Origin: an uncultured delta proteobacterium
GTDB lineage: Bacteria > Desulfobacterota > Zymogenia > Zymogenales > Zymogenaceae
Assembly: GCA_963735595.1 (NCBI GenBank)
Contig: CAVTLK010000005.1
Span: 832,001-896,000 of the forward strand
Length of the DNA: 64,000 nt
Reading direction: 5' to 3'
The notes beneath the pieces were generated by a model, which saw nothing but the letters and a program-made list of their open reading frames with translations, had not been told where the DNA came from and did not search any database. The position numbers and the translations under genes were made by a program. Within the stretch, counting starts at the first letter, position 1. Every line of letters starts with the position of its first letter. This document shows positions 1-64,000 of the stretch, in pieces.

Positions 1-759
1 TGGGCGCTCGATGCGGTTTTTCATTTCGGTAAGGACGGTGTCGATTTCCGGCTGTCCGATCATCAGCCGGCCGGCGAGTTTGTCGCCCGCCCCAAGCAGG
101 ATATCATGCGCATTTGAGAGCCACGCGCGGTATCCGTCCGGCTCGTCCTCGGTATAGATCTCCGGCTCGAAGGACAATCTAATGTCGGTAGCGCCGGCTT
201 TCTTGAATATGTCGAAGAGCTTCCTGCCGATAAAGGGGTCGCCGGAAAGCTCGACCTGGAGGCGACAGAACTGCTCCATGAGCAGGTCCATCCCGTCAAC
301 CGCCGGCCAGTAGAGGACGTTATGGAGGTCATTCTCCTGACAGGCGAGCACGCCGCCCGGTTTCGTGATCCTCAGCATCTGACGGGCGGCTTCCACGGGA
401 TCGGAGACGTGCTCAAGGAGGTAGCGGCAGCAGGTAAGGTCAAAGGTCGAGTCGGGGAGGTCGTTTTTCGTCGCGTCGTTCAGTATGAGCGTGATGTTTC
501 CATTGTCCCCGAGCGTCTCCTCCGCGCGCCGGAGCTGGTCGGCCGATATCTCGATTCCGGTGATCTTCGCACTGGGATATGCGGCGGCGATATCGGCGAT
601 CAGGGCGCCGGTTCCGCAGCCGAAATCGCAGACGTGTTTTCCCGAGAGGTCGCCCAGGAAGCGGATGAACGAGCCGTTTGTGATGGCCGAAAGGAGCGAG
701 AGCCGCTGCTGTTCTTTCTCGGACGTCCCGTGGATGTAGTTCTTTGTCGAGCCGCTCAA
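1..759 (-). CDS. Class I SAM-dependent methyltransferase (3' end runs off the window)
   Basis: Hand translation from TTG at 759: MSGSTKNYIHGTSEKEQQRL...VCDFGCGTGALIA (motif I)...FDLTCCRYLLEHV...RITKPGG; absent from ORF track because no stop in window. Confidence 0.85.
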   Translation of the reverse strand, partial: MSGSTKNYIHGTSEKEQQRLSLLSAITNGSFIRFLGDLSGKHVCDFGCGTGALIADIAAAYPSAKITGIEISADQLRRAEETLGDNGNITLILNDATKNDLPDSTFDLTCCRYLLEHVSDPVEAARQMLRITKPGGVLACQENDLHNVLYWPAVDGMDLLMEQFCRLQVELSGDPFIGRKLFDIFKKAGATDIRLSFEPEIYTEDEPDGYRAWLSNAHDILLGAGDKLAGRLMIGQPEIDTVLTEMKNRIERP

Positions 760-1171
760 AGTGACGCCCCATATGCGGGAAGTGAAACCGATATTGGATA
801 ATCAGGCACGCAGCTTATGTATACTAAATTTATATCATATATTTTTGAGAGTTCAATAGCAAAAATAGTCTAATGGAAATTATTTGCTTCATTAATTTCA
901 ATAAATACTCCGTTATTGTCACAAATGTACAATACTATTAATTTTCACCGTCACCCCTTTTCTGTTTTGACAACTCACGAATTGAATCGATCCGTACCGG
1001 CGGTGCCGGCCGTAAGGCGATCAGGCCGGCCCATGGGACGCCTTAACGGTATTGCCAGGGGAGATCGGGAGAACCGCTATCTAGATTGATATCTATCGGG
1101 CAACGCAGGACGCCGTTAGTACCGCGGAAGCGGAGGTGGGCCGGTACGTAATGGGGAGCGGCTGGGCGGCG

Positions 1172-2047
1172 CTATATCTCCATCCCGAAGAGCGCCTTGA
1201 CGGCCCAGCCGATGAAAAACGACAATGCCGCGACGCCAAATATAATAGATGCCATCTCGGCGAACCGGCGCAAAAACGGTACGTCGCTTGCCACCGAAAC
1301 GTAGAAAGTGAAAGAGAGGATGATCGCCATCGCGACGCTCATGGTCAGGGCGAGGGCGGCGCCGGGGCTGCCGAGCAGAAGGTAGGGAAGTATGAGGAGG
1401 ATGACCGTAAGGATGTATATCGTGCCCGTGTAGAAAGCCGCCTTGACGGGGCTTTTCGTATCTCCCTCGGAGCGGGTCGACTGGTATTCGGAGGCGGCCA
1501 TCGAGAGGGCCGCGGCAATCCCCGTAATGAGGCCGACAGCCGCGATGACCCTCGTTTCTCTGATCGCCAGCGTGAACCCCGCAAGCGCGCCGGTCAGCTC
1601 AACGAGGGCGTCGGAAAGCCCCAGGACGATCGAGCCGACGTAGCGCAGCCGCTGTTCGTCTATGAGCCCAATAAGCTCGCGTTCGTGCTCGTTTTCGTCT
1701 ACGACAACCTGTGCCACGCCCGGCACAGCGGGTGCGAGCGCTTCGTATACGATTTGTGCGTTGGCCTCGCCGCGTTCCATGAGCTTAAGCGCGAAGGTAA
1801 TGCCGAGGATACGCGCCGAACCGTAATAGAGGAGAATTTTAAGACGGCTCGGGCTCACGTCCCGCCCGGTGAGTTTTCGCCATAACTCATAGTGCCGCTT
1901 CTCGTCGGCGGCGATGCGCAAGAGGATGTCGCGGTTATGCGGATCGGCAATAGCGCGGGCCAATCGCTCATAGACGATATGTTCGGTGGCCTCGCCCCGC
2001 TGCATCGCAACGATTCGCCGCATGATCTCAGGGGACAGCGCTTTCAT
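1172..2047 (-). CDS. VIT1/CCC1 family transporter with N-terminal rubrerythrin/ferritin-like domain
   Basis: ExxH diiron motifs (DEKRH, DENEHE); GLSDALVE and LSMAASEY VIT1 motifs; TM helices. Confidence 0.85.
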   Translation of the reverse strand: MKALSPEIMRRIVAMQRGEATEHIVYERLARAIADPHNRDILLRIAADEKRHYELWRKLTGRDVSPSRLKILLYYGSARILGITFALKLMERGEANAQIVYEALAPAVPGVAQVVVDENEHERELIGLIDEQRLRYVGSIVLGLSDALVELTGALAGFTLAIRETRVIAAVGLITGIAAALSMAASEYQSTRSEGDTKSPVKAAFYTGTIYILTVILLILPYLLLGSPGAALALTMSVAMAIILSFTFYVSVASDVPFLRRFAEMASIIFGVAALSFFIGWAVKALFGMEI

Positions 2048-2106
2048 TCGTTTGTCTCTCCTCGTGGTAAGCAGACGCTCGAAGGTTAGGGCGCGATATT
2101 TGCCGC

Positions 2107-2622
2107 CTACGTGCCGTCGTAAATATACTGCATGATGGTGACATCAAGCAGGAGCCCGAATTTCCTACCGACCTCCCGCATGACCCCGACCGTGGTAAAG
2201 CCGAACGAGACATGCAGGGCGATACTGACGTCGTTTCCCCCGGCGATTCGGGAAATTACCGTATGCAGGCCGGCGCGGCGGCCCCGGTCGATGATCGCCG
2301 AAAAGAGGCCCCGGCCGATCCCGCGATTCCGACACGATTCCCTGACATACAGGGAGACCTCGGCGGTGCCGTCGTAGGCGGGCCGGTCGGAATAGGCGGA
2401 CAACGCCGCCCAACCGGCGACGGCTCCATCAGATTCCGCGACGATGATCGGGTGACGGGCGTCGTGGGCCGAAAACCAGACGGAATATTCCCGGGTCGTC
2501 TTGGGCGTGATATCGAAGGTGGCCGTTGACGAGATAACCGATTCGTTGTAGATATCGAGGATCGCCGGGACGTCGGAGAGATCGGCGTCTCGTATCGTGA
2601 TGTGCGGGGTTTGGACGGGCAT
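2107..2622 (-). CDS. GNAT N-acetyltransferase (Pat/YncA-like)
   Basis: IYN...TATF, RNRGIGR acetyl-CoA motif, SIALHxxFGF...VGRKFG. Confidence 0.9.
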   Translation of the reverse strand: MPVQTPHITIRDADLSDVPAILDIYNESVISSTATFDITPKTTREYSVWFSAHDARHPIIVAESDGAVAGWAALSAYSDRPAYDGTAEVSLYVRESCRNRGIGRGLFSAIIDRGRRAGLHTVISRIAGGNDVSIALHVSFGFTTVGVMREVGRKFGLLLDVTIMQYIYDGT

Positions 2623-2667
2623 AGAGAGACCCTCACGGTGGACTACATACTATATCAGTGAATCGTT

Positions 2668-3777
2668 CTAACTGTTACGGGGGTTTTCCGGAGCACGTCC
2701 ATTTCGTGACTGTCCCTTTTGTTCGTACATCAGTTTATCCGCGGAATGTATCAGCTCACGGGCGGTTATGCTACCTGTGAGCGGGGCGATGCCGAAGCTG
2801 ATCGACACGCCGTCCAATTCGCGTACCGTTCGTTGTCCGATACGCTCAATGATCTCCAACGCCGTGTCCTTATCCGCGTAGGGGAGGATCACCGCAAATT
2901 CGTCGCCCCCGAAGCGATAGGCGCTGTCCACGTCCTTTCTGATGGAGCTTCGGATGATCTCACCGATTCCCCTGAGGATCTCGTTGCCTTTAAGGTGACC
3001 GTAGGTGTCATTATAGACCTTGAAGTTGTCCACGTCCATGATAACCAGGCACAGGGGGTATCTCATTCGATCCGCGCGGTCTACCTCCTGCTCGATCTTC
3101 TCGATGAACTGCCGCTGGTTGAAGAGGCCCGTGAGGTCGTCGGTTATCGACAACCGAGTGAGCTCCTGTTCCATTTGCTTGTTTTCGGTTATCTCCCTGC
3201 CAAAAACCGCGCACTGGATCACCCGTCCGTCAGCATCGGTTACCGGAAAGATATTAACATCGAACCATCGTCCGTCCTGCTGTTCTTCGACGCGGAGCGG
3301 CCGTTTCGTTTTAACGACCGTCCGTTGCCGTTTCCTCCTCCGTAAGGCCAGATCGGGAGGCAACAGGTCATATATGTTTTTTCCGACGATATCGGATGCG
3401 TGCGCTCCGAAGTCCCCGGCAGCCTTGTCGTTGAGGGCCTGGATCGTCCCGTCAAGTAACAGGAGAACGGCCGCCTCGGCCGTTGCGTTAAGCAGCGACT
3501 GCTGGGTATGCTCGCTTATTCGGCAGAGCCCCTCAAGCCTTCTGTACCGCGCGACCGTGACGTGCGCGTACGCCGAGAACGCCAGTATCAGACCGACGAC
3601 GGCGATTCGCATCCAGAGCTCACCGTTCGCGGGAAACAGGGCATCATGGAAGAACGGGCTGGAATGAAATAAGTACGAATCGATAAACGATTCAAGGAGC
3701 CAATAGGCAAACGCAACCAGTATTCCCAGAGGGATGATTCTGTTTCTTACCGGCTGCTGCACTGGTGATTGAGTCAT
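2668..3777 (-). CDS. Membrane-anchored PAS-GGDEF diguanylate cyclase
   Basis: Two N-terminal TM segments, PAS-like region, DDLTGLFN, DVDNFKVYNDTYGH, RFGGDEF. Confidence 0.92.
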   Translation of the reverse strand: MTQSPVQQPVRNRIIPLGILVAFAYWLLESFIDSYLFHSSPFFHDALFPANGELWMRIAVVGLILAFSAYAHVTVARYRRLEGLCRISEHTQQSLLNATAEAAVLLLLDGTIQALNDKAAGDFGAHASDIVGKNIYDLLPPDLALRRRKRQRTVVKTKRPLRVEEQQDGRWFDVNIFPVTDADGRVIQCAVFGREITENKQMEQELTRLSITDDLTGLFNQRQFIEKIEQEVDRADRMRYPLCLVIMDVDNFKVYNDTYGHLKGNEILRGIGEIIRSSIRKDVDSAYRFGGDEFAVILPYADKDTALEIIERIGQRTVRELDGVSISFGIAPLTGSITARELIHSADKLMYEQKGQSRNGRAPENPRNS

Positions 3778-3980
3778 GGCCCTTCTCCCGGTCTGTCACG
3801 GAATCATCTGGGAATTATTACTCTTATATTATCACAACATACTCCAGGATTCAAGGTCCACGATTGTGGGGTAGTGGGCCTTATACGCCGTATACGATTA
3901 CCGGTTGCGTTACGCGGGAAATTCGGATAAGGTAGACCGGTACGAAGATACAATTTCCCTACCGTAAAGGAGTGGAAACG

Positions 3981-4851
3981 ATGAAAAAGGCATTGATCAT
4001 TTCGCTGGTTGTTATTATCGGTCTTATCGGGCTTTCGGTCGGCGTTTACAAATACGTGTTCGGGCTTGCCCAGGCAAAGCCGGACAACGATCCCTGTGCG
4101 TTCGTCACGGAGGTAAAGCCGGGCTTCTCGGGCAGCGTGCTGGTTTGCGTTGGAGACAGCATCACCCACGGGAGGGTGAGCAGCAACTACGTTGACATGC
4201 TGTCCGACGACCTCGGAAAGAAGGATTTTTATGTCGTGAACGCCGGGATCAACAGTGAGCTTGCCTATAACGTCCTGATGCGCGTTGAGCCGATTATCGC
4301 GTGCAATCCGGACTATGTGACCGTCTTCATCGGCACCAACGACGCCCACGGGGCATTGACCACCGAGCAGGGAGAAAAAGAGGTCAAGGAGATGAAGCTC
4401 CCGCAGATACCGACGGAAGAGTGGTACCGGGAAAACCTGACCCAGCTCGTCAGGAAGCTCAAGGAGTCCACGCATGCCAGAATTGCGCTCCTGTCGATCC
4501 CCCCGATCGGAGAGAACCCGGCGGACCCCGCCTTTTTATTGTCCGATCATTACGGCGCGATCATCAGGGACGTGGCAAAAATCGAGCAGGTCTCCTACCT
4601 GGGGCTCTTTGAAGCGATGACGGCCTACCTCGCGGAACATCCCAATGCGGCCGCCGCTGTATACCCGGGGCGATTTCGAACGGGCCATGTATACCGGGAT
4701 CGCGCGGCACTTTCTTCTGGGCGCTTCGTTTGGGGACATCTCACGAAAGAACGGCTTTCTGCTGGAGACCGACTACCTCCATCTCAACGAGACGGGCGCC
4801 CGCATGGTCGCGGACCTTATCGAGGGGTTCGTTCTGAAGGGCTCGCAGTAG
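3981..4851 (+). CDS. SGNH/GDSL hydrolase with N-terminal anchor (frameshift near 4650)
   Basis: GDSIT, NAGINS, IGTND blocks; DYLHLN block lies in the other frame (ORF 4645-4851). Confidence 0.85.
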
Positions 4852-4968
4852 ACGACGGCCGACGACATACATGTACGTTCGTGGCTGACCGGCGGCGTTT
4901 TTAGCACCCTTGGCCGACGGGTTCGGCAGGGGTTCGGGTGGACGAAGCTACCCCGTTTTCCTGCCGGA

Positions 4969-5805
4969 TTATAGGAACGTGACGTCCGGCTCGTTGCGGG
5001 TGGGCAGCTTCACGAATCGGTACGCCGGCCACCCGAGGGCGACGCAGCCGTAGATCTTGTTACCGGCGGGAAGGCCGAGGGCCTCTCCGATTGCTGGCGT
5101 ATATTCGGCCGCCGACACGAAATAGCGGTTGATGCAGCTGCCCAGGCCCATGCTGTGGGCCGTCAGCACCACGTGAAGCGCGGCGTAGAGGCAGTTGTCG
5201 ATGGAAGAGGGGTTTTCGGACGGGGCGTGGGTGAGGCAGACGACCGGCGCACCGCGGAAGATCCGGTCCTTGCCCGCCTTGAAGAACTCGTAGTTGAGCC
5301 TGAAGCTGTGCACCATCTCCCTGACGGTGGGGGGGAAGCCCGTCGGGGGATTTCTCGACCATCGCGGCCAGGTTCCCGTAGAACTCGGCGGCAAGCCGCG
5401 AGAGATTCCTGATCGTCTCCTTATCGCGGACGACGATAAACGAGACGTTCTGGGCGTTGTGGCCGGTGGGGGCATACCGGGCCGTGTCGATGAGCTTTTC
5501 CAGCGTTTCTTTGGGTACGTCTTTGTCCTGCCAGGAGCGGCAGCTGCGCCGGGAACGCAGAAACGATAAGGACCTCCGGGGCTACGCCCGTCTCGGGGGC
5601 GGGGGTAAAGTGGGCCGAGGTCGAGCCCCGAATGAATGACGGCGTCCTCGGGGCAGACCGCACCGCAGTGGCCGCAGCCGATACAGTATTCCTGATCCCG
5701 CGTCTCAACGGAGCCGTTTTCCATAAAAAAGATATGGGCGGGACAGGTATCGACGCACGCCTCACACAGGATGCAGAGCTTCTCGTCGACGGATATCGTA
5801 TTCAT
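4969..5805 (-). CDS. Nitroreductase family protein with N-terminal 2x[4Fe-4S] ferredoxin domain (frameshifted)
   Basis: CILCEACVDTCP and CIGCGHCGAVCP; RRSCR / APTGHNAQ in a shifted frame; LTAHSMGLGSC. Confidence 0.85.
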   Translation of the reverse strand: MNTISVDEKLCILCEACVDTCPAHIFFMENGSVETRDQEYCIGCGHCGAVCPEDAVIHSGLDLGPLYPRPRDGRSPGGPYRFCVPGAAAAPGRTKTYPKKRWKSSSTRPGMPPPATTPRTSRLSSSAIRRRSGISRGLPPSSTGTWPRWSRNPPTGFPPTVREMVHSFRLNYEFFKAGKDRIFRGAPVVCLTHAPSENPSSIDNCLYAALHVVLTAHSMGLGSCINRYFVSAAEYTPAIGEALGLPAGNKIYGCVALGWPAYRFVKLPTRNEPDVTFL

Positions 5806-5865
5806 GGTCACTCCTCGTGCGTTCGGTTGAAACGGCGGCCCGATAATCGCCGTTCTTTTGTCTCG

Positions 5866-6282
5866 TCACTCCCCAATGATCTTCACGAGCGCCCGCTTCT
5901 TCCTTCTCCCGTCGAACTCTCCGTAGAAGATCTGCTCCCAGGGGCCGAAATCGAGCCTTCCCCCGGTCACCGCCACGACGACCTCCCGCCCCATGACCTG
6001 GCGCTTGAGGTGGGCGTCGGCGTTGTCCTCCCCGACGTTGTGCCGGTATCGCGAGACCGGCTCGTGGGGCGCGAGGCCTTCGAGCCATTTCTCGAAATCG
6101 TGATGGAGGCCCCCCTCGTCGTCGTTGATGAAGACCGACGCGGTGATATGCATGGCGTTAACCAGCACCAGGCCTTCCCGAATCCCGCTCTCGGCCAGCG
6201 CCTGCTGGACCTGGTCGGTGATATTGATAAAGGCGCGCCGGGAGGGCACCTCAAACCAGAGCTCTTTGCGGTAACTCTTCAT
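5866..6282 (-). CDS. yjbQ: YjbQ/UPF0047 family protein
   Basis: HITAS...[25 protein letters not shown] motifs. Confidence 0.92.
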
Positions 6283-6343
6283 ACGGTATCCGAAATATCC
6301 CGCTGGATGAGGACAGGCTATTCTCGAGGCCGCCTGAGTTTGC

Positions 6344-7075
6344 TCAGATGCCCGACAGGTGAAAAAGGATACCGAGGTACTGGCAGATGCTGCCGCCGAG
6401 GACGAACAGGTGCCAGATCGGATGATGATACGGCATCCGCTTGGCTGCGTAAAAGATTACGCCGAGGGTATAGGAGAGCCCCCCGATGACCAGCCACATG
6501 ATCATGCCGTGATCGACCAGGGTAAAGAGGGGTTTTAGCGCAATGACCACGAGCCACCCCATGGCGATATAAAGAGCGACCGAGAAGCCCTTGAATCTCC
6601 CGACAAACCATACCTTGAGCACGATGCCGAGGATGGCCAGCCCCCAGATGAGGCCGAACAGCGTCCAGCCCCAGGGGCCCCTCAGCACCGTGAGGGTGAG
6701 CGGGGTATAGGTGCCGGCGATCAACAGGTAGATCGAGCAGTGGTCCAGGAGCTGGAAGAGCTTTTTTACCTGCGGGTTGGTGAAGCTGTGGTAGAGGGTC
6801 GAGATGAGGTAGAGTATGACGAGGGTGGCGCCGTATATGGAAAAGCTGACAACCCGCCAGGCATCGCCGTAGAGCGCCGCGGAGACTACGAGAACCACCA
6901 TGCCCGCGACCGCCAGCGCCGCCCCGATTCCGTGGGTTATCCCGTTGGCAATCTCCTCGCCGATGCTTTGATCCTGATACGACGGGCGATTCCGGTGATA
7001 AGGCGAGGTATCGGCCGCCCTTGCCGTTAAGGCCGTTAAGGCCATAAGGGTATTCTCTTCGGATTCCATTGACAT
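6344..7075 (-). CDS. Hemolysin III / PAQR family membrane protein
   Basis: [41 protein letters not shown]. Confidence 0.93.
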
Positions 7076-7183
7076 CCAGTTTCCCTTCTATCTTGAAACA
7101 ATTAAACTATATAAAAAAATATCACCATTTTTCGATTTTGTAAAGACCTTTATTGCCGGGGCGCGTCCGGGGATCGATTCGGC

Positions 7184-8041
7184 CTATACCACCGGCGGGG
7201 GCACCTTGTCCCGCACCATGTAGACGGAGCGAACCGTGACGGCCAGAAGGACGATGATCCCCCCGGCTACCGCCCACGGGCCGGGCCGTTCGCCGATCAA
7301 TAGAAATACCCACAGCGGGTTGAGGATCGGCTCGATGATCGGGATCAGGATCGAGTCAAGGGCCGTGACGTGCCGTATCGCCTTCGCGTAGAGGACGTAG
7401 GGCAGGCCGAGCTGCAGAGCGCCCAGTATAAGAAGCCACGAAAGGTCCCGCACGTCCGGTACGTCCAGGCAGAGAAAAGGGATCCCGATGACGGCCACGA
7501 TGGCGTTTCCCAGAAGGATCGATTCAAGGTTCGACGTGTCTTTCTGCTTTCTCAGGAAGATCGCCAGGAACGCGAAGGTAAGGCCGGTTATCATGCCGAA
7601 GACGTTGCCGAGCAGCTGCCCGGGCGCCAGGGAGTCAAGGAAGAAGAGGGCCATGCCGAACAGACAGGCGCCCATCATGAGCCAGTCGGCGGTCCGTGTC
7701 CGTTCTCCCAAAAACCACGATCCGAGAAGCGCGATATATACCGGGGCGGTATACTCCAGCAGGATCGCGTTGGCGGCGGTCGTCAGCTTGGTGGCAAAGA
7801 CGAAGCACGTAACGGTGGCGGCGTACGAGAGGGCGCCTCCGATCTGGGGGATCGACCAGGTAAAGCGCGGCCGTCCCAGAAACAACAGGACGACCAGGCA
7901 GGCCGCGCCGCTTCGCACGCCGGCAATGGCCATCGGGTGTATCGACACCGATTTGACCAGGAGGCCGCCCATGCTCCAGAACACGGCGGCCGTGATCAAC
8001 AAGAGAAGCGCCCTTTTGCGCTGGCGTGACGATGTGGTCAT
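7184..8041 (-). CDS. DMT/EamA family transporter
   Basis: About 10 TM helices; TTAANAILLEYTAP, IEPILNPLWVFL. Confidence 0.9.
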   Translation of the reverse strand: MTTSSRQRKRALLLLITAAVFWSMGGLLVKSVSIHPMAIAGVRSGAACLVVLLFLGRPRFTWSIPQIGGALSYAATVTCFVFATKLTTAANAILLEYTAPVYIALLGSWFLGERTRTADWLMMGACLFGMALFFLDSLAPGQLLGNVFGMITGLTFAFLAIFLRKQKDTSNLESILLGNAIVAVIGIPFLCLDVPDVRDLSWLLILGALQLGLPYVLYAKAIRHVTALDSILIPIIEPILNPLWVFLLIGERPGPWAVAGGIIVLLAVTVRSVYMVRDKVPPPVV

Positions 8042-8044
8042 GGC

Positions 8045-8922
8045 GGCAGCCGTCTCTCCCTAATCCGGCCGCGGGGACGGCCGCGCCGGTGCGCGCCATC
8101 AGGATGGAACGCGCGGTTACCGATATCAGCACGATCGCGCCGCCGACCAGCGCCCAGGGTCCGGGGCGCTCCCCCAGCAGCAAGAAGACCCAAATCGGGA
8201 TTCAGGAGTGGTTCGATGGTCGGTACGAGGATCGAGTCGAGCGCCGAGGCGTGCTTTACGGCGGCCGCGAACAGGATATAGGAAAGCCCCAGCTGTACCA
8301 CCCCAAGGGCAACGAGGGCAGCCCAGCCCGTGAGGTCGGGCGAGGAGCCGAACATGAACGGGATGCCGACAGCGGCGGCGATGATGATTGCCCAGGAGCG
8401 GCGTTTCGAGGGTGGATTGGTCTTTCTGCTTGCGCATGAACAGGATGAACCAGCCGAAGGCAAGCCCGGCCCCGATAGCCGCGATGTTGCCCGCCACACC
8501 CCCGGACCGTGAGAGCCTGTCCAGGAAGAAGAGGGCCATCCCGATAAGGACGGCGCCGATCATCAGCCAGTCCAACCGGGTCGTCTTTTCGCCGAGGAAC
8601 GATTTGCCGAAGATCGCCACCCAGATCGGCCCCGTGTACTGAAGCAGGATGGCGTTGGCGGCGGTCGTCAGCTTGGTCGCGGTAACAAAGAGGATGACCG
8701 TCGCCGCGTAGGCAAGGGCCCCCCCGATCTGGGCGGCCGACCAGACTAAACCGGGGACGGCGCATGTACGCGAGGATCAACACGGAGGCGATAACGCTGC
8801 GCATCCCGGCGATCGCCAGCGGATTCCAGTTGACCGACTTGATCAGAAGGCCGCCCGTGCTCCAGAGGATTGCCGTTGCAATCAGCAAGCAGGAGCGCCT
8901 TTTTTCGGTTTGCGTCGTCCAT
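8045..8922 (-). CDS. DMT/EamA family transporter, tandem paralog (multiple frameshifts; stop approximate)
   Basis: Fragments LWSTGGLLIKSV, KTTRLDWLMI, IEPLLNP, LLGERPGPWAL across several frames parallel the neighbouring gene. Confidence 0.8.
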
Positions 8923-8977
8923 GAGGGATTCGTCCGGCTCTTTAACGCCGTTTTGGGGCGCGGGGATTAGCGGGCAC

Positions 8978-9003
8978 AAAAAAACACCCGGCCTGCCCGG
9001 GTG
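8978..9003 (-). terminator. Intrinsic terminator downstream of the pirin gene
   Basis: CACCCGG-N5-CCGGGTG stem followed by a T run on the minus strand. Confidence 0.6.
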
Positions 9004-9014
9004 CGTTGGCGGTA

Positions 9015-9865
9015 TCATAGCACGTCGGTTTCGGAAATCAAGCGAAATTTATCGGTCCGGGTTCGGTCGGGAGCGCTCCAGGACCTCGGACGGCTCGGAC
9101 ATCGGCGGTAGATCAGTCCGTTACGCCCGCCGCCCGAGAGCGTTTTCTTATCGTACCCCCAGCCCTTGCACGACGGCACGTCGATCAGGATGAACCCCGT
9201 GTCGCCGACGGCGGTTAGCGTGACCGTCTCTTCGATATCTACCCGGGCCTGGTCGTTGTGCCTGAGGTGTTTCCCATTTACGTCCAGCGCCCCGGAGGAA
9301 AGGTAGAGAAAAAGCCTGCGGGAGTCGGTGGTCTTAAACTTAATGGTATGGTTATGATCGAAGTCGGCGCGGTAGACCGTGGCGTTCGTATGAAACGAGA
9401 CCACGCCGAGAGCCCCTGTCCGGACGCCACGGGCAGCAGCCGGTTCTTCCATGTTCCGGCGAAAAGCTTGTCTGGTCGTAGGAGGGTGAAAGCCCCGATT
9501 CATCGGGGATATATCCATATCTGGAAGAAATGTACCGGCTCGTGTTTCGAGATTGAATTCGCTGTGGGTGAGCCCGGTTCCTGCCGACATCCTCTGAACG
9601 TCACCCGCCTGATGACGGTCTTGTTGCCCATGCTGTCGGCATGGGTAACCGCGCCGGAAAGGACGATGGTGATGATCTCCATCTCCCGATGAGGATGGGT
9701 GGGAAAGCCCGTCCCCGGAGCAACGATATCGTCATTAAAGACCCGCAGCGCCCCGAACTGGATATTCTCGGGGTCAAAGTAGTCAGAAAACGAAAAAAGC
9801 CAGTAGGTCTTGAGCCATCCGAAATCGGAGAAGTGCCGCTGGTTTGAGTGGATGATCTTTATCAT
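9015..9865 (-). CDS. Pirin family protein (frameshifted; stop approximate)
   Basis: FSFSDYFDP, FGALRVFNDD, GFPTHPHREMEI, MSAGTGLTHSEFN split over two frames. Confidence 0.88.
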
Positions 9866-9929
9866 CGATCGTTCCCCTTTTTCTCTGATACGCGCGCCGC
9901 CGGCTGCTCGGTCGGCCGTATCGCCGTTA

Positions 9930-11282
9930 TCAACGGTTGGCGGGAATCCCCGTGGATTTTCCCGCCTTGTGCTTGTACATCTCTTTATCTGCGGTGTCTA
10001 TTAGTTCCTGGAGGGAAGTCTCGTCTGTGAGATGAGCGATACCGTATGAGATGGCGATTTCGGCAAAAGACTCGCCAACCCGCTGGTTGATGCGAGACCC
10101 CAGATGATGGGCGTCTTGCTCTTCTGTATGGGGCAGGATGACGGCAAATTCGTCTCCGCCGTAACGAAAGGCGGCGTCAATGCCCGAGCGGATCTCATCC
10201 CGCGTAATCCTGCCGACTTCCTTCAGTACTCCATTGCCCTTGATATGGCCGTAGGTGTCATTGTAGCTTTTAAAGTTGTCAAGATCGAAGACGAGAAGCG
10301 TCAGGGGAGAATCGGTGCGTCGGGCGCGTTTAATCTCGTCGTTAAGCCTCTTGTGGAAATGCCGCTGGTTGAAGAGGCCCGTGAGGTCATCGGTGATGGA
10401 AAGCCTGGTGAGCTCCTGCTCCATTTTCTTTCGCTCAGTGATATCTGCTGATGTCGTTACGATATATATCGGGTCGCCTTCCTCGTTGCGTACTACGTCT
10501 GAGATCAGGTTTACGGGGAAAACGGTGCCGTCTTTCTTGATATTCGTCGTTTCGCGGGTGTAGCCTTTCATCGTCCTGATCTGGTCCCTCGACAGGGGTT
10601 TTGCTGCGGACCTATGCGCCAGTATTCGGGACGGCTTTCCGACCAAGTCCTGCACCGCATACCCGTGCATTGCGGCCTCATAGGGGTTGGTGTATACGAC
10701 GGTGCCGTCCAGATCGGTGACCGTTACGCCGATCTTCATGCTTTCGACAGCCTTCACTAACGAAAGGAGCCGTTCCTCCGTCCGTTTCCTTTCAGCGATC
10801 TCTTCTTGCAGCTCCTGGTTTGTTCGAGACAGCTCGGCTGTACGCTCCTTGAGAAGCATCTGGAATTGCTCATGGATTTGTTTGAGCTCTTCCTCCAGAT
10901 GCTTTCTCTCGATGGCGTAGGTCAGTGAGCGGGCGAGGAGTTCTTTGGTTACTTCCCCTTTGATCAGGTAATCCTGTGCCCCGCGTCTGACCGCTTCCAG
11001 GCCGATCTTCTCGTCGTCGATGGCCGTGAGCACCACGATTGGAAACGAGGGGGCATGCTCGATGAATACGAGCAGGGTATCGATTCCGGCGGTATCGGGG
11101 AGGTTGAGATCGAGTAATACGACGTCAGGATTGACCGTATAGAGCGACTCAATACCGGCTTCAAGCCTGAGACAGCATTCGAGCGTGAATGCGTCGGGAT
11201 CAACGACGGACAACATGTCTCGAATTACCTGAATGGTGACGGGATTGTCTTCGATCAGCAGGACTTTTTTCGGTTTGTTCAT
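9930..11282 (-). CDS. REC-PAS-GGDEF diguanylate cyclase response regulator
   Basis: Receiver (IEDN, LLDLNLPD, GAQDYLIK), coiled coil, PAS/PAC, RYGGDEF. Confidence 0.93.
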   Translation of the reverse strand: MNKPKKVLLIEDNPVTIQVIRDMLSVVDPDAFTLECCLRLEAGIESLYTVNPDVVLLDLNLPDTAGIDTLLVFIEHAPSFPIVVLTAIDDEKIGLEAVRRGAQDYLIKGEVTKELLARSLTYAIERKHLEEELKQIHEQFQMLLKERTAELSRTNQELQEEIAERKRTEERLLSLVKAVESMKIGVTVTDLDGTVVYTNPYEAAMHGYAVQDLVGKPSRILAHRSAAKPLSRDQIRTMKGYTRETTNIKKDGTVFPVNLISDVVRNEEGDPIYIVTTSADITERKKMEQELTRLSITDDLTGLFNQRHFHKRLNDEIKRARRTDSPLTLLVFDLDNFKSYNDTYGHIKGNGVLKEVGRITRDEIRSGIDAAFRYGGDEFAVILPHTEEQDAHHLGSRINQRVGESFAEIAISYGIAHLTDETSLQELIDTADKEMYKHKAGKSTGIPANR

Positions 11283-11641
11283 GATCGTCGACCGTCGTCC
11301 CCGAAAAGGGGCAGGAACCGATCAGTGCGGCGATAAGATCCGGGCGCCGTCGGCTGATTCTCGTCCTCCCAACAAGAGGAAAGAACGGTCTGCTTACCGG
11401 CGCCCGGCCGGGCGTGTCTTTCTTTACGCCCGGAACCGGTGTGCCAATCGCCGGAGGTCCAGCAGGGGCGGGAGATGACCGGTTTGGGAGAACGTGACGA
11501 AATTGCTAATATTAGTACATGAAATGGGATGGAAGTCAACATAAATAACACTCATGAAAAAGACGGGGCGCCTCACGATGGTTGGTCGGCGGGGGGAGGG
11601 GCGACGTCGAGGACCGGAGAGATGGAAATCTGCCGGGGATG

Positions 11642-12697
11642 TTACCCCCAGCGCTCGATTGCCTCCAGAGCGAGATCGGACGATAGGGCGATCATGTCCC
11701 GGCACGCGCCGGACCCCGCGAGGTGAGCCGAAAAATCGGAGAGGCCCGTAAAATCACGGCCCACGATGACGCGGCACGTGTTTGTGCCGGCGCGTTCATG
11801 AAACCGACGAACGATCTCTCTTCCGACCCCGAAGGGCTCGGGCATCCACCGGGGCCGCGCGATGAGGAGATTGATATGCCCGACCGCGAAATCCCTCATG
11901 ATCTTAACCCGGTTGCACCGTCTTACGTCCATACCGACAAGGAAGTTGATCCCCATGATCGCGCCGGTGAGCGCTCCACAAATCCCGCCGGAAAGCCCCA
12001 CCCCACCGGACAGGCCCGCGGCGACCTGCTCGATACGCCGGTCGCCCAGCCCCGCTTTTTCACGTATGTCTTTGAGCACCGCCGAGGCGCAGTGATGATG
12101 CCCGGCGCACCCATCCTCCTGCCCGGCGTCCGGCCGGGCGGTCATTGCGGCGCCCTCCCGTTCGAGGTAGGCCATGGCAGTACCGATATGGGAGATGCAA
12201 CGAAGCACGCGGTCGCCCGGCAGGAAGTAACGGGAAAGGCCGCCGGCGGTATGGAAATCTACCCCGGTGCGCTCGCGGCAGAGCGTCGTGCCGACCGTAC
12301 GGTCAAACCACGCGACGTAGTCGGCAATCCGGCCCATGAGGGCTGGCGAGCGTGTGGGGTCCTGATCCGTCGCCTCGCGCCAGAGCTGGGCAAGTCCGAT
12401 CGCCCCGGCGGTGATAACGCCGCACGTGGACCCCCCGGCAACGACGCCGCCCTCGAGGCCCGTCACCGCCTTCAGCAGCAGGTCGTCGCGCAGTCCGAAC
12501 AGGTCCTGGAACGCCTCGAGGGTCGCCAGGGCGCAGTTCATATCCTTGACGAGGCAGTAGCGGCCGGTCATTGCCGGAGATAGACGCCCGTGGCGTGACG
12601 GTTCGAGATTTGTACCGTCCCCGGCGGTCCCATCCGGTCTTATCTGCTTAATCATATGCCGTGAGTACCCGTAGGCGGCCGATATCATATCGGGCAT
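11642..12697 (-). CDS. Two-domain C-GCAxxG-C-C family putative redox protein (start uncertain)
   Basis: Repeated pattern NCA...GG...TCGVITAG...CR and HCA...GG...ICGALTG...CR. Confidence 0.75.
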   Translation of the reverse strand: MPDMISAAYGYSRHMIKQIRPDGTAGDGTNLEPSRHGRLSPAMTGRYCLVKDMNCALATLEAFQDLFGLRDDLLLKAVTGLEGGVVAGGSTCGVITAGAIGLAQLWREATDQDPTRSPALMGRIADYVAWFDRTVGTTLCRERTGVDFHTAGGLSRYFLPGDRVLRCISHIGTAMAYLEREGAAMTARPDAGQEDGCAGHHHCASAVLKDIREKAGLGDRRIEQVAAGLSGGVGLSGGICGALTGAIMGINFLVGMDVRRCNRVKIMRDFAVGHINLLIARPRWMPEPFGVGREIVRRFHERAGTNTCRVIVGRDFTGLSDFSAHLAGSGACRDMIALSSDLALEAIERWG

Positions 12698-12704
12698 ATC
12701 GGGA

Positions 12705-13271
12705 TCAACCGACCCGCATGACCTCGATCTCTATGTCATTGACTTCGTCCGATGCCCCGTTTTTCAGCCTTCTCAGGCTCGCCTCGATGAAGGCCGGAAG
12801 GTCGCCCGGATTGCGGCTGGATATGAGGTTTGCGTCCTCCACAACCGGGGCGTCCACGAACTGTGCGCCGGCGTTCTTGATATCCTGGATGATGGATTTG
12901 TAGCCGGTCAGTCTGCGGCCCATCAGCATACGAGCGGTGATGAGTAACTGGGGCGCGTGGCATATGGAAAGGACGATCCGGTTCTTTTCCATGAACTCAC
13001 GCGCAAACCGGACGGCCTCGTCGTCGACGCGGAGCCTGTCGGGCGAATACCCGCCCGGGATGAACAGGGCGTCATACTCATCGGCAGTGGCGTCTCTTAC
13101 GGCTCGGTCGATCGTGACCTTCGTATGCTCGGTCTTGCCGGCGACCACGGAGCCCTCGGTGAGCCCCACGTTGACAACCGTATGGCCGGCCTCCTGGAAT
13201 GCCCTCACGGGTTTCCAGTATTCAGAGTCCTCGAACATGTCGGTGATTAGTACCGCTATTTTCGCCATCAT
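12705..13271 (-). CDS. PfpI/DJ-1 family (type 1 glutamine amidotransferase-like) protein
   Basis: FEDSE, IPGGYSPDRLR, ICHAPQLL, SSRNPGDLPAF. Confidence 0.92.
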   Translation of the reverse strand: MMAKIAVLITDMFEDSEYWKPVRAFQEAGHTVVNVGLTEGSVVAGKTEHTKVTIDRAVRDATADEYDALFIPGGYSPDRLRVDDEAVRFAREFMEKNRIVLSICHAPQLLITARMLMGRRLTGYKSIIQDIKNAGAQFVDAPVVEDANLISSRNPGDLPAFIEASLRRLKNGASDEVNDIEIEVMRVG

Positions 13272-13330
13272 AATCACCCCCTTTCTCTATCTGTTTAGAT
13301 AGCGCCGGGACCCGAAGGGTTCAGGGGGTA

Positions 13331-13834
13331 TCAGCGTCCGGGCAGGCCGCGCCACCGCGCATCTGCCAGCACCACCGAAGTCTCTACCTGGCGGGCGGGG
13401 ATATCCCAGTATTTCGCGAGCAGCCGGTCCTTTTCTTCCGGGGTCACCAGTACGAAGCCGTGCCTCTCGTAGAACCGCACCGCCCAGCCGGCGGCGGCCC
13501 ACGTACCGATCAGCGTCGGGCGGGAGGTCAGCTCCATGAGGTGTGCAAGGAGGGCCGAGCCGATGCCCGCGCCCTGGCGGGCCGTCCTGACGTAGGCGTG
13601 GCGGATGAGCGTCACGTCCTGCACGTCCTGGATTCCCATGACGCCGACCAATTCGCCCCCTTCCCGATAGCCCCAGAAGACGACGCCGGACTCGATCTCG
13701 TGCCGTAACTCCTCCTGCGGCATGTAGGGCTCGTGGTACCGGTCGGCGGGGATGTGCCCCTCGTAGGCGCGGGCGGCGTCGTTGACGATCGCGTAGATCG
13801 CCGCAAAGTCGGCGGGGGTGGTGGGGGCAATCAT
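13331..13834 (-). CDS. GNAT N-acetyltransferase
   Basis: QGAGIGSALL, AVRFYERHGF. Confidence 0.88.
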   Translation of the reverse strand: MIAPTTPADFAAIYAIVNDAARAYEGHIPADRYHEPYMPQEELRHEIESGVVFWGYREGGELVGVMGIQDVQDVTLIRHAYVRTARQGAGIGSALLAHLMELTSRPTLIGTWAAAGWAVRFYERHGFVLVTPEEKDRLLAKYWDIPARQVETSVVLADARWRGLPGR

Positions 13835-13928
13835 AGCGTATCGGTAAAATCGGGATACAAAACCGGGGACATGGACCAGGGTAAGCGCTCTCATGGTCCC
13901 GTCCCCGGAAATCGGCGGCCGTTTCCTA

Positions 13929-14669
13929 TCAGCCCGCCCGTTTCGCCTTCAAATCTTCCAGCACCTTGGTGAAGTACTTATTGGCCTGGCTCATAAACGT
14001 CTCGATATCCATGATGTCCCGGCTGACGACGGAAAGGGTCGCGTCGTTCATCTTCCCGTCCCGGGCAAGCTCGACGCCGGCGGTTTTTGCCGCCTCGAAG
14101 ACGTCCGCAAACTGGTCGCCCATGCCCATCATCATCATCGGCTGGAGCGACTGCGCGTTGGGGCGTAGCAGCGCGCCGGCGAACTCCCGCTCGAGGTTTA
14201 TCGTGGCCGCCTTGTAGTGATGGATCATGGAGTCGAAGTTTTCAACCCCGAAGTAGCCGCAGGTCGATATCACGACGACTTTGCCGTGGCCATACCCCTC
14301 GCGGACGGGGTGGCGGTCCCGGCCGTCCCGGATGTCGATAAACGGCTGGCCCATCGGGGTCATCCGGTCCATGAACATCTTCATCGGGCCGGATACGCCG
14401 TCCCAATAGAGCGGCGTGGCAAACACCAGGATATCGGCCGCCTTGATCTTAGGGAGCACGGGCTCCATGTCGTCTTTCAGGACGCACACGCCGGGGGTCT
14501 TCGTCCAGCACTTGAGGCAGCCGAGGCACGGCTTGATATCCATCGTCTTGGTGTAGAGGACGTCGACCTCGGCGCCGTGCTCTTTCATACCGTCGAGAAA
14601 AGGATTGAGGATGAGTCCGGTATTGCCCTTATCGCGGTGGGGGCTCGCATTGATCGCCAGAACCTTCAT
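13929..14669 (-). CDS. Flavodoxin-like (iron-sulfur flavoprotein / NADPH-dependent FMN reductase family) protein
   Basis: INASP...GNT, CLGCLKCW...C, ATPLYWD, KMFMDR. Confidence 0.88.
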   Translation of the reverse strand: MKVLAINASPHRDKGNTGLILNPFLDGMKEHGAEVDVLYTKTMDIKPCLGCLKCWTKTPGVCVLKDDMEPVLPKIKAADILVFATPLYWDGVSGPMKMFMDRMTPMGQPFIDIRDGRDRHPVREGYGHGKVVVISTCGYFGVENFDSMIHHYKAATINLEREFAGALLRPNAQSLQPMMMMGMGDQFADVFEAAKTAGVELARDGKMNDATLSVVSRDIMDIETFMSQANKYFTKVLEDLKAKRAG

Positions 14670-14820
14670 GGATCGTCTCCTGTAATGAGAGAGAGGCAGC
14701 GGGAGATTGATATCAACGGAGTATACTCAATACTCGGATTCGCGGTACATTATACCCACCGGAAATTCGTTTTACAACGCGAAAATAACGGCGGGAAGGT
14801 GCGGACGGCGTTGCGACCGT

Positions 14821-15597
14821 CTATTCCATACCCGCCGCCGGTTTCCCCCCGCCCCCCCCGATGGCCGGGGAAGCGGCCGCGGGAAGGATCATGAAGAACT
14901 GATCCGTCTCGTCGAGAGATACCGTCATATCGCGGGACGTGAAACCCAACAGGTGGCCGCCGGCCGTTTTATCGTCCGAGATGAAGTGGAGGTGCCAGCC
15001 GGGGACATTGACCCCGCCGACGTAGGAGGGACACACGAAGCCCACTAGCGTCCCGGAGACGTTGTTCAGGGTAAAGACTACCTGGTTCTTGAGCGCCTCG
15101 GCCAGGGTTGGGTAAGGCTTTTCCTGTTTCGGGACGCTGCGGAAGGTGATTGTGTCAAACGTCCCGTGGACCCTGACGGCGGTGAACATGCGGGTGCCCC
15201 CCAGCCGCCCGTTGGTCTTCTCCTGCAGGCCGGGATAGGTTATCTCCCCGGTCACGGGCGCGGTCAGGTCGTCATCGAAAAAGGTGACAACGGCAAAGGG
15301 GGTCAGCGTTCCCGGAGGCACGGCGCCGGGGACGCCGTCGGTCGATACCCGATAGGCGGTCCCATCGATCACGAGCATCTCGCCGTCCAGCCCCACGAAG
15401 GTGCCGATGCCCAGGTCGCCGTGACGCAGCAGTTCTTCGACGGTAGTCTCGCCGTCGTAGCCACCCGCCGAAAGGGCGTCGATCGTCGATACCTGGAAGA
15501 TGGTATCGCGGGGACGGTCAAACCCGGCGCAGCCGGAGAGCACGAGAATGAAACCGATTATTGCGATAGACGCGCGAAGGAAACGGGTGGTATTCAT
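14821..15597 (-). CDS. budA: Alpha-acetolactate decarboxylase with lipoprotein signal
   Basis: FQVST, HGDLGIGTF..LDGEM, RSVPKQ, GWHLHFISDD...GGH; N-terminal LSGC lipobox. Confidence 0.92.
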   Translation of the reverse strand: MNTTRFLRASIAIIGFILVLSGCAGFDRPRDTIFQVSTIDALSAGGYDGETTVEELLRHGDLGIGTFVGLDGEMLVIDGTAYRVSTDGVPGAVPPGTLTPFAVVTFFDDDLTAPVTGEITYPGLQEKTNGRLGGTRMFTAVRVHGTFDTITFRSVPKQEKPYPTLAEALKNQVVFTLNNVSGTLVGFVCPSYVGGVNVPGWHLHFISDDKTAGGHLLGFTSRDMTVSLDETDQFFMILPAAASPAIGGGGGKPAAGME

Positions 15598-15888
15598 GGT
15601 TTTTCTCCTAACAATCGTCCGGCCGGTTGCCGTGTTTCAATTTTATACGGCGACAGTGTAGCAGGAAGGCGGCGGCCTGTCGATAGATTTCAGCACGGCG
15701 GCGGCCCGCCGAATAGAAACGGGAGAAATTTCGGTGGCGCGATTTGGCCCACCGGATTATAATGGTGCCGGTTATAGCGGCCACGGGGCGTTCGTTCTCG
15801 TCTGGAGGGGGCGGCCCGGGGCTTGGAGACTGAGAGGATAGTCGAGGCCAACAAAGGCCACTAAAGGCAATCGAGGTTACGGGGGGGA

Positions 15889-17040
15889 ATGATGGAATCG
15901 ATATGGACACGGCTGAAAGCGGCTTCCGGCACGAGGCGGGAGTTCCTTCGCGGGCTGGGCGGTGCGTCGTCACTGGCAATGGTCATTCCGTTCCTGCCCT
16001 CGATACGGCCGCCGGCCGCCATGCCGAAAGGGGGCGTCAAGACCGGCGTCAGCTATTTTGGCGCCCGGGACGTCCGTCACGTAACGCCGGACATGGACGA
16101 CATCGCCGCCCACCACTGCTCGTTTGTCGTCCATACGTTCTCGGAGGCGGACTACTATTTTTACTCGAAGGCGATGAAAGAGGCGGTCGCCGTTTCCCAC
16201 GACGCGGGCCTTGACGTCTATCTGGACCCCTGGGGGGTGGGGGGCGTCTTCGGCGGTGAGGCGTTTTCCCGGTTCGTGATGGAAAACCCGGATCAGTGCC
16301 AGCGGCAGGCCGACGGTACGGCGCTTCCCTCAGCCTGCCTCAACCGGGAGGCGTTCAGGTCCTTCATGAAAAAGTGGATCGACGCCGCCGCGGCCACCGG
16401 GACGGACTACCTCTTCTGGGACGAGCCCCACTTTTACATCCCGCGGGCGGTCTGGCGGGGCGCCCAGCGGCCGGACGAGTGGGCCTGCACCTGCACGGCA
16501 TGCCGCGGTCTCTTTTCGGCGCGCTTCGGACACGCGATGCCCCCGGTCATGGACGAGGAAGTCATCCTCTTTCGGGACGAATCGATCGTCTCGTTCTTCA
16601 CCGAGATGGCCGGCTACGCGAAGGGCGCGGGAATGAAGAACGCCCTCTGTGTCCTGCCGGAAGAAAACCCGCTCATCGGCATCTCCTCGTGGGAAAAACT
16701 CGCCTCGATACCGGCGCTGGACATCATCGGCACCGATCCCTACTGGATCGTCTTCAACAGGCCGCTGGAGCAATACGTGGGGGAGACGTGCGCGAAGATC
16801 CGCGACCTTGCCGCCCGTTACGGCAAGGAGCCGCAGATGTGGGTGCAGGCATACGGGGTACCGGCCGGGAGAGAAGGGGAAGTGGGCAGGGCGGTGGAGG
16901 TCATTGCGGGAGCGGGGATCGCCAACATCGCCGCGTGGAGCTACCGGGGCGGCGCGCCGATGAACCTTGCCAGCGACGATCCCGCGCGGGTCTGGAAGGT
17001 GCTGGGGGAGGCGTACCGGAAGGTGCGGTCAACAGTTTAA
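15889..17040 (+). CDS. Tat-exported putative glycoside-hydrolase-like TIM-barrel protein
   Basis: TRREFL twin-arginine signal; DPWGVGGVFGGE, FWDEPH, GTDPYW; family assignment is inference. Confidence 0.6.
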   Translation: MMESIWTRLKAASGTRREFLRGLGGASSLAMVIPFLPSIRPPAAMPKGGVKTGVSYFGARDVRHVTPDMDDIAAHHCSFVVHTFSEADYYFYSKAMKEAVAVSHDAGLDVYLDPWGVGGVFGGEAFSRFVMENPDQCQRQADGTALPSACLNREAFRSFMKKWIDAAAATGTDYLFWDEPHFYIPRAVWRGAQRPDEWACTCTACRGLFSARFGHAMPPVMDEEVILFRDESIVSFFTEMAGYAKGAGMKNALCVLPEENPLIGISSWEKLASIPALDIIGTDPYWIVFNRPLEQYVGETCAKIRDLAARYGKEPQMWVQAYGVPAGREGEVGRAVEVIAGAGIANIAAWSYRGGAPMNLASDDPARVWKVLGEAYRKVRSTV

Positions 17041-17065
17041 AGGGGCCGATACGTGACGGCCGTCG

Positions 17066-17434
17066 TCAGGACAGCAAGAGCAGGACCATCGCCACTGCGC
17101 CGGGGAGCGCCTGGACTAAGATGATCTTCCGGTTGACCGTGACACCGCCGAAGATCCCGGCGACGATCACGCAGCCGAGGAAGAAGAAGATGATCGGGTG
17201 TCCGGAGACGCCGAGAGTAAGTCCCCAGATGAGCCCGGCGGCGAGGAAGCCGTTGTAAAGGCCCTGGTTTGCGGCCAGGGTTTTCGAGGCCCTGGCGAAG
17301 TCGGCTTTCAAGCCGAAGACCCGGCGACCGAAAGGTTTATCCCAGAAGAACATCTCCATAGCGAGGAAGTACAGGTGCAGCGCGGCGACTATGCCCACGC
17401 CGATATATGCGGCTATTGCCATCTCTGCCCCCAT
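17066..17434 (-). CDS. DUF1304 family membrane protein
   Basis: LHLYFLAMEMFFW, ANQGLYNGFLAAG. Confidence 0.88.
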   Translation of the reverse strand: MGAEMAIAAYIGVGIVAALHLYFLAMEMFFWDKPFGRRVFGLKADFARASKTLAANQGLYNGFLAAGLIWGLTLGVSGHPIIFFFLGCVIVAGIFGGVTVNRKIILVQALPGAVAMVLLLLS

Positions 17435-18014
17435 CAATTGGTTTGGTGTCTATCTGCCGCGCCGTGCGGCGTTTCATCCTTCAAGGTATCGAGGTCGGAT
17501 ATATTATACCTGTAGAACCGGCTGTCCACCGCCATTACCGGAAAGGAGGGTGGCAGCGATTCTTTCGGCACCTCGACGAACCCGTTTTTTTCGTAAAACC
17601 GGTGCGCAGCCGTGAACTGCGCGGTCGTGCCGAGGTAGATGGTCGAGACGCCCTTTGACCGCGCCCAGGAGAGGGCCGCGGCCAGCAGGGCGCGAGCCAC
17701 GCCTTTCTCACCGCCGCGCCAGTCGGGGGCGACGAACATCTTCCTGAGGGCGGCCATCCCGCACCCGATATCCTTGAGCGCGACCGTCCCGACGACTACG
17801 CTATTGCGTTATCGGCGTTATCGGCGTATCGGCGCGTCGGCCAGGGCGACCCAGAAGTTTCCGGCGCCCTCTGATAGAACGATGGGATCGATTGCAGGTC
17901 GGGCTGCTGTTCGGGCGTGATGTCGATCCCGTATTCGTTTCGCTGGATAGAGGAGATAAGCCCGATGATCCGCGATTCGTAACCGGGACTATACTCGATA
18001 ATCCGAAAATCCAT
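17434..18014 (-). CDS. GNAT N-acetyltransferase (frameshifted, internal 9-nt tandem repeat)
   Basis: IQRNEYGI..QQPDL in ORF 17796-18014; LRKMFV..WRG, AAHRFYEKNGF in ORF 17434-17757. Confidence 0.82.
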
Positions 18015-18118
18015 ACCTGCCCATACTGTGTTAATGAATCGGGTTCACGCGCGAAAAAAAGGCCGCCGGTTATGCTACGGGGAAACCGATATCCCCCAAA
18101 TCGTCCCGGCTATCTAAT

Positions 18119-19162
18119 TCATCCGCGTTTTTCAATCCGTTTTTCGATCTCCCGCCATACCCCGGTCTCATCCATCGGCGTAAACGGCCTCTCGGTAAAC
18201 TTCTTCCTGCAGAGATCGTAAATAGTCCGGTTGTAGGGGGCGGCGATCCCCACTGTATCTGCAAGCCCGACGAAATACCCGGTGAGGCTTCCAAGCTCCG
18301 ATACGTCCCGCCCGTGCTGAAGGATATCCTGGCCCATGCTGTTGAGGTCGACCGAATCGATGTTTCCCTTGAAGATGAGGTCGGAGAGAAACTCGGGCAG
18401 CACCGTGGAAATGCGTACCATCGCCGGGCTTGGAGCCCCCGGGATAGAGGCCGGGGAAAAACCGGCCCGCCGGGCGATATCAAATCCCTCCAGCATCGCG
18501 CCGATCATGATGTGCTTGAGCGTGCGTATCGAACGTATCTCCCGGTACCCGTGGCCGACGAGCGTCAGGACCGCGTTGGAGAGGTTGACGACCATCTTGG
18601 TCATTGCCGCGTTGCGCAGATCGGGGGTAATCCGGGCGTCAAGACCGAGCGAGAATATCCTGTGGACTTCACCGAGGTCCCCGGCCAGCGACGGGTCGTT
18701 ATCCGGGACGCCCAGGAGTATCGGCCCCTTATGGTTTGCCCCGACGACCCCCGGGGCCTCCCGCCACGAGTTGTAGCAGACCACACCGTAGATAATCCGT
18801 TTGAAATATCTCGGGAGGATCTCCCGATTTTCGAGGCCGTTCTGCAGCGCGACGATCAGCGGGTCACCTCCCAGCTTTGCCGCGATGTCGCGCCCCGCGT
18901 CGGCCAGGCTGTAGTTCTTCACCGCGATAACGATGATATCGGTCTTCGGCCGTTCGGAAAGATCGGCGATTACCGGCACCGGCACGGGGGCGGGGCGTTT
19001 CTTATCCTTTTTTAGAAAGACGGTGAGTCCCCTTTGGCTCATCGCCGCGGCATGCTCACCGCGCGAAAGCAGGGATAGATTCGGGCAGTGGGGCGCGAGC
19101 CACCCGCCGACCGACGAGCCGATTGAACCGGCCCCATAGATGACGATGTCGTGCTCTGTCAT
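18119..19162 (-). CDS. Ketopantoate reductase family protein (PanE/ApbA-like)
   Basis: GAGSIG Rossmann motif, AVKNY, LQNGL, KMVVN, SMGQDI. Confidence 0.82.
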   Translation of the reverse strand: MTEHDIVIYGAGSIGSSVGGWLAPHCPNLSLLSRGEHAAAMSQRGLTVFLKKDKKRPAPVPVPVIADLSERPKTDIIVIAVKNYSLADAGRDIAAKLGGDPLIVALQNGLENREILPRYFKRIIYGVVCYNSWREAPGVVGANHKGPILLGVPDNDPSLAGDLGEVHRIFSLGLDARITPDLRNAAMTKMVVNLSNAVLTLVGHGYREIRSIRTLKHIMIGAMLEGFDIARRAGFSPASIPGAPSPAMVRISTVLPEFLSDLIFKGNIDSVDLNSMGQDILQHGRDVSELGSLTGYFVGLADTVGIAAPYNRTIYDLCRKKFTERPFTPMDETGVWREIEKRIEKRG

Positions 19163-19242
19163 TTCGTGACGATTCCCCGTGTCTATGACCGTGGCAGGTT
19201 TGCGGGCGGCGCTACCGGAACGCACGGGCTGCCGCCGGCGGC

Positions 19243-19611
19243 CTACGCCTTTTTCTTCTTTTCCTTTTTTACCTTGGGCGGCAGCGACCGCGCGAATTCA
19301 TAGGCCTTGTCGACCCACCTCATAAATTCCCTCCGGTCGGAGGTGAACGGCTCCGGCACCGCCACGTACTCCTTCATGGGCCGGCCTTCCATCGGCTCGA
19401 AGGCGACGATTTCATCGGAGACGTTTTTTATCTCGTCGCGGTCGGCCGCCGAGAGCCGCAGGATAATCACGTCCTGCCAGGCGCCGGCAAACATGTTGTC
19501 GTTCACGAAATAGGCGGGCGTGCCGAACATCGGCCGCTTCTGGCAGGCGTACCCCTTCAGCGCGTCTTCCAGTATATCGCACATTTCGGGCGATACCTTC
19601 TTCCACTTCAT
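19243..19611 (-). CDS. TfoX/Sxy N-terminal domain family protein
   Basis: RPMFGTPAYFVNDNMFAG, PMKEYVAVP. Confidence 0.82.
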   Translation of the reverse strand: MKWKKVSPEMCDILEDALKGYACQKRPMFGTPAYFVNDNMFAGAWQDVIILRLSAADRDEIKNVSDEIVAFEPMEGRPMKEYVAVPEPFTSDRREFMRWVDKAYEFARSLPPKVKKEKKKKA

Positions 19612-19650
19612 ACTGTTATCCTCCCTGCGTGATAGACGTGAAGCAGACAG

Positions 19651-20856
19651 CTACGGCCTTTTCATGCCGAACAGGAACCGGAGCGCGCCGATCCTCCGGA
19701 CGATCCCTTCGTAGAGCGCTATGATCACCGCGAATGATACGACGACCAGCGCCAGGTACTTTACCGGCACCGACGCCGCCCAGCCGACAAGGAAGAACGC
19801 GACAATCACGATGACCGTCTGGTGGAGAATGTAAAACGGGAGAACGGCTTCGTTCGCGCGGACGAGCGCCCGGTTCGTTGAGGAACAATACCTCCTCCCG
19901 AAACCCATGATCGCCGATAGCCAGAACCAGGAGTTGAGGGTGCGCAGCGCCGCCTCGATGGGAAGCGTCGCCGCTCGCGGCAGGCCGTTGAGGATACCGG
20001 TTTCGATGAGGACGAGGCCGAGTGCGGACGCTGCAATCCCCATGATCAGCCAGGTTACGCGGCGGTACTCGAATAGTTGTCCGAACCGATCGTCCGATCC
20101 AACAATAAACCCGATTATAAAGAAGACGATATAGGTCAGGGGGCTCCAGCCCCCGAAGTCCCGGACGCCGAGCGAGCCCGGAAATGCGTTGACGAAAAGC
20201 TCCATCAGAAGCAGCGGCAGGGTGATAATGAGAAACCCCCACGGCCGTACGCACAGGGATGCGAGCTTCGAAATGAGGTCCTTTGTATTTCCGTGTTCCG
20301 CCGCGCGGAACAACGGCAGCGTCAGGAGCGAGAAGACAAACAGCATCTCGAGATACCAGAGGTGAAGCCCCATCCAGGCGAAGTTGCCGCCGAAGCCGTA
20401 CATGCCGTCGAAGTAACGGGGCAGAAATAAGAGAATGCTCCCCTCGAACCGGCCGTGGCTGACCCGCTCGACGTAGACCTGCGGCAGGGCGAGGAAGAAT
20501 ATCCCGAAGACCAGAGGGACGACCAGCCTGAAGAACCGCTCTTTGACGAACGCCGGGTTCGTCCGGTGTTTCAGGGCGAAGAAAACGCCGATGCCCGAGA
20601 GGATGAAAAAGAGCGGCATGATCCACTGGGCGGTGAAGGTAATGAAGATGGTCATCCCGTGGCTCAGCGTGAGGTTCTTGACGTGCCAGTCGTCATAGTC
20701 AAAGAACCTCGCGCAGTGGAACAGAAAGATCATCCCCATCGCGAGGACCCGGAGCCAGTCCACGTCATAGCGCCGTTCGGACGTCTTCCGGCCGGTAGGG
20801 GGCGGCGCGGCCGTTGTTTCAGGCGTAACTCTATTTGGCGTGTCGTTTGTTCCCAT
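19651..20856 (-). CDS. Acyltransferase family 3 membrane protein (OpgC/MdoC-like)
   Basis: RRYDVDWLR, MPLFFILSG, RLVVP, HLWYL, PFYILHQ. Confidence 0.88.
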   Translation of the reverse strand: MGTNDTPNRVTPETTAAPPPTGRKTSERRYDVDWLRVLAMGMIFLFHCARFFDYDDWHVKNLTLSHGMTIFITFTAQWIMPLFFILSGIGVFFALKHRTNPAFVKERFFRLVVPLVFGIFFLALPQVYVERVSHGRFEGSILLFLPRYFDGMYGFGGNFAWMGLHLWYLEMLFVFSLLTLPLFRAAEHGNTKDLISKLASLCVRPWGFLIITLPLLLMELFVNAFPGSLGVRDFGGWSPLTYIVFFIIGFIVGSDDRFGQLFEYRRVTWLIMGIAASALGLVLIETGILNGLPRAATLPIEAALRTLNSWFWLSAIMGFGRRYCSSTNRALVRANEAVLPFYILHQTVIVIVAFFLVGWAASVPVKYLALVVVSFAVIIALYEGIVRRIGALRFLFGMKRP

Positions 20857-21031
20857 GAGGACCACTCAATCGTATACTATCGGTATCACGATACCAGCAG
20901 GGCAGCACGGAGACAAGTAAAAAAGGAGTGATGATAGGCAGTTCTCATCCCGACCGGCGGAGAAGGGACGTCTTCATGGCCGCAGCCTAAGCGGCGTATA
21001 TGGATACGGGAAATGGCGCCCGGAACGGCCC

Positions 21032-21622
21032 TTATCCCCTGACGCGGTATCTCATGATCGGGCGCGTCGGCGACCGGCGGGCGACCTCGATGAACCCCGC
21101 CGACTCAAACAGCGAGACGGTGCCGACGTAGAGGTCCGCGGCGGAGAAACGTTTGACGGCCGTGTCTCTCGGGTATCCCTCGACGACGGCTGCCCCGTTT
21201 TGGACGGCGTACTGTATGGCGGCCGAAAGCAGCGCCCTCATCACGCCGCGTCCCCGGGCGAGCCGGCCGACAGCGAAGCAGGCCACCGACCAGGCCGGCT
21301 CGTCGTCGATCGGTCCGATGACGGGCGAGCGGCAAATCCGCGGGAAGTCCTCCCGCGGGGCAACCGAGCACCACCCGACGGGGACGACCCCGTCGTAGGC
21401 GATGATCCCGGGGACGACGCCGGAGCGGACGATCTCCTGCATGGCGCGCCGGTTGGCCTCGCCCCTGTTCTGCATGAATCGGGCGTGCGTCTGCCGCCAC
21501 CACATGCACCAGCACTCGTCACAGGTACGGTCTTCGCGGAAGAGCGCCTCTAAATCCCCCCACCGCTCGGGGGTCAGGGGCGCGAAGCGAGGATTGACAA
21601 GGGGCCCGGGACGCGCCTTCAT
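21032..21622 (-). CDS. GNAT N-acetyltransferase
   Basis: CWCMWWR, VGWCSVAPR, RGRGVMRALL, VEGYP. Confidence 0.88.
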   Translation of the reverse strand: MKARPGPLVNPRFAPLTPERWGDLEALFREDRTCDECWCMWWRQTHARFMQNRGEANRRAMQEIVRSGVVPGIIAYDGVVPVGWCSVAPREDFPRICRSPVIGPIDDEPAWSVACFAVGRLARGRGVMRALLSAAIQYAVQNGAAVVEGYPRDTAVKRFSAADLYVGTVSLFESAGFIEVARRSPTRPIMRYRVRG

Positions 21623-21646
21623 GTTGCACTTCCTTGGCTCATAACT

Positions 21647-21952
21647 TCACGATCCGTCTTGGCCGGGCCGTCCCGATACGCGATCGTCCTTCCAGTTCCA
21701 CCACTTGAGGAGCTCGGGGTCGCGCCGTTCGGTCGACGCGTAATAGACGGCGCAGCGAAATACGTAGAGCATGCACCGGTCAATCCGTATGCCGGCCTGC
21801 GCGCACAGGGCGCCGTAGAGCTCTTCCGGGTCGCGGTCTTTCAGATCGGCGACCGACCGGATGCCCAGCCCGATGAGGTCGGCCGCGATTTTCTTCCCGA
21901 CCCCGGGGATGGCCAGCAGGTCACCGTAGTCATCTTGCACGGATCGGTTCAT
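21647..21952 (-). CDS. Helix-hairpin-helix protein (Cdd1/mitomycin-resistance family)
   Basis: IPGVGKKIA HhH, DRCMLYVFRCAVYYA, KWWNWKD. Confidence 0.85.
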   Translation of the reverse strand: MNRSVQDDYGDLLAIPGVGKKIAADLIGLGIRSVADLKDRDPEELYGALCAQAGIRIDRCMLYVFRCAVYYASTERRDPELLKWWNWKDDRVSGRPGQDGS

Positions 21953-22011
21953 TGATTCACCTTTTTTGCATCGACGATTCGATCTGTCGGGAGGTAAAAC
22001 CCTCCACCGTG

Positions 22012-23118
22012 CTATTGGCGTGGTGGAGACAGGCCGGCGTCGCCTTCCGTCTCCTTCATGATCCTGATTACCTCGGCGTTGAACGCGGCCGATTCCTCGA
22101 AGAGGGGAAAATGGGCCGACCGCTCAAACCAGACGACCTCCTTCTTCGGAGCGCGGAGCCGCCGTATGTATTCGTCGAAGCTCGCGTTGGCGGAGATCGC
22201 GTCGTAGCGCCCCATTATAAAATATGCCGGCACCGCAAGCTCCGGGGCCTGGGTAGTCAGGTCGATGTCCACGACGTCGCGGCCAAGGGTCCGGGCGGTG
22301 AGCATGCGGCCCCTGATGTATGCGGGGATGTCAAAGACCGTGTACTCGGTGGCGTCGAAATAGTAGCGCTCATAATCTTTATAGCTTTTCTTGCCGTAGA
22401 GCGCCAGGCCGAAATAGAGGGCCCACTTCCGCTTTATCATGAAGCCGTCGTAATTGTCGCCCTTAACCAGCACGTAGGCGGGTGGGTCCCCCAGCCCTGT
22501 CAGCTCCCTGACGGCTTCCTCGTTATTCTCTTCCCTGGCCCGGGTGAGGGTCAGCCGAAACGAGGTAACCTCTCCGGCCACGATGTTGACGACCTGTCCC
22601 ACCCCGATGACGGCGTGGAGGACCTCCGGGTATTTCCCGGCGGTCAGCACGGCCAGCGCGCTCCCCCACGAGTGGCCCATGAGGTACACCTTGTCTTTTC
22701 CGAACCGGGCCCTGAGATAGTCGATGACCCCCTTTGTGTAATCGACGAATTTATTGACCGTGAGGTCGGACTCCCGTATGTCGGACGAATACGATTTACA
22801 GGTCCCCGGCTGCTCCCAGTAGACCAGGACGAATTCGTCCTCCAGCGGTTCGTTGAAGTGGCGCAGCAGCGGCAGTTCCGGCGAGCCCGGCCCGCCGTGG
22901 AGGAACAGGAGGATGGGGTTATGGACGTTCCTGCCCCGGATAACCAGCCAGTTTTTTATACCCTGTATATCAACGGTGGTAATCTCGGCGATACTATCCG
23001 GTACGACCAACCCGGTGGTCTTGTCCTTTATTGGCAGCGTCACGGCGCAGGAGGCCAGCAGGAGGGCGGCAATCGCCAGGCACATAGCGCGGGTGTAGTA
23101 GTAATGAGACGTTTTCAT
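22012..23118 (-). CDS. Alpha/beta hydrolase lipoprotein (proline iminopeptidase-like)
   Basis: LASC lipobox, LHGGPG, GHSWG nucleophile elbow, SAHFP. Confidence 0.88.
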   Translation of the reverse strand: MKTSHYYYTRAMCLAIAALLLASCAVTLPIKDKTTGLVVPDSIAEITTVDIQGIKNWLVIRGRNVHNPILLFLHGGPGSPELPLLRHFNEPLEDEFVLVYWEQPGTCKSYSSDIRESDLTVNKFVDYTKGVIDYLRARFGKDKVYLMGHSWGSALAVLTAGKYPEVLHAVIGVGQVVNIVAGEVTSFRLTLTRAREENNEEAVRELTGLGDPPAYVLVKGDNYDGFMIKRKWALYFGLALYGKKSYKDYERYYFDATEYTVFDIPAYIRGRMLTARTLGRDVVDIDLTTQAPELAVPAYFIMGRYDAISANASFDEYIRRLRAPKKEVVWFERSAHFPLFEESAAFNAEVIRIMKETEGDAGLSPPRQ

Positions 23119-23287
23119 GGTCTGACGTGCCCCATGTCGAGGGATTGTCTGATGAAGCGTAAAAACGCCGCTTTGTGACCGAATAGTGTTTCCCGACGGG
23201 TATCGTAACAGACCGGCAACCCGTTTTCAATAGTAAAGATTGCGCATTGCCCGTGGGGAGGGCCGAGACGTCGGCGAAAGAGCCGGT

Positions 23288-23950
23288 TTACCGATCCGCT
23301 AACTCGGCGTAGGCCCTGACGGGAAACGACGCCCCCTTCTTTATCCTGAGCGGTACCGCCCAAAACAGGAACCCGTTTGCGGGTAGAGCGGAAAGGTTGG
23401 CCAGGTTTTCGACGATAAGGATGCCGGCCTTCAACAGCCGGGTGTGGACGGGACGCTCGGGGTCGGCCGTGTTGTCCACGTTGAGGAAGTCAACGCCGAC
23501 GAGCACGGCCCCGGCCTCAACCAGAAGCTCAGCGAAGCCCGTGGCCAGGTAGGGGGAGTCCTTTGCGTAGGCGTCCGTCCCCCAGAGCCGATCCCACCCC
23601 GTCCTCACCAGCACCGCCCGTCCGGCAATGTCCGAAGGCGGTAGAGACAAGGAAACCGCGCGGCCCGTCTTTGGGCCTGTCTCCAGCACGATGCCGTCGA
23701 GGCCCGCCACGCGGTCCAGTCCGACGGCCGCGAGATCCTCGCCGTCGCGGAACCGGTGGAATGGGGAGTCGATATAGGTGCCGACGTTGGTGACGGTCTG
23801 GATACGTCCGAGGTAGAACTCGGCCTTGCCGTCGTAGCGCGATCGGGACTGTTCGTGGTCGAGGTGCGCCCCGATGGAGGGCTGGGGAAGGCCGGGATAG
23901 GCGCCCGTGCCGTCCTCAAGGATATGTGAAAGCTCGACAAATCGTTTCAT
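23288..23950 (-). CDS. Cyclase family protein (kynurenine formamidase-like)
   Basis: GTYIDSPFH, VRTGW, VGVD, IVENLANL, PVRAYA. Confidence 0.85.
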   Translation of the reverse strand: MKRFVELSHILEDGTGAYPGLPQPSIGAHLDHEQSRSRYDGKAEFYLGRIQTVTNVGTYIDSPFHRFRDGEDLAAVGLDRVAGLDGIVLETGPKTGRAVSLSLPPSDIAGRAVLVRTGWDRLWGTDAYAKDSPYLATGFAELLVEAGAVLVGVDFLNVDNTADPERPVHTRLLKAGILIVENLANLSALPANGFLFWAVPLRIKKGASFPVRAYAELADR

Positions 23951-24078
23951 GGCAGGGCCTCTTCGTGAGGGCGGGATGGTAGCAGCATGCGACCCGGATC
24001 TACCGGCAGCCCCCGATGAACGGCGACCCGGTATCCCCAACGATAGCTCGTGACGGGGGCGGCCGCCGGCCCTGTCGT

Positions 24079-24528
24079 TTATCCCGTAATGATAATGGGT
24101 GAAACGATCTCGACCAGCTGAATCTCGAACGTGAGGTCCTCGCCGGCCAAGGGATGGTTCGCGTCCAGCGTCACGTTATCGCCGGCAATCTCGGTGACCG
24201 TAACGATAATCGACTGCTCATCCTCAAGCACGACGGACAGCTGCTGGTCGACTTCGATCTCCATCTCCTCGGGGAATTCGCTCCGGTTCACGACCACCAC
24301 CATCTCTTCGTGATACGGGCCGTAGGCATTTTCTGAGGGGATGGTGATCGTCTTTTCGTCACCCGGCTCCATCCCGATAAGGGCATCCTCCATGCCGGGG
24401 ATGACCTCGTGCTTGCCAACGGTAAACTCGAGGGGGTCGTCGTCGGCCGATGTATCGAACAAGGTTCCGTCGTCGAGTTTACCGGTATAGTGTATTTTAA
24501 CGGTATCGCCGTCTTTGACCTGCGTCAT
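24079..24528 (-). CDS. FKBP-type peptidyl-prolyl isomerase (SlyD/FkpB-like, no His-rich tail)
   Basis: HYTGKLDDGTLFD, AYG, LDANHPLAGEDLTFEI. Confidence 0.93.
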   Translation of the reverse strand: MTQVKDGDTVKIHYTGKLDDGTLFDTSADDDPLEFTVGKHEVIPGMEDALIGMEPGDEKTITIPSENAYGPYHEEMVVVVNRSEFPEEMEIEVDQQLSVVLEDEQSIIVTVTEIAGDNVTLDANHPLAGEDLTFEIQLVEIVSPIIITG

Positions 24529-24662
24529 GGTTGTCTCCTTATGCTGGATTACCGCCGACCGTGCGCGGTAGGCGTCTCCTTTCGATCGGGTGGGCGTGCG
24601 TAACGTGACCACCCGAAAAGATCGCCGCAAGGTCGGCGCGGCGGCCGTCCATCGGGAAAACC

Positions 24663-24699
24663 GGTCTTGAGAGGGCCGATCGAGCGCCCTCTCAAGACC
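24663..24699 (-). terminator. Strong hairpin downstream of the RRM gene
   Basis: GGTCTTGAGAGGGC / GCCCTCTCAAGACC perfect 14-bp stem. Confidence 0.6.
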
Positions 24700-24716
24700 A
24701 TAATTGGCTATGTATG

Positions 24717-24995
24717 TTAGTATCTACTCCGGAAGCCGCCCCCGGAGTCTCGGGGACCGCTCTTGGGCGGACGTGCCTCGTCGATACGCATAGTCCTTCC
24801 CGAGAATTCTGTGCCGTTGAGCTCATCCTTAGCCCGCTGGGCTTCCTCGGGGGTTCCCATCTCGACAAAGCCGAATCCCTTGCCCTCGATAATGTTTACG
24901 TGCTTTACCTCGCCGTATTCAGCGAATAGCTCCTGTAACTGCTCGTTGGTTACGGAATAGGTGAGGTTGCCGACGTACAGCTTGCTGCCCTGCAT
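24717..24995 (-). CDS. RRM RNA-binding protein with Gly-rich tail
   Basis: RNP2 LYVGNL, RNP1 KGFGFVEM; GGAGG Shine-Dalgarno upstream. Confidence 0.95.
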   Translation of the reverse strand: MQGSKLYVGNLTYSVTNEQLQELFAEYGEVKHVNIIEGKGFGFVEMGTPEEAQRAKDELNGTEFSGRTMRIDEARPPKSGPRDSGGGFRSRY

Positions 24996-25659
24996 GATTT
25001 CCTCCAAGAGTGTTCTTTGTTTATCTCCGGTTCAATAATGTTTGGCGTGAGGCAGCAGCCAAGAACCGTGTGACCGAACGAAGTACCCTACGTATGAGAA
25101 CATTATTAAACACAAGAGAATGCCAAACACCGCAAATAATGCTACTGCTCGATTTTCGGAACCACCTCCTTTTTAACCGTGCGAATTATGTACTCTATAA
25201 TGACAATACCGTCGACGACGTATGGAACGTACGACGGTCTTAGGATATATCGATTCTGTTTGTTCAACGGATTCATGGGAGAGGAACATATTCACGGCTT
25301 CATATCCGTGGCAGCGGGGGAAGATGGAAGATGCTGATCCGAGGAGTACGTCTTGAGCAAATCGTGAAACGTGCAATATCAGTTATTCCGGAAAAAGTAA
25401 CGATAAAGTTGGAGACATTTTTTGGGCGTGAGTGCTTGATTGAGAATCGAAGGCTGTGGGCAGGTGCGAAAAACTGTACAGAAACATTGAATCTCGCGTA
25501 TAAACGCCTAAAAAACCGTCCGGTCTCCGTAACCGCAAGCGTATTATAGTATGGGATATAGGGAAGTCAACATTTTTTTAGATTAAATTTTCGGATACGA
25601 AAGGCGCACAACGGCCGCGAATCGCTAAAGAAAGAGGCTGGAAAAGGGCTAAAAAAGAC

Positions 25660-25708
25660 TTGACATCCGATTTCAATTGGATAGAATATACCAACTGGTT
25701 GGTATATT
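25660..25708 (+). promoter_or_regulatory. Sigma70-type promoter with overlapping TetR-type operator
   Basis: TTGACA (25660)-16 bp-TAGAAT (25682); palindrome AATATACCAAC-TG-GTTGGTATATT at 25685-25708. Confidence 0.8.
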
Positions 25709-25759
25709 TTTAGGATTCAACGCCATCCGCTGTTCACGATGGTTCGGGGGTGGTAACCC

Positions 25760-26353
25760 ATGCCGATGACAAAGGGAGACAGGACAAAGGAGCGCATCGT
25801 CCGGGCGGCCACGCGGCTCATCCATACGCGCGGGTATAAGAACACGTCGCTGGACGACATCTTTAGCGAGTCCGGGATCAACAAGGGGAGTTTCTACTTC
25901 CACTTCTCGGGCAAAGACGAGCTGGTGGACGCGGTTATCGACCACTTCTTCGGCGGCATCGAACACCGCCTGGTCCCGTTGTTCAACGGGCCGGGGACGA
26001 GCCTGGAGAAACTGTCCGCGTACTTCGAAGGCCTGGCCTGGCTCATGGAACGGTCCGGATGTACGGGGGGCTGCCTCCTGGGTAACCTGACGCTCGAAGT
26101 CTCCGACTGGCACGAGGGGCTGAGGGGTCACCTCTCGTCCTGCTTTGACCGCCTTAAAGGTCACCTGGTCAACGTAATCGCCGAGGGTCAGCGCTCGGGC
26201 GACATCCGTGCCGACCGCTCCGCCGATGAACTTGCGACGTTTGTGGTTGCGCTTATTGAGGGGGCGCTGATGCTTTCGCGGGTCAAAAAAGACATTAGTC
26301 CGCTGCGGGCGCTCTCCCGCGACGCCCTGGCGTTTTTAAGGGCCGTTAACTGA
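25760..26353 (+). CDS. TetR/AcrR family regulator (NemR-like)
   Basis: HTH GYKNTSLDDI...KGSFYFHFSGK; GGCLLGNL. Confidence 0.92.
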   Translation: MPMTKGDRTKERIVRAATRLIHTRGYKNTSLDDIFSESGINKGSFYFHFSGKDELVDAVIDHFFGGIEHRLVPLFNGPGTSLEKLSAYFEGLAWLMERSGCTGGCLLGNLTLEVSDWHEGLRGHLSSCFDRLKGHLVNVIAEGQRSGDIRADRSADELATFVVALIEGALMLSRVKKDISPLRALSRDALAFLRAVN

Positions 26354-26413
26354 TCACCGCGCCGTAACGCGGCGCGTGTAACCAAATACTTAACCCACCG
26401 AAGGAGAAACCGT

Positions 26414-27460
26414 ATGTCGCGCGATGTGTATGTCAAACTCTCCCAGTACCTCGATATGGCGCCGATCGGCGCGCCGCTGACCGATGACCTGATTGCCATC
26501 CTCGAGATCCTCTACACCCCCGAAGAGGCGGAGCTTGCCTCAAAGCTCCCGTTCTTCAACGCCGATTTCCCCACTCTCGTCCAGAGCACGGGGATGGAAG
26601 AGGAAAAACTCAAGGAAATGCTGGTGCGCATGGCAAAGAAGGGAACGGTCTTCATGAACGAAAAGGGCAAGTTCCGGCTCCTGCCCACGATGGTCGGATT
26701 TTCGGAGACCCCGTTCTGGCCGGGGAAACGCACCGAGACCACTGAAACCCTGGCCCGCCACTGGAACCGGTATCTCGAGGGCGCATTTGGCCAAGAGATA
26801 GGCGACCGGAAGCTCCCGATGGTGCGGGTCGTGCCGGTGGACGAATCCATCGTCTCCGGGGCCACCGTCACCCCCAACGAGAAGATAGACGATCTCATGG
26901 ACGGGCTCAATTACTTTGCCGTCGCCTTTTGCCCCTGCCGCCAGATGGCCGAGTATTCCGGGCAGGAGCACTGCGACCATTCCCGGGAGAACTGCTTTCA
27001 TTTCGGCTCGATGGCAAAGTACATGGTTACGATGGGTATGGCCCGGGAGATCACCAGGGACGAAGCGAAGTCGATGCTTCGCGACGCCCATGAAGAGGGG
27101 CTGGTGCACATGGCCGACAATTACGGCCCCGGTGTGTCCACGATCTGCTCCTGCTGCGGTGACTGCTGCGTGTTCATGCGGACCCGTAAGAATATCGGGC
27201 TGAAGAACGCGTTTGCCGATTCAAACTACCTGATGCAGGTGGATGCCGATCTCTGTACCGGCTGCGGCACGTGCGAGGAGCGCTGCCCGGTTGGGGCCGT
27301 CACCGTGGACGACGTATCGGTCGTCGATACGGAAAAGTGTATCGGATGCGGGGTCTGTTACCCGACCTGCCCCTCGGGGGCGATCTCCCTGGTGGAACGC
27401 CCCGTACGAAAGGAGATACTGGGCGTACAGGAGTTCGTGGATATATTGATGAAAGAATAG
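26414..27460 (+). CDS. 4Fe-4S binding protein of unknown function
   Basis: CPCR, ICSCCGDCC, C-terminal CTGCGTCEERCP and CIGCGVCYPTCP. Confidence 0.85.
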   Translation: MSRDVYVKLSQYLDMAPIGAPLTDDLIAILEILYTPEEAELASKLPFFNADFPTLVQSTGMEEEKLKEMLVRMAKKGTVFMNEKGKFRLLPTMVGFSETPFWPGKRTETTETLARHWNRYLEGAFGQEIGDRKLPMVRVVPVDESIVSGATVTPNEKIDDLMDGLNYFAVAFCPCRQMAEYSGQEHCDHSRENCFHFGSMAKYMVTMGMAREITRDEAKSMLRDAHEEGLVHMADNYGPGVSTICSCCGDCCVFMRTRKNIGLKNAFADSNYLMQVDADLCTGCGTCEERCPVGAVTVDDVSVVDTEKCIGCGVCYPTCPSGAISLVERPVRKEILGVQEFVDILMKE

Positions 27461-27483
27461 ACAGCTATCGGGAGAATTAAAGT

Positions 27484-28260
27484 ATGTCGAAGATAACCTA
27501 CGAGCGTGACGGTGCGCTGGCGGTCGTTACGTTGAATGACCCGCCGCTCAATCTGGTGGGACAGGAAATGGGCACTGATTTCAAGGCGATTCTTGACCGT
27601 GTCGAAAAAGATGCCCCCCGGGGCATGATCCTGAAAAACGACGAGGGAAACTTCGGAGCGGGGGCCGACGTGAAGATGTTCGTGGGCCTTTCGCCCGCGG
27701 ACGCGAAAAAGCTCTTCTCGGATTTTCTTGAGGTCATCCACCGCATCGAATCGCTCCCGTTCCCCACGATGGCCGCGGTGCGGGGACTGTGCCTGACGGC
27801 AAGCCTCGAACTGGCGCTGTCCTTCGATTTTATATGGGCTTCCGACAATGCAACGTTCGGCCAGGCCGAGGCCACCATCGGGGTCTTTCCGTTCGCCGGC
27901 GGCTCCCAACGGATTGCCGCACGGGCCGGCACCGCGCGGGCAAAGGAGATCGTCCTCGGGGCGCGCCTCTACCCCGCCGCGACCTTCGAGCGATGGAACA
28001 TCATCAACCGGGTGCTGCCAGACGCCGAGCTGGCCGGGAAGGCGACGGCCTATATGCAGAACCTTGCCGACAACGGCCCGACGGTGGCCATTAAATCCGC
28101 CAAGAAGATAATCAATGCCTACAGCGCGTCCGGCACCGCCGAGGCCGATCGGCTGATGATCGAGCTCGCCGGGCCGATATTCGATACCGAGGACGTAAAG
28201 ACCGGCGTTGATTCATTGTTGAAAAACGGGCCGGGAAAGGCGAAGTTCGCGGGGAAATAG
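27484..28260 (+). CDS. Enoyl-CoA hydratase/isomerase family protein
   Basis: FGAGADV, PTMAAVRG, LELAL, FGQAE. Confidence 0.9.
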   Translation: MSKITYERDGALAVVTLNDPPLNLVGQEMGTDFKAILDRVEKDAPRGMILKNDEGNFGAGADVKMFVGLSPADAKKLFSDFLEVIHRIESLPFPTMAAVRGLCLTASLELALSFDFIWASDNATFGQAEATIGVFPFAGGSQRIAARAGTARAKEIVLGARLYPAATFERWNIINRVLPDAELAGKATAYMQNLADNGPTVAIKSAKKIINAYSASGTAEADRLMIELAGPIFDTEDVKTGVDSLLKNGPGKAKFAGK

Positions 28261-28294
28261 GGCGTTACCCTGCCCGAATCTATACTATTTTACC

Positions 28295-28461
28295 GTCATT
28301 GTGAGCGAAGCGAGGCAATCCCCTGATTACGTCTCGGGTACGGCGGTTAGACGAACGTCATTCCTCCGTCGTCAGGGGATTGCCGCGTTGGCCCCGACGG
28401 GGCCTCCTCGCAATGACAATGAAGTCGTGTTGAATGGAAGAGGGCGGCTCGTGAGCCGCCC
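28295..28461. repeat. Palindromic extragenic (REP/RPE-like) element plus adjacent short palindrome
   Basis: GTCATTGTGAG.../...CTCGCAATGAC outer arms; GGCAATCCCCTGA / TCAGGGGATTGCC inner arms; GGGCGGCTCGTGAGCCGCCC at 28442-28461. Confidence 0.7.
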
Positions 28462-28470
28462 GAATCATCA

Positions 28471-29862
28471 CTAATTCCCGCCCCCGCCCGGTGACGGGAC
28501 CGCCCGCGTCCCCTTCTTGATGCACAGCTCGTCGTGGACGCAGATCCGCTTGAACAGGAAGTTTGCCGCCGCGCCGGTGATGACGTTGGTTACGGCAATC
28601 CCCCCGATCAGCCCCGGAAAGCCGAAGAGGATCGTCCCCAGCCAGGCCAGCGGCAGATAGAAGATAAAGACCCTCAACACGCTCATGACCGCCGCGATCA
28701 GCGGCCTGCCGATTGCGTTAAACGTCCCAGAAACGACCAGGAAGACCCCCTGGGTGGCCAGCCCCGCCGGCATGATCCACAGGTAATACGCGATATCCTG
28801 GATTACGCGGTCGTCCCCGGAAAAAAGGCGCGCGATTGGAAAGGCCAGCGCTATGAAGGCCGCCCAGCACAAAAGCCCCCAGGCGAATATGAAGCGGTTG
28901 GCCGCCGCCTGGGCCTCGTAGACCCGGTCAAACCTTTGTGCGCCCCAGTTCTGCCCGACGAAGGGGACCATGGCGCTTGAGAGCCCGATAACCACGACGA
29001 ACGCGAGGGATTCGATCCGCAACCCCGCCCCAACCGCAGCCACACCCTCCGGGCCGAACCGGGAGGCAAGCCAGGTCACGAACGTCACGGAAACCGGAAA
29101 CAGGAGATTAGTCCCCGTGCTGGGCACGCCCACGGCCAGTATCTCCGACCACGAGGCGATAAGGGCGCGGGGCGACAGCCACGAGACGGTCACCATGGAC
29201 AGGCGCTTATGGAGTATGAAGAAGGCAAGAATAAGGGTGAGGGCCTGGGAGATGACCGTAGCAAGCGCCGCCCCAACAAGCTCCATGCGGGGGAAGCCGA
29301 ATAGTCCGAATATCATGATCGGATCAAGGATGACGTTGAGCAACGCCCCGGTTACCATGATGATGCCGGGGTTCTTCGTATCTCCCGTGGCTCGGATGGC
29401 ACTGGCTGCCGTCATGGTCATGAGGATCGTGGGGATGCCGATATACCAGAGGACGATATAGCGCTTGATGAGGCCCAGGGTCTCGGGCGTCGAACCCAGG
29501 GCGGTAAAGAGCGGCGCGATGGTGGAGAGCCCCGCGATCACGAACGCCACCGATACCAGGAGCCCGAGCAACACCGCGGCGGTGGTGAGCCTCCTGACGG
29601 CGTCGATGTCCTTTTTACCGTATGCCTGCGAGATGACCGCGGCGGTTCCCATGGAAAGACCCACCGATACGCTAATGACAAATGTCGCCACGGGAAAGGT
29701 GAAGCTCATCGCGGCCAGCGGAATCGTTCCCAGCTGCGCGACGAACAGCGTGTCTATGAGGTTAAACGAGAAGGTGGCCGCGTAGCCCGCGATCATCGGC
29801 AGCGTGAGCCTGATGATGGTCTTCGCGATAGGCGCCTGGGTGAGGTCGTTTTTCATTTTCAT
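28471..29862 (-). CDS. MATE family efflux transporter
   Basis: DTLFVAQLG, RATGDTK, NVILDPIMIFG, VGQNWGA; about 12 TM helices. Confidence 0.92.
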   Translation of the reverse strand: MKMKNDLTQAPIAKTIIRLTLPMIAGYAATFSFNLIDTLFVAQLGTIPLAAMSFTFPVATFVISVSVGLSMGTAAVISQAYGKKDIDAVRRLTTAAVLLGLLVSVAFVIAGLSTIAPLFTALGSTPETLGLIKRYIVLWYIGIPTILMTMTAASAIRATGDTKNPGIIMVTGALLNVILDPIMIFGLFGFPRMELVGAALATVISQALTLILAFFILHKRLSMVTVSWLSPRALIASWSEILAVGVPSTGTNLLFPVSVTFVTWLASRFGPEGVAAVGAGLRIESLAFVVVIGLSSAMVPFVGQNWGAQRFDRVYEAQAAANRFIFAWGLLCWAAFIALAFPIARLFSGDDRVIQDIAYYLWIMPAGLATQGVFLVVSGTFNAIGRPLIAAVMSVLRVFIFYLPLAWLGTILFGFPGLIGGIAVTNVITGAAANFLFKRICVHDELCIKKGTRAVPSPGGGGN

Positions 29863-30018
29863 ACGTATTGTCTCTTCGCCCGCATATAACGGCCGTTTCA
29901 TACCTATGCTGCGCCGGCGCTATCCGGCGGGCCACCCCTGATACTCGTATACGAAGACGGGGGAAGCATCCCCCCGTCGTTTGCCGCTGCCGTCACCAGT
30001 CGAAAGCCGGCCGCCCTG

Positions 30019-32412
30019 TCACTGACCCGATCGGGACAAGAGGCAGGTTCGCTCGATGATCTCATCCTGAATCTCGGGGACCAGATCGTGGAAATAAGCC
30101 GAGTAACCCGAAACCCGCACCAGGAGATTTGGGTAGGCGGCCGGGTCCCGTTTTGCCGCACGGAGCGTATCGGCGTCTACGACGTTTGTCTGGATCTGCA
30201 TGCCTCCGCTGTCGAAGTAGGTCGTTAGAAGGTCCCCCAGGAGTTTGCGGCCCCGCTGGCCGGCAAGGGTCGATCCGTCGAAGCTTGATGTTGAAGTTTA
30301 TCCCGTTGGCTATCCGGGTAAAGTCGATCCGGGTCACGGAGTTGATGAGTGCCGTGGGGCCGGTTCGGTCCATGCCGTTGGCCGGGGCGATGCCCGAGGC
30401 GAAGGGCTCCGCCTTTCGCCGTCCGTTGGGCAGCGCCGCGGTAACCTGCCCGAAATAGTTATGGGCCGTCACCGAGTAGAGGCCGGGTACGTACGCGCCG
30501 CCGCGGGTGTTGATATGGCGGTGCAGGACATCGGTAAACGTATTGACCACCCAGACCGTCATGGCGTCGACCGATTTGATGTCATTTCCGAACTTCGGAA
30601 GCGACCTCAGGTAGGCCCGCATCCGCTCGTCGGCGAGGTTATCTTTCAGGTGCGAGACGAGCTCCCGCAGGGTGAACCTTTTATCGATAAAGACCGCCCG
30701 CTCGATCGCCGCCAATGAGTCTCCCACGTCGCTCGGCCCGACGCACTGGACGCCCGAAAAGTTGTAACGCGCGCCGCCCGCCGTTGAACAGACGCCCGTT
30801 TCCAGACAGCCGTCAAGGAGCATACTTGTCAGCGGCGTGGGGTGGTGCAGGCGGTTGGCACGCTCCACGGCCTGGAGGTCGGCAATCAGGCGCGACAGTC
30901 CGAATGAAAGCTGGGCGGCAAAGGCGTCGGTCACGTCCTGGAAGCGGCTCATGGCCGAGACGGGCTTGGTGCGGACGCCGGAACGGACGGGCGATCCGAA
31001 CCGCTTGCCTTCGTTGAGGGCGAGCTCGAGCATCAGGGGAACGTTAAAGATCGCGGCGTCGGTCGAGGAAAAGCTCTTTCCCTGGCTTACCGGCTCTACA
31101 CACCCCACCGCCGTGTAATTACGGGCATCCGCCGCCGCATAGCCGTGGCGGGTCATGGTCTTGATGATAACGTCGTCGTTATAGAGGGCAGGGGAATTGC
31201 CGCCCGCCGACAGGATCTTGCAGACGGCGTCTCGGTAGCGCACCGGGGAGTCCTTATGAATACGGGCGTGGTAGTTGGGCTGGCGCATCCTCAGCTCATC
31301 CATCACCTCAAGAAAGATGTAGGTCAGTTCATTCGTGGAGTCCGTGCCGTCCCGGTTTCGGCCCCCCACGGTTACCACCTGTCCGTTGAACATTCCGCCG
31401 TGGAAGCGGGTGATCCGCCTCGAAAAGACAGGGACGATCTCCGACATCTTGATCGAGAACGCCGCGATGAGCTGTTTGGCAGTGTCTCTGGTGAGGGCCC
31501 CCGACTTTATGTCCCGTTCATAGAAGGGAAACAGGTAGTGATCCATCCTTCCGGGGCAGACGGAGTTGTCGAGGCTTTCGAGATTGAGGGCAATCTGCGC
31601 GAAAAAGATCGACTGGACGGCCTCGTGGAGATCCCGTGCACCCTTGCGCGGCACGCGCCGGCATGACCTCGGCAATGGACAACAGCTCCCGTTTCCGGGC
31701 GGGATCAGTCTCGGTCTCGGCCGTCTCGTGCGGCCAATACGGCGTATCGAAGTCCGAATTCAGCCAGGGCGTCACAGACGATTCGCACTCCTTCGTAGAA
31801 GTGCCACGCCTCGCTCTTCTTGGGAACCCGGGCCTGGTGCGCGGCGGCTTCTTGTTTTATCCCGTCGGTTCCGACAGCAATGAGCTTCTCGTAGTCCGGG
31901 GCAATATGAGAGATACCGCCCGATTCGTTGATGATATAGAAGTGGGCGCGCAGCTGATTGAGAATGAAACGGATCTTCTTGACGGGATTACGGTAGGCCA
32001 GAAACGAGACGAACCTGAACGCCCAGAAGGGGAGGGTCGCCAACAGACGCCGCGTGTCTTTGCCTGATATCGCCAGGGGGCTGGTCTTGCGTGTAGAAAA
32101 GCGAAAGACATCCTCAAGCACCACGATCGCCGGAGAGCTCGGGATAGAGCGAGCCCCCGACCCGCTTGCTGCGTGAAGTTGCCGACGACCAGCTCGTCGG
32201 GATAAATGGTGACGGTCTTTTCGACCAGTACGTTCCGCAGCGCCTCGGCGATCCGTACGTGGGGAGATTTCTTTCGGTTCTTCCGCTTCCTGAAGTAGTC
32301 GGTCCATATCAGCGCCCGCTCCGGGCAGACGGCGGGTATAGCGGTTACTAACCGCCCGATGGAGGGCGGCGATCCGGGGGGACATTTCCGTCGTATGCGT
32401 CGTTTTTTTCAT
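30019..32412 (-). CDS. Glycyl-radical enzyme (PFL2/eliminase-type), frameshifted
   Basis: Cys loop AVGCVEP, PKFGND, PNGRR, Gly loop LLVRVSGYSAYF in ORF 30019-30201; N-terminus across several frames. Confidence 0.9.
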
Positions 32413-32610
32413 TTAGTCTTCCCTTCTGTTGGGTGTCACGATTGCCGGAAATCGATCCGGCGGCGTATCTATAACCTCCGTGCTTGGGAGTGCGGTGGCA
32501 GTCATCTCGGCCCGACGATATTACACCCGAAACTACAGGCCGCCCGCCGCCGGAGACGTACCGGGCGGGCGGATGTCCTCGTTGGCCCGGAGGCTGTTTG
32601 GGCGGCCCAG

Positions 32611-34285
32611 TCACTTGCCGGGCAGCGTAAAGGTAACATCGGTGCCGTGTTCCTGCCGGCTGGTGATGGTTACCGAACCTCCGTGGGCCTCAATTATCAG
32701 CTTCACCGTCGGGCAGGCCCAATCCGGTGCCCCCGTCCTTGGTGGAAAAAAACGGTTCAAAAATAAACGGCCGTATTTCATCTTCGATCCCCGTGCCGCT
32801 GTCAGAAACGGAGACGGAGACTAACCTGTCCCCGCCGACGGTGCTCCCGTCATCCTGATTCGAATGCTGTCCTCCGTCGCTCATGGCGTCGGCCGCATTG
32901 AGCAGGAGGTTCCAGAAGACCTGTTTGAGCTGCATGAAATCCCCGACGATCGTCGTCTTTCCGTTAAACTCGGTGCTGATGCTGATATCGGCGCTCCCCT
33001 TTCGGGGTATTTTTGAAAACCGTTATGGTTTCGTCGATTACCTTCTTGAGATCGATCGGGCTCTTTCTTTACGGTCAGGGGACGGGCGTACATCAGGAAA
33101 TTCGTTATCAGGTGGTTGAGGCGGTTGATCTCTTTTAAGACGATGTCCATGAGCTCCCTGTTGGAACCTGAAAGAGACAGCTCGTTTTCTCAAAAGCTGA
33201 ATGGATGCGCTCATAGAGCCGAGGGGATTCCTGATCTCGTGGGCAAGGTTGGCGGCAAACTTGCCGAGATTTACCAGGGTATCGTTTCTCTTGATCTCCT
33301 CTTCCATCTCCTTAATATGAGTGATGTCAAGAAACAGGATGATCTTTCCCACCTGCTGGTTTCGCGCATTTTTGAGGGGCGATACGGAAAAGCCGAGGAA
33401 ATACCGATTGCCCTTGTTCCGAGACGAATTCTCTCGTCCAGCGATTGAGTCCGCCGGATGCCCGTGACGCCTCGCTTCTCGGCGATATCGTTCAGAATGC
33501 CGACAATTACGTCGTCGACCGGCGAGAGGTACACCTGTCGGAGCGATCTTCCCGGTAATGATCTCCGCCTGCCGGTTAAACGAGATGATACGGCCCTTCC
33601 GGTCTATGGTGATCAGGCCCGTCTGGATGTTCTGGATGATATTGTTGTTGAGTATCTTGAGTTCTTCAAAGTCGATTCTCTTTTCTATCAGCTCTTCGCC
33701 GGTCTTCTTTACCTGCTCGGAGAGATATCCGGAAAGGAATGCGACGATGTAGAACGCGACGATATTAATAAATATATTATAGAAGACATAGCTTTCGTTA
33801 TAGTTCGGGTGAATGCCGGCAATAGTCGAGGGGATGATGCCGTAATAGTCCAGGTCCACCATGACGCCGTATAGTATCCCCGACATCGACGCGGTCAAAA
33901 AGCCGCCGGGGCGGTATAAAATGATGCTCGCGCTGATGATTGACAGGATGTAGAGGAACGAAAAGATGCTCTCGACCGCCCCGGTGATAAAGATCATCCC
34001 GGTGATGATCAGGATGTCAAAAGCGAGCTGTAGGTATGCGATCGCGGTGAGGTACTTCTGGGCGAACTTGATAAGGAGAATATAGATAACGGTGAGAAAA
34101 TACGTCAGGCCGATCAGAAAATAAAGATAGACGAGCTGCGGGGCGATGAAGTGCCCCTTTTCCGAGTATTGGAAGACGACGGAAGCCCCCAGGAGCACCG
34201 AGATAATCAGGACCCGCGAGAACATGAATATCTCGATGTTCTTCCTCAGGTTCGTGTTCCTGAGCTTCTTACTTTCGGTGGGCAT
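32611..34285 (-). CDS. pilS: PilS-like sensor histidine kinase (frameshifted)
   Basis: Several N-terminal TM helices, PAS, AHEIRNPL H-box, QVFWNLLLNA, DSGTGI, FEPFFSTK, GTGLGL; directly after pilC. Confidence 0.82.
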
Positions 34286-34369
34286 AAGGGGCCTGATTAG
34301 ATTTTCCGGGCAAGCACGTACGCGGACCCGTCACGTGGCACGGTGTACATCGCATGAAGGGCCGCTCGA

Positions 34370-35588
<1,219 letters not shown>

Positions 35589-35711
35589 GATTTATTCCTC
35601 GTATGTAATTGTCATCACGCGTGTGTTCGTTTCATTGTTTTTGGGCTCGTGCCGCGTTCACGGATCGCTCGTTATCTTCCCGCCTTCCCTATGTCTTCTG
35701 GGGCGTCGGCC

Positions 35712-36822
35712 TCATCTGCGCCTACGGCGTGCTCCTGGCCGCCGGCCCGTTCCCCCGCGCGAGAGCATCTGGCGCATCTCTTCCTGATCCGGGCTCCTGC
35801 CCATCGCCACGTCCAGTGTAATGAGTCCCTTCGTATAGAGAGCAACGAGGGATTGATTCATCGTCTGCATCCCGAATTTCGTCTGGCCGACCTGCATGAT
35901 CGAGTATATCTGGTGGATCTTGTCCTCACGGACCAGGTTCCTGATAGCCGCGTTGGGAACCATGATTTCCAGTGCGAGGACCCGTCCCTTGCCGCCGGAT
36001 CTCGGCAGCAGCTGCTGGCAGAGGACACCCTTCGAGGACGAACGAAATCTGCGCCCGGATCTGGGATTGCTGATACGGGGGGAAGACGTCGATAATCCGG
36101 TTGATGGTCTGTACGGCGGAGTTGGTATGCAGGGTGGCGAAGACGAGGTGGCCCGTCTCGGCGGTGGTCAGGGCGGCCTCGATCGTTTCAAGGTCCCGCA
36201 TCTCGCCGATCAAAACGACGTCCGGGTCCTGCCTCAGGATGTACTTAAGCGATATCTTGAAGCTCTCGGTATCGGCCCCCACCTCCCGCTGGTTGACAAT
36301 GCAGTTTTTGTGGGGGTGGAGATACTCGATGGGGTCCTCGATCGTGACGATATGTTCGTGTCGGTCTTCATTGACTTTGTTGATCATGGAAGCCAGTGTC
36401 GTCGATTTACCGGAACCGGTAGGCCCGGTGACCAGGACCAGACCCCGGGGGCGCTTGGTCAGCTCCTCCACGACGGGAGGCAGTCCCAACTCCTGAAAGG
36501 ACATGAACTTATAGGGAATAATCCGGAAGGCGGCGGCCATCGCGCCCCGCTGCATGAACATGTTGGCGCGAAAACGGGAAAGGCCTTTGACGCCGAACGA
36601 CAGATCGAGCTCGTTGTTGTCTTCGAATTTGTGTTTCTGGGCATCGGTCAGGATGCTGTAGCAGAGGTTCTTGGTATCGGCTCCGGTAAGGGGATCCATG
36701 GCCAGGGGAATCAGCCGCCCGTCTACGCGGATCTGCGGCGGGGTGCCGGTCGTGATGTGGAGGTCGGTAGCGCCTTTTTCTACCATTACCTTTAGCAACT
36801 GATGAAGACTGACCATTCCCAT
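35712..36822 (-). CDS. pilT: Type IV pilus retraction ATPase PilT (frameshift near 36030)
   Basis: [31 protein letters not shown] motif, GMQTMNQ. Confidence 0.93.
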
Positions 36823-36858
36823 CTACCCCCTCTATGTCTACGTGTGGAATATTCACGG

Positions 36859-38668
36859 TTAGTCGGCGGCCGAGCATCGGACTACTTCCTCCAGCGTGGT
36901 GATCCCTTCCTTTCAGCTTCGTGATCCCCGCCTGTCTCAGCGACTTCATGCCGTGGCGCATCGCCTCTCGTTTGAGTTCGGCCGTCGACGCGCCGTTAAG
37001 GACCAGCTCCCTCAGCTCGTCGTTCATCTTCATCACCTCATAGAGGGCGACCCGACCCTTGATATCCGGTGCCGGCGCAGACGGAACATCCCTTGCCCTT
37101 ATAGACCTTGACTTCTCCGGCCTCGTCCGGGAGGCACACCGATATCGATGAGCGCCTGGGCCGAGACCTCGATCTGCTGCCTTGCATTCGGTGCAGATCT
37201 TGCGGGCGAGCCGCTGGGCGACGATGGCGTTGAGCGACGAGGAGACGAGGAACGGCTCGATCCCCATGTTGAGCAGCCGGTTGATGGTGGACGGGGCGTC
37301 ATTGGTATGGAGCGTGGAGAGGACGAGGTGCCCGGTCAGGGCGGCCTTGATGGCGATCTCGGCGGTTTCGAAATCGCGGATCTCCCCGACCATGATGATA
37401 TCGGGGTCCTGCCGGAGGAACGATCGCAGGGCGGCGGCGAAGTTAAGGCCGATGTCCTCGTGCATCTGGACCTGGTTGATGCCCATGAGGTTGTATTCAA
37501 CCGGATCCTCGGCCGTCATGATATTTTCCGACTCCTTGTTCAGCTCGGCGAGGGCCGAATAGAGGGTGGTGGTCTTTGCCGGACCCGGTCGGGCCGGTGA
37601 CCAGCACCATCCCGTAGGGCTGGTGGATGGCGTCCTTGAAGTGGGTCAGGGCGTTTTCCTCGAAAGCCGAGCTTGGTCATATCCAGCATGAGGTTGGACT
37701 TGTCCAGGAGCCGCATAGACGATTTTTTCGCCGAAGAGGGTCGGCAGCACCGAGACGCGGAAATCCATCTCGCGGCCCTTGCCGAGCTTGAGCTTGATGC
37801 GGCCGTCCTGCGGCAGGCGCCGCTCGGCGATGTCGAGCTTGGACATGATCTTGACGCGCGGAGATGATGGCGTTCTTGATCTTCAGGGGAAGGCCCATGG
37901 CCTTGCGCAACACGCCGTCCATACGGTATCTGACGCGGAAGGTCTTCTCGTAGGGCTCGATGTGGATGTCGCTGACCCGAGCTTGATCCCCTTGATCAGG
38001 ATTCCGTTGACCAGCTTGACGATCGGGGCGTCCACGTTCTCGGACAGGATATCCCCGTCGTCTTTGGTATCGACGACCTCGACGGTATCCACGGCGCCGT
38101 GCACCAGGGAGTCAAAGTCGTCCACTTCGACGACGCCGTCCTCACTGTCCCCGTCCGAAAAGGGGCTGGAGGCGGCGTCGCTGTCCGACAGGTCGTAGTC
38201 CTTGGCGTCGAAATCCATCGAACCGATGGATTCGGAAACACCCCTGGTGCCGTAGTACTTTTTTACCGCCTCGATAATGTCCACTTCGGCGGCCACGACC
38301 GCGTCCACCTTAAAACCGGTCATGAACCGTATGTCCTCGATTACCTGCATGTTGGAGGGGTCGGACATCGCCACGATGAGGCTTGCCCCCGTCCGGGAAA
38401 TCGGGATGACCAGGTGTTTCTTTGCAATATCGGCGCTGACATATTTCAGAACAGCCGGATCAATGTCGTATTCGTTGAGGTTGATGGAAGGAACGTTGTA
38501 TTGCTGGCTCAGGAAATCCGTCAGGGCCGTCTCGGTAAGGAACCCCAGCTTGGAGAGCTGATTTGCGAGCCTCCCGCCCGATGCCTTCTGCTGTTCGACG
38601 GCCTTTTGGAGCTGGTCTGTCGTGATGACCTTGTTCCTGACCAGAAGCTGTCCCAATCTCTCATGCAT
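36859..38668 (-). CDS. pilB: Type IV pilus assembly ATPase PilB (multiple frameshifts)
   Basis: RLGQLLV MshEN-like N-terminus, [34 protein letters not shown]. Confidence 0.92.
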
Positions 38669-38779
38669 AAAGTGTTACCCCCGGTTCTCACTGTTCGGTA
38701 TGATTGGGTTCGATAGTCGCATAACCACCCTATACTATACTAAAAATCGCGTTATTGTCAAGTTCTATGTTTGCCGGGA

Positions 38780-39724
38780 TTACTTGCCGCGCGCGTCAGG
38801 GTCGGTTCGGCGGGTTTGGCGGGTGTCCGGGCCTACCGCGGCGCCGGCCTTTGGTGCGGATTCGCTGTCAGAGTTCGAGGGCCGAGCGCATGGCGGAAAG
38901 CGGCGGCGTCCTGATTGGTCCAGAGGGAAAACGAGCGGGCCCCCTGGAAGAGGAGCATCGCCAGGCCGTCGGAGAAGACCGAGGGCGTGCCGGGCAAGGA
39001 TTTCGCTGACGGGGGCGTTATCCCGGCCGTAGTTCATGTCAAAGACCAGCGCCCCCTTCCTGAGCCCCGTCAGATCGATATCACAGAAACGTCCCGGACG
39101 TGACGGGCAATGCCGTGGCGTTGATCACGATGTCGGTTGAGCCGATCACGCCGCCGAGGTCTGCGGCCGTAAGCGGGGCGGCGGCCGCCCGCCGGTCGCA
39201 CAACTCCCGGGCCAGTTGCTCGGCCTTTGCGACCGAGCGGTTGGCAATGACGATATCGCCGGCGCCTCCGGCCAAAAGCGCCGGCAGCACCCCCCGGGCC
39301 GCCCCGCCCGCGCCGAAAACGAGGATCGTTTTATCCCGGATGGGCTCCCCGAGCCGTTGTTCGAGGGCGGCGACCAGCCCGTCGCCGTCGGTGCTGTGTG
39401 CCGATGAGCGCTACCCCCGTCAAACACGATGGTGTTTACCGAGCCGCTCTTTTCGGCAGTGCCCGAGAGGCGATCGAGAAACGGGATGACTGCCTGCTTA
39501 TGCGGTGCGGTGACGTTTGCCCCGCCGCAGCCGACCTCTTTCAGCGCGCCGAGCACGGCCCCGAGCGCGGGCCCGCCGACCGGCAGCGCCAGGTAGACGC
39601 CGTCGATGCCGGCGGCGGCAAATGCCGCGTTCATCATCGCCGGCGATTTCGATCGTGAGACGGGGTCTCCCAAAAGGCAGAAGAGGCGTGTGTGTGACGA
39701 GACGCGCGTCGATCCGGCCATCAT
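38780..39724 (-). CDS. aroE: Shikimate dehydrogenase (frameshifted; stop approximate)
   Basis: GDPVSRSKSPAMMN, GANVTAPHK, SVNT, GAGGAAR, ANRS, INAT. Confidence 0.85.
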
Positions 39725-40489
39725 TTATTGGCGTCGATGTAGCCCCGTATGTCTGCCGCGTTGGGGTCGGTGGGGTTGAGCACAAGGTAGCGCTCGAAGC
39801 AGGCCGACGGCTTCGGCGGCGTCGCCCTCGTTGCGGTAGATTACGCCGAGGTTGTAGTAGGCGTCGGCAATCGTGGGGTCAAGGGATATCGCGCGGCGGT
39901 ATTGCAGCTTCGCGTATGAGACTTCATCGAGCTGGTCATAGGCGAACCCGAGGTAGAAATAGATCTCGGCGGTCTCGGTGCCGGTGTCGCGCATAACCTG
40001 GGTGATGTAGGTGATCGCGTCGTTATAGCGCCGGCCGTCAATCATCGTCTTGACCTTGCCGATGATCTCGGTGTAGGAGGGCGGGTTCTTGATTGACCAG
40101 CCGGAAGGGGTCTCGGTCCCGGAAGAGGTGTAGGTCTTCCGGTCGTCGTTGAGCGCATAGTACTGGTTGACGCCGTCCTTCTTTTTGACGACCACGCCGT
40201 AGGTAAGGTCGTTGTAGGTGAGGGTCTCGATGGTATCCGGCCCGCTGACGAAGTGCTCCACCCACGTCTCCGGCCCGGCCACGCCGGTCAGCACGTCGCG
40301 CCGGGTCTTGTAGCCGGTTTCGGCAAACGCCGGGTCGTGCATGGCAAAGCGCAGGAGGTCGGAATAATATATCTTTGCCGGGGGAACCTGGGCCGCGGCG
40401 GGGGAGGGGAGGGCTATGGTGCAAAGGAAGAGAACCAAAGCCGGTAAAAGTCGGGCCACGCGATGCGGCGTACGATTCGATTTACTCAT
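39725..40489 (-). CDS. Secreted TPR-repeat protein
   Basis: Signal peptide ending AAA-Q; YFYLGFAY and AYYNLGVIY TPR units. Confidence 0.8.
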   Translation of the reverse strand: MSKSNRTPHRVARLLPALVLFLCTIALPSPAAAQVPPAKIYYSDLLRFAMHDPAFAETGYKTRRDVLTGVAGPETWVEHFVSGPDTIETLTYNDLTYGVVVKKKDGVNQYYALNDDRKTYTSSGTETPSGWSIKNPPSYTEIIGKVKTMIDGRRYNDAITYITQVMRDTGTETAEIYFYLGFAYDQLDEVSYAKLQYRRAISLDPTIADAYYNLGVIYRNEGDAAEAVGLLRALPCAQPHRPQRGRHTGLHRRQ

Positions 40490-40686
40490 CGTGAACCTCC
40501 CTTCCATACCGATATGACATAATGATGTAGATTATATCCTGTCGGAAGGGGATGTCAAGGACGCAATCACCTCGGGTCTCGGCGAAGGGCTTGATAGAAG
40601 CGGGTTTGGACTTGTCAAGGTAGTTAGTTCGCGCCTCCTCGACCTAGATCCTATATTACAGCCCGGTAACTGACCCGGCCTAACCC

Positions 40687-42248
40687 TTACAGTTTCTTTG
40701 TCATAGAGATGAAATCCGCGACTGCCTTCCGGGCCCTGGGGTCTTGCATAATGCATAGGGATTCGAGCGCCCCTTTACGGACATAGTGATCGGGGTCCTT
40801 TAGGGAGGCGATCAGCGCGGTGACCACCCGCGGCTCCTCGAAGCGCCGCAGTCCCCGAGCAGCCGCCTCCCTTACGGAGGGGCTCATATCTTTGAGACAG
40901 GCCAGAAGTGCGTCACAAACCGCGGGGGAATTAATGCTGGCAAGGCTTGCGGCTGCGGCGGCCCGTACGCCCGCGTCCTTATCTTTGAGGGCACCGATCA
41001 CGATGGAGACGATGCGCGGATCGTTGATCTGTGCGAGCGCCTCGACGACGGACTCCCGCACGTTGGCGTTCGCATCGGAAAGTGCTTTCGTGAGGGGCCC
41101 TATCATGTTCGGGTTCCGGGTTGACCCGAGGAGAGTCGCGGCGGCCACGCAAACTCTCCAATCGGGATTAGCCAGGGATTCGGCAACCACGTTCCACGAC
41201 TCAGCTGTATCAATTAAGGCTATGGCCCGCAGGATGGTAAGGGCCACATCACCCGTGTTTTCGGACAGTGCCGCCTTGAGGGGCTCAATGTTCTTGGGAT
41301 CTTTCATCATGCCGAGGTAGGACGCCGCCATGCCCCGGACCCCGGGTCGGAGTCTTTAAGGTGGCCGAGAACGGCGTCGGGAATCCGGGGATCTTTGAAT
41401 TTGGCGAGGAACTTGATTGCGATCGTCCGCATCTCGTAGTCGGTGTCATCCAGGGCGGCAAGCAGGGGGTCGAGCGCGCGGCTGTCGCCGATGTTGCCTA
41501 GGCCGTACAGGGCATATTTCCTGACCTGTGGGTTGGTGTCCTTGACGACGCCCAGAAGAGGCTCCGCGATGTCCGGTGTACTGAAGTACGACAGGAACAT
41601 GGCCGCGACGCCGCGCACCTTCGCGTCTTCGCTCTTGAGCTCCGGGGCCAGCGCCTCGATGTAGATCGCGGATACGTCCTCCTCACGCTGGCTACCGGTA
41701 CCATGGAACAGCTCATGGAAAATGTAAATACCGGTTCCGTGGCCGAAAGAGGCGTACCTGGAGTAGTATCTCGCCGCAATCTTGACGAGGGAGGGTAGTG
41801 CCGCCTTGATTACTTCCGGTTCCCGCGTTGTTCTCAGGAGGTTGATGAGGGATTTCATCCCCCCCTCGTCGCCGATCTCTCCGAGGGCCCACGCCGCCGC
41901 CTCCGCAAACGCCGGGTCCGCGCCTTTCAGAGCGTCCGAGAGGGGCTTGACGGCACGCTTGTCCTTGAGCCTGCCCAAGGCGCGGGCCGCGGCCGTCCGT
42001 ACCTTAATATTGGTGTCGGCAAGCGCGTCCACGATAACGTCATAGGCGCGAGTATCTCCTGCCACGCTAAGTCGCGCGATGGCGAAGACCTTGAGCGGCG
42101 TCGGCCCATTCTTGACAAGTGTCGTCAGAAGCGAGACACGGTCAACAAAGAGAGACGTGATCAGGATCGAGAGAACGGCCAGCGCCGTAACAGCGATGAT
42201 GAGCCTTCTATTAGTCTTCTTGGGGGGTTTGACTTCCTTGAGGGTCAT
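40687..42248 (-). CDS. Membrane-anchored HEAT-repeat (PBS lyase-like) protein (frameshift near 41335)
   Basis: Many L.D....VR..AA.ALG repeats across ORFs 41307-42248 and 40687-41331. Confidence 0.85.
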
Positions 42249-42531
42249 GTCTTACCTCTCGTCAGTAGGTTCCTTGTTCAGCCGGCGGTACGAGTATAGA
42301 CGGTGAGGCCGAGCTAATGCCGATGCGGGAAGGAGAAGATGAAATGACGCCGGTTTCGTGAAATGGGTCATTTGTTAGTAAAACTTTCCTTCAAGATAAA
42401 AAGTGAAAAAACTCCCACTGGGGTCAATTGATGCTGGTTTTTAACGGGGAATTATAAAAATAATATTCAAACGGGAAACGATTGTCAAGGAGATTAGATC
42501 GACTGTATCCCTTCGCCCCCTAATTTTATCT

Positions 42532-42655
42532 CCACGCGCCCCTTCCAACGTACTCCGTCGTCACCACCGCCCGGTCTTTCGTCAGCATCCGCGCCAAAAA
42601 TCCCCCGGCGATCCCTACGACGAAGCCCCCCACGTGCGCCCGGAAGGCAACACCG
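42532..42655 (-). repeat. Degenerate copy of the rhomboid gene 3' end (direct repeat of 43373-43496)
   Basis: 124-bp ungapped alignment by eye, about 11 mismatches. Confidence 0.9.
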
Positions 42656-42696
42656 GACTTTGCGCGGGTATATCCGCAAATCGCCGCTATCTAATT

Positions 42697-43098
42697 CTAT
42701 GGTGCTGATATGCTTCCCGGCTTCTTTCTACCGCGGGGTGTGTTGTCGAAATCAGAATCAAAGCTGACGATTTCGAGATCAAATCTCTGAGACAGAGCGT
42801 ATTGATATGCGTCATCGAAGTCAAGATTAAACTGCGACGCGGGATTTATCGCCGAGGCCATCTCATGGGGTTTGAGAGATACCGTCGATAATCCAAGGCT
42901 TTCAATGTCGCTTAGAAATGCGTAGAAAATTTCGTACCGGTGCTTATAAAAGAGGATGATGCCTATGGAGTGGATCGTGAAATCAGAGATATAGAACTCA
43001 TGTTCGGCACGGTTCTTTAGGAACTCCAATGCCTCCTCGGCCTTTTCCTGTTCAAGCAGGATTTCGAGAAATACGTTCGTATCGAGCAACAACCTCAT
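42697..43098 (-). CDS. PIN-domain (VapC-like) toxin
   Basis: LLLDTNVFLE, DFDDAYQY, IVSFDSDFD; start overlaps upstream stop (ATGA). Confidence 0.9.
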   Translation of the reverse strand: MRLLLDTNVFLEILLEQEKAEEALEFLKNRAEHEFYISDFTIHSIGIILFYKHRYEIFYAFLSDIESLGLSTVSLKPHEMASAINPASQFNLDFDDAYQYALSQRFDLEIVSFDSDFDNTPRGRKKPGSISAP

Positions 43099-43306
43099 TT
43101 CTCTTTGGTCCTCAAACTCGATATATCGTGCTGTAATTTGACCGAGGTATACCGGTCCCGCAAGTCCCTCAACCCCCCCGCCCATGAGAACGTGGGTCTC
43201 CCTTTCGGCCTCGATTGCCTTTTTTCGATCAAGAAATCTATAAATCCGACACCTCTTTCCGGTCTTCGGGAGGTAAGCGCCTAACTCTTTCATTGATATC
43301 TTTCAT
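43095..43306 (-). CDS. DUF2281-like antitoxin (frameshifted)
   Basis: Reconstructed MKDINERVRRLPPEDRKEVSDFIDFLIEK...FSWAGGLRDLRDRYTSVKLQH after correcting homopolymer indels. Confidence 0.78.
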
Positions 43307-43366
43307 GATACATCCTCTATCATCTTTTCTGCCGCTCATTATACCACGCCGGCGATCTCACCGCCA

Positions 43367-44073
43367 CTACCGCCACGCGCCCCTTCCACCGTACTCCGTC
43401 GTCACCACCGCCCGGTCCTTCGTGAGGACGCGCGCCAGGAACCCCCCGGCGATCCCCACGACGAAGCCCCCCACGTGCGCCCAGAAGGCAACACCGCCGC
43501 TCTCGGCGGCGCCGATGGAGGCCACGCCCGAGAATATCTGCAGCACGAACCAGAAGCCGAGAAAGACAATCGCCGGGATGTCCATGATGCGGATAAATAC
43601 AGAAGGAACACCACCGACCTGACCCGCGCCTTGGGATAGAGCACGAAGTATGCCCCCATCACGCCCGCGATCGCGCCGGATGCCCCCACCGTCGGCACCA
43701 TCGAGGAGGGGTCGGTGGCCAGGTGAAGGAGGGACGCGCCGACGCCGGAGGCCAGGTAAAAGAAGAGGAACAGCACGTGGCCCATCCGGTCCTCGACGTT
43801 GTTGCCGAATATATAAAGGTAGAGCATGTTGCCGCCGATGTGCAGCCATCCGGCGTGCATGAACATCGAGGTGAGAAAGGGGACGATCTCATAGCGGGGC
43901 CCGTAGGTCCCCGCCGTGACGTAGGCCGGCACCATCCCGAACTGGTAGAAGACCTGTTCGAGGTTGGCGCCCTCCAGCAGCTCGAAGATAAAGACGATCA
44001 CGTTGATCCCGATGAGGCCCCAGGTGACGACGGGCAGGCGGTATGACTTGATGTTGTCTTTAAACGGCAGCAT
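43367..44073 (-). CDS. Rhomboid family intramembrane serine protease (frameshift near 43600)
   Basis: SMFMHAGWLHIGGNM, GASGAIAG, AHVGGF. Confidence 0.92.
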
Positions 44074-44130
44074 GGCGGTTCCCTCCTGTGCCGTTTAGTA
44101 TATATGAATCCGCGGCATCGGTAAAGGGGG

Positions 44131-44162
44131 AAAAGAGACGGCGCGGGATTGTTCCCGCGCCG
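44131..44162 (-). terminator. Intrinsic terminator
   Basis: CGGCGCGGGA-N4-TCCCGCGCCG followed by TCTCTTTT on the minus strand. Confidence 0.65.
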
Positions 44163-44196
44163 AATGCTCAGAAAAAACGTATGGGGTGGCCCAGTT

Positions 44197-45123
44197 TCAT
44201 CGCGTCATGAGGCCGCAAGCCGTCCCGGGCGAAATCAGCTTTGTCGCCCGTCCACTCGAGTCGACCTCTTCGATAAGCCATTCGGCGTAACTCGTTTTTG
44301 TCGGGTCAGTGTACCATCTCACCCGCTTGCCGTCGAATATTTGCCCGTCATATACGCTGTTCTGTACGGTACTTTTAATCGTAACGGTAATCATGGTACC
44401 GTTTTGCTTGATGCTGCACTGTATGTGACTGCACGACTTATCCTTCTTGTTGAACCATTTTCCGCTGATGTCAATGGGCTTGATCTCTAAATCCTTTCTG
44501 GGCTGGTTTGCCTCGATGCGTTTCCCTTTATATTCGACCCGGAGTGGGCCGGACGTGACATTCATGGGGAGCTCTACCACGACGTTGTAATTGCTCGTGT
44601 ATTTCGTAATGGGCAGCACCGCCCCGTTGTGCCAGATCTTTACGTCGTGCGCAACGGGCTCTTTGAAGTTCAGCCACACCTCGCCTCCCGGCCACGCCGG
44701 GTTGGGGCCGAAGTTATATTGGAGTTCGCTCGTGGTGCCGCCGCCCGGTGCCGTTCCCGTTCCCGGCCCGGTGCCCGTTCCTGTCCCTCCGCCCGGCGCG
44801 GGGCGCCGGAAGACAACGCCGTTGCTCCAGCTGATCTCGATGGCCGCACCCGACGGGTTGGTGACGATCATACCGGTGGCAAACCCGAAGGGCCAGCCGG
44901 CCGAGCAATCCTTGCCGTTGATGGTCCCGACGCCGATCTCGCCGGTCGCCGGCACCTTCCAGTTGAAGGCGGTCCCGACCTGGGTGATATCGTACTCGAC
45001 GCCGTTGCTCCCCCACCAGTGGCCGGTAATATCCATGCCGGCGGCAACGGCCGGGCCGCCGATGACCAGGAGGGCGGCCAGGATTGCCGCAAAGACGGTG
45101 GTAGATACAATACTCCTTTTCAT
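44197..45123 (-). CDS. Secreted multidomain hypothetical protein with Gly/Thr/Pro linker
   Basis: Signal peptide; DITGHW and DISGKW domain starts; GGGTGTGTGPGTGTAPGGG linker. Confidence 0.7.
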   Translation of the reverse strand: MKRSIVSTTVFAAILAALLVIGGPAVAAGMDITGHWWGSNGVEYDITQVGTAFNWKVPATGEIGVGTINGKDCSAGWPFGFATGMIVTNPSGAAIEISWSNGVVFRRPAPGGGTGTGTGPGTGTAPGGGTTSELQYNFGPNPAWPGGEVWLNFKEPVAHDVKIWHNGAVLPITKYTSNYNVVVELPMNVTSGPLRVEYKGKRIEANQPRKDLEIKPIDISGKWFNKKDKSCSHIQCSIKQNGTMITVTIKSTVQNSVYDGQIFDGKRVRWYTDPTKTSYAEWLIEEVDSSGRATKLISPGTACGLMTR

Positions 45124-45417
45124 ACCATTGCCTCACAATAGTAATACAAAAAATTAAGCATCTTTTTCATTTATAGCAGAAATATCAGCATGGGTGCACT
45201 ATTTCCGTGACTGTTCTCACATTATTGTGAATATTGGTGAGTATTTGTTAAATTCACATCATAGCGCTGTGGGGCAGGTCGTTATTAGGCGGCGTCAGAA
45301 CGTGGCGCTTACGCGGGGGTGTTCTCGTTGTGGTGGACGACTATCTGTGATAGCATGAACGTGTCCCATTAGATGCGGAGGCTGCCGTGCCTTCGGGCCG
45401 GCTGAGGGAGACGACGG

Positions 45418-46005
45418 ATGAACCCGATAACCCATTTCTTCGCCGGGTGGCTGGCCGCCAATACGGCAGACCTCGGCCGGCGCGACCGCGCGATCGTGAC
45501 GGCGGCCTCCGTCATCCCGGATCTCGACGGCCTGGGTCTCCTGGCCGACCTCGTCTCGGGAGACACCGCGGCCGGGTACTACTGGTACACCCGCTTCCAC
45601 CACGTGCTGGGCCATAACCTCGTCTTCGGCCTGGCGGTTACCGCGGCCGCATACGCCGCCGCCCGGCGGAGATACGTGACGGCGCTGCTTTCGCTGGCCG
45701 CCTTTCACCTGCACCTGCTTGGTGACCTCGTCGGCTCAAAAGGGCCGGGAGACTCCTTCTGGACCATCCCCTATCTCTGGCCGTTCTCGGAGCGGGAGTG
45801 GCTCTGGGAAGGCCAATGGATGCTCAACGCGTGGCCCAATATCGCCGTCACGGCGGTCCTCCTTGCGCTGACGCTCTATCTTGCCTGGCGGCGGGGGTTT
45901 TCGCCGGTCGGCCTTTTTTCCGAACGGGCGGACCGGACGTTCGTAGCGGCGCTGCGCACCCGATTCGGAAAGCCTGGCAAGTCCGCCACTCCTCCCGAAA
46001 GGTAG
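45418..46005 (+). CDS. Metal-dependent hydrolase, inner membrane (YdjM/DUF457-like)
   Basis: MNPITH, IPDLD, HHVLGHN, HLLGD, YLWPFS. Confidence 0.82.
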   Translation: MNPITHFFAGWLAANTADLGRRDRAIVTAASVIPDLDGLGLLADLVSGDTAAGYYWYTRFHHVLGHNLVFGLAVTAAAYAAARRRYVTALLSLAAFHLHLLGDLVGSKGPGDSFWTIPYLWPFSEREWLWEGQWMLNAWPNIAVTAVLLALTLYLAWRRGFSPVGLFSERADRTFVAALRTRFGKPGKSATPPER

Positions 46006-46296
46006 CACCCGTCTCTCAATCCGGGCCGCTTTCATGACCAGCCAAATAAAATCCACAAATGTCTGAAAAAGCTGAACGTTTTATGAAGGTGACAGTTGAT
46101 ATATTGTATATTTAATTGTTTTAGTATTTTAAGTACTATACTATTCGGGCGTAGAGTACTAATTCGAATTGCCGGGTATGCCCCCGGAGAGAGCGGTCCG
46201 TGCCGCGGGTAATACCGATGTTCGGGCATCGGCCGCCCGGTCGATCCTTGTTGGTTCGGGAAACTATCCTCATAACACTTCTATACGGAGGCGGGA

Positions 46297-46995
46297 ATGC
46301 ACATCGGCGAGAGACTGGACTTACACATGGACCCTAATCGTATGGTCCCCAACGCGTATCTCTATCAGGCTCTTGCCGCGTCACGGGAACTCCTGGGCAA
46401 CGACGGCTTTGCCGCCGTGATAAAGAGGGCGGGTGTGATCCTGCCGGTAATGGGGCAGTATCTCGACGAAAATAGCTGGCCCCCGGCGGACATGGAGCTT
46501 ACAACGCCGGCCCGGCATTTTTCCGCGATCTTCCAGGCGATCGAGGAGGTCGGCGGCGGACGCGCCCAGATGGTCAATATCGGTATCAGGACCGCCCAGA
46601 TGGGCTTTGAGGGCCTGGGGCCGGCGATGAAGGCGACGCTGTCGGTCCTCAAGAAACTCCCCGGTTTCCAATGGCGGGCCGAAACGGTCCTCAAGGCGAT
46701 GGCCGATGACCTGCTGGACGCGAGCCCGGGCGACCGGGAAAGGCAGGCTATCCGTGTCGTGACCGATAAGGAGAAAGGGGCGATCCTCTTCATCGACCGA
46801 ACGGGCGATTCGTGCCATGGGAGGAACGGGGTGCACACCCCGGTATGCCACGTATACCGCGGGGGGATCATCGGCGCGGTAAAGCTCGCCACCGGGAAAG
46901 TCGCCAGGGTCGTCGAAACGGCCTGCATGGCCGCGGGAGACAACGCCTGTGTTTTCGAGGTCGGCTTCGAAGCGGAAGAAACAGACAAGGCGTAA
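46297..46995 (+). CDS. Stand-alone V4R (4VR) domain protein
   Basis: C-terminal CHG...CHVYRG...ETACMAAGDNACVFEV. Confidence 0.8.
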   Translation: MHIGERLDLHMDPNRMVPNAYLYQALAASRELLGNDGFAAVIKRAGVILPVMGQYLDENSWPPADMELTTPARHFSAIFQAIEEVGGGRAQMVNIGIRTAQMGFEGLGPAMKATLSVLKKLPGFQWRAETVLKAMADDLLDASPGDRERQAIRVVTDKEKGAILFIDRTGDSCHGRNGVHTPVCHVYRGGIIGAVKLATGKVARVVETACMAAGDNACVFEVGFEAEETDKA

Positions 46996-47093
46996 GGCGA
47001 TAAAGAGAGACCGTCAGGCGTCAAGATCGGCTGCTGTGCGAATTTGAAACACTGGCGAACTGCCGATCAGATTAACTTACAACGGGGGATACG

Positions 47094-47816
47094 ATGTACG
47101 ACCGCTTGCACTTCCATCAGGATCCGAACAAGATGATACTGAACGTCTACCTTCACGGTGCCCTCCTGGCCTCAAAGGAGCTTCTCGGTGACAGCGGTTT
47201 CGCGGCAGTCATCAAGCGGGCGGAGACCTACGCCCCCGGGATGACGGCCTATCTCGACGAGCGAAACTGGCCCGCAGACGATCTAAAGTTCCAGTATCCC
47301 GCCCGGCACTACAGCGCCCTGTTCCAGGCGGTGGAAGAGGTGGGCGGCGGGAGGTCTCAGCTGGTGGCGATCGGCATCGTGACGAGCAAGTTGGGTTTCG
47401 AGGGTCTCGGGCCGTCGATGAAGGCGGCTCTGGCCGTAATGAAGAGGCTGCCGGGATACCGATGGCGGGTCGAGACGATCCTTTCGGGAATGGTCCAGGA
47501 TATGCTCAATGCCGCGCCGGAGGAGAAGCGGCTCAAAGCGATCTCACTTGAGACCGATGAGGCCCGCAGGGTATTCCGCTACGTCGATCGGAGCGGCGAC
47601 ATCTGCCACGGCAGAAACGGCGCCACGGCCCCGATTTGCCACGTCTATCGGGGAGGGTTCATCGGCGCGATAAATGGCGTTACCGGCCGTGTTCCCCACG
47701 TCCTGGAGGTGATGTGCATGGCGGCCGGGGACCCTGCCTGTGTCTTCGAAATCGATTTTGAGCCGGAGGGTGGGGGTGACGAATTGAGAGAAGGCGGAGT
47801 AGAAAATCGTGAATAG
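47094..47816 (+). CDS. Stand-alone V4R (4VR) domain protein, tandem paralog
   Basis: CHG...CHVYRG...EVMCMAAGDPACVFEI; colinear with the upstream gene. Confidence 0.8.
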   Translation: MYDRLHFHQDPNKMILNVYLHGALLASKELLGDSGFAAVIKRAETYAPGMTAYLDERNWPADDLKFQYPARHYSALFQAVEEVGGGRSQLVAIGIVTSKLGFEGLGPSMKAALAVMKRLPGYRWRVETILSGMVQDMLNAAPEEKRLKAISLETDEARRVFRYVDRSGDICHGRNGATAPICHVYRGGFIGAINGVTGRVPHVLEVMCMAAGDPACVFEIDFEPEGGGDELREGGVENRE

Positions 47817-47873
47817 ATTCCCGGAAGCGAAGCCCGACCGCTCCCCCGTCTCACGCCACAATCAAAGCACGCC

Positions 47874-47903
47874 AAAAAAAGGGAGGGAAATCAATTCCCT
47901 CCC
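47874..47903 (-). terminator. Intrinsic terminator of the NuoEFG-like / glutamate-synthase-family operon
   Basis: GGGAGGGAA-N5-TTCCCTCCC with T7 tail on the minus strand. Confidence 0.8.
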
Positions 47904-47928
47904 TTCAAGTCCGTAGATTTTTGATCGG

Positions 47929-49506
47929 CTATCCGAAGATCTTATCTACCTCTTTTGCGTCGATATCGCTCACCAGCGGGATGCCGCTGACCCGGGACGC
48001 CTCCGGGGTGAGCGCGGCGATGTCGTTGGTGGTGATGCGGTCGATGGCAAACTTGCGCGAGCCGGCCATGAACTGGCGCAGGCCCTGGGCGAGCCGCTCG
48101 TAATAGGTGTAGAGGCCCATGGCGCCGGTCGGTATCCGGTCGTAGTCCTTCCCGAATTTTCTCTTCAGCCCCTCGGCGGTCACGAAGACCGATTCCACGT
48201 CCTTGCCGAACCGCTCGATAAAGACGGGGGCGTCGCCGCTGTTGATCGCGTTTCCGATCGTCTTTCCCACCATGGCGGCCGCCAGCGGCGCCCGTGACAT
48301 GGCGATGGCCTTGCAGTAGGGAGCGGCGAGCGATAACCCTTTGAACATCTGGTCTTCGAGGATGAACCCGCCGGCCAGCGCGATATCAGGCACATGCTGC
48401 CCTTTCTTTGCCAGGCGGTCGCAGTAGTCCCTGGTGAGCGCCCAGAGCTCGATGGTCGGGACGCCCCATTCGTTCATCATGCGCCAGGGGCTCATGCCGG
48501 TTCCGCCGCCGGCCCCGTCAACCGTCAGGTAGTCAATCTTTGCGATGGATGAGAACTTGACCGCCCGGGCAAGGTCCACCGGCCGGTAGGCGCCGGTCTT
48601 GAGCGACACGAACTTGGCGCCGGCCTTGCGAAGCTCTTCCACGCGCGCCACGAAGCTCTCCTCGTCCACCATGCCGACCCGGGAGTGCCGCTCGAACTCC
48701 GTGAATATGCCCTTCTTGAATTCCTCGATCACGGCGGGATCGAGCGGGTCGGGCAGGACGATGTAGCCCCTCTTGGCGAGGAGCTGGGCCTTCTCGAGGC
48801 TCTTGATCTTCACCTCGCCGCCGATGTCTTTTGCGCCCTGTCCCCATTTGAGCTCAACGGCGTCCACACCGAGCTTTTCTATCGCGTACTCCTGAATCTT
48901 CAGGCGGGTGTCCTCGACGTTGGCCTGTACGACGACGGCGCCGTAGCCCTTTTCCTGCCAGTCCTTGAAGAGCTTGACGCGCCGTTTTAGCTCCGGAGAA
49001 TCAACCACCCTCCCGTTTTCGATCTTCGATTCGACGTCCATCCCGCAGACGTTCTCGCCGATGGTCAGAACCGTCCCGGTTATCGCCGAGCCGATGGCAA
49101 GCCCCTCCCAGTTGATCCCGGCGACGTTCGTCGACCCGAGGCCGCCGATAACGATCGGCAGCCGGAGTTTTATACCGCCGTTATTGCCGAGCTTCGTCTC
49201 GAGGCTGACGTTCGGGAAGATCGCCTTGTCCGAATCGGCCTCTATCCCGACGGCCCCTACGGCGGTTCCCATGATGGAAAAGTGGGAAAGGTCGATGGGG
49301 TAATCCTTCTGTGAGGCCATCGTGGAGATCCCGAAGGGCTGCGGGTAGATGACCTCGTGCCCCCGGTAGGCGCTCTTGCCGATCTCGCACATTCCGATGC
49401 AGCCGTCAACGCAGGTTACGCACATACCGCTGATGGGAGACCAGTCCCCTGCCGTCCTGTTCTTTGTGAGGGTCGCGGCCGTCGCATTATATCTCGTTAG
49501 TGTCAT
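47929..49506 (-). CDS. Stand-alone FMN-binding glutamate synthase family protein
   Basis: ELKWGQGAK, SLKTG, TVDGAGGGTGMSP, LAGG; N-terminal CVTCVDGCIGMC. Confidence 0.88.
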   Translation of the reverse strand: MTLTRYNATAATLTKNRTAGDWSPISGMCVTCVDGCIGMCEIGKSAYRGHEVIYPQPFGISTMASQKDYPIDLSHFSIMGTAVGAVGIEADSDKAIFPNVSLETKLGNNGGIKLRLPIVIGGLGSTNVAGINWEGLAIGSAITGTVLTIGENVCGMDVESKIENGRVVDSPELKRRVKLFKDWQEKGYGAVVVQANVEDTRLKIQEYAIEKLGVDAVELKWGQGAKDIGGEVKIKSLEKAQLLAKRGYIVLPDPLDPAVIEEFKKGIFTEFERHSRVGMVDEESFVARVEELRKAGAKFVSLKTGAYRPVDLARAVKFSSIAKIDYLTVDGAGGGTGMSPWRMMNEWGVPTIELWALTRDYCDRLAKKGQHVPDIALAGGFILEDQMFKGLSLAAPYCKAIAMSRAPLAAAMVGKTIGNAINSGDAPVFIERFGKDVESVFVTAEGLKRKFGKDYDRIPTGAMGLYTYYERLAQGLRQFMAGSRKFAIDRITTNDIAALTPEASRVSGIPLVSDIDAKEVDKIFG

Positions 49507-49557
49507 TCTTCACTCCTCTTCTCGTATCGGTTTGTCTATGTATTTAAATTAGTTCCG

Positions 49558-50223
49558 CTAATATGCCCGGTGCCCTTTGGCGGTCACGCTCTCCGAGCAG
49601 TGTACGCAGATCTCGCAGGTCTCCACGTGAACCAGGTTCTGGCATCCCCCGCAGAGGCCGTCCTTGAGGTTTCCCGCGGTACAGGCCCGCTCGCACACGG
49701 GGCAGATCCACTCGCAACCCCCGCAGTTACGGCATTCCTGGGGTGTGACCCCGAAGGCAGTGCCGACCTTCCGTGACGTGCCGCGCCCCACGAAGCCGAT
49801 GCCGCCCGACTGCATCTGTTCCTTACAGAAACGGACGCACTGCCCGCACAGGATGCAGTTCTTATCCTTTATCGTAAAGCGGATCTTATTGACGCCGTAG
49901 TTGGCGGCCAGGTCCTGCAGTGTCTTGGAGGTAGGGCAGGTCGAGACGAGCAGCTCGATGAGGACCTTCCTGGCCTTTCTTACCCGTTCGGAATTCGTGA
50001 GGATCTCCATACCCTCTGAGGCCGGCAGCGCGCAGGAGGCCTCGAGCGTCGAGCGGCTGCCTTTTTTCATCTCGACGACGCACACCCGGCATGCCCCGTA
50101 GGGCGTGAGGCCGGGATTGTGGCAGAGAGTGGGTATTGCGATCCCGAGGTTCCGCGCGGCCTCCAGCACCGTCGTCCCTCCGGCAACTTCGGTTGGAATC
50201 CCGTCTATGCTTAGTTTAGGCAT
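49558..50223 (-). CDS. Short NuoG/HydA-N-terminal-like Fe-S protein ([2Fe-2S] + 2x[4Fe-4S] + Cys-rich tail)
   Basis: IPTLC...GACRVC...ASC; CILCGQCVRFC; CRNCGGCEWICP; no H-cluster or Mo/W domain. Confidence 0.88.
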   Translation of the reverse strand: MPKLSIDGIPTEVAGGTTVLEAARNLGIAIPTLCHNPGLTPYGACRVCVVEMKKGSRSTLEASCALPASEGMEILTNSERVRKARKVLIELLVSTCPTSKTLQDLAANYGVNKIRFTIKDKNCILCGQCVRFCKEQMQSGGIGFVGRGTSRKVGTAFGVTPQECRNCGGCEWICPVCERACTAGNLKDGLCGGCQNLVHVETCEICVHCSESVTAKGHRAY

Positions 50224-50236
50224 TGTCTATCCTTTT

Positions 50237-52099
50237 TTATGCAACGATGACCGCATCGAATTTACAGTTTTCCCGGCAGAGGCCGCATTTAATGCACGCG
50301 CTTTGATCGACCACGTGAACTTCCTTCTTTTTACCGGTGATCGCCTTTTCGGGGCAGTTCTTGGCGCACACCATGCAGCCGGTGCATTTTTCTTTGTCGA
50401 TCGTGTAGGTGATGAGGGCCTTGCAGACCCCCGCCGGGCAGCGATGCTGCCCGATATGCGCCTCGTACTCGTCCCGGAAATACCGTATGGTAGAGAGAAC
50501 CGGGTTTCCGGCGGTGCCCCCCAGGGCACACAGGGACGTTTCCTTGATGACGTCGGCCAGCTCCTCCAGGAGCTCGATATCGCCGCTCTTTCCGTTTCCC
50601 CCGGTGATGCCGGCGAGGATGTCGTTCATCCGGTCAAGACCCTCCCTGCAGGGGAGGCACTTGCCGCACGACTCCTCGGTGAGGAAGTTCACAAAGTATT
50701 TAGCCGTATCCACCATACAGGTGGATTCGTCCATAACGATCATGCCGCCCGAGCCCATCATCGAGCCGACGCGGGAGAGCTCGTCGAAATCGACGGGCAG
50801 ATCGAGAAGGTTTTCGGGAATACACCCTCCCGACGGCCCCCCGGTCTGGACGGCCTTGAACTTCTTGCCGTTCAAGAGGCCGCCGCCGATATCGTAGATA
50901 ATCTCACGCAGCGTAATGCCCATCGGCACCTCAACGAGGCCGGTATTCCTGATCTTGCCGACCAGCGAGAATATCTTGGTGCCCTTGCTGCCGGCGGTGC
51001 CAATATCCGCGTACCATCCCGCCCCCTTGTTGATGATCAGCGGGACGTTAGCCCACGTCTCGACGTTGTTGAGGTTGGAGGGCTTATTGTGGAGCCCCTT
51101 GACGACGGTATGGATATGTTTCTGGCGGGGCTCCCCGATCTTTCCCTCCAGGGAGGCCATGAGGGCGGTGGATTCTCCGCAGACGAACGCCCCTCCGCCC
51201 CTGGCGATCACGACGTCGAAGTCGAAGCCGGAGCCGAGTATATCGGCTCCGAGCAGGCCGTATCCCCGCGCCTGATCGAGGGCAACGCGCAGGTTCTTGA
51301 CGGCCAGGGGATATTCGTGCCGCACGTAGACGTAGCCGTGCGCGCTGCCGATGGCGTACGCCCCGATGATCATGCCTTCCAGAACGCTGTGCGGGTTTCC
51401 CTCCAAGAGGCTCCTGTCCATATAGGCGCCGGGGTCCCCCTCGTCGGCGTTGCAGATGACGTAGCGGGTCCCGTTTGACGTTGGGGCATTGCGGCATGAC
51501 TCCCACTTGTCGCCCGTCGGGAAGCCTCCCCCGCCGCGGCCCCGCAGGCCCGATTCCTTTATCTCCCGGATGACCTGCTCCGGCTTCATCTCGAACAGGG
51601 CCGTGGGGAGGGCGGAATACCCGCCCAACGCGATGTAATCTTCGATACTGGTAGGATCCAGGAGGCCGTTGCTGCCGAATATGAGCCGCCGCTGTTTCTT
51701 GTAAAACGGTACGTCGTGTTCGTGCTGCACGGTTTGTCCCGAGTCCGAATCGGAATAGAGGAGACGATCGATAACGACTCCTTTACCGATGGTCTCCGTG
51801 AGTATTTCGGCAACGTCCTGTGGATTTACCCGGGTGTAGAATGTTTCCTGGGGGTGTATGGTGACAAGCGTCCCGTATTCACATAGACCGTGGCAGCCGG
51901 TGAGTTTCAGTCCGACCCGGTCGGCCATCTTCAGGCGGTCGATTTCATCGAGAAATGCGGCATGAACGAGTTCGCACCCGCACCCATGACAGCCCGTTCC
52001 GCCGCATACGCTTATCGTGGGTTTCTCTGACCGACTATCCTGCACGAGCTGTTTTTGCAGCCCTTTCAGGTCATCCGGTGATTGGAGCTTCTTTATCAT
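50237..52099 (-). CDS. NuoF/HydB-like NADH/FMN-binding subunit, long form
   Basis: N-terminal CGGTGC..GCHGLC, GLRGRGGGGFP, NADEGDPGAYMDR, GGPSGG, ESCGKCLPCREG, C-terminal 2x[4Fe-4S]. Confidence 0.93.
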   Translation of the reverse strand: MIKKLQSPDDLKGLQKQLVQDSRSEKPTISVCGGTGCHGCGCELVHAAFLDEIDRLKMADRVGLKLTGCHGLCEYGTLVTIHPQETFYTRVNPQDVAEILTETIGKGVVIDRLLYSDSDSGQTVQHEHDVPFYKKQRRLIFGSNGLLDPTSIEDYIALGGYSALPTALFEMKPEQVIREIKESGLRGRGGGGFPTGDKWESCRNAPTSNGTRYVICNADEGDPGAYMDRSLLEGNPHSVLEGMIIGAYAIGSAHGYVYVRHEYPLAVKNLRVALDQARGYGLLGADILGSGFDFDVVIARGGGAFVCGESTALMASLEGKIGEPRQKHIHTVVKGLHNKPSNLNNVETWANVPLIINKGAGWYADIGTAGSKGTKIFSLVGKIRNTGLVEVPMGITLREIIYDIGGGLLNGKKFKAVQTGGPSGGCIPENLLDLPVDFDELSRVGSMMGSGGMIVMDESTCMVDTAKYFVNFLTEESCGKCLPCREGLDRMNDILAGITGGNGKSGDIELLEELADVIKETSLCALGGTAGNPVLSTIRYFRDEYEAHIGQHRCPAGVCKALITYTIDKEKCTGCMVCAKNCPEKAITGKKKEVHVVDQSACIKCGLCRENCKFDAVIVA

Positions 52100-52611
52100 T
52101 TTGCGGACCTCGTCGCATCCTTCCTGTATTCGTCCAGGAGCTTCTTGATTTTTCCTGAGCTCATCTTCGCGTGATATCGTCCGTCCACGACGACCACCGG
52201 GCCGAGGGCGCAGGCCCCGAGGCAGTTGACGCTTTCCAGGGAAAACAGACCATCGGCGGTGGTACTACCGTTTCCAATTCCAAGTTGCCGCTCCATTTCC
52301 TCCAGCACCGACCTTCCGCCCCTCACGTGGCAGGCCGTCCCCAGGCACACGGTTACGGTGTGTTTACCCCGGGGGGTGAGGCTGAAGGCTTTGAAGAACG
52401 TCGCAACGCCGTATACCTGGATGAGGGAAAGGTTAAGCTTGCCCGCGACCTGCTTCAGGGCCGCCTCCGGCAGGTAACGATACTGGGCCTGGATATCCTG
52501 GAGTATCGCGATGAGGTTGTCCGGCGTTGCCTCGTAGTCGCCAATAACCCGCGTTACGAAATCCGCGGTCTGGCTTGCGTCATCTGCTCTGCTCATTAGG
52601 TTTTCCGCCAT
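52096..52611 (-). CDS. NuoE/HydC-like [2Fe-2S] subunit
   Basis: YGVATFF, CLGTACHVRG, CLGACALGP; overlaps the next gene by ATGA. Confidence 0.93.
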   Translation of the reverse strand: MAENLMSRADDASQTADFVTRVIGDYEATPDNLIAILQDIQAQYRYLPEAALKQVAGKLNLSLIQVYGVATFFKAFSLTPRGKHTVTVCLGTACHVRGGRSVLEEMERQLGIGNGSTTADGLFSLESVNCLGACALGPVVVVDGRYHAKMSSGKIKKLLDEYRKDATRSAK

Positions 52612-52755
52612 TTCGGTTTACTTATTTGAAGTGTTTTACGCGTATATCGAGCTTTGCGGTTCCTGCCTGCCGGTATATCCTATCAATTGACGATAATCAG
52701 ATTCGCGCGTGTCTGTAGAGATACCGTGCATGTCGGTCAATGGAGTTCTATGATC

Positions 52756-53052
52756 GGCAATCGATTGCCAATATTTCATACCGGTGACGGCCTGTCAAGA
52801 ACAAAATGCATAAGAGTATTAAATAATTACCTTATCATGACGAATTGTTGATGCGGTAATTATACCGTAAAAATTGATAATATCGGCAAACATGCCGTAT
52901 CATTACCGCAGTGCGAGGCGGAACGGATGAAATACGAAGGGAAACTGTCCGTTATCAGTGGGAATTCCCATAACCCGTCGCTCAAAAACGACTTAGGTAC
53001 CGGCAATACTGCCGATAATGCCCTTGACTACCGGTAAATTTTCCGGTACCGT
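52756..53052. promoter_or_regulatory. Divergent promoter region with repeated palindromic operators (putative NrpR sites)
   Basis: CGGYA-N4-TDCCG at 52854, 52884, 53001, 53032; GGCAATCGATTGCC at 52756; TTGACT-17-TACCGT (+) and TTGACA at 52798 (-). Confidence 0.75.
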
Positions 53053-53059
53053 TATATAC

Positions 53060-54073
53060 ATGAGCGAAAAAATGGAAAAGAAGAGACTTGCAGTCCTCCG
53101 GTTTCTGGCAGATTCCGACGGCCCCCAGTCGAGCCCCGCAATCGCCGAGCATCTGACGGCCTCCGGCCATGAGATGAGCGAGAGGACGATCCGCCTCTAT
53201 CTCCAGGAACTGGATGAAGAGGCGCTCACCGAAAACCACGGCAAGCGGGGCAGGACGATCACGGAGAAGGGGAAAGCCGAGTTGGCAAATGCCCGTGTTT
53301 ACGATAAGGTGGGGTATCTGGCGGCAAAGATAGACCGGATGATGTACCGGATGACTTTCAACCTCCGGGAGAGGGCGGGCACCGTCGTTATAAACCTCAG
53401 CATCATTTCGAAAGACATGCTGGCCACCGCCGTTCCGCTTCTTTCGAGCGTCTTTCAGGCGGGTTACTCGATGGGCAGTCTCGTCGGTTTATTCGGCCCT
53501 GGAGAGCGAATCGGGGAAGTGACCATTCCACAGGACGCCGTGGGTATCGGCACGGTCTGCTCGGTTACGGTCAACGGTGTGCTGCTTTCCGAGGGGATAC
53601 CGACGGTCTCCCGGTTCGGGGGTCTCCTGGAAATCAGGAGCGGTAAATATACCCGTTTCGTGGAGCTGATCCACTACGAGGGGACGACGCTTGACCCCCT
53701 CGAGGTCTTCATCCGCAGCCGCATGACCGACTATTTCGGCGCCACGACAACCGGAAGTGGAAGGATCGGCGCGAGTTTTCGGGAGGTCCCGGCCGAGAGC
53801 CGCGCCAGCGTTATCGATATATCGGAGCGGCTGGAACAGGCCGGCTTGAGCGGTTTCATCTCAATCGGGTGGCCGGGCCAGCCCCTCATGGAGATACCCG
53901 TCGGGGACGGGAGGATCGGCATCGTCGTTATCGGGGGTCTCAATCCCGTGGCGATCCTCGAGGAAAAGGGCATCCACGTCCAATTCACCGGGGCTCTGGC
54001 GGGTTTGCTGGACTACGGAGCGCTCTACCACTACCGGGAGATGGAGGACAGGGCCGGCGCGCTGTTACGATAG
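53060..54073 (+). CDS. nrpR: NrpR family nitrogen repressor (wHTH + single NRD/DUF128 domain)
   Basis: N-terminal SERTIRLYLQELD..GRTITEKG; GTVVINLS, GTVCSVTVNG, GTTLDPLEVFI, GGLNPVA. Confidence 0.88.
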   Translation: MSEKMEKKRLAVLRFLADSDGPQSSPAIAEHLTASGHEMSERTIRLYLQELDEEALTENHGKRGRTITEKGKAELANARVYDKVGYLAAKIDRMMYRMTFNLRERAGTVVINLSIISKDMLATAVPLLSSVFQAGYSMGSLVGLFGPGERIGEVTIPQDAVGIGTVCSVTVNGVLLSEGIPTVSRFGGLLEIRSGKYTRFVELIHYEGTTLDPLEVFIRSRMTDYFGATTTGSGRIGASFREVPAESRASVIDISERLEQAGLSGFISIGWPGQPLMEIPVGDGRIGIVVIGGLNPVAILEEKGIHVQFTGALAGLLDYGALYHYREMEDRAGALLR

Positions 54074-54160
54074 TCAGCCGCCGTTTGGCCGGGGGATTGC
54101 TCCGGTGGCGGTCAATTGATATTGCCCATCAAGGGTAAACGGTGTCTCAGGGGAGCCAGG

Positions 54161-55285
54161 ATGACGCGTATTTACGGCGATGCGAATCTCTCACTCTTTG
54201 CAGGCCCCAAGGCGCTCGGGCTGATCAGGAACGGAGGCTTTTCGGCATCCTCTGTCACGACGATCCTCGGGGCCGCGGGCGGCCCCAAATGGCTGGTGCT
54301 GGCCGGGCTTGACCGGGCGATCTTTTTTTCGTGGCTTATCCATTCTAAGACCCCGGTCAGGCTCGTCGGCTCGTCCATTGGAGCATGGCGGTTTGCCGCC
54401 ATTGCCCAGGGCGGGCGGGCTATCGCGGCCCATGAGGCGCTCGGGGAGGCCTACATCCATCAGCGTTATGACAGGAAACCCTCTGCCCAGGATATCACGG
54501 ATGAGGCCGTCAGGATCATGGATACCTACCTCACCGACGGCAGCGCGGGGTCGATATTGGCCAACCCCCGTTTTCTCCTTTCGGTCATTACGGCCCGGGG
54601 ACGCGGGCCGTTTTCTTCGGTCAGGCGGCCAGCCGTTGCCGCGGGTATGCTGTGTGCCGGAATCGCCAACGCGCTTTCCCGCAGCAACCTGGCCCGATTC
54701 TTCGTCCGGGTCATCTTTGCCGACCCCCGAAACGGCGGGCCGATGAGCGGGGCGGCGGGCTTCGCGCAGGATCCGATACCCACCGAATCGGTCGAGCTTA
54801 CCGCGGATAACCTGCGTGGCGCCGTCCTTGCCTCAGGATCGATCCCGGTGGTCATGTCGCCGACAACCGGCATTGCCGGGGCCGCGCCGGGCCTCTATTG
54901 GGACGGCGGGCTGGTCGACTACCACGTCACGATCCCCGATTCACCGATGCGGGCCGGGGAGGGAATTGTCCTGTTTCCCCACTACGTTGACCGGATCATA
55001 CCGGGATGGTTCGATAAACACCTCCCGCGGCGCAGCCCGAAATCCTCGGCGCTTGACCGGTTGCTGCTGGTCGCCCCCTCGCGCGAGTTCGTCGGGTGTC
55101 TTCCCTACGGCAAGATACCCGACCGGGCGGACTTTAAATTATTGGCAGGCCGCGACAGGGACCGAATTGCCTATTGGGAAAAGACGGCGGCCGAAAGCGA
55201 GCGGCTGGGAGACGAGTTCCTGGAGATGGTGGAGTCCGGAAAGATCAGGGAGCGGGTAAGGCCCTTCCCGACGCCCGGGGCGTGA
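54161..55285 (+). CDS. Patatin-like phospholipase family protein
   Basis: GAAGGPKW, GSSIG, ASGSIP, DGG. Confidence 0.85.
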   Translation: MTRIYGDANLSLFAGPKALGLIRNGGFSASSVTTILGAAGGPKWLVLAGLDRAIFFSWLIHSKTPVRLVGSSIGAWRFAAIAQGGRAIAAHEALGEAYIHQRYDRKPSAQDITDEAVRIMDTYLTDGSAGSILANPRFLLSVITARGRGPFSSVRRPAVAAGMLCAGIANALSRSNLARFFVRVIFADPRNGGPMSGAAGFAQDPIPTESVELTADNLRGAVLASGSIPVVMSPTTGIAGAAPGLYWDGGLVDYHVTIPDSPMRAGEGIVLFPHYVDRIIPGWFDKHLPRRSPKSSALDRLLLVAPSREFVGCLPYGKIPDRADFKLLAGRDRDRIAYWEKTAAESERLGDEFLEMVESGKIRERVRPFPTPGA

Positions 55286-55365
55286 GCCGGGGAGGTTCGG
55301 GTGTCGGAGGAAGGCGACGGGGTTTGCTATCAACAATGTATCAGCTTCGGCACGGAGGTGTTATC

Positions 55366-55698
55366 ATGAAAAAAAGAACAATGGCGGCGGTCTTCGTTCT
55401 CGTATGCGGGCTGCTGATTGGGCTTTGTCTTACGGCGGCCGCGCAGGAAGGGGTGGAAATACCCGGCACCTACAGCGGATATTTATTCTGTAAATTGGAC
55501 AATATCGGGACGAAGTCCGAGGGGCGGAGCTACTATCTCCAGCAGTGGGACGACAGCGAGGTTCATATCATTAAGGACGGAATTTTATGGCAGAGCGACC
55601 CTCAGCTGGACGAGCACCTGAACACAAAGGTGACGATAACCGGGACGATGGAAGGCGGGCAGCTGCGGTACACGAAGATCGAGCCTTTCAGGTATTGA
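55366..55698 (+). CDS. Small secreted hypothetical protein
   Basis: GGAGG Shine-Dalgarno, signal peptide ending AAA-Q, beta-rich body. Confidence 0.75.
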   Translation: MKKRTMAAVFVLVCGLLIGLCLTAAAQEGVEIPGTYSGYLFCKLDNIGTKSEGRSYYLQQWDDSEVHIIKDGILWQSDPQLDEHLNTKVTITGTMEGGQLRYTKIEPFRY

Positions 55699-55870
55699 GA
55701 TGCGCTCAAAATGAAGTCCTCGCTCATGCTTCCCTTCAACCCCGGCGATCATTAAGCCGGGCGTAATTACGGCAGCTTTGACTGACACTTCGGCAGGGAT
55801 CGCGCCATCGCGTAAGTCCCTGTTCGCCCCCGCATAGTCGGGCAACAGGACGCGGGGCAGCCAATCATGC

Positions 55871-55957
55871 TCAGGCTACGGTCACGTACAGCAGGATCCC
55901 CGTCACCACGAGCATAGCGACGATCGTGATCCAGTCGTTGAATTCGCTTTCTTTCAT
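55871..55957 (-). CDS. 28-aa hydrophobic small protein, copy 1
   Basis: MKESEFNDWITIVAMLVVTGILLYVTVA; AAGGAG Shine-Dalgarno; paralog at 56696-56782. Confidence 0.78.
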   Translation of the reverse strand: MKESEFNDWITIVAMLVVTGILLYVTVA

Positions 55958-56474
55958 TGTTCTGCTCCTTGCCCTTACGGTTTAGACAGTACTGATACTT
56001 CACGTGTTCCCTTGATACCTAATATATAGCAATCTCCGTGCCATTATTAGGAAGTTCTTACTTTTTAATAGTGCCGGCCGGCCGTACAAATCTCCCACAT
56101 TCTGCGACCTCCTTAGCATTCTGATAAGATAATCGCACGCAAAACCGCGCCGCAGCCGCATGAATCCAGGATACGTTGCACATGCGAACGGATTGATAGG
56201 GCGAAAAGGAACAGCATTACCGTTTGTTACAATTAGCAGACTATGGTTAATATATCAGTAATATCGTATATATGACAATGGACGAGATATGCATTAGTGT
56301 ATGCTGGATTCCTCATGTTTCATTGTTGTTGCACGCGAGAGACAGATGCAACGGCATCATCAGAGGTGGTCTTATCCCCCGGGCAGGAAAAAGAACTGCC
56401 GCGGCAAAGCATTGCCTCGAAAGGGACCTCAAATAGAGGCGGTGTTTGGTAGGTTGGATGAGTCTTACGCCGGT

Positions 56475-56527
56475 ATGGAAGAAGGCGGGCAACTGCGGTA
56501 TACGAAGATCGAGCCGTTCAGGTTTGA
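56475..56527 (+). repeat. Degenerate copy of the 3' end of the 55366-55698 gene
   Basis: EGGQLRYTKIEPFR is encoded at both 55651-55692 and 56481-56522. Confidence 0.85.
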
Positions 56528-56617
56528 AACCGCCGGCCAGATAAATTTTAGGCCAACGTGGGGTCGGGACCCTATCGAACTTTCAAACGGGGTCGTGCGC
56601 ACCGGCCACTGTTGCCG

Positions 56618-56653
56618 AACAGGGATTCACGCGGGCGCGTGAATCCCTGTTTT
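56618..56653 (+). terminator. Strong hairpin with T-tail
   Basis: AACAGGGATTCACGCG-GG-CGCGTGAATCCCTGTT extended by further T residues. Confidence 0.7.
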
Positions 56654-56695
56654 CATTCAACAAATCGGCGGGCCGCCGGGGCGGCCGATCATTTC

Positions 56696-56782
56696 TTAAA
56701 TTACAGTCACGTAGAGCAAGATACCCGTCACCATGAGCATGGAGGCGAGCATGACCCAGTCGGTGAATTCTCCTTCTTTCAT
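56696..56782 (-). CDS. 28-aa hydrophobic small protein, copy 2
   Basis: MKEGEFTDWVMLASMLMVTGILLYVTVI; AGGAGG Shine-Dalgarno. Confidence 0.78.
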   Translation of the reverse strand: MKEGEFTDWVMLASMLMVTGILLYVTVI

Positions 56783-57108
56783 TTCCATCCTCCTTTCTGC
56801 TACCGTATAGACAACGCCCGAGCCGTGTGTGTTCCGCAATTTTTTGCCGGACGGTAGACGTTTTGTAAATTAAGTGATCCTAATATTTAGATGCAAGCAT
56901 ACCGCACAAGGCTCTAATTATTTGTGACGTTCTTCACAATGTTATTAGTTTTCATAAGAAAAGGGAGGCGAGTTTTGGGTCCGAACCGACGCGGACGAGG
57001 GGACTGCGGAAGAGACGGCGTTAGGCCGGTGGGACCGCCGCCTGGCTTGCCGCGGCGGCGGCCGCAATTCGAATCCGGTCCTGACTGCTGTTTACCGGGG
57101 GCCTATCG

Positions 57109-58365
57109 TTACCGATCGCCCAGCTCTTTCCCGATCCATCCGATGATTTCATCGATATGCGCCAGGATAAACGTGGGCTTGTGGCGGCCGCCGGGAATGA
57201 TGTTATTCCCGGGAAAGACCGCGGCACCGTGAGCAGTGAGCCGCGGGGCTATGACCGGGACATGGCCGTCGAGGTTAAAATCGTCTTCCGACCCAACGAT
57301 GAGGTAGTAGCGCTGGCCGGAGAGGTCCATGTCCCCGCCGTCAAGCAATTCCACCGGGTTGACCGCCGAGAGCCGCTCCCAAACCGGCCGATCTTCGGAC
57401 CATACGGGGCCGGGGGTCTTATCGCTGTCAAAGACGGGATAGTAGAGCCAGTATTCCGTTACGCCGAGGAAACCCCTGCCGGCCGCGGCGTTGACGATGC
57501 GCCGGGGGTTGTCGACGTCTATCAGCGCGTAGCCCGCGGGGTCAAAATCGGCGAGCTTATCGCCCCCTATCCCGTAGCGCAGGTCGGCGGCGGGGTAGAT
57601 GGGGACCAGGACGTGAGAAAACGACGGGTGGGTCACCCCGTAGTAGAGGACCCCGTATCCGCCCATGGACGCGCCCATGAGGACGACCCCATCCGGGTCG
57701 GTGCGCACGTTGAACGACGAGGCGATAAACGGGACGATCTCCCCAAAGAAGTGATCCTCGAACCTCCCGAGGTTGCTGTTGATGTAAAAGTTCCCGGAGC
57801 GGTCGTCAAACCAGGTGGCCGGGTCGTCGGTCCCGCTACCCGAAACGGAAAAATCGGGCATTACCACGACGACGGGTTCGATCGTGCCCGCCGCTATCGC
57901 GGCCTCCAGGGGGGCGATGACCTCATGTGCCCACGTCTGCGGCCGGCTGGCGTAGCCGTGCAGGGCCCAGATGACCGGGTAGGCGGCGTCCCTCTTGTCG
58001 TATCCGTCGTATCCGGGGGGGAGCCACACCAGGAGTGTGCGATCTTCTTTCAGGATATCGCTGTGAAAGGGGGCCTCGTATTTCACGGAGGAGCCGTCGG
58101 GCCGGGCGGGGTCGTCGCCCACGAAGGCGACCAGTGTTCCCGCCCCCGTATAGACGGGCCTGGTCGATTCCCAGGGGCTGCCCATGTTGATGACCGAAAG
58201 GGGCAGCGGCAGCGGGCCCGCCTTCCACGCGTAGATGCTACACGCGGCCACAGCGGCGGCACAGATGACCGCCATGGTGAGAACGCCCCTCATCAGGCAG
58301 GACGTACAGGAATGCTTGCGGGTCTTTTTGACGGCTTTGGGCTGTTTACGCGTTCTTTTGGCCAT
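57109..58365 (-). CDS. Membrane-anchored putative esterase (alpha/beta hydrolase)
   Basis: VWLPPGY, YPVIWALHG, GASMGG, GGRH. Confidence 0.85.
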   Translation of the reverse strand: MAKRTRKQPKAVKKTRKHSCTSCLMRGVLTMAVICAAAVAACSIYAWKAGPLPLPLSVINMGSPWESTRPVYTGAGTLVAFVGDDPARPDGSSVKYEAPFHSDILKEDRTLLVWLPPGYDGYDKRDAAYPVIWALHGYASRPQTWAHEVIAPLEAAIAAGTIEPVVVVMPDFSVSGSGTDDPATWFDDRSGNFYINSNLGRFEDHFFGEIVPFIASSFNVRTDPDGVVLMGASMGGYGVLYYGVTHPSFSHVLVPIYPAADLRYGIGGDKLADFDPAGYALIDVDNPRRIVNAAAGRGFLGVTEYWLYYPVFDSDKTPGPVWSEDRPVWERLSAVNPVELLDGGDMDLSGQRYYLIVGSEDDFNLDGHVPVIAPRLTAHGAAVFPGNNIIPGGRHKPTFILAHIDEIIGWIGKELGDR

Positions 58366-58419
58366 GACGTGCTCCTTTACTCCGGGGTCTTGAGGCTTGC
58401 ATGCGCCCCTGCACCCGAC

Positions 58420-58898
58420 CTATACTCGATATTTCTTTCCCGTCATCTCCTCGATTTCAATTCTCACCACGGCGGTGATATTCACGATCTTCTCGTTCAA
58501 TGTAAACGAGGAGGGGTCCATGTTCGGCGCAACGCCCGCCATGAGGACCAGCAGTCCCTCACGCTTCTCGTCGGCGTCGGTGAGCAGCACCGCCCTGCCG
58601 CGTCCGATCACCGAGCGGTAGGCCACTCCCACTCGCAGGCATCCGCGGGATTAGCCGGGGCAACGACGGCCACGTCGGTCTCGGCTTCGAACGATACGGC
58701 CGGGTCCTTCTCGATCAGCTCCATCTTCTTTCCCTCGTACGAGCAGTGGAAGTAGATCGCGCCGTCCTTGTATCCGAAGTTGACCGGGACGATATAGGGC
58801 GGGGCTCCCGCTCGTTGATCCCCAGGCGGAGTTTTCGCTGTTTTCAGTACCGTTTCCAGCTCGTGCCTGTCGGTGATCTCGCGCTCTTTCTTTCTCAT
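58420..58898 (-). CDS. Pyridoxamine 5'-phosphate oxidase-like (NimA-like) flavin-binding protein (frameshifted)
   Basis: MRKKEREITD, PYIVPVNFGY, YFHCS..GKK, YRSVIGRG, MTGK. Confidence 0.85.
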
Positions 58899-58929
58899 GT
58901 CTCTGGTGTATCCTTACGGGGAAACCCGT

Positions 58930-60351
58930 GTCTCATACGGCTGCCTGTATTCTTACCGCCGCATGGTGAAATACGCTTCTCTGCCTCCCAGCGTCGTCTT
59001 CAGGACATCGGGCCCGAGCGTTACGTCTCCCGCGACGCCGTAGTGAACCGGGACGTATGCTTTCGTGCAGTCGGGGCACGGGACGGGCGGGCCGATCTCG
59101 AAGGACGGGTACTCGGGATGAAAACGCGTTGAGCTCGAGAACCGAGCCGCCGGTGAACGAAAAAGGGCTGCCTTCTGTTTCCGGCAGGGGCAGGTACGTG
59201 GATCATCGTCCCCGTGCCGCCGACAAGGGCCGTGTTAAACGGGCCGGTACGACGGAAGCGGGGTAGAAGCGCGATCAGATCGCCGGCCGGGGTGATCGGC
59301 CTCCACGTACTTGTCGTTCAGGATCTACCGGTCTTTGATCGTGCGGCCGGAAGACGAGGATGGTCGAAATGCCCCGGTGCGCCGTTCGCCTGGTACGCAT
59401 CGAGCTCGGAGATACAGGATGATCACGGTTGGTCTCGTGTCACGACGTCGGTGGAAAACGACGTCAGGATCGAGTCGGCAAGCCCCGGCGCGACGGATCG
59501 GAAAGCGGGAAGTCGGACCGGTCGACGACGCCAGTCGGGGAAGACCGAGAACAGGGTCAGCGTCGTGATCGTCGAAGACGGCCAGGGAGAGTCGGTCGGG
59601 CCGCCGCCGACCGTACGGCGAGCTTCACGGGGCGTTGCCACGATGCGGCGTCCCACAAGAAGATCGACGGGGGCGTCTCCGATATCGTCCGCCGTGGGCG
59701 TGCCGTCGATCGGGTGTCGAGATACCTGACCTCGCAGGCGGCAAGTATCGACCCCTGCATCGACCCCGAAGAGGATGAAGGCCCCGTCATCGGCAGAGGA
59801 ATATCTTCTGAGACCGTGGGCGTTCACGCTCGTCGGGAAACGAGAAGAAGGTGACGTCTTGAACGAAGTCGAAAAGGGCCTGAAAGGGCGTCCATCGGAC
59901 AGTTCGGCGAATTCGTCTGGCCCGATCGAAAGGCGAAGAGACGACGGGGGGATCGTCGATGACGCGGACGGCGATTTGCGTATTTCCGTAGAGGGTGGTC
60001 GAGCCCCACCGTATGGTCACCGGGCGACGCCGAAATACGGAATACATGGTGGTTACCGCCGTCGGAGCGGGCATACGGGACGCCGTCCAGGGAAAGCTCC
60101 ACGAGACATGGGTCCATGCCAACGCGGGACACCCGGGTGCCGAGGAAGAGCAATGTATTGGTCTCGATCCCGAATGACCATTTCGCGGCGACCGCCAGTA
60201 CCGAGAATTCCGTCGGTACGACGGCGTCCGGCGCGGGATAAAGGATTTCGAGGTACGAGCCGGGGAGGATCGGCTGGATGCAGCCGACGGCGACAAGAAT
60301 GATGAGGAAGCAGATGATGGCGATGAGGCCGATGAGGACTACTTTTTTCAT
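58930..60351 (-). CDS. Hypothetical exported/lipoprotein, heavily frameshifted (3' end uncertain)
   Basis: MKKVVLIGLIAIIC...AVGC signal; downstream sequence looks coding but is fragmented. Confidence 0.45.
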
Positions 60352-60470
60352 AGTGTCATCCCTTATAAGTGATTTCGCCGAATCATACCCCATCGAAAAC
60401 AAAAAACAAATAGAAAAGGAGGGATTACCGGCGGAATAAAGGTATTGGTGAACGGCAGGTAATACGCATT

Positions 60471-60501
60471 AAAAAGGGGGAGCCGAAAGGCTCCCCCTTT
60501 T
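60471..60501. terminator. Bidirectional intrinsic terminator
   Basis: AAAAAGGGGGAGCC-GAAA-GGCTCCCCCTTTT. Confidence 0.85.
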
Positions 60502-60521
60502 GCATCAGAACATGAGCGCTC

Positions 60522-62367
60522 TTAGAACGCGAAACTCTGGTCGGCTATCTCGAGGTAGGCGTCTTCCTCGGATTTGAGCTGCGCGACCTTGCCCTTGGTG
60601 CGGGGCAGGATGTTTCCGATGTAGAACTTGGCGGCGTTGACCTTGCCGGCGTAAAACGCCGTCTCGACGCTGTCGTCCACCTTCTTGGCCAGTTCGTCGC
60701 CCTTGAGCCCGCCGAGCTTCGGGTAGGCGATGTTCATCTGCCACAGGAGCTGCCAGCCTATGACGAGGTCGCCCATCAGCTCCATGAGCGGGACGGCGTT
60801 GCCGAAGATGACGCCCATCTTGCCCTTGCCCAGGAGGCCCTGCTGGAAGGCAACGGCGTCTTCCATGCCGGCCATTGCTTCCTTGACCGCCGCGGCATAG
60901 GGTTTGAGGTCGGCGATCTTGTCGGCGGCGTCCGTTACCTTCTTGACCTCTTCCTTGAAGAAGGCGAAGTTGACCAGCCCGTTGAGGAGCATCTTGCGGA
61001 AGGTGAAGTCCATGGCCTGGATGCCGTTGGTGCCCTCATAGAGGGACGCAATCTTGCAGTCGCGAGCGTACTGCTCCACGGGGTAGTCCCGCGTGAAGCC
61101 GTAGCCGCCGTAGACCTGGATCGCCTGGCCGGTGATGTCCCAGACCATGTCGGTCTCGTAGCCCTTGCAGATGGGGATGAGCAGGTCCAGGAGCCCCTGC
61201 CAGCGGTCCTTCTCCGCGCCCTCGGTGGTCTCGACGTTATCGATGCAGTATCCCATGTAATACTGGAGGCCGCGCATCCCCTCGACGTAAGCCTTCATGC
61301 GGGTGAGCATGCGGCGCACGTCCGGGTGCTGGATGATCGGAACGCCCTGTGCTGTCCTTCTCCTGCATCTTGGTGTAATGGACGCCCTGGACGCGCTCCT
61401 TGGCGTATTTGACGGCGTGCAGGTAGGCCGCCGAGCTCGTGGACAGGCCCTGGAGGCCGACGAACATGCGCTCCTCGTTCATCATCATGAACATGATCTT
61501 CATGCCCTTCATCCGGTCGCCGAGCATCCAGCCCACGCATTTGCCGTTGTCGCCGAAAACCAGCGAGGTGGTCGGGGAGCCGTGGATGCCCATCTTCTCC
61601 TCGATGCCGGCGCAGTAGAGGTCGTTGGGCGCTCCGGGCGTCCCGTCGGCCTTGGGGAGGAATTTGGGGACGATGAAGATCGAGATGCCCTTGGTTCCCG
61701 GCGGGTCGCCTTCGATGCGGGCCAGCACCATGTGGATGATGTTCTCGGAAAGGTCATGCTCGCCGGAGGTGATAAAGGTCTTGTTGCCGACAATGGAGTA
61801 TGTCCCGTCGGGGTTCGGGGTGGCCTTGGTCTTGAGCGCCCCCACCTCAGAGCCGGCGCCCGGCTCCGTGAGGCACATGGTGCCCAGCCACTGTCCCTCG
61901 TACATCTTGTAGAGATAGGTATTTTTCTGCTCCTCGGTCCCGAAGACCTCGATCATCCGGGCCGACCCGTGGGAAAGCCCCGGGAAAGCCACGAAGGCGA
62001 AGTTTGAGCCGACGAAGATCTCCATACACGACATATAGAGGGAATAAGGCAGGCCCTGTCCGCCGACTTCGGGATTTTCGGCCATGGCGATCCATCCGCC
62101 CGCCTTGTACGCCTCCAGTGCCTTCTTGAAGCTCGGCGGGGTCGTGACGCTCTTGGTCTTGGGGTCGTAGACGGCGCCGATCTTATCGCTCTCGACATAG
62201 GTGGGCTCGATATAGTTGACGGCCATCTTCTCGGCCTCGTCCAGCACCATCTCGAAGACGTCTTTGCTGTGGTCGGCGTACCTTGGCCGCTCGCAGAGCT
62301 TATCGATGCCCAGCTGCTCGTAGAGGACGAATCGGGCGTCCCGCATATCCATGATAAGGTTGCTCAT
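60522..62367 (-). CDS. Acyl-CoA dehydrogenase, long form of about 600 aa (frameshift near 61345)
   Basis: GTMCLTEPGAGS, GNKTFITSGEHD, EEKMGIHGSPT, YAKERVQG, QVYGGYG, LYEGTNGIQAMD. Confidence 0.93.
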
Positions 62368-62509
62368 CTCTCATCACTCCTAAAAATAGATAGTATTGGC
62401 TTAAAGGATTTCCCGGTACGCGCCGCGTTCGTGCCGACGGCGGCTTACCGGGAACGATCACCACCACGGAGGGAAGGGCGCCGCAGGGCTGTCGGCCGTG
62501 CCCGATCCA

Positions 62510-62527
62510 TGAATGAATGGTCATTCA
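62510..62527. promoter_or_regulatory. TetR-type FadR-like operator upstream of the acyl-CoA dehydrogenase
   Basis: TGAATGA-ATGG-TCATTCA palindrome; TTGACA on the minus strand at about 62570. Confidence 0.7.
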
Positions 62528-62811
62528 CCTCCCCACGGGTTTTTCTATCACTTGAGAGGCGATATGTCAAGAAAATTGTTTTTTTCACCCGTTACGGCCG
62601 CACCGGATCGGGTGCGGGGGAAAGGAACCGCCGGTGCGCGACATCACGGGAAAGAAGTGATGGGACGGTCGTGACCGTTATTATTCAGTGGAAATCATGC
62701 CGGTGATTCTGATACAATTCCTTTCGATAGCATTAATTCCGGCACCGGCATCAAGCCCAGGGGGTGCCCGTCGCACACATGCGGCAGCGCCGGGCCATCG
62801 AGGTATCCGTC

Positions 62812-63399
62812 ATGTTTGCCGATTTTCCATTCTGGGAATACGTCGGTATTCCCCTGCTTATCTGTCTTGCGCGAATCTGCGATGTGACCCTTGGGACGAT
62901 ACGCATCATGTACGTCGCCCGGGGAATCAAGGTGCTGTCGGCGGTTCTCGGTTTCTTTGAGGTTCTGATCTGGCTGTTTGCCATCGGGCAGATCATCAGC
63001 AACCTGACGAACGTGGTGAACTACTTCGCCTATGCCCTGGGGTACGCGCTCGGCAACTATATTGGAATTACCATCGAGGAACGGCTTTCGGTGGGGGTGC
63101 TGTTGCTTCGGATTATCACGAAGCAAAAAGCTGATAAGCTCATGGATGCGCTGAAAGCCGCCGGCTTCGGAATCACGACGATATCAGGCAAGGGGATCTA
63201 TGGTCCGGTAAAGGTCATCTTTACGGTCATAAACCGCAAAGACCTCGACGGCGTCGTCGACGTCATTAAGGAGCATAATCCCCAGGCGGTTTATTCCGTT
63301 CAAGACGTAAGGTCGGTAAACACGGAGCCGTTCCCCCGCCCGAACGGCGACGAGAGGACCATGCGCCGCCTCATCTCCGGCTTGATGCAGCGCAAGTGA
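62812..63399 (+). CDS. DUF2179/UPF0316 family membrane protein
   Basis: ARICDVTLGTIR, GFFEVLIW, YALGYALGNYIG, GFGIT. Confidence 0.88.
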   Translation: MFADFPFWEYVGIPLLICLARICDVTLGTIRIMYVARGIKVLSAVLGFFEVLIWLFAIGQIISNLTNVVNYFAYALGYALGNYIGITIEERLSVGVLLLRIITKQKADKLMDALKAAGFGITTISGKGIYGPVKVIFTVINRKDLDGVVDVIKEHNPQAVYSVQDVRSVNTEPFPRPNGDERTMRRLISGLMQRK

Positions 63400-63445
63400 T
63401 CGGGCCGCCCAGACGGGCCCGGCCGGGAAGAAAGGGCAAAAAGCC

Positions 63446-64000
63446 ATGGAAGAAATTATGAAAAAGACCGTCCGGCTCCTTATCGAGACCGGCGCCCTCC
63501 GTTTTGGGGACTTCGTCCTCAAGAGCGGCAGGAAGTCACCCTATTTCGTTAATATTGGGGATATTGCCGACGGGTATTCCGTCGCTGCGCTCGGCACTAT
63601 CCTTGCCGGAAAGATCGTGGACGACATCGGGTCCGATACCTTTGATGTCATCTTCGGCCCGGCCTATAAGGGGATCGTGCTGGCGTCGGTGACTGCTGCC
63701 TGTCTCTCGACCGAACACGGAATATCCAAAGGATTCTGTTTCGACCGCAAGGAGGCCAAGGGGCACGGCGAGGGAGGCAGCTTTGTCGGGTGCGACCTGA
63801 CGGGCGAAACGAAGCGGCTCTTGATCATCGACGACGTGATTACCGACGGAAAGACGAAGATCGAGACGATACAGAAGATAACCTCCGAGACCAGGGCCGC
63901 CGTCACGGGAATACTCTCGGTGGTGGACCGGATGGAAACCGACGGCGCGGGCCGTCTCTTTTCAACCGTGATCGCCGAAACGACCGGCGTACCGGTACGG
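63446..64000 (+). CDS. pyrE: Orotate phosphoribosyltransferase (3' truncated by window)
   Basis: Hand translation: FGDFVLKSGRKSPYF, FGPAYKG, DRKEAKGHGEGG, IIDDVITDG. Confidence 0.92.
   Translation, partial: MEEIMKKTVRLLIETGALRFGDFVLKSGRKSPYFVNIGDIADGYSVAALGTILAGKIVDDIGSDTFDVIFGPAYKGIVLASVTAACLSTEHGISKGFCFDRKEAKGHGEGGSFVGCDLTGETKRLLIIDDVITDGKTKIETIQKITSETRAAVTGILSVVDRMETDGAGRLFSTVIAETTGVPVR

Follow-up and report, generated by a model that had tools for sequence, protein, structure and literature searches.

The electron-bifurcating enzymes nearest to the locus described here are of the Bfu type, represented by WorABCSL of Acetomicrobium mobile (PDB 9MQX; PMC12318220), a Type 2 enzyme whose added catalytic partner is the tungsten module WorSL. 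Electron bifurcation has been linked to the chemistry of hydrogen, carbon and quinones, and the Bfu-family survey consulted lists no amino-acid or nitrogen substrate. The FMN domain of glutamate synthase is known from the GltB synthase domain and from the split, archaeal-type GltB2 (PDB 1EA0, 2VDC; PMC8097209), and the nitrogen repressor NrpR from Methanococcus maripaludis (PMC2723118, PMC9765008), the archaeal operator consensus being GGAAN6TTCC (PMC2723118). Homologues of each of these components meet in one operon and its divergent regulator, within a 64,000-nucleotide stretch of DNA (the window) from an uncultured delta proteobacterium. A literature search found no description of this four-gene cassette, in agreement with the preliminary description, which knew of no characterised enzyme of this composition. 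The best reading of the sequence, to which we give somewhat less than even weight, is an amination of 2-oxoglutarate with free ammonium that would be driven by NADH plus ferredoxin, and the operon may thereby give anaerobes a means of fixing ammonium into glutamate without ATP cost.

The operon and its bifurcating-type core

By the open reading frames called in the window, the gene order is bfuC-bfuB-bfuA-glt, all on the minus strand, with a single terminator and with nrpR divergent.

47872..47908, minus strand: intrinsic-terminator-like hairpin plus U-run, between glt and a converging V4R gene
47929..49506, minus strand: glt, divergent glutamate-synthase-type FMN-domain protein, 525 aa, with an N-terminal CxxCxxxCxxxC
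49558..50223, minus strand: bfuA, Type 2, 221 aa, Fer2_4+Fer4
50237..52099, minus strand: bfuB, NuoF/HydB-like, with FMN/NADH site and B1-B5 ligands, 620 aa
52096..52611, minus strand: bfuC, NuoE/HydC-like, with [2Fe-2S] cluster C1, 171 aa, PF01257
53060..54073, plus strand: nrpR homologue, winged helix plus one NRD domain, 337 aa

Spacing is tight, with bfuC and bfuB overlapping by 4 bases and gaps of 13 bases between bfuB and bfuA and of 51 bases between bfuA and glt, and the hairpin 3' of glt has a z of -3.8, with 0 of 200 shuffles as good. The four closely packed, co-oriented genes, single terminator and divergent NrpR homologue of the preliminary description were accordingly all found in place, and tblastn with GATase, GXGXG and GltD-domain queries gave no match in the window, as that description had also said. 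A pyridine-nucleotide reductase query likewise found no match within the 64-kb window.

BfuB, whose best solved relative is 9mqx_B (E 7.5e-232), joins PF01512, PF10531, PF10589 and Fer4 to an N-terminal PF01257 domain. Judged by the residue and cluster-ligand criteria of PMC9304861, it has the residues to ligate each of the five Fe-S clusters known from bifurcating cores: the N-terminal [2Fe-2S] cluster B5 (C32, C37, C69, C73); the B2 site, where C461/T499/H548/C554/C559 align with C438, C476, H525, C531 and C536 of 7t2r_B and the conserved His ligand (H548) is included; and B1 plus two ferredoxin motifs (2[4Fe-4S]). Together with BfuC, the FMN/NADH, SLBB, B1 and 2[4Fe-4S] domains that define a Bfu enzyme are all present. 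A225-x-M227 matches A202 and M204 of A. mobile. For F182 of A. mobile no firm counterpart could be placed: residue 182 of 7t2r_B is by our count not a Phe, and the nearby Phe aligns with S201 of BfuB, as in bifurcating WorB, to which the BfuB of this window is closest by alignment. The proposal of a bifurcating-type NuoEFG/HydCBA module is upheld by these ligands, which leave the Bfu-type core intact. BfuA (best solved relative 9mqx_A, E 1.7e-36) has clusters A1, A2 and A4 and is missing the His-ligated A3, the pattern of a Type 2 enzyme with an added catalytic subunit, and is on the same grounds assigned to Type 2, closest to WorA. A domain search of its 221 aa found Fer2_4 and Fer4 and no catalytic domain, which is how this NuoG-like gene had been portrayed; its cassette-specific, Cys-rich tail holds C177, C181, C191, C194, C203 and C206.

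The FMN subunit and a possible mechanism

The 525-aa protein has PF01645 as its sole Pfam match (41.8 bits, residues 279-395) and matched no NCBIfam family. A sequence search of solved structures returned nothing significant; in a profile search, designed TIM barrels came up through a short repeat, and GltB with an E no better than 0.9. The Atlas gave automatic glutamate-synthase names only. Against canonical GltB/GltB2 the profile match is 98.8%, at 23-27% identity to canonical domains. S125, E151, Q194, K220 and Q223 map on A. brasilense S859, E886, Q909, K931 and Q934, and K226, G229-G230, K303 and T336-G337 on K937, G941-G942, K999 and T1030-G1031, positions that we take to have FMN/2-oxoglutarate roles. 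They are conserved in 111-121 of 123 alignment rows, and all 12 stand-alone homologues compared share them; among distant representatives T336 is retained in only 12 of 22, and distant clostridial homologues have lost S125/R246. The equivalent of A. brasilense R957 is R246 in one alignment and shifted in another, loop 231-282 is remodelled, and the 3Fe-4S cysteine motif is missing (only 1 of 123 rows has at least 2 Cys in that region). The N-terminal four-cysteine motif, C29/32/36/40, is new with respect to glutamate synthase. These alignments make the protein a distant relative of the glutamate-synthase FMN domain, with most FMN/2-oxoglutarate positions retained.

The operon product would then be a Type 2 Bfu enzyme with the glutamate-synthase-like FMN protein as its third-substrate subunit. 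From the cofactor ligands, BfuBC would draw one electron pair from NADH and another from reduced ferredoxin, and BfuA would relay them through A1-A2-A4 and the Cys-rich tail, reaching a probable Fe-S centre (C29/32/36/40) and FMN; the conserved positions and gene context suggest that reduced FMN would reduce the imine of 2-oxoglutarate and ammonium, giving glutamate. If dG0' is taken as -30 to -36 kJ/mol, the calculated ammonium level at which the reaction stalls is about 0.1-12 mM with NADH as sole donor and about 0.02-2.4 uM when ferredoxin also contributes. A point against the best reading is that the FMN of canonical GltS, at -240 to -270 mV (PMC8097209), lies too high to use a -390 mV donor efficiently. 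Both reductive amination and glutamate oxidation had been offered for this complex; with an intact Bfu core, oxidation is thermodynamically disfavoured, which makes it the less likely direction.

Relatives, genomic context and regulation

The relatives compared here are the best-scoring 80 cassette loci of a larger family (at least 8000 clusters scored), so that the linkage counts describe one clade. Among top relatives whose upstream DNA is long enough to judge, 66 of 66 keep the order C-B-A-glt, and bfuA immediately precedes glt in 77 of 77 loci; neighbours among the 80 include gdh-type genes (15), glnA, nrpR and hisF (7 each), and carB in one locus (L136), and no GATase or GXGXG match lies near any of these cassettes. 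The proposed linkage to nuoEFG-like genes is upheld across many phyla, but of 20 loci from phylum relatives 13 have a stand-alone catalytic gene and no Bfu module, and nrpR is nearby at only 7 of the 80. In those phylum-relative genomes a BfuA-tail query found no cassette-type tail, and quick trees suggest that the cassette apparently replaced a stand-alone homologue in the same NrpR slot. As to ferredoxin input, the core is intact here, but about half of cassette relatives are without the ferredoxin-binding domain, a GltD-type domain standing in place of B3/B4 in 35 of 68 BfuB relatives. The four B5 cysteines are present in 27 of the 68, together with the short BfuB form in only 20. The common stand-alone homologues, the apparent replacement and the frequent GltD-type swaps count against a fixed complex.

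The genome-wide search for GATase, GltB3 and GltD that the preliminary description had advised located a complete split glutamate synthase elsewhere in this genome (C5:653-659 kb), and the cassette was rejected as this genome's glutamate synthase. A canonical FMN domain at E<=1e-40 is found in none of 53 of the 80 cassette genomes. Five of those 53, well assembled and without completeness figures, gave no GXGXG match and none for a GltB1-type glutaminase beyond weak GltB1 matches in 587-682-aa frames, which supports the view that in several genomes the cassette does not depend on the canonical glutaminase and GXGXG. All five have GDH and GS, and there is no evident need in them for a second ammonium route. 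Among 41 relatives, GDH occurs in 5 of 24 carriers versus 10 of 17 non-carriers (p 0.02, rising to 0.09 when each family is represented by a single genome), only a hint of complementarity with the cassette. The gene glnA, present in 9 of 9 family relatives, was not found in this genome; we do not take that absence as real, and an assembly gap is probable. Geobacter GSU1239 (PMC2725144) was not taken as a family member, being in a canonical-type operon and set apart by operon context alone.

The NrpR homologue (PF01995+HTH_12; match to MJ0159, 3nek, E 4e-26) is encoded by the sole PF01995 gene in the assembly, and its start is most likely 53060, where homologues start, and not 53018. The divergent spacer holds the following.

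52756..52769, no strand: GGCA-N6-TGCC palindrome, directly behind the -10 box
52770..52798, minus strand: sigma-70-type promoter TTGACA-17-AATATT, extended TG, conserved in loci L014 and L146
52854..53045, no strand: four CGG(C/T/A)A-N4-T(G/A/T)CCG palindromes, at 52854, 52884, 53001 and 53032

The GGCA-N6-TGCC palindrome, a probable NrpR operator, recurs in 11 of 11 nrpR-divergent spacers (0.01-0.06 expected in each) and lies directly behind the promoter in 9, and in L048 the exact archaeal consensus follows the promoter heading nrpR-hisF-gdh-bfuCBA-glt. The N4-spaced palindromes have the same half-site and form the genome's only cluster of at least 3 such sites within 350 bases; those at 53001 and 53032 flank a TTGAC box before nrpR. 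A genome scan for promoter plus site gave 12 matches, and no exact site precedes amtB or the canonical glutamate synthase operon in this genome; a wide regulon was rejected on that ground, and NrpR appears to act locally. A sigma-54 promoter was also rejected, by the GG-to-GC spacing rule (9 bases here versus 10 at amtB). By analogy with the binding and effector of methanogen NrpR, the repressor would hold the promoter off until 2-oxoglutarate rises in nitrogen shortage. Nitrogen regulation by NrpR, as first proposed, fits the operator-like site and the nitrogen-gene context, but few of the closest cassettes have nrpR nearby.

Alternative explanations and comparison with known systems

The same amination might proceed with bifurcation not obligatory, the module being an exchangeable source of reductant among several (NADH or ferredoxin by itself, or a loosely associated module). 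This is unlikely, if the least so of the alternatives: stand-alone, short-BfuB and GltD-fused forms all exist, the cassette sits in a stand-alone gene's slot, and the four-Cys B5 motif is missing in 13 of 33 short BfuB, but the BfuB of this window has lost none of the cluster ligands, retains the A-x-M motif and is closest to the bifurcating WorB. It is rather less probable that the FMN subunit has an amine or a different 2-oxo acid as its substrate, through amine exchange as in N-methylglutamate synthase or through some other imine, or is a 2-oxoglutarate-binding redox sensor. The low identity to canonical domains, remodelled loop, shifting R957 equivalent and clostridial losses would suit such a role, as would the canonical GOGAT that coexists with the cassette-type gene in 20 of the 24 carriers; conservation of K226, E151, T336-G337 and K303, and the recurrence of glutamate and ammonium genes as neighbours and regulators, speak against it.

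Two readings are more doubtful still, and equally so. A glutamine-dependent glutamate synthase could borrow a glutaminase encoded elsewhere, given the GltB1-type glutaminase of this genome and the GS of most carriers, with glnA often adjacent; the best 80 loci without GATase or GXGXG, and the five carriers described above, argue otherwise. Oxidative deamination of glutamate could supply ammonium to GS, HisF or CarB, or serve amino-acid fermentation, in line with the ammonia-accepting enzymes encoded nearby (hisF in 7 of 80, carB, glnA) and with homologues in amino-acid fermenters; but if NAD and ferredoxin accept the electrons jointly (-390 mV), ammonium would have to stay below about 0.02-2.4 uM, and an NrpR-type site points to induction at high 2-oxoglutarate.

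Were NADH- plus ferredoxin-driven amination true, the ferredoxin pool would be tied directly to nitrogen assimilation, glutamine synthetase ATP would be saved at low ammonium, and a large, very conserved family now annotated solely by likeness to glutamate synthase would gain a function. A bolder claim, which we regard as possible and rather doubtful, is a third way of assimilating ammonium, in addition to GDH and GS-GOGAT. It would be an ATP-independent flavoenzyme that needs no glutaminase and, in this form, merges NADH and ferredoxin electrons to fix micromolar ammonium into glutamate; it would be common among energy-limited anaerobic bacteria, extend to some archaea and be under nitrogen-repressor control. 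With the stand-alone homologues the chemistry could be examined from a single gene, and the operator would allow bacterial NrpR to be tested directly.

Set beside the known systems, the cassette shares with WorABCSL, the closest solved match for BfuB and BfuA, a short A subunit without A3 and a C-terminal extension of A beside an added catalytic module. It differs in having an FMN glutamate-synthase-like partner, no WorS-type ferredoxin subunit, and six conserved cysteines in the A tail. The FMN domain is homologous to that of GltB and GltB2, but the cassette protein has no glutaminase, central or beta-helix partners and no 3Fe-4S motif, and it has a new four-Cys motif, a remodelled loop and another electron input. 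The regulator is homologous to NrpR of M. maripaludis, with a related palindrome behind a nitrogen-gene promoter, but here it is bacterial, with a single NRD domain, a sigma-70 promoter, the GGCA-N6-TGCC variant plus N4-spaced sites, and apparently local rather than wide control. With NAD(P)-dependent glutamate dehydrogenase the cassette would share an identical net reaction, carried out by an unrelated fold and cofactor and with the Fe-S wiring and ferredoxin input that the dehydrogenase lacks.

Linkage and variants of the cassette

The preliminary description gave the right positions for the four genes on the minus strand, for the hairpin resembling a terminator and for the divergently oriented regulator. 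The regulator is indeed an NrpR homologue (PF01995, 264 bits; HTH_12; match to MJ0159), its gene probably starting at 53060.

46297-46995 and 47094-47816, plus strand: tandem V4R-domain proteins, converging on the operon's terminator
47929-52611, minus strand: bfuC-bfuB-bfuA-glt, the cassette; glt encodes the 525-aa catalytic subunit
53024-53062: TTGAC box, 17 bases with an N4 palindrome, weak -10, and an ATG 7 bases later
53060-54073, plus strand: nrpR

Downstream of the canonical glutamate synthase operon are three further small ORFs similar to the V4R pair (L010:13865-15816), and L145, a relative, has one close to the corresponding locus.

Among the best 80 of 592 confirmed matches (66-92% identity, one clade only), bfuA lies directly 5' of the catalytic gene in 77 loci, the other three having <300 bases upstream, and wherever enough DNA is available (66 loci) the order is always C-B-A-glt, in a few cases with genes inserted. 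By record titles, the hosts are Chloroflexota, Planctomycetota, Acidobacteriota, Bacillota, Bacteroidota, Zixibacteria, Aminicenantes and archaea; neighbours among these 80 include gdh-type genes (15), glnA (7), hisF (7) and nrpR (7). A second sample comprised 41 genomes selected as kin, of which 24 have the family, whole or partial; in 20 loci from these, the catalytic gene stands alone in 13, against three cassettes, two loci with Bfu genes otherwise arranged and two cut by contig ends. Of the 20 motif residues tested, stand-alone copies conserve all except E283 (12/12, the frameshifted L145 excluded), and they adjoin nrpR in 8 of 13 loci, other neighbours being GAF-sigma-54 activators, GAF-ANTAR proteins, glnA, nadE or carB. 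The C-terminal part of BfuA, searched against stand-alone genomes, found a generic ferredoxin stretch only. Among 68 BfuB relatives, 33 have a short BfuB (both ferredoxin motifs in 32 of these, four B5 cysteines in 20) and 35 a GltD-type domain instead. Because stand-alone, short-BfuB and GltD-type variants are found, reductant input is modular.

Other arrangements were also seen. A second paralogue of the stand-alone clade, 47% identical, lies 3' of the cassette at L018:12183-13781, and in Dehalococcoidia (L019, L020, L021, L023, L046, L048, L072) a hisF-type cyclase gene directly precedes bfuC or lies beside nrpR. Just upstream of bfuC in L035, L051, L055, L057, L059 and others is a BfuC extension or a small Cys-rich ORF (~100 aa, CxxC motifs) that follows a sigma-54 two-component pair; the L055 copy has no Pfam family. 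Distant stand-alone homologues (39%) of the cultured Peptoclostridium acidaminophilum (WP_025436739.1) and Acetoanaerobium noterae (L167:8001-9521, L168:7989-9551) keep the four cysteines described below, not R246.

Electron module and catalytic subunit

The profile comparison of the catalytic subunit with 21 canonical GltB/GltB2 domains gave 98.8%, at 23% identity. With the genome's own GltB2 as a bridge to the A. brasilense numbering, and with positions counted by hand, S125, E151, Q194, K220, Q223, K226, G229-G230, K303 and T336-G337 correspond to FMN- and 2-oxoglutarate-site positions; they are conserved in 111-121 of 123 rows. R246 lies 20 residues past K226, the same distance as R957 past K937, and aligns with R957 via the genome's own GltB2 but not in the 21-domain comparison. 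The 3Fe-4S motif is lost (two cysteines in that region in 1/123 rows) and a nearly invariant CxxCxxxCxxxC is present at residues 29-40, which places the subunit outside the glutamate synthases. It nevertheless probably works like their synthase site, the mechanism used for comparison being that in the available text of PMC8097209.

By the criteria in the accessible part of Schut et al. 2022 (PMC9304861), the 620-aa BfuB carries the ligands of clusters B1-B5, His548 among them, as well as A225-x-M227. The 221-aa BfuA lacks the His-ligated cluster, and its C-terminal tail holds six cysteines that are conserved in 72-74 of 74 rows; this is a Type 2 layout, in which an added catalytic subunit is needed. 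Judged by sequence, the window's electron module is a complete bifurcating-type version. The assembly has other Bfu-type modules (L013:7472-13876, L011:4942-11756); by ORF translations, pyruvate-oxidoreductase-like genes stand in line with one of them, and formate-dehydrogenase-like genes accompany another.

Regulation and history

The cassette promoter, TTGACA-17-AATATT, is followed immediately by GGCAATCGATTGCC. The pattern GG(C/A)A-N6-T(G/T)CC, built from the window's sequence together with the archaeal consensus (GGAAN6TTCC in the part of PMC2723118 available), is present in every one of the 11 nrpR-divergent spacers examined, that of the window among them, against 0.01-0.06 expected from shuffles; nine of the spacers are from close kin. 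It stands directly behind a promoter match in nine and, by eye, in a tenth. Such a site precedes nrpR in three of four nrpR-bearing Chloroflexota loci, and the exact archaeal consensus heads nrpR-hisF-gdh-bfuCBA-glt in L048; the operons of L015, L016 and L019 have none. Half-site copies with N4 spacing cluster nowhere else in the genome. In methanogens, NrpR represses nitrogen genes in a 2-oxoglutarate-dependent manner (available text of PMC9765008), and the palindrome is a probable nitrogen-repressor operator. The window's nrpR seems leaderless, a pattern clearer in L128 and in L014, the nearest named relative (92%, titled Candidatus Zymogenaceae). Elsewhere, amtB has a sigma-54-type site (C2:853970-854000 and upstream) and is preceded by a sigma-54 activator gene that appears split into several frames in the assembly.

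Cassette and stand-alone catalytic proteins form separate groups in quick trees. The window's catalytic gene clusters with cassettes from Chloroflexota, Planctomycetota and Actinomycetota, and its NrpR nests among family members with a stand-alone gene (83% to L128), with the same synteny, between hydrolase and patatin genes. A single grouping of the eight family copies, set by kinship after the first tree was seen and including L014 from similarity and title, was rejected (p-AU 2e-86, 25 rows). Read most simply, the cassette took the place of a stand-alone gene next to an unchanged regulator, a substitution that suggests equivalent functions.

Nitrogen donor, direction and known systems

A search of the window confirmed that it holds no glutaminase, GXGXG or GltD gene. 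That absence does not extend to the genome (93% complete), where a complete glutamate synthase of the split type (GltB2, ferredoxin, pyridine-nucleotide reductase, GATase, GXGXG) lies 225 kb from the cassette. A canonical FMN domain occurs in 27 of 80 cassette genomes (E<=1e-40; completeness not given) and in 20 of 24 carriers of the kin sample. Five carriers were selected because their contigs are long; L055, one of them, is a single 3.83-Mb chromosome record. None gave a GXGXG or GltB1-type match, so the cassette does not depend on the canonical partners; all five have GS and GDH. In the whole assembly itself no glutamine synthetase gene was found (present in 9/9 family relatives), and its sole ELFV-dehydrogenase (L094) is ~30% identical to GDH queries.

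By calculation, sub-millimolar ammonium puts the 2-oxoglutarate/ammonium couple between those of NADH and ferredoxin: NADH alone stalls at 0.1-12 mM ammonium and NADH plus ferredoxin at 0.02-2.4 uM, like NADPH. These values fit a Bfu mid-potential reaction running reductively and account for the ability of a GltD-type (NADPH) module to take over; the cassette's substrate, its direction and bifurcation itself we infer.

No description of a complex of a Bfu module and a glutamate-synthase-like FMN protein was found in a literature search that took in few subscription papers, nor in the available text of PMC11406978, PMC7325909, PMC5736913, PMC6046458, PMC13689815 and PMC2725144. The main text of PMC9304861 lacks the word 'glutamate' and leaves 17-18 clades unassigned; its supplementary tables may list the cluster. 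The cassette is a real, conserved and apparently undescribed Type 2 Bfu variant, and the best solved match for both BfuB and BfuA is WorABCSL (accessible part of PMC12318220).
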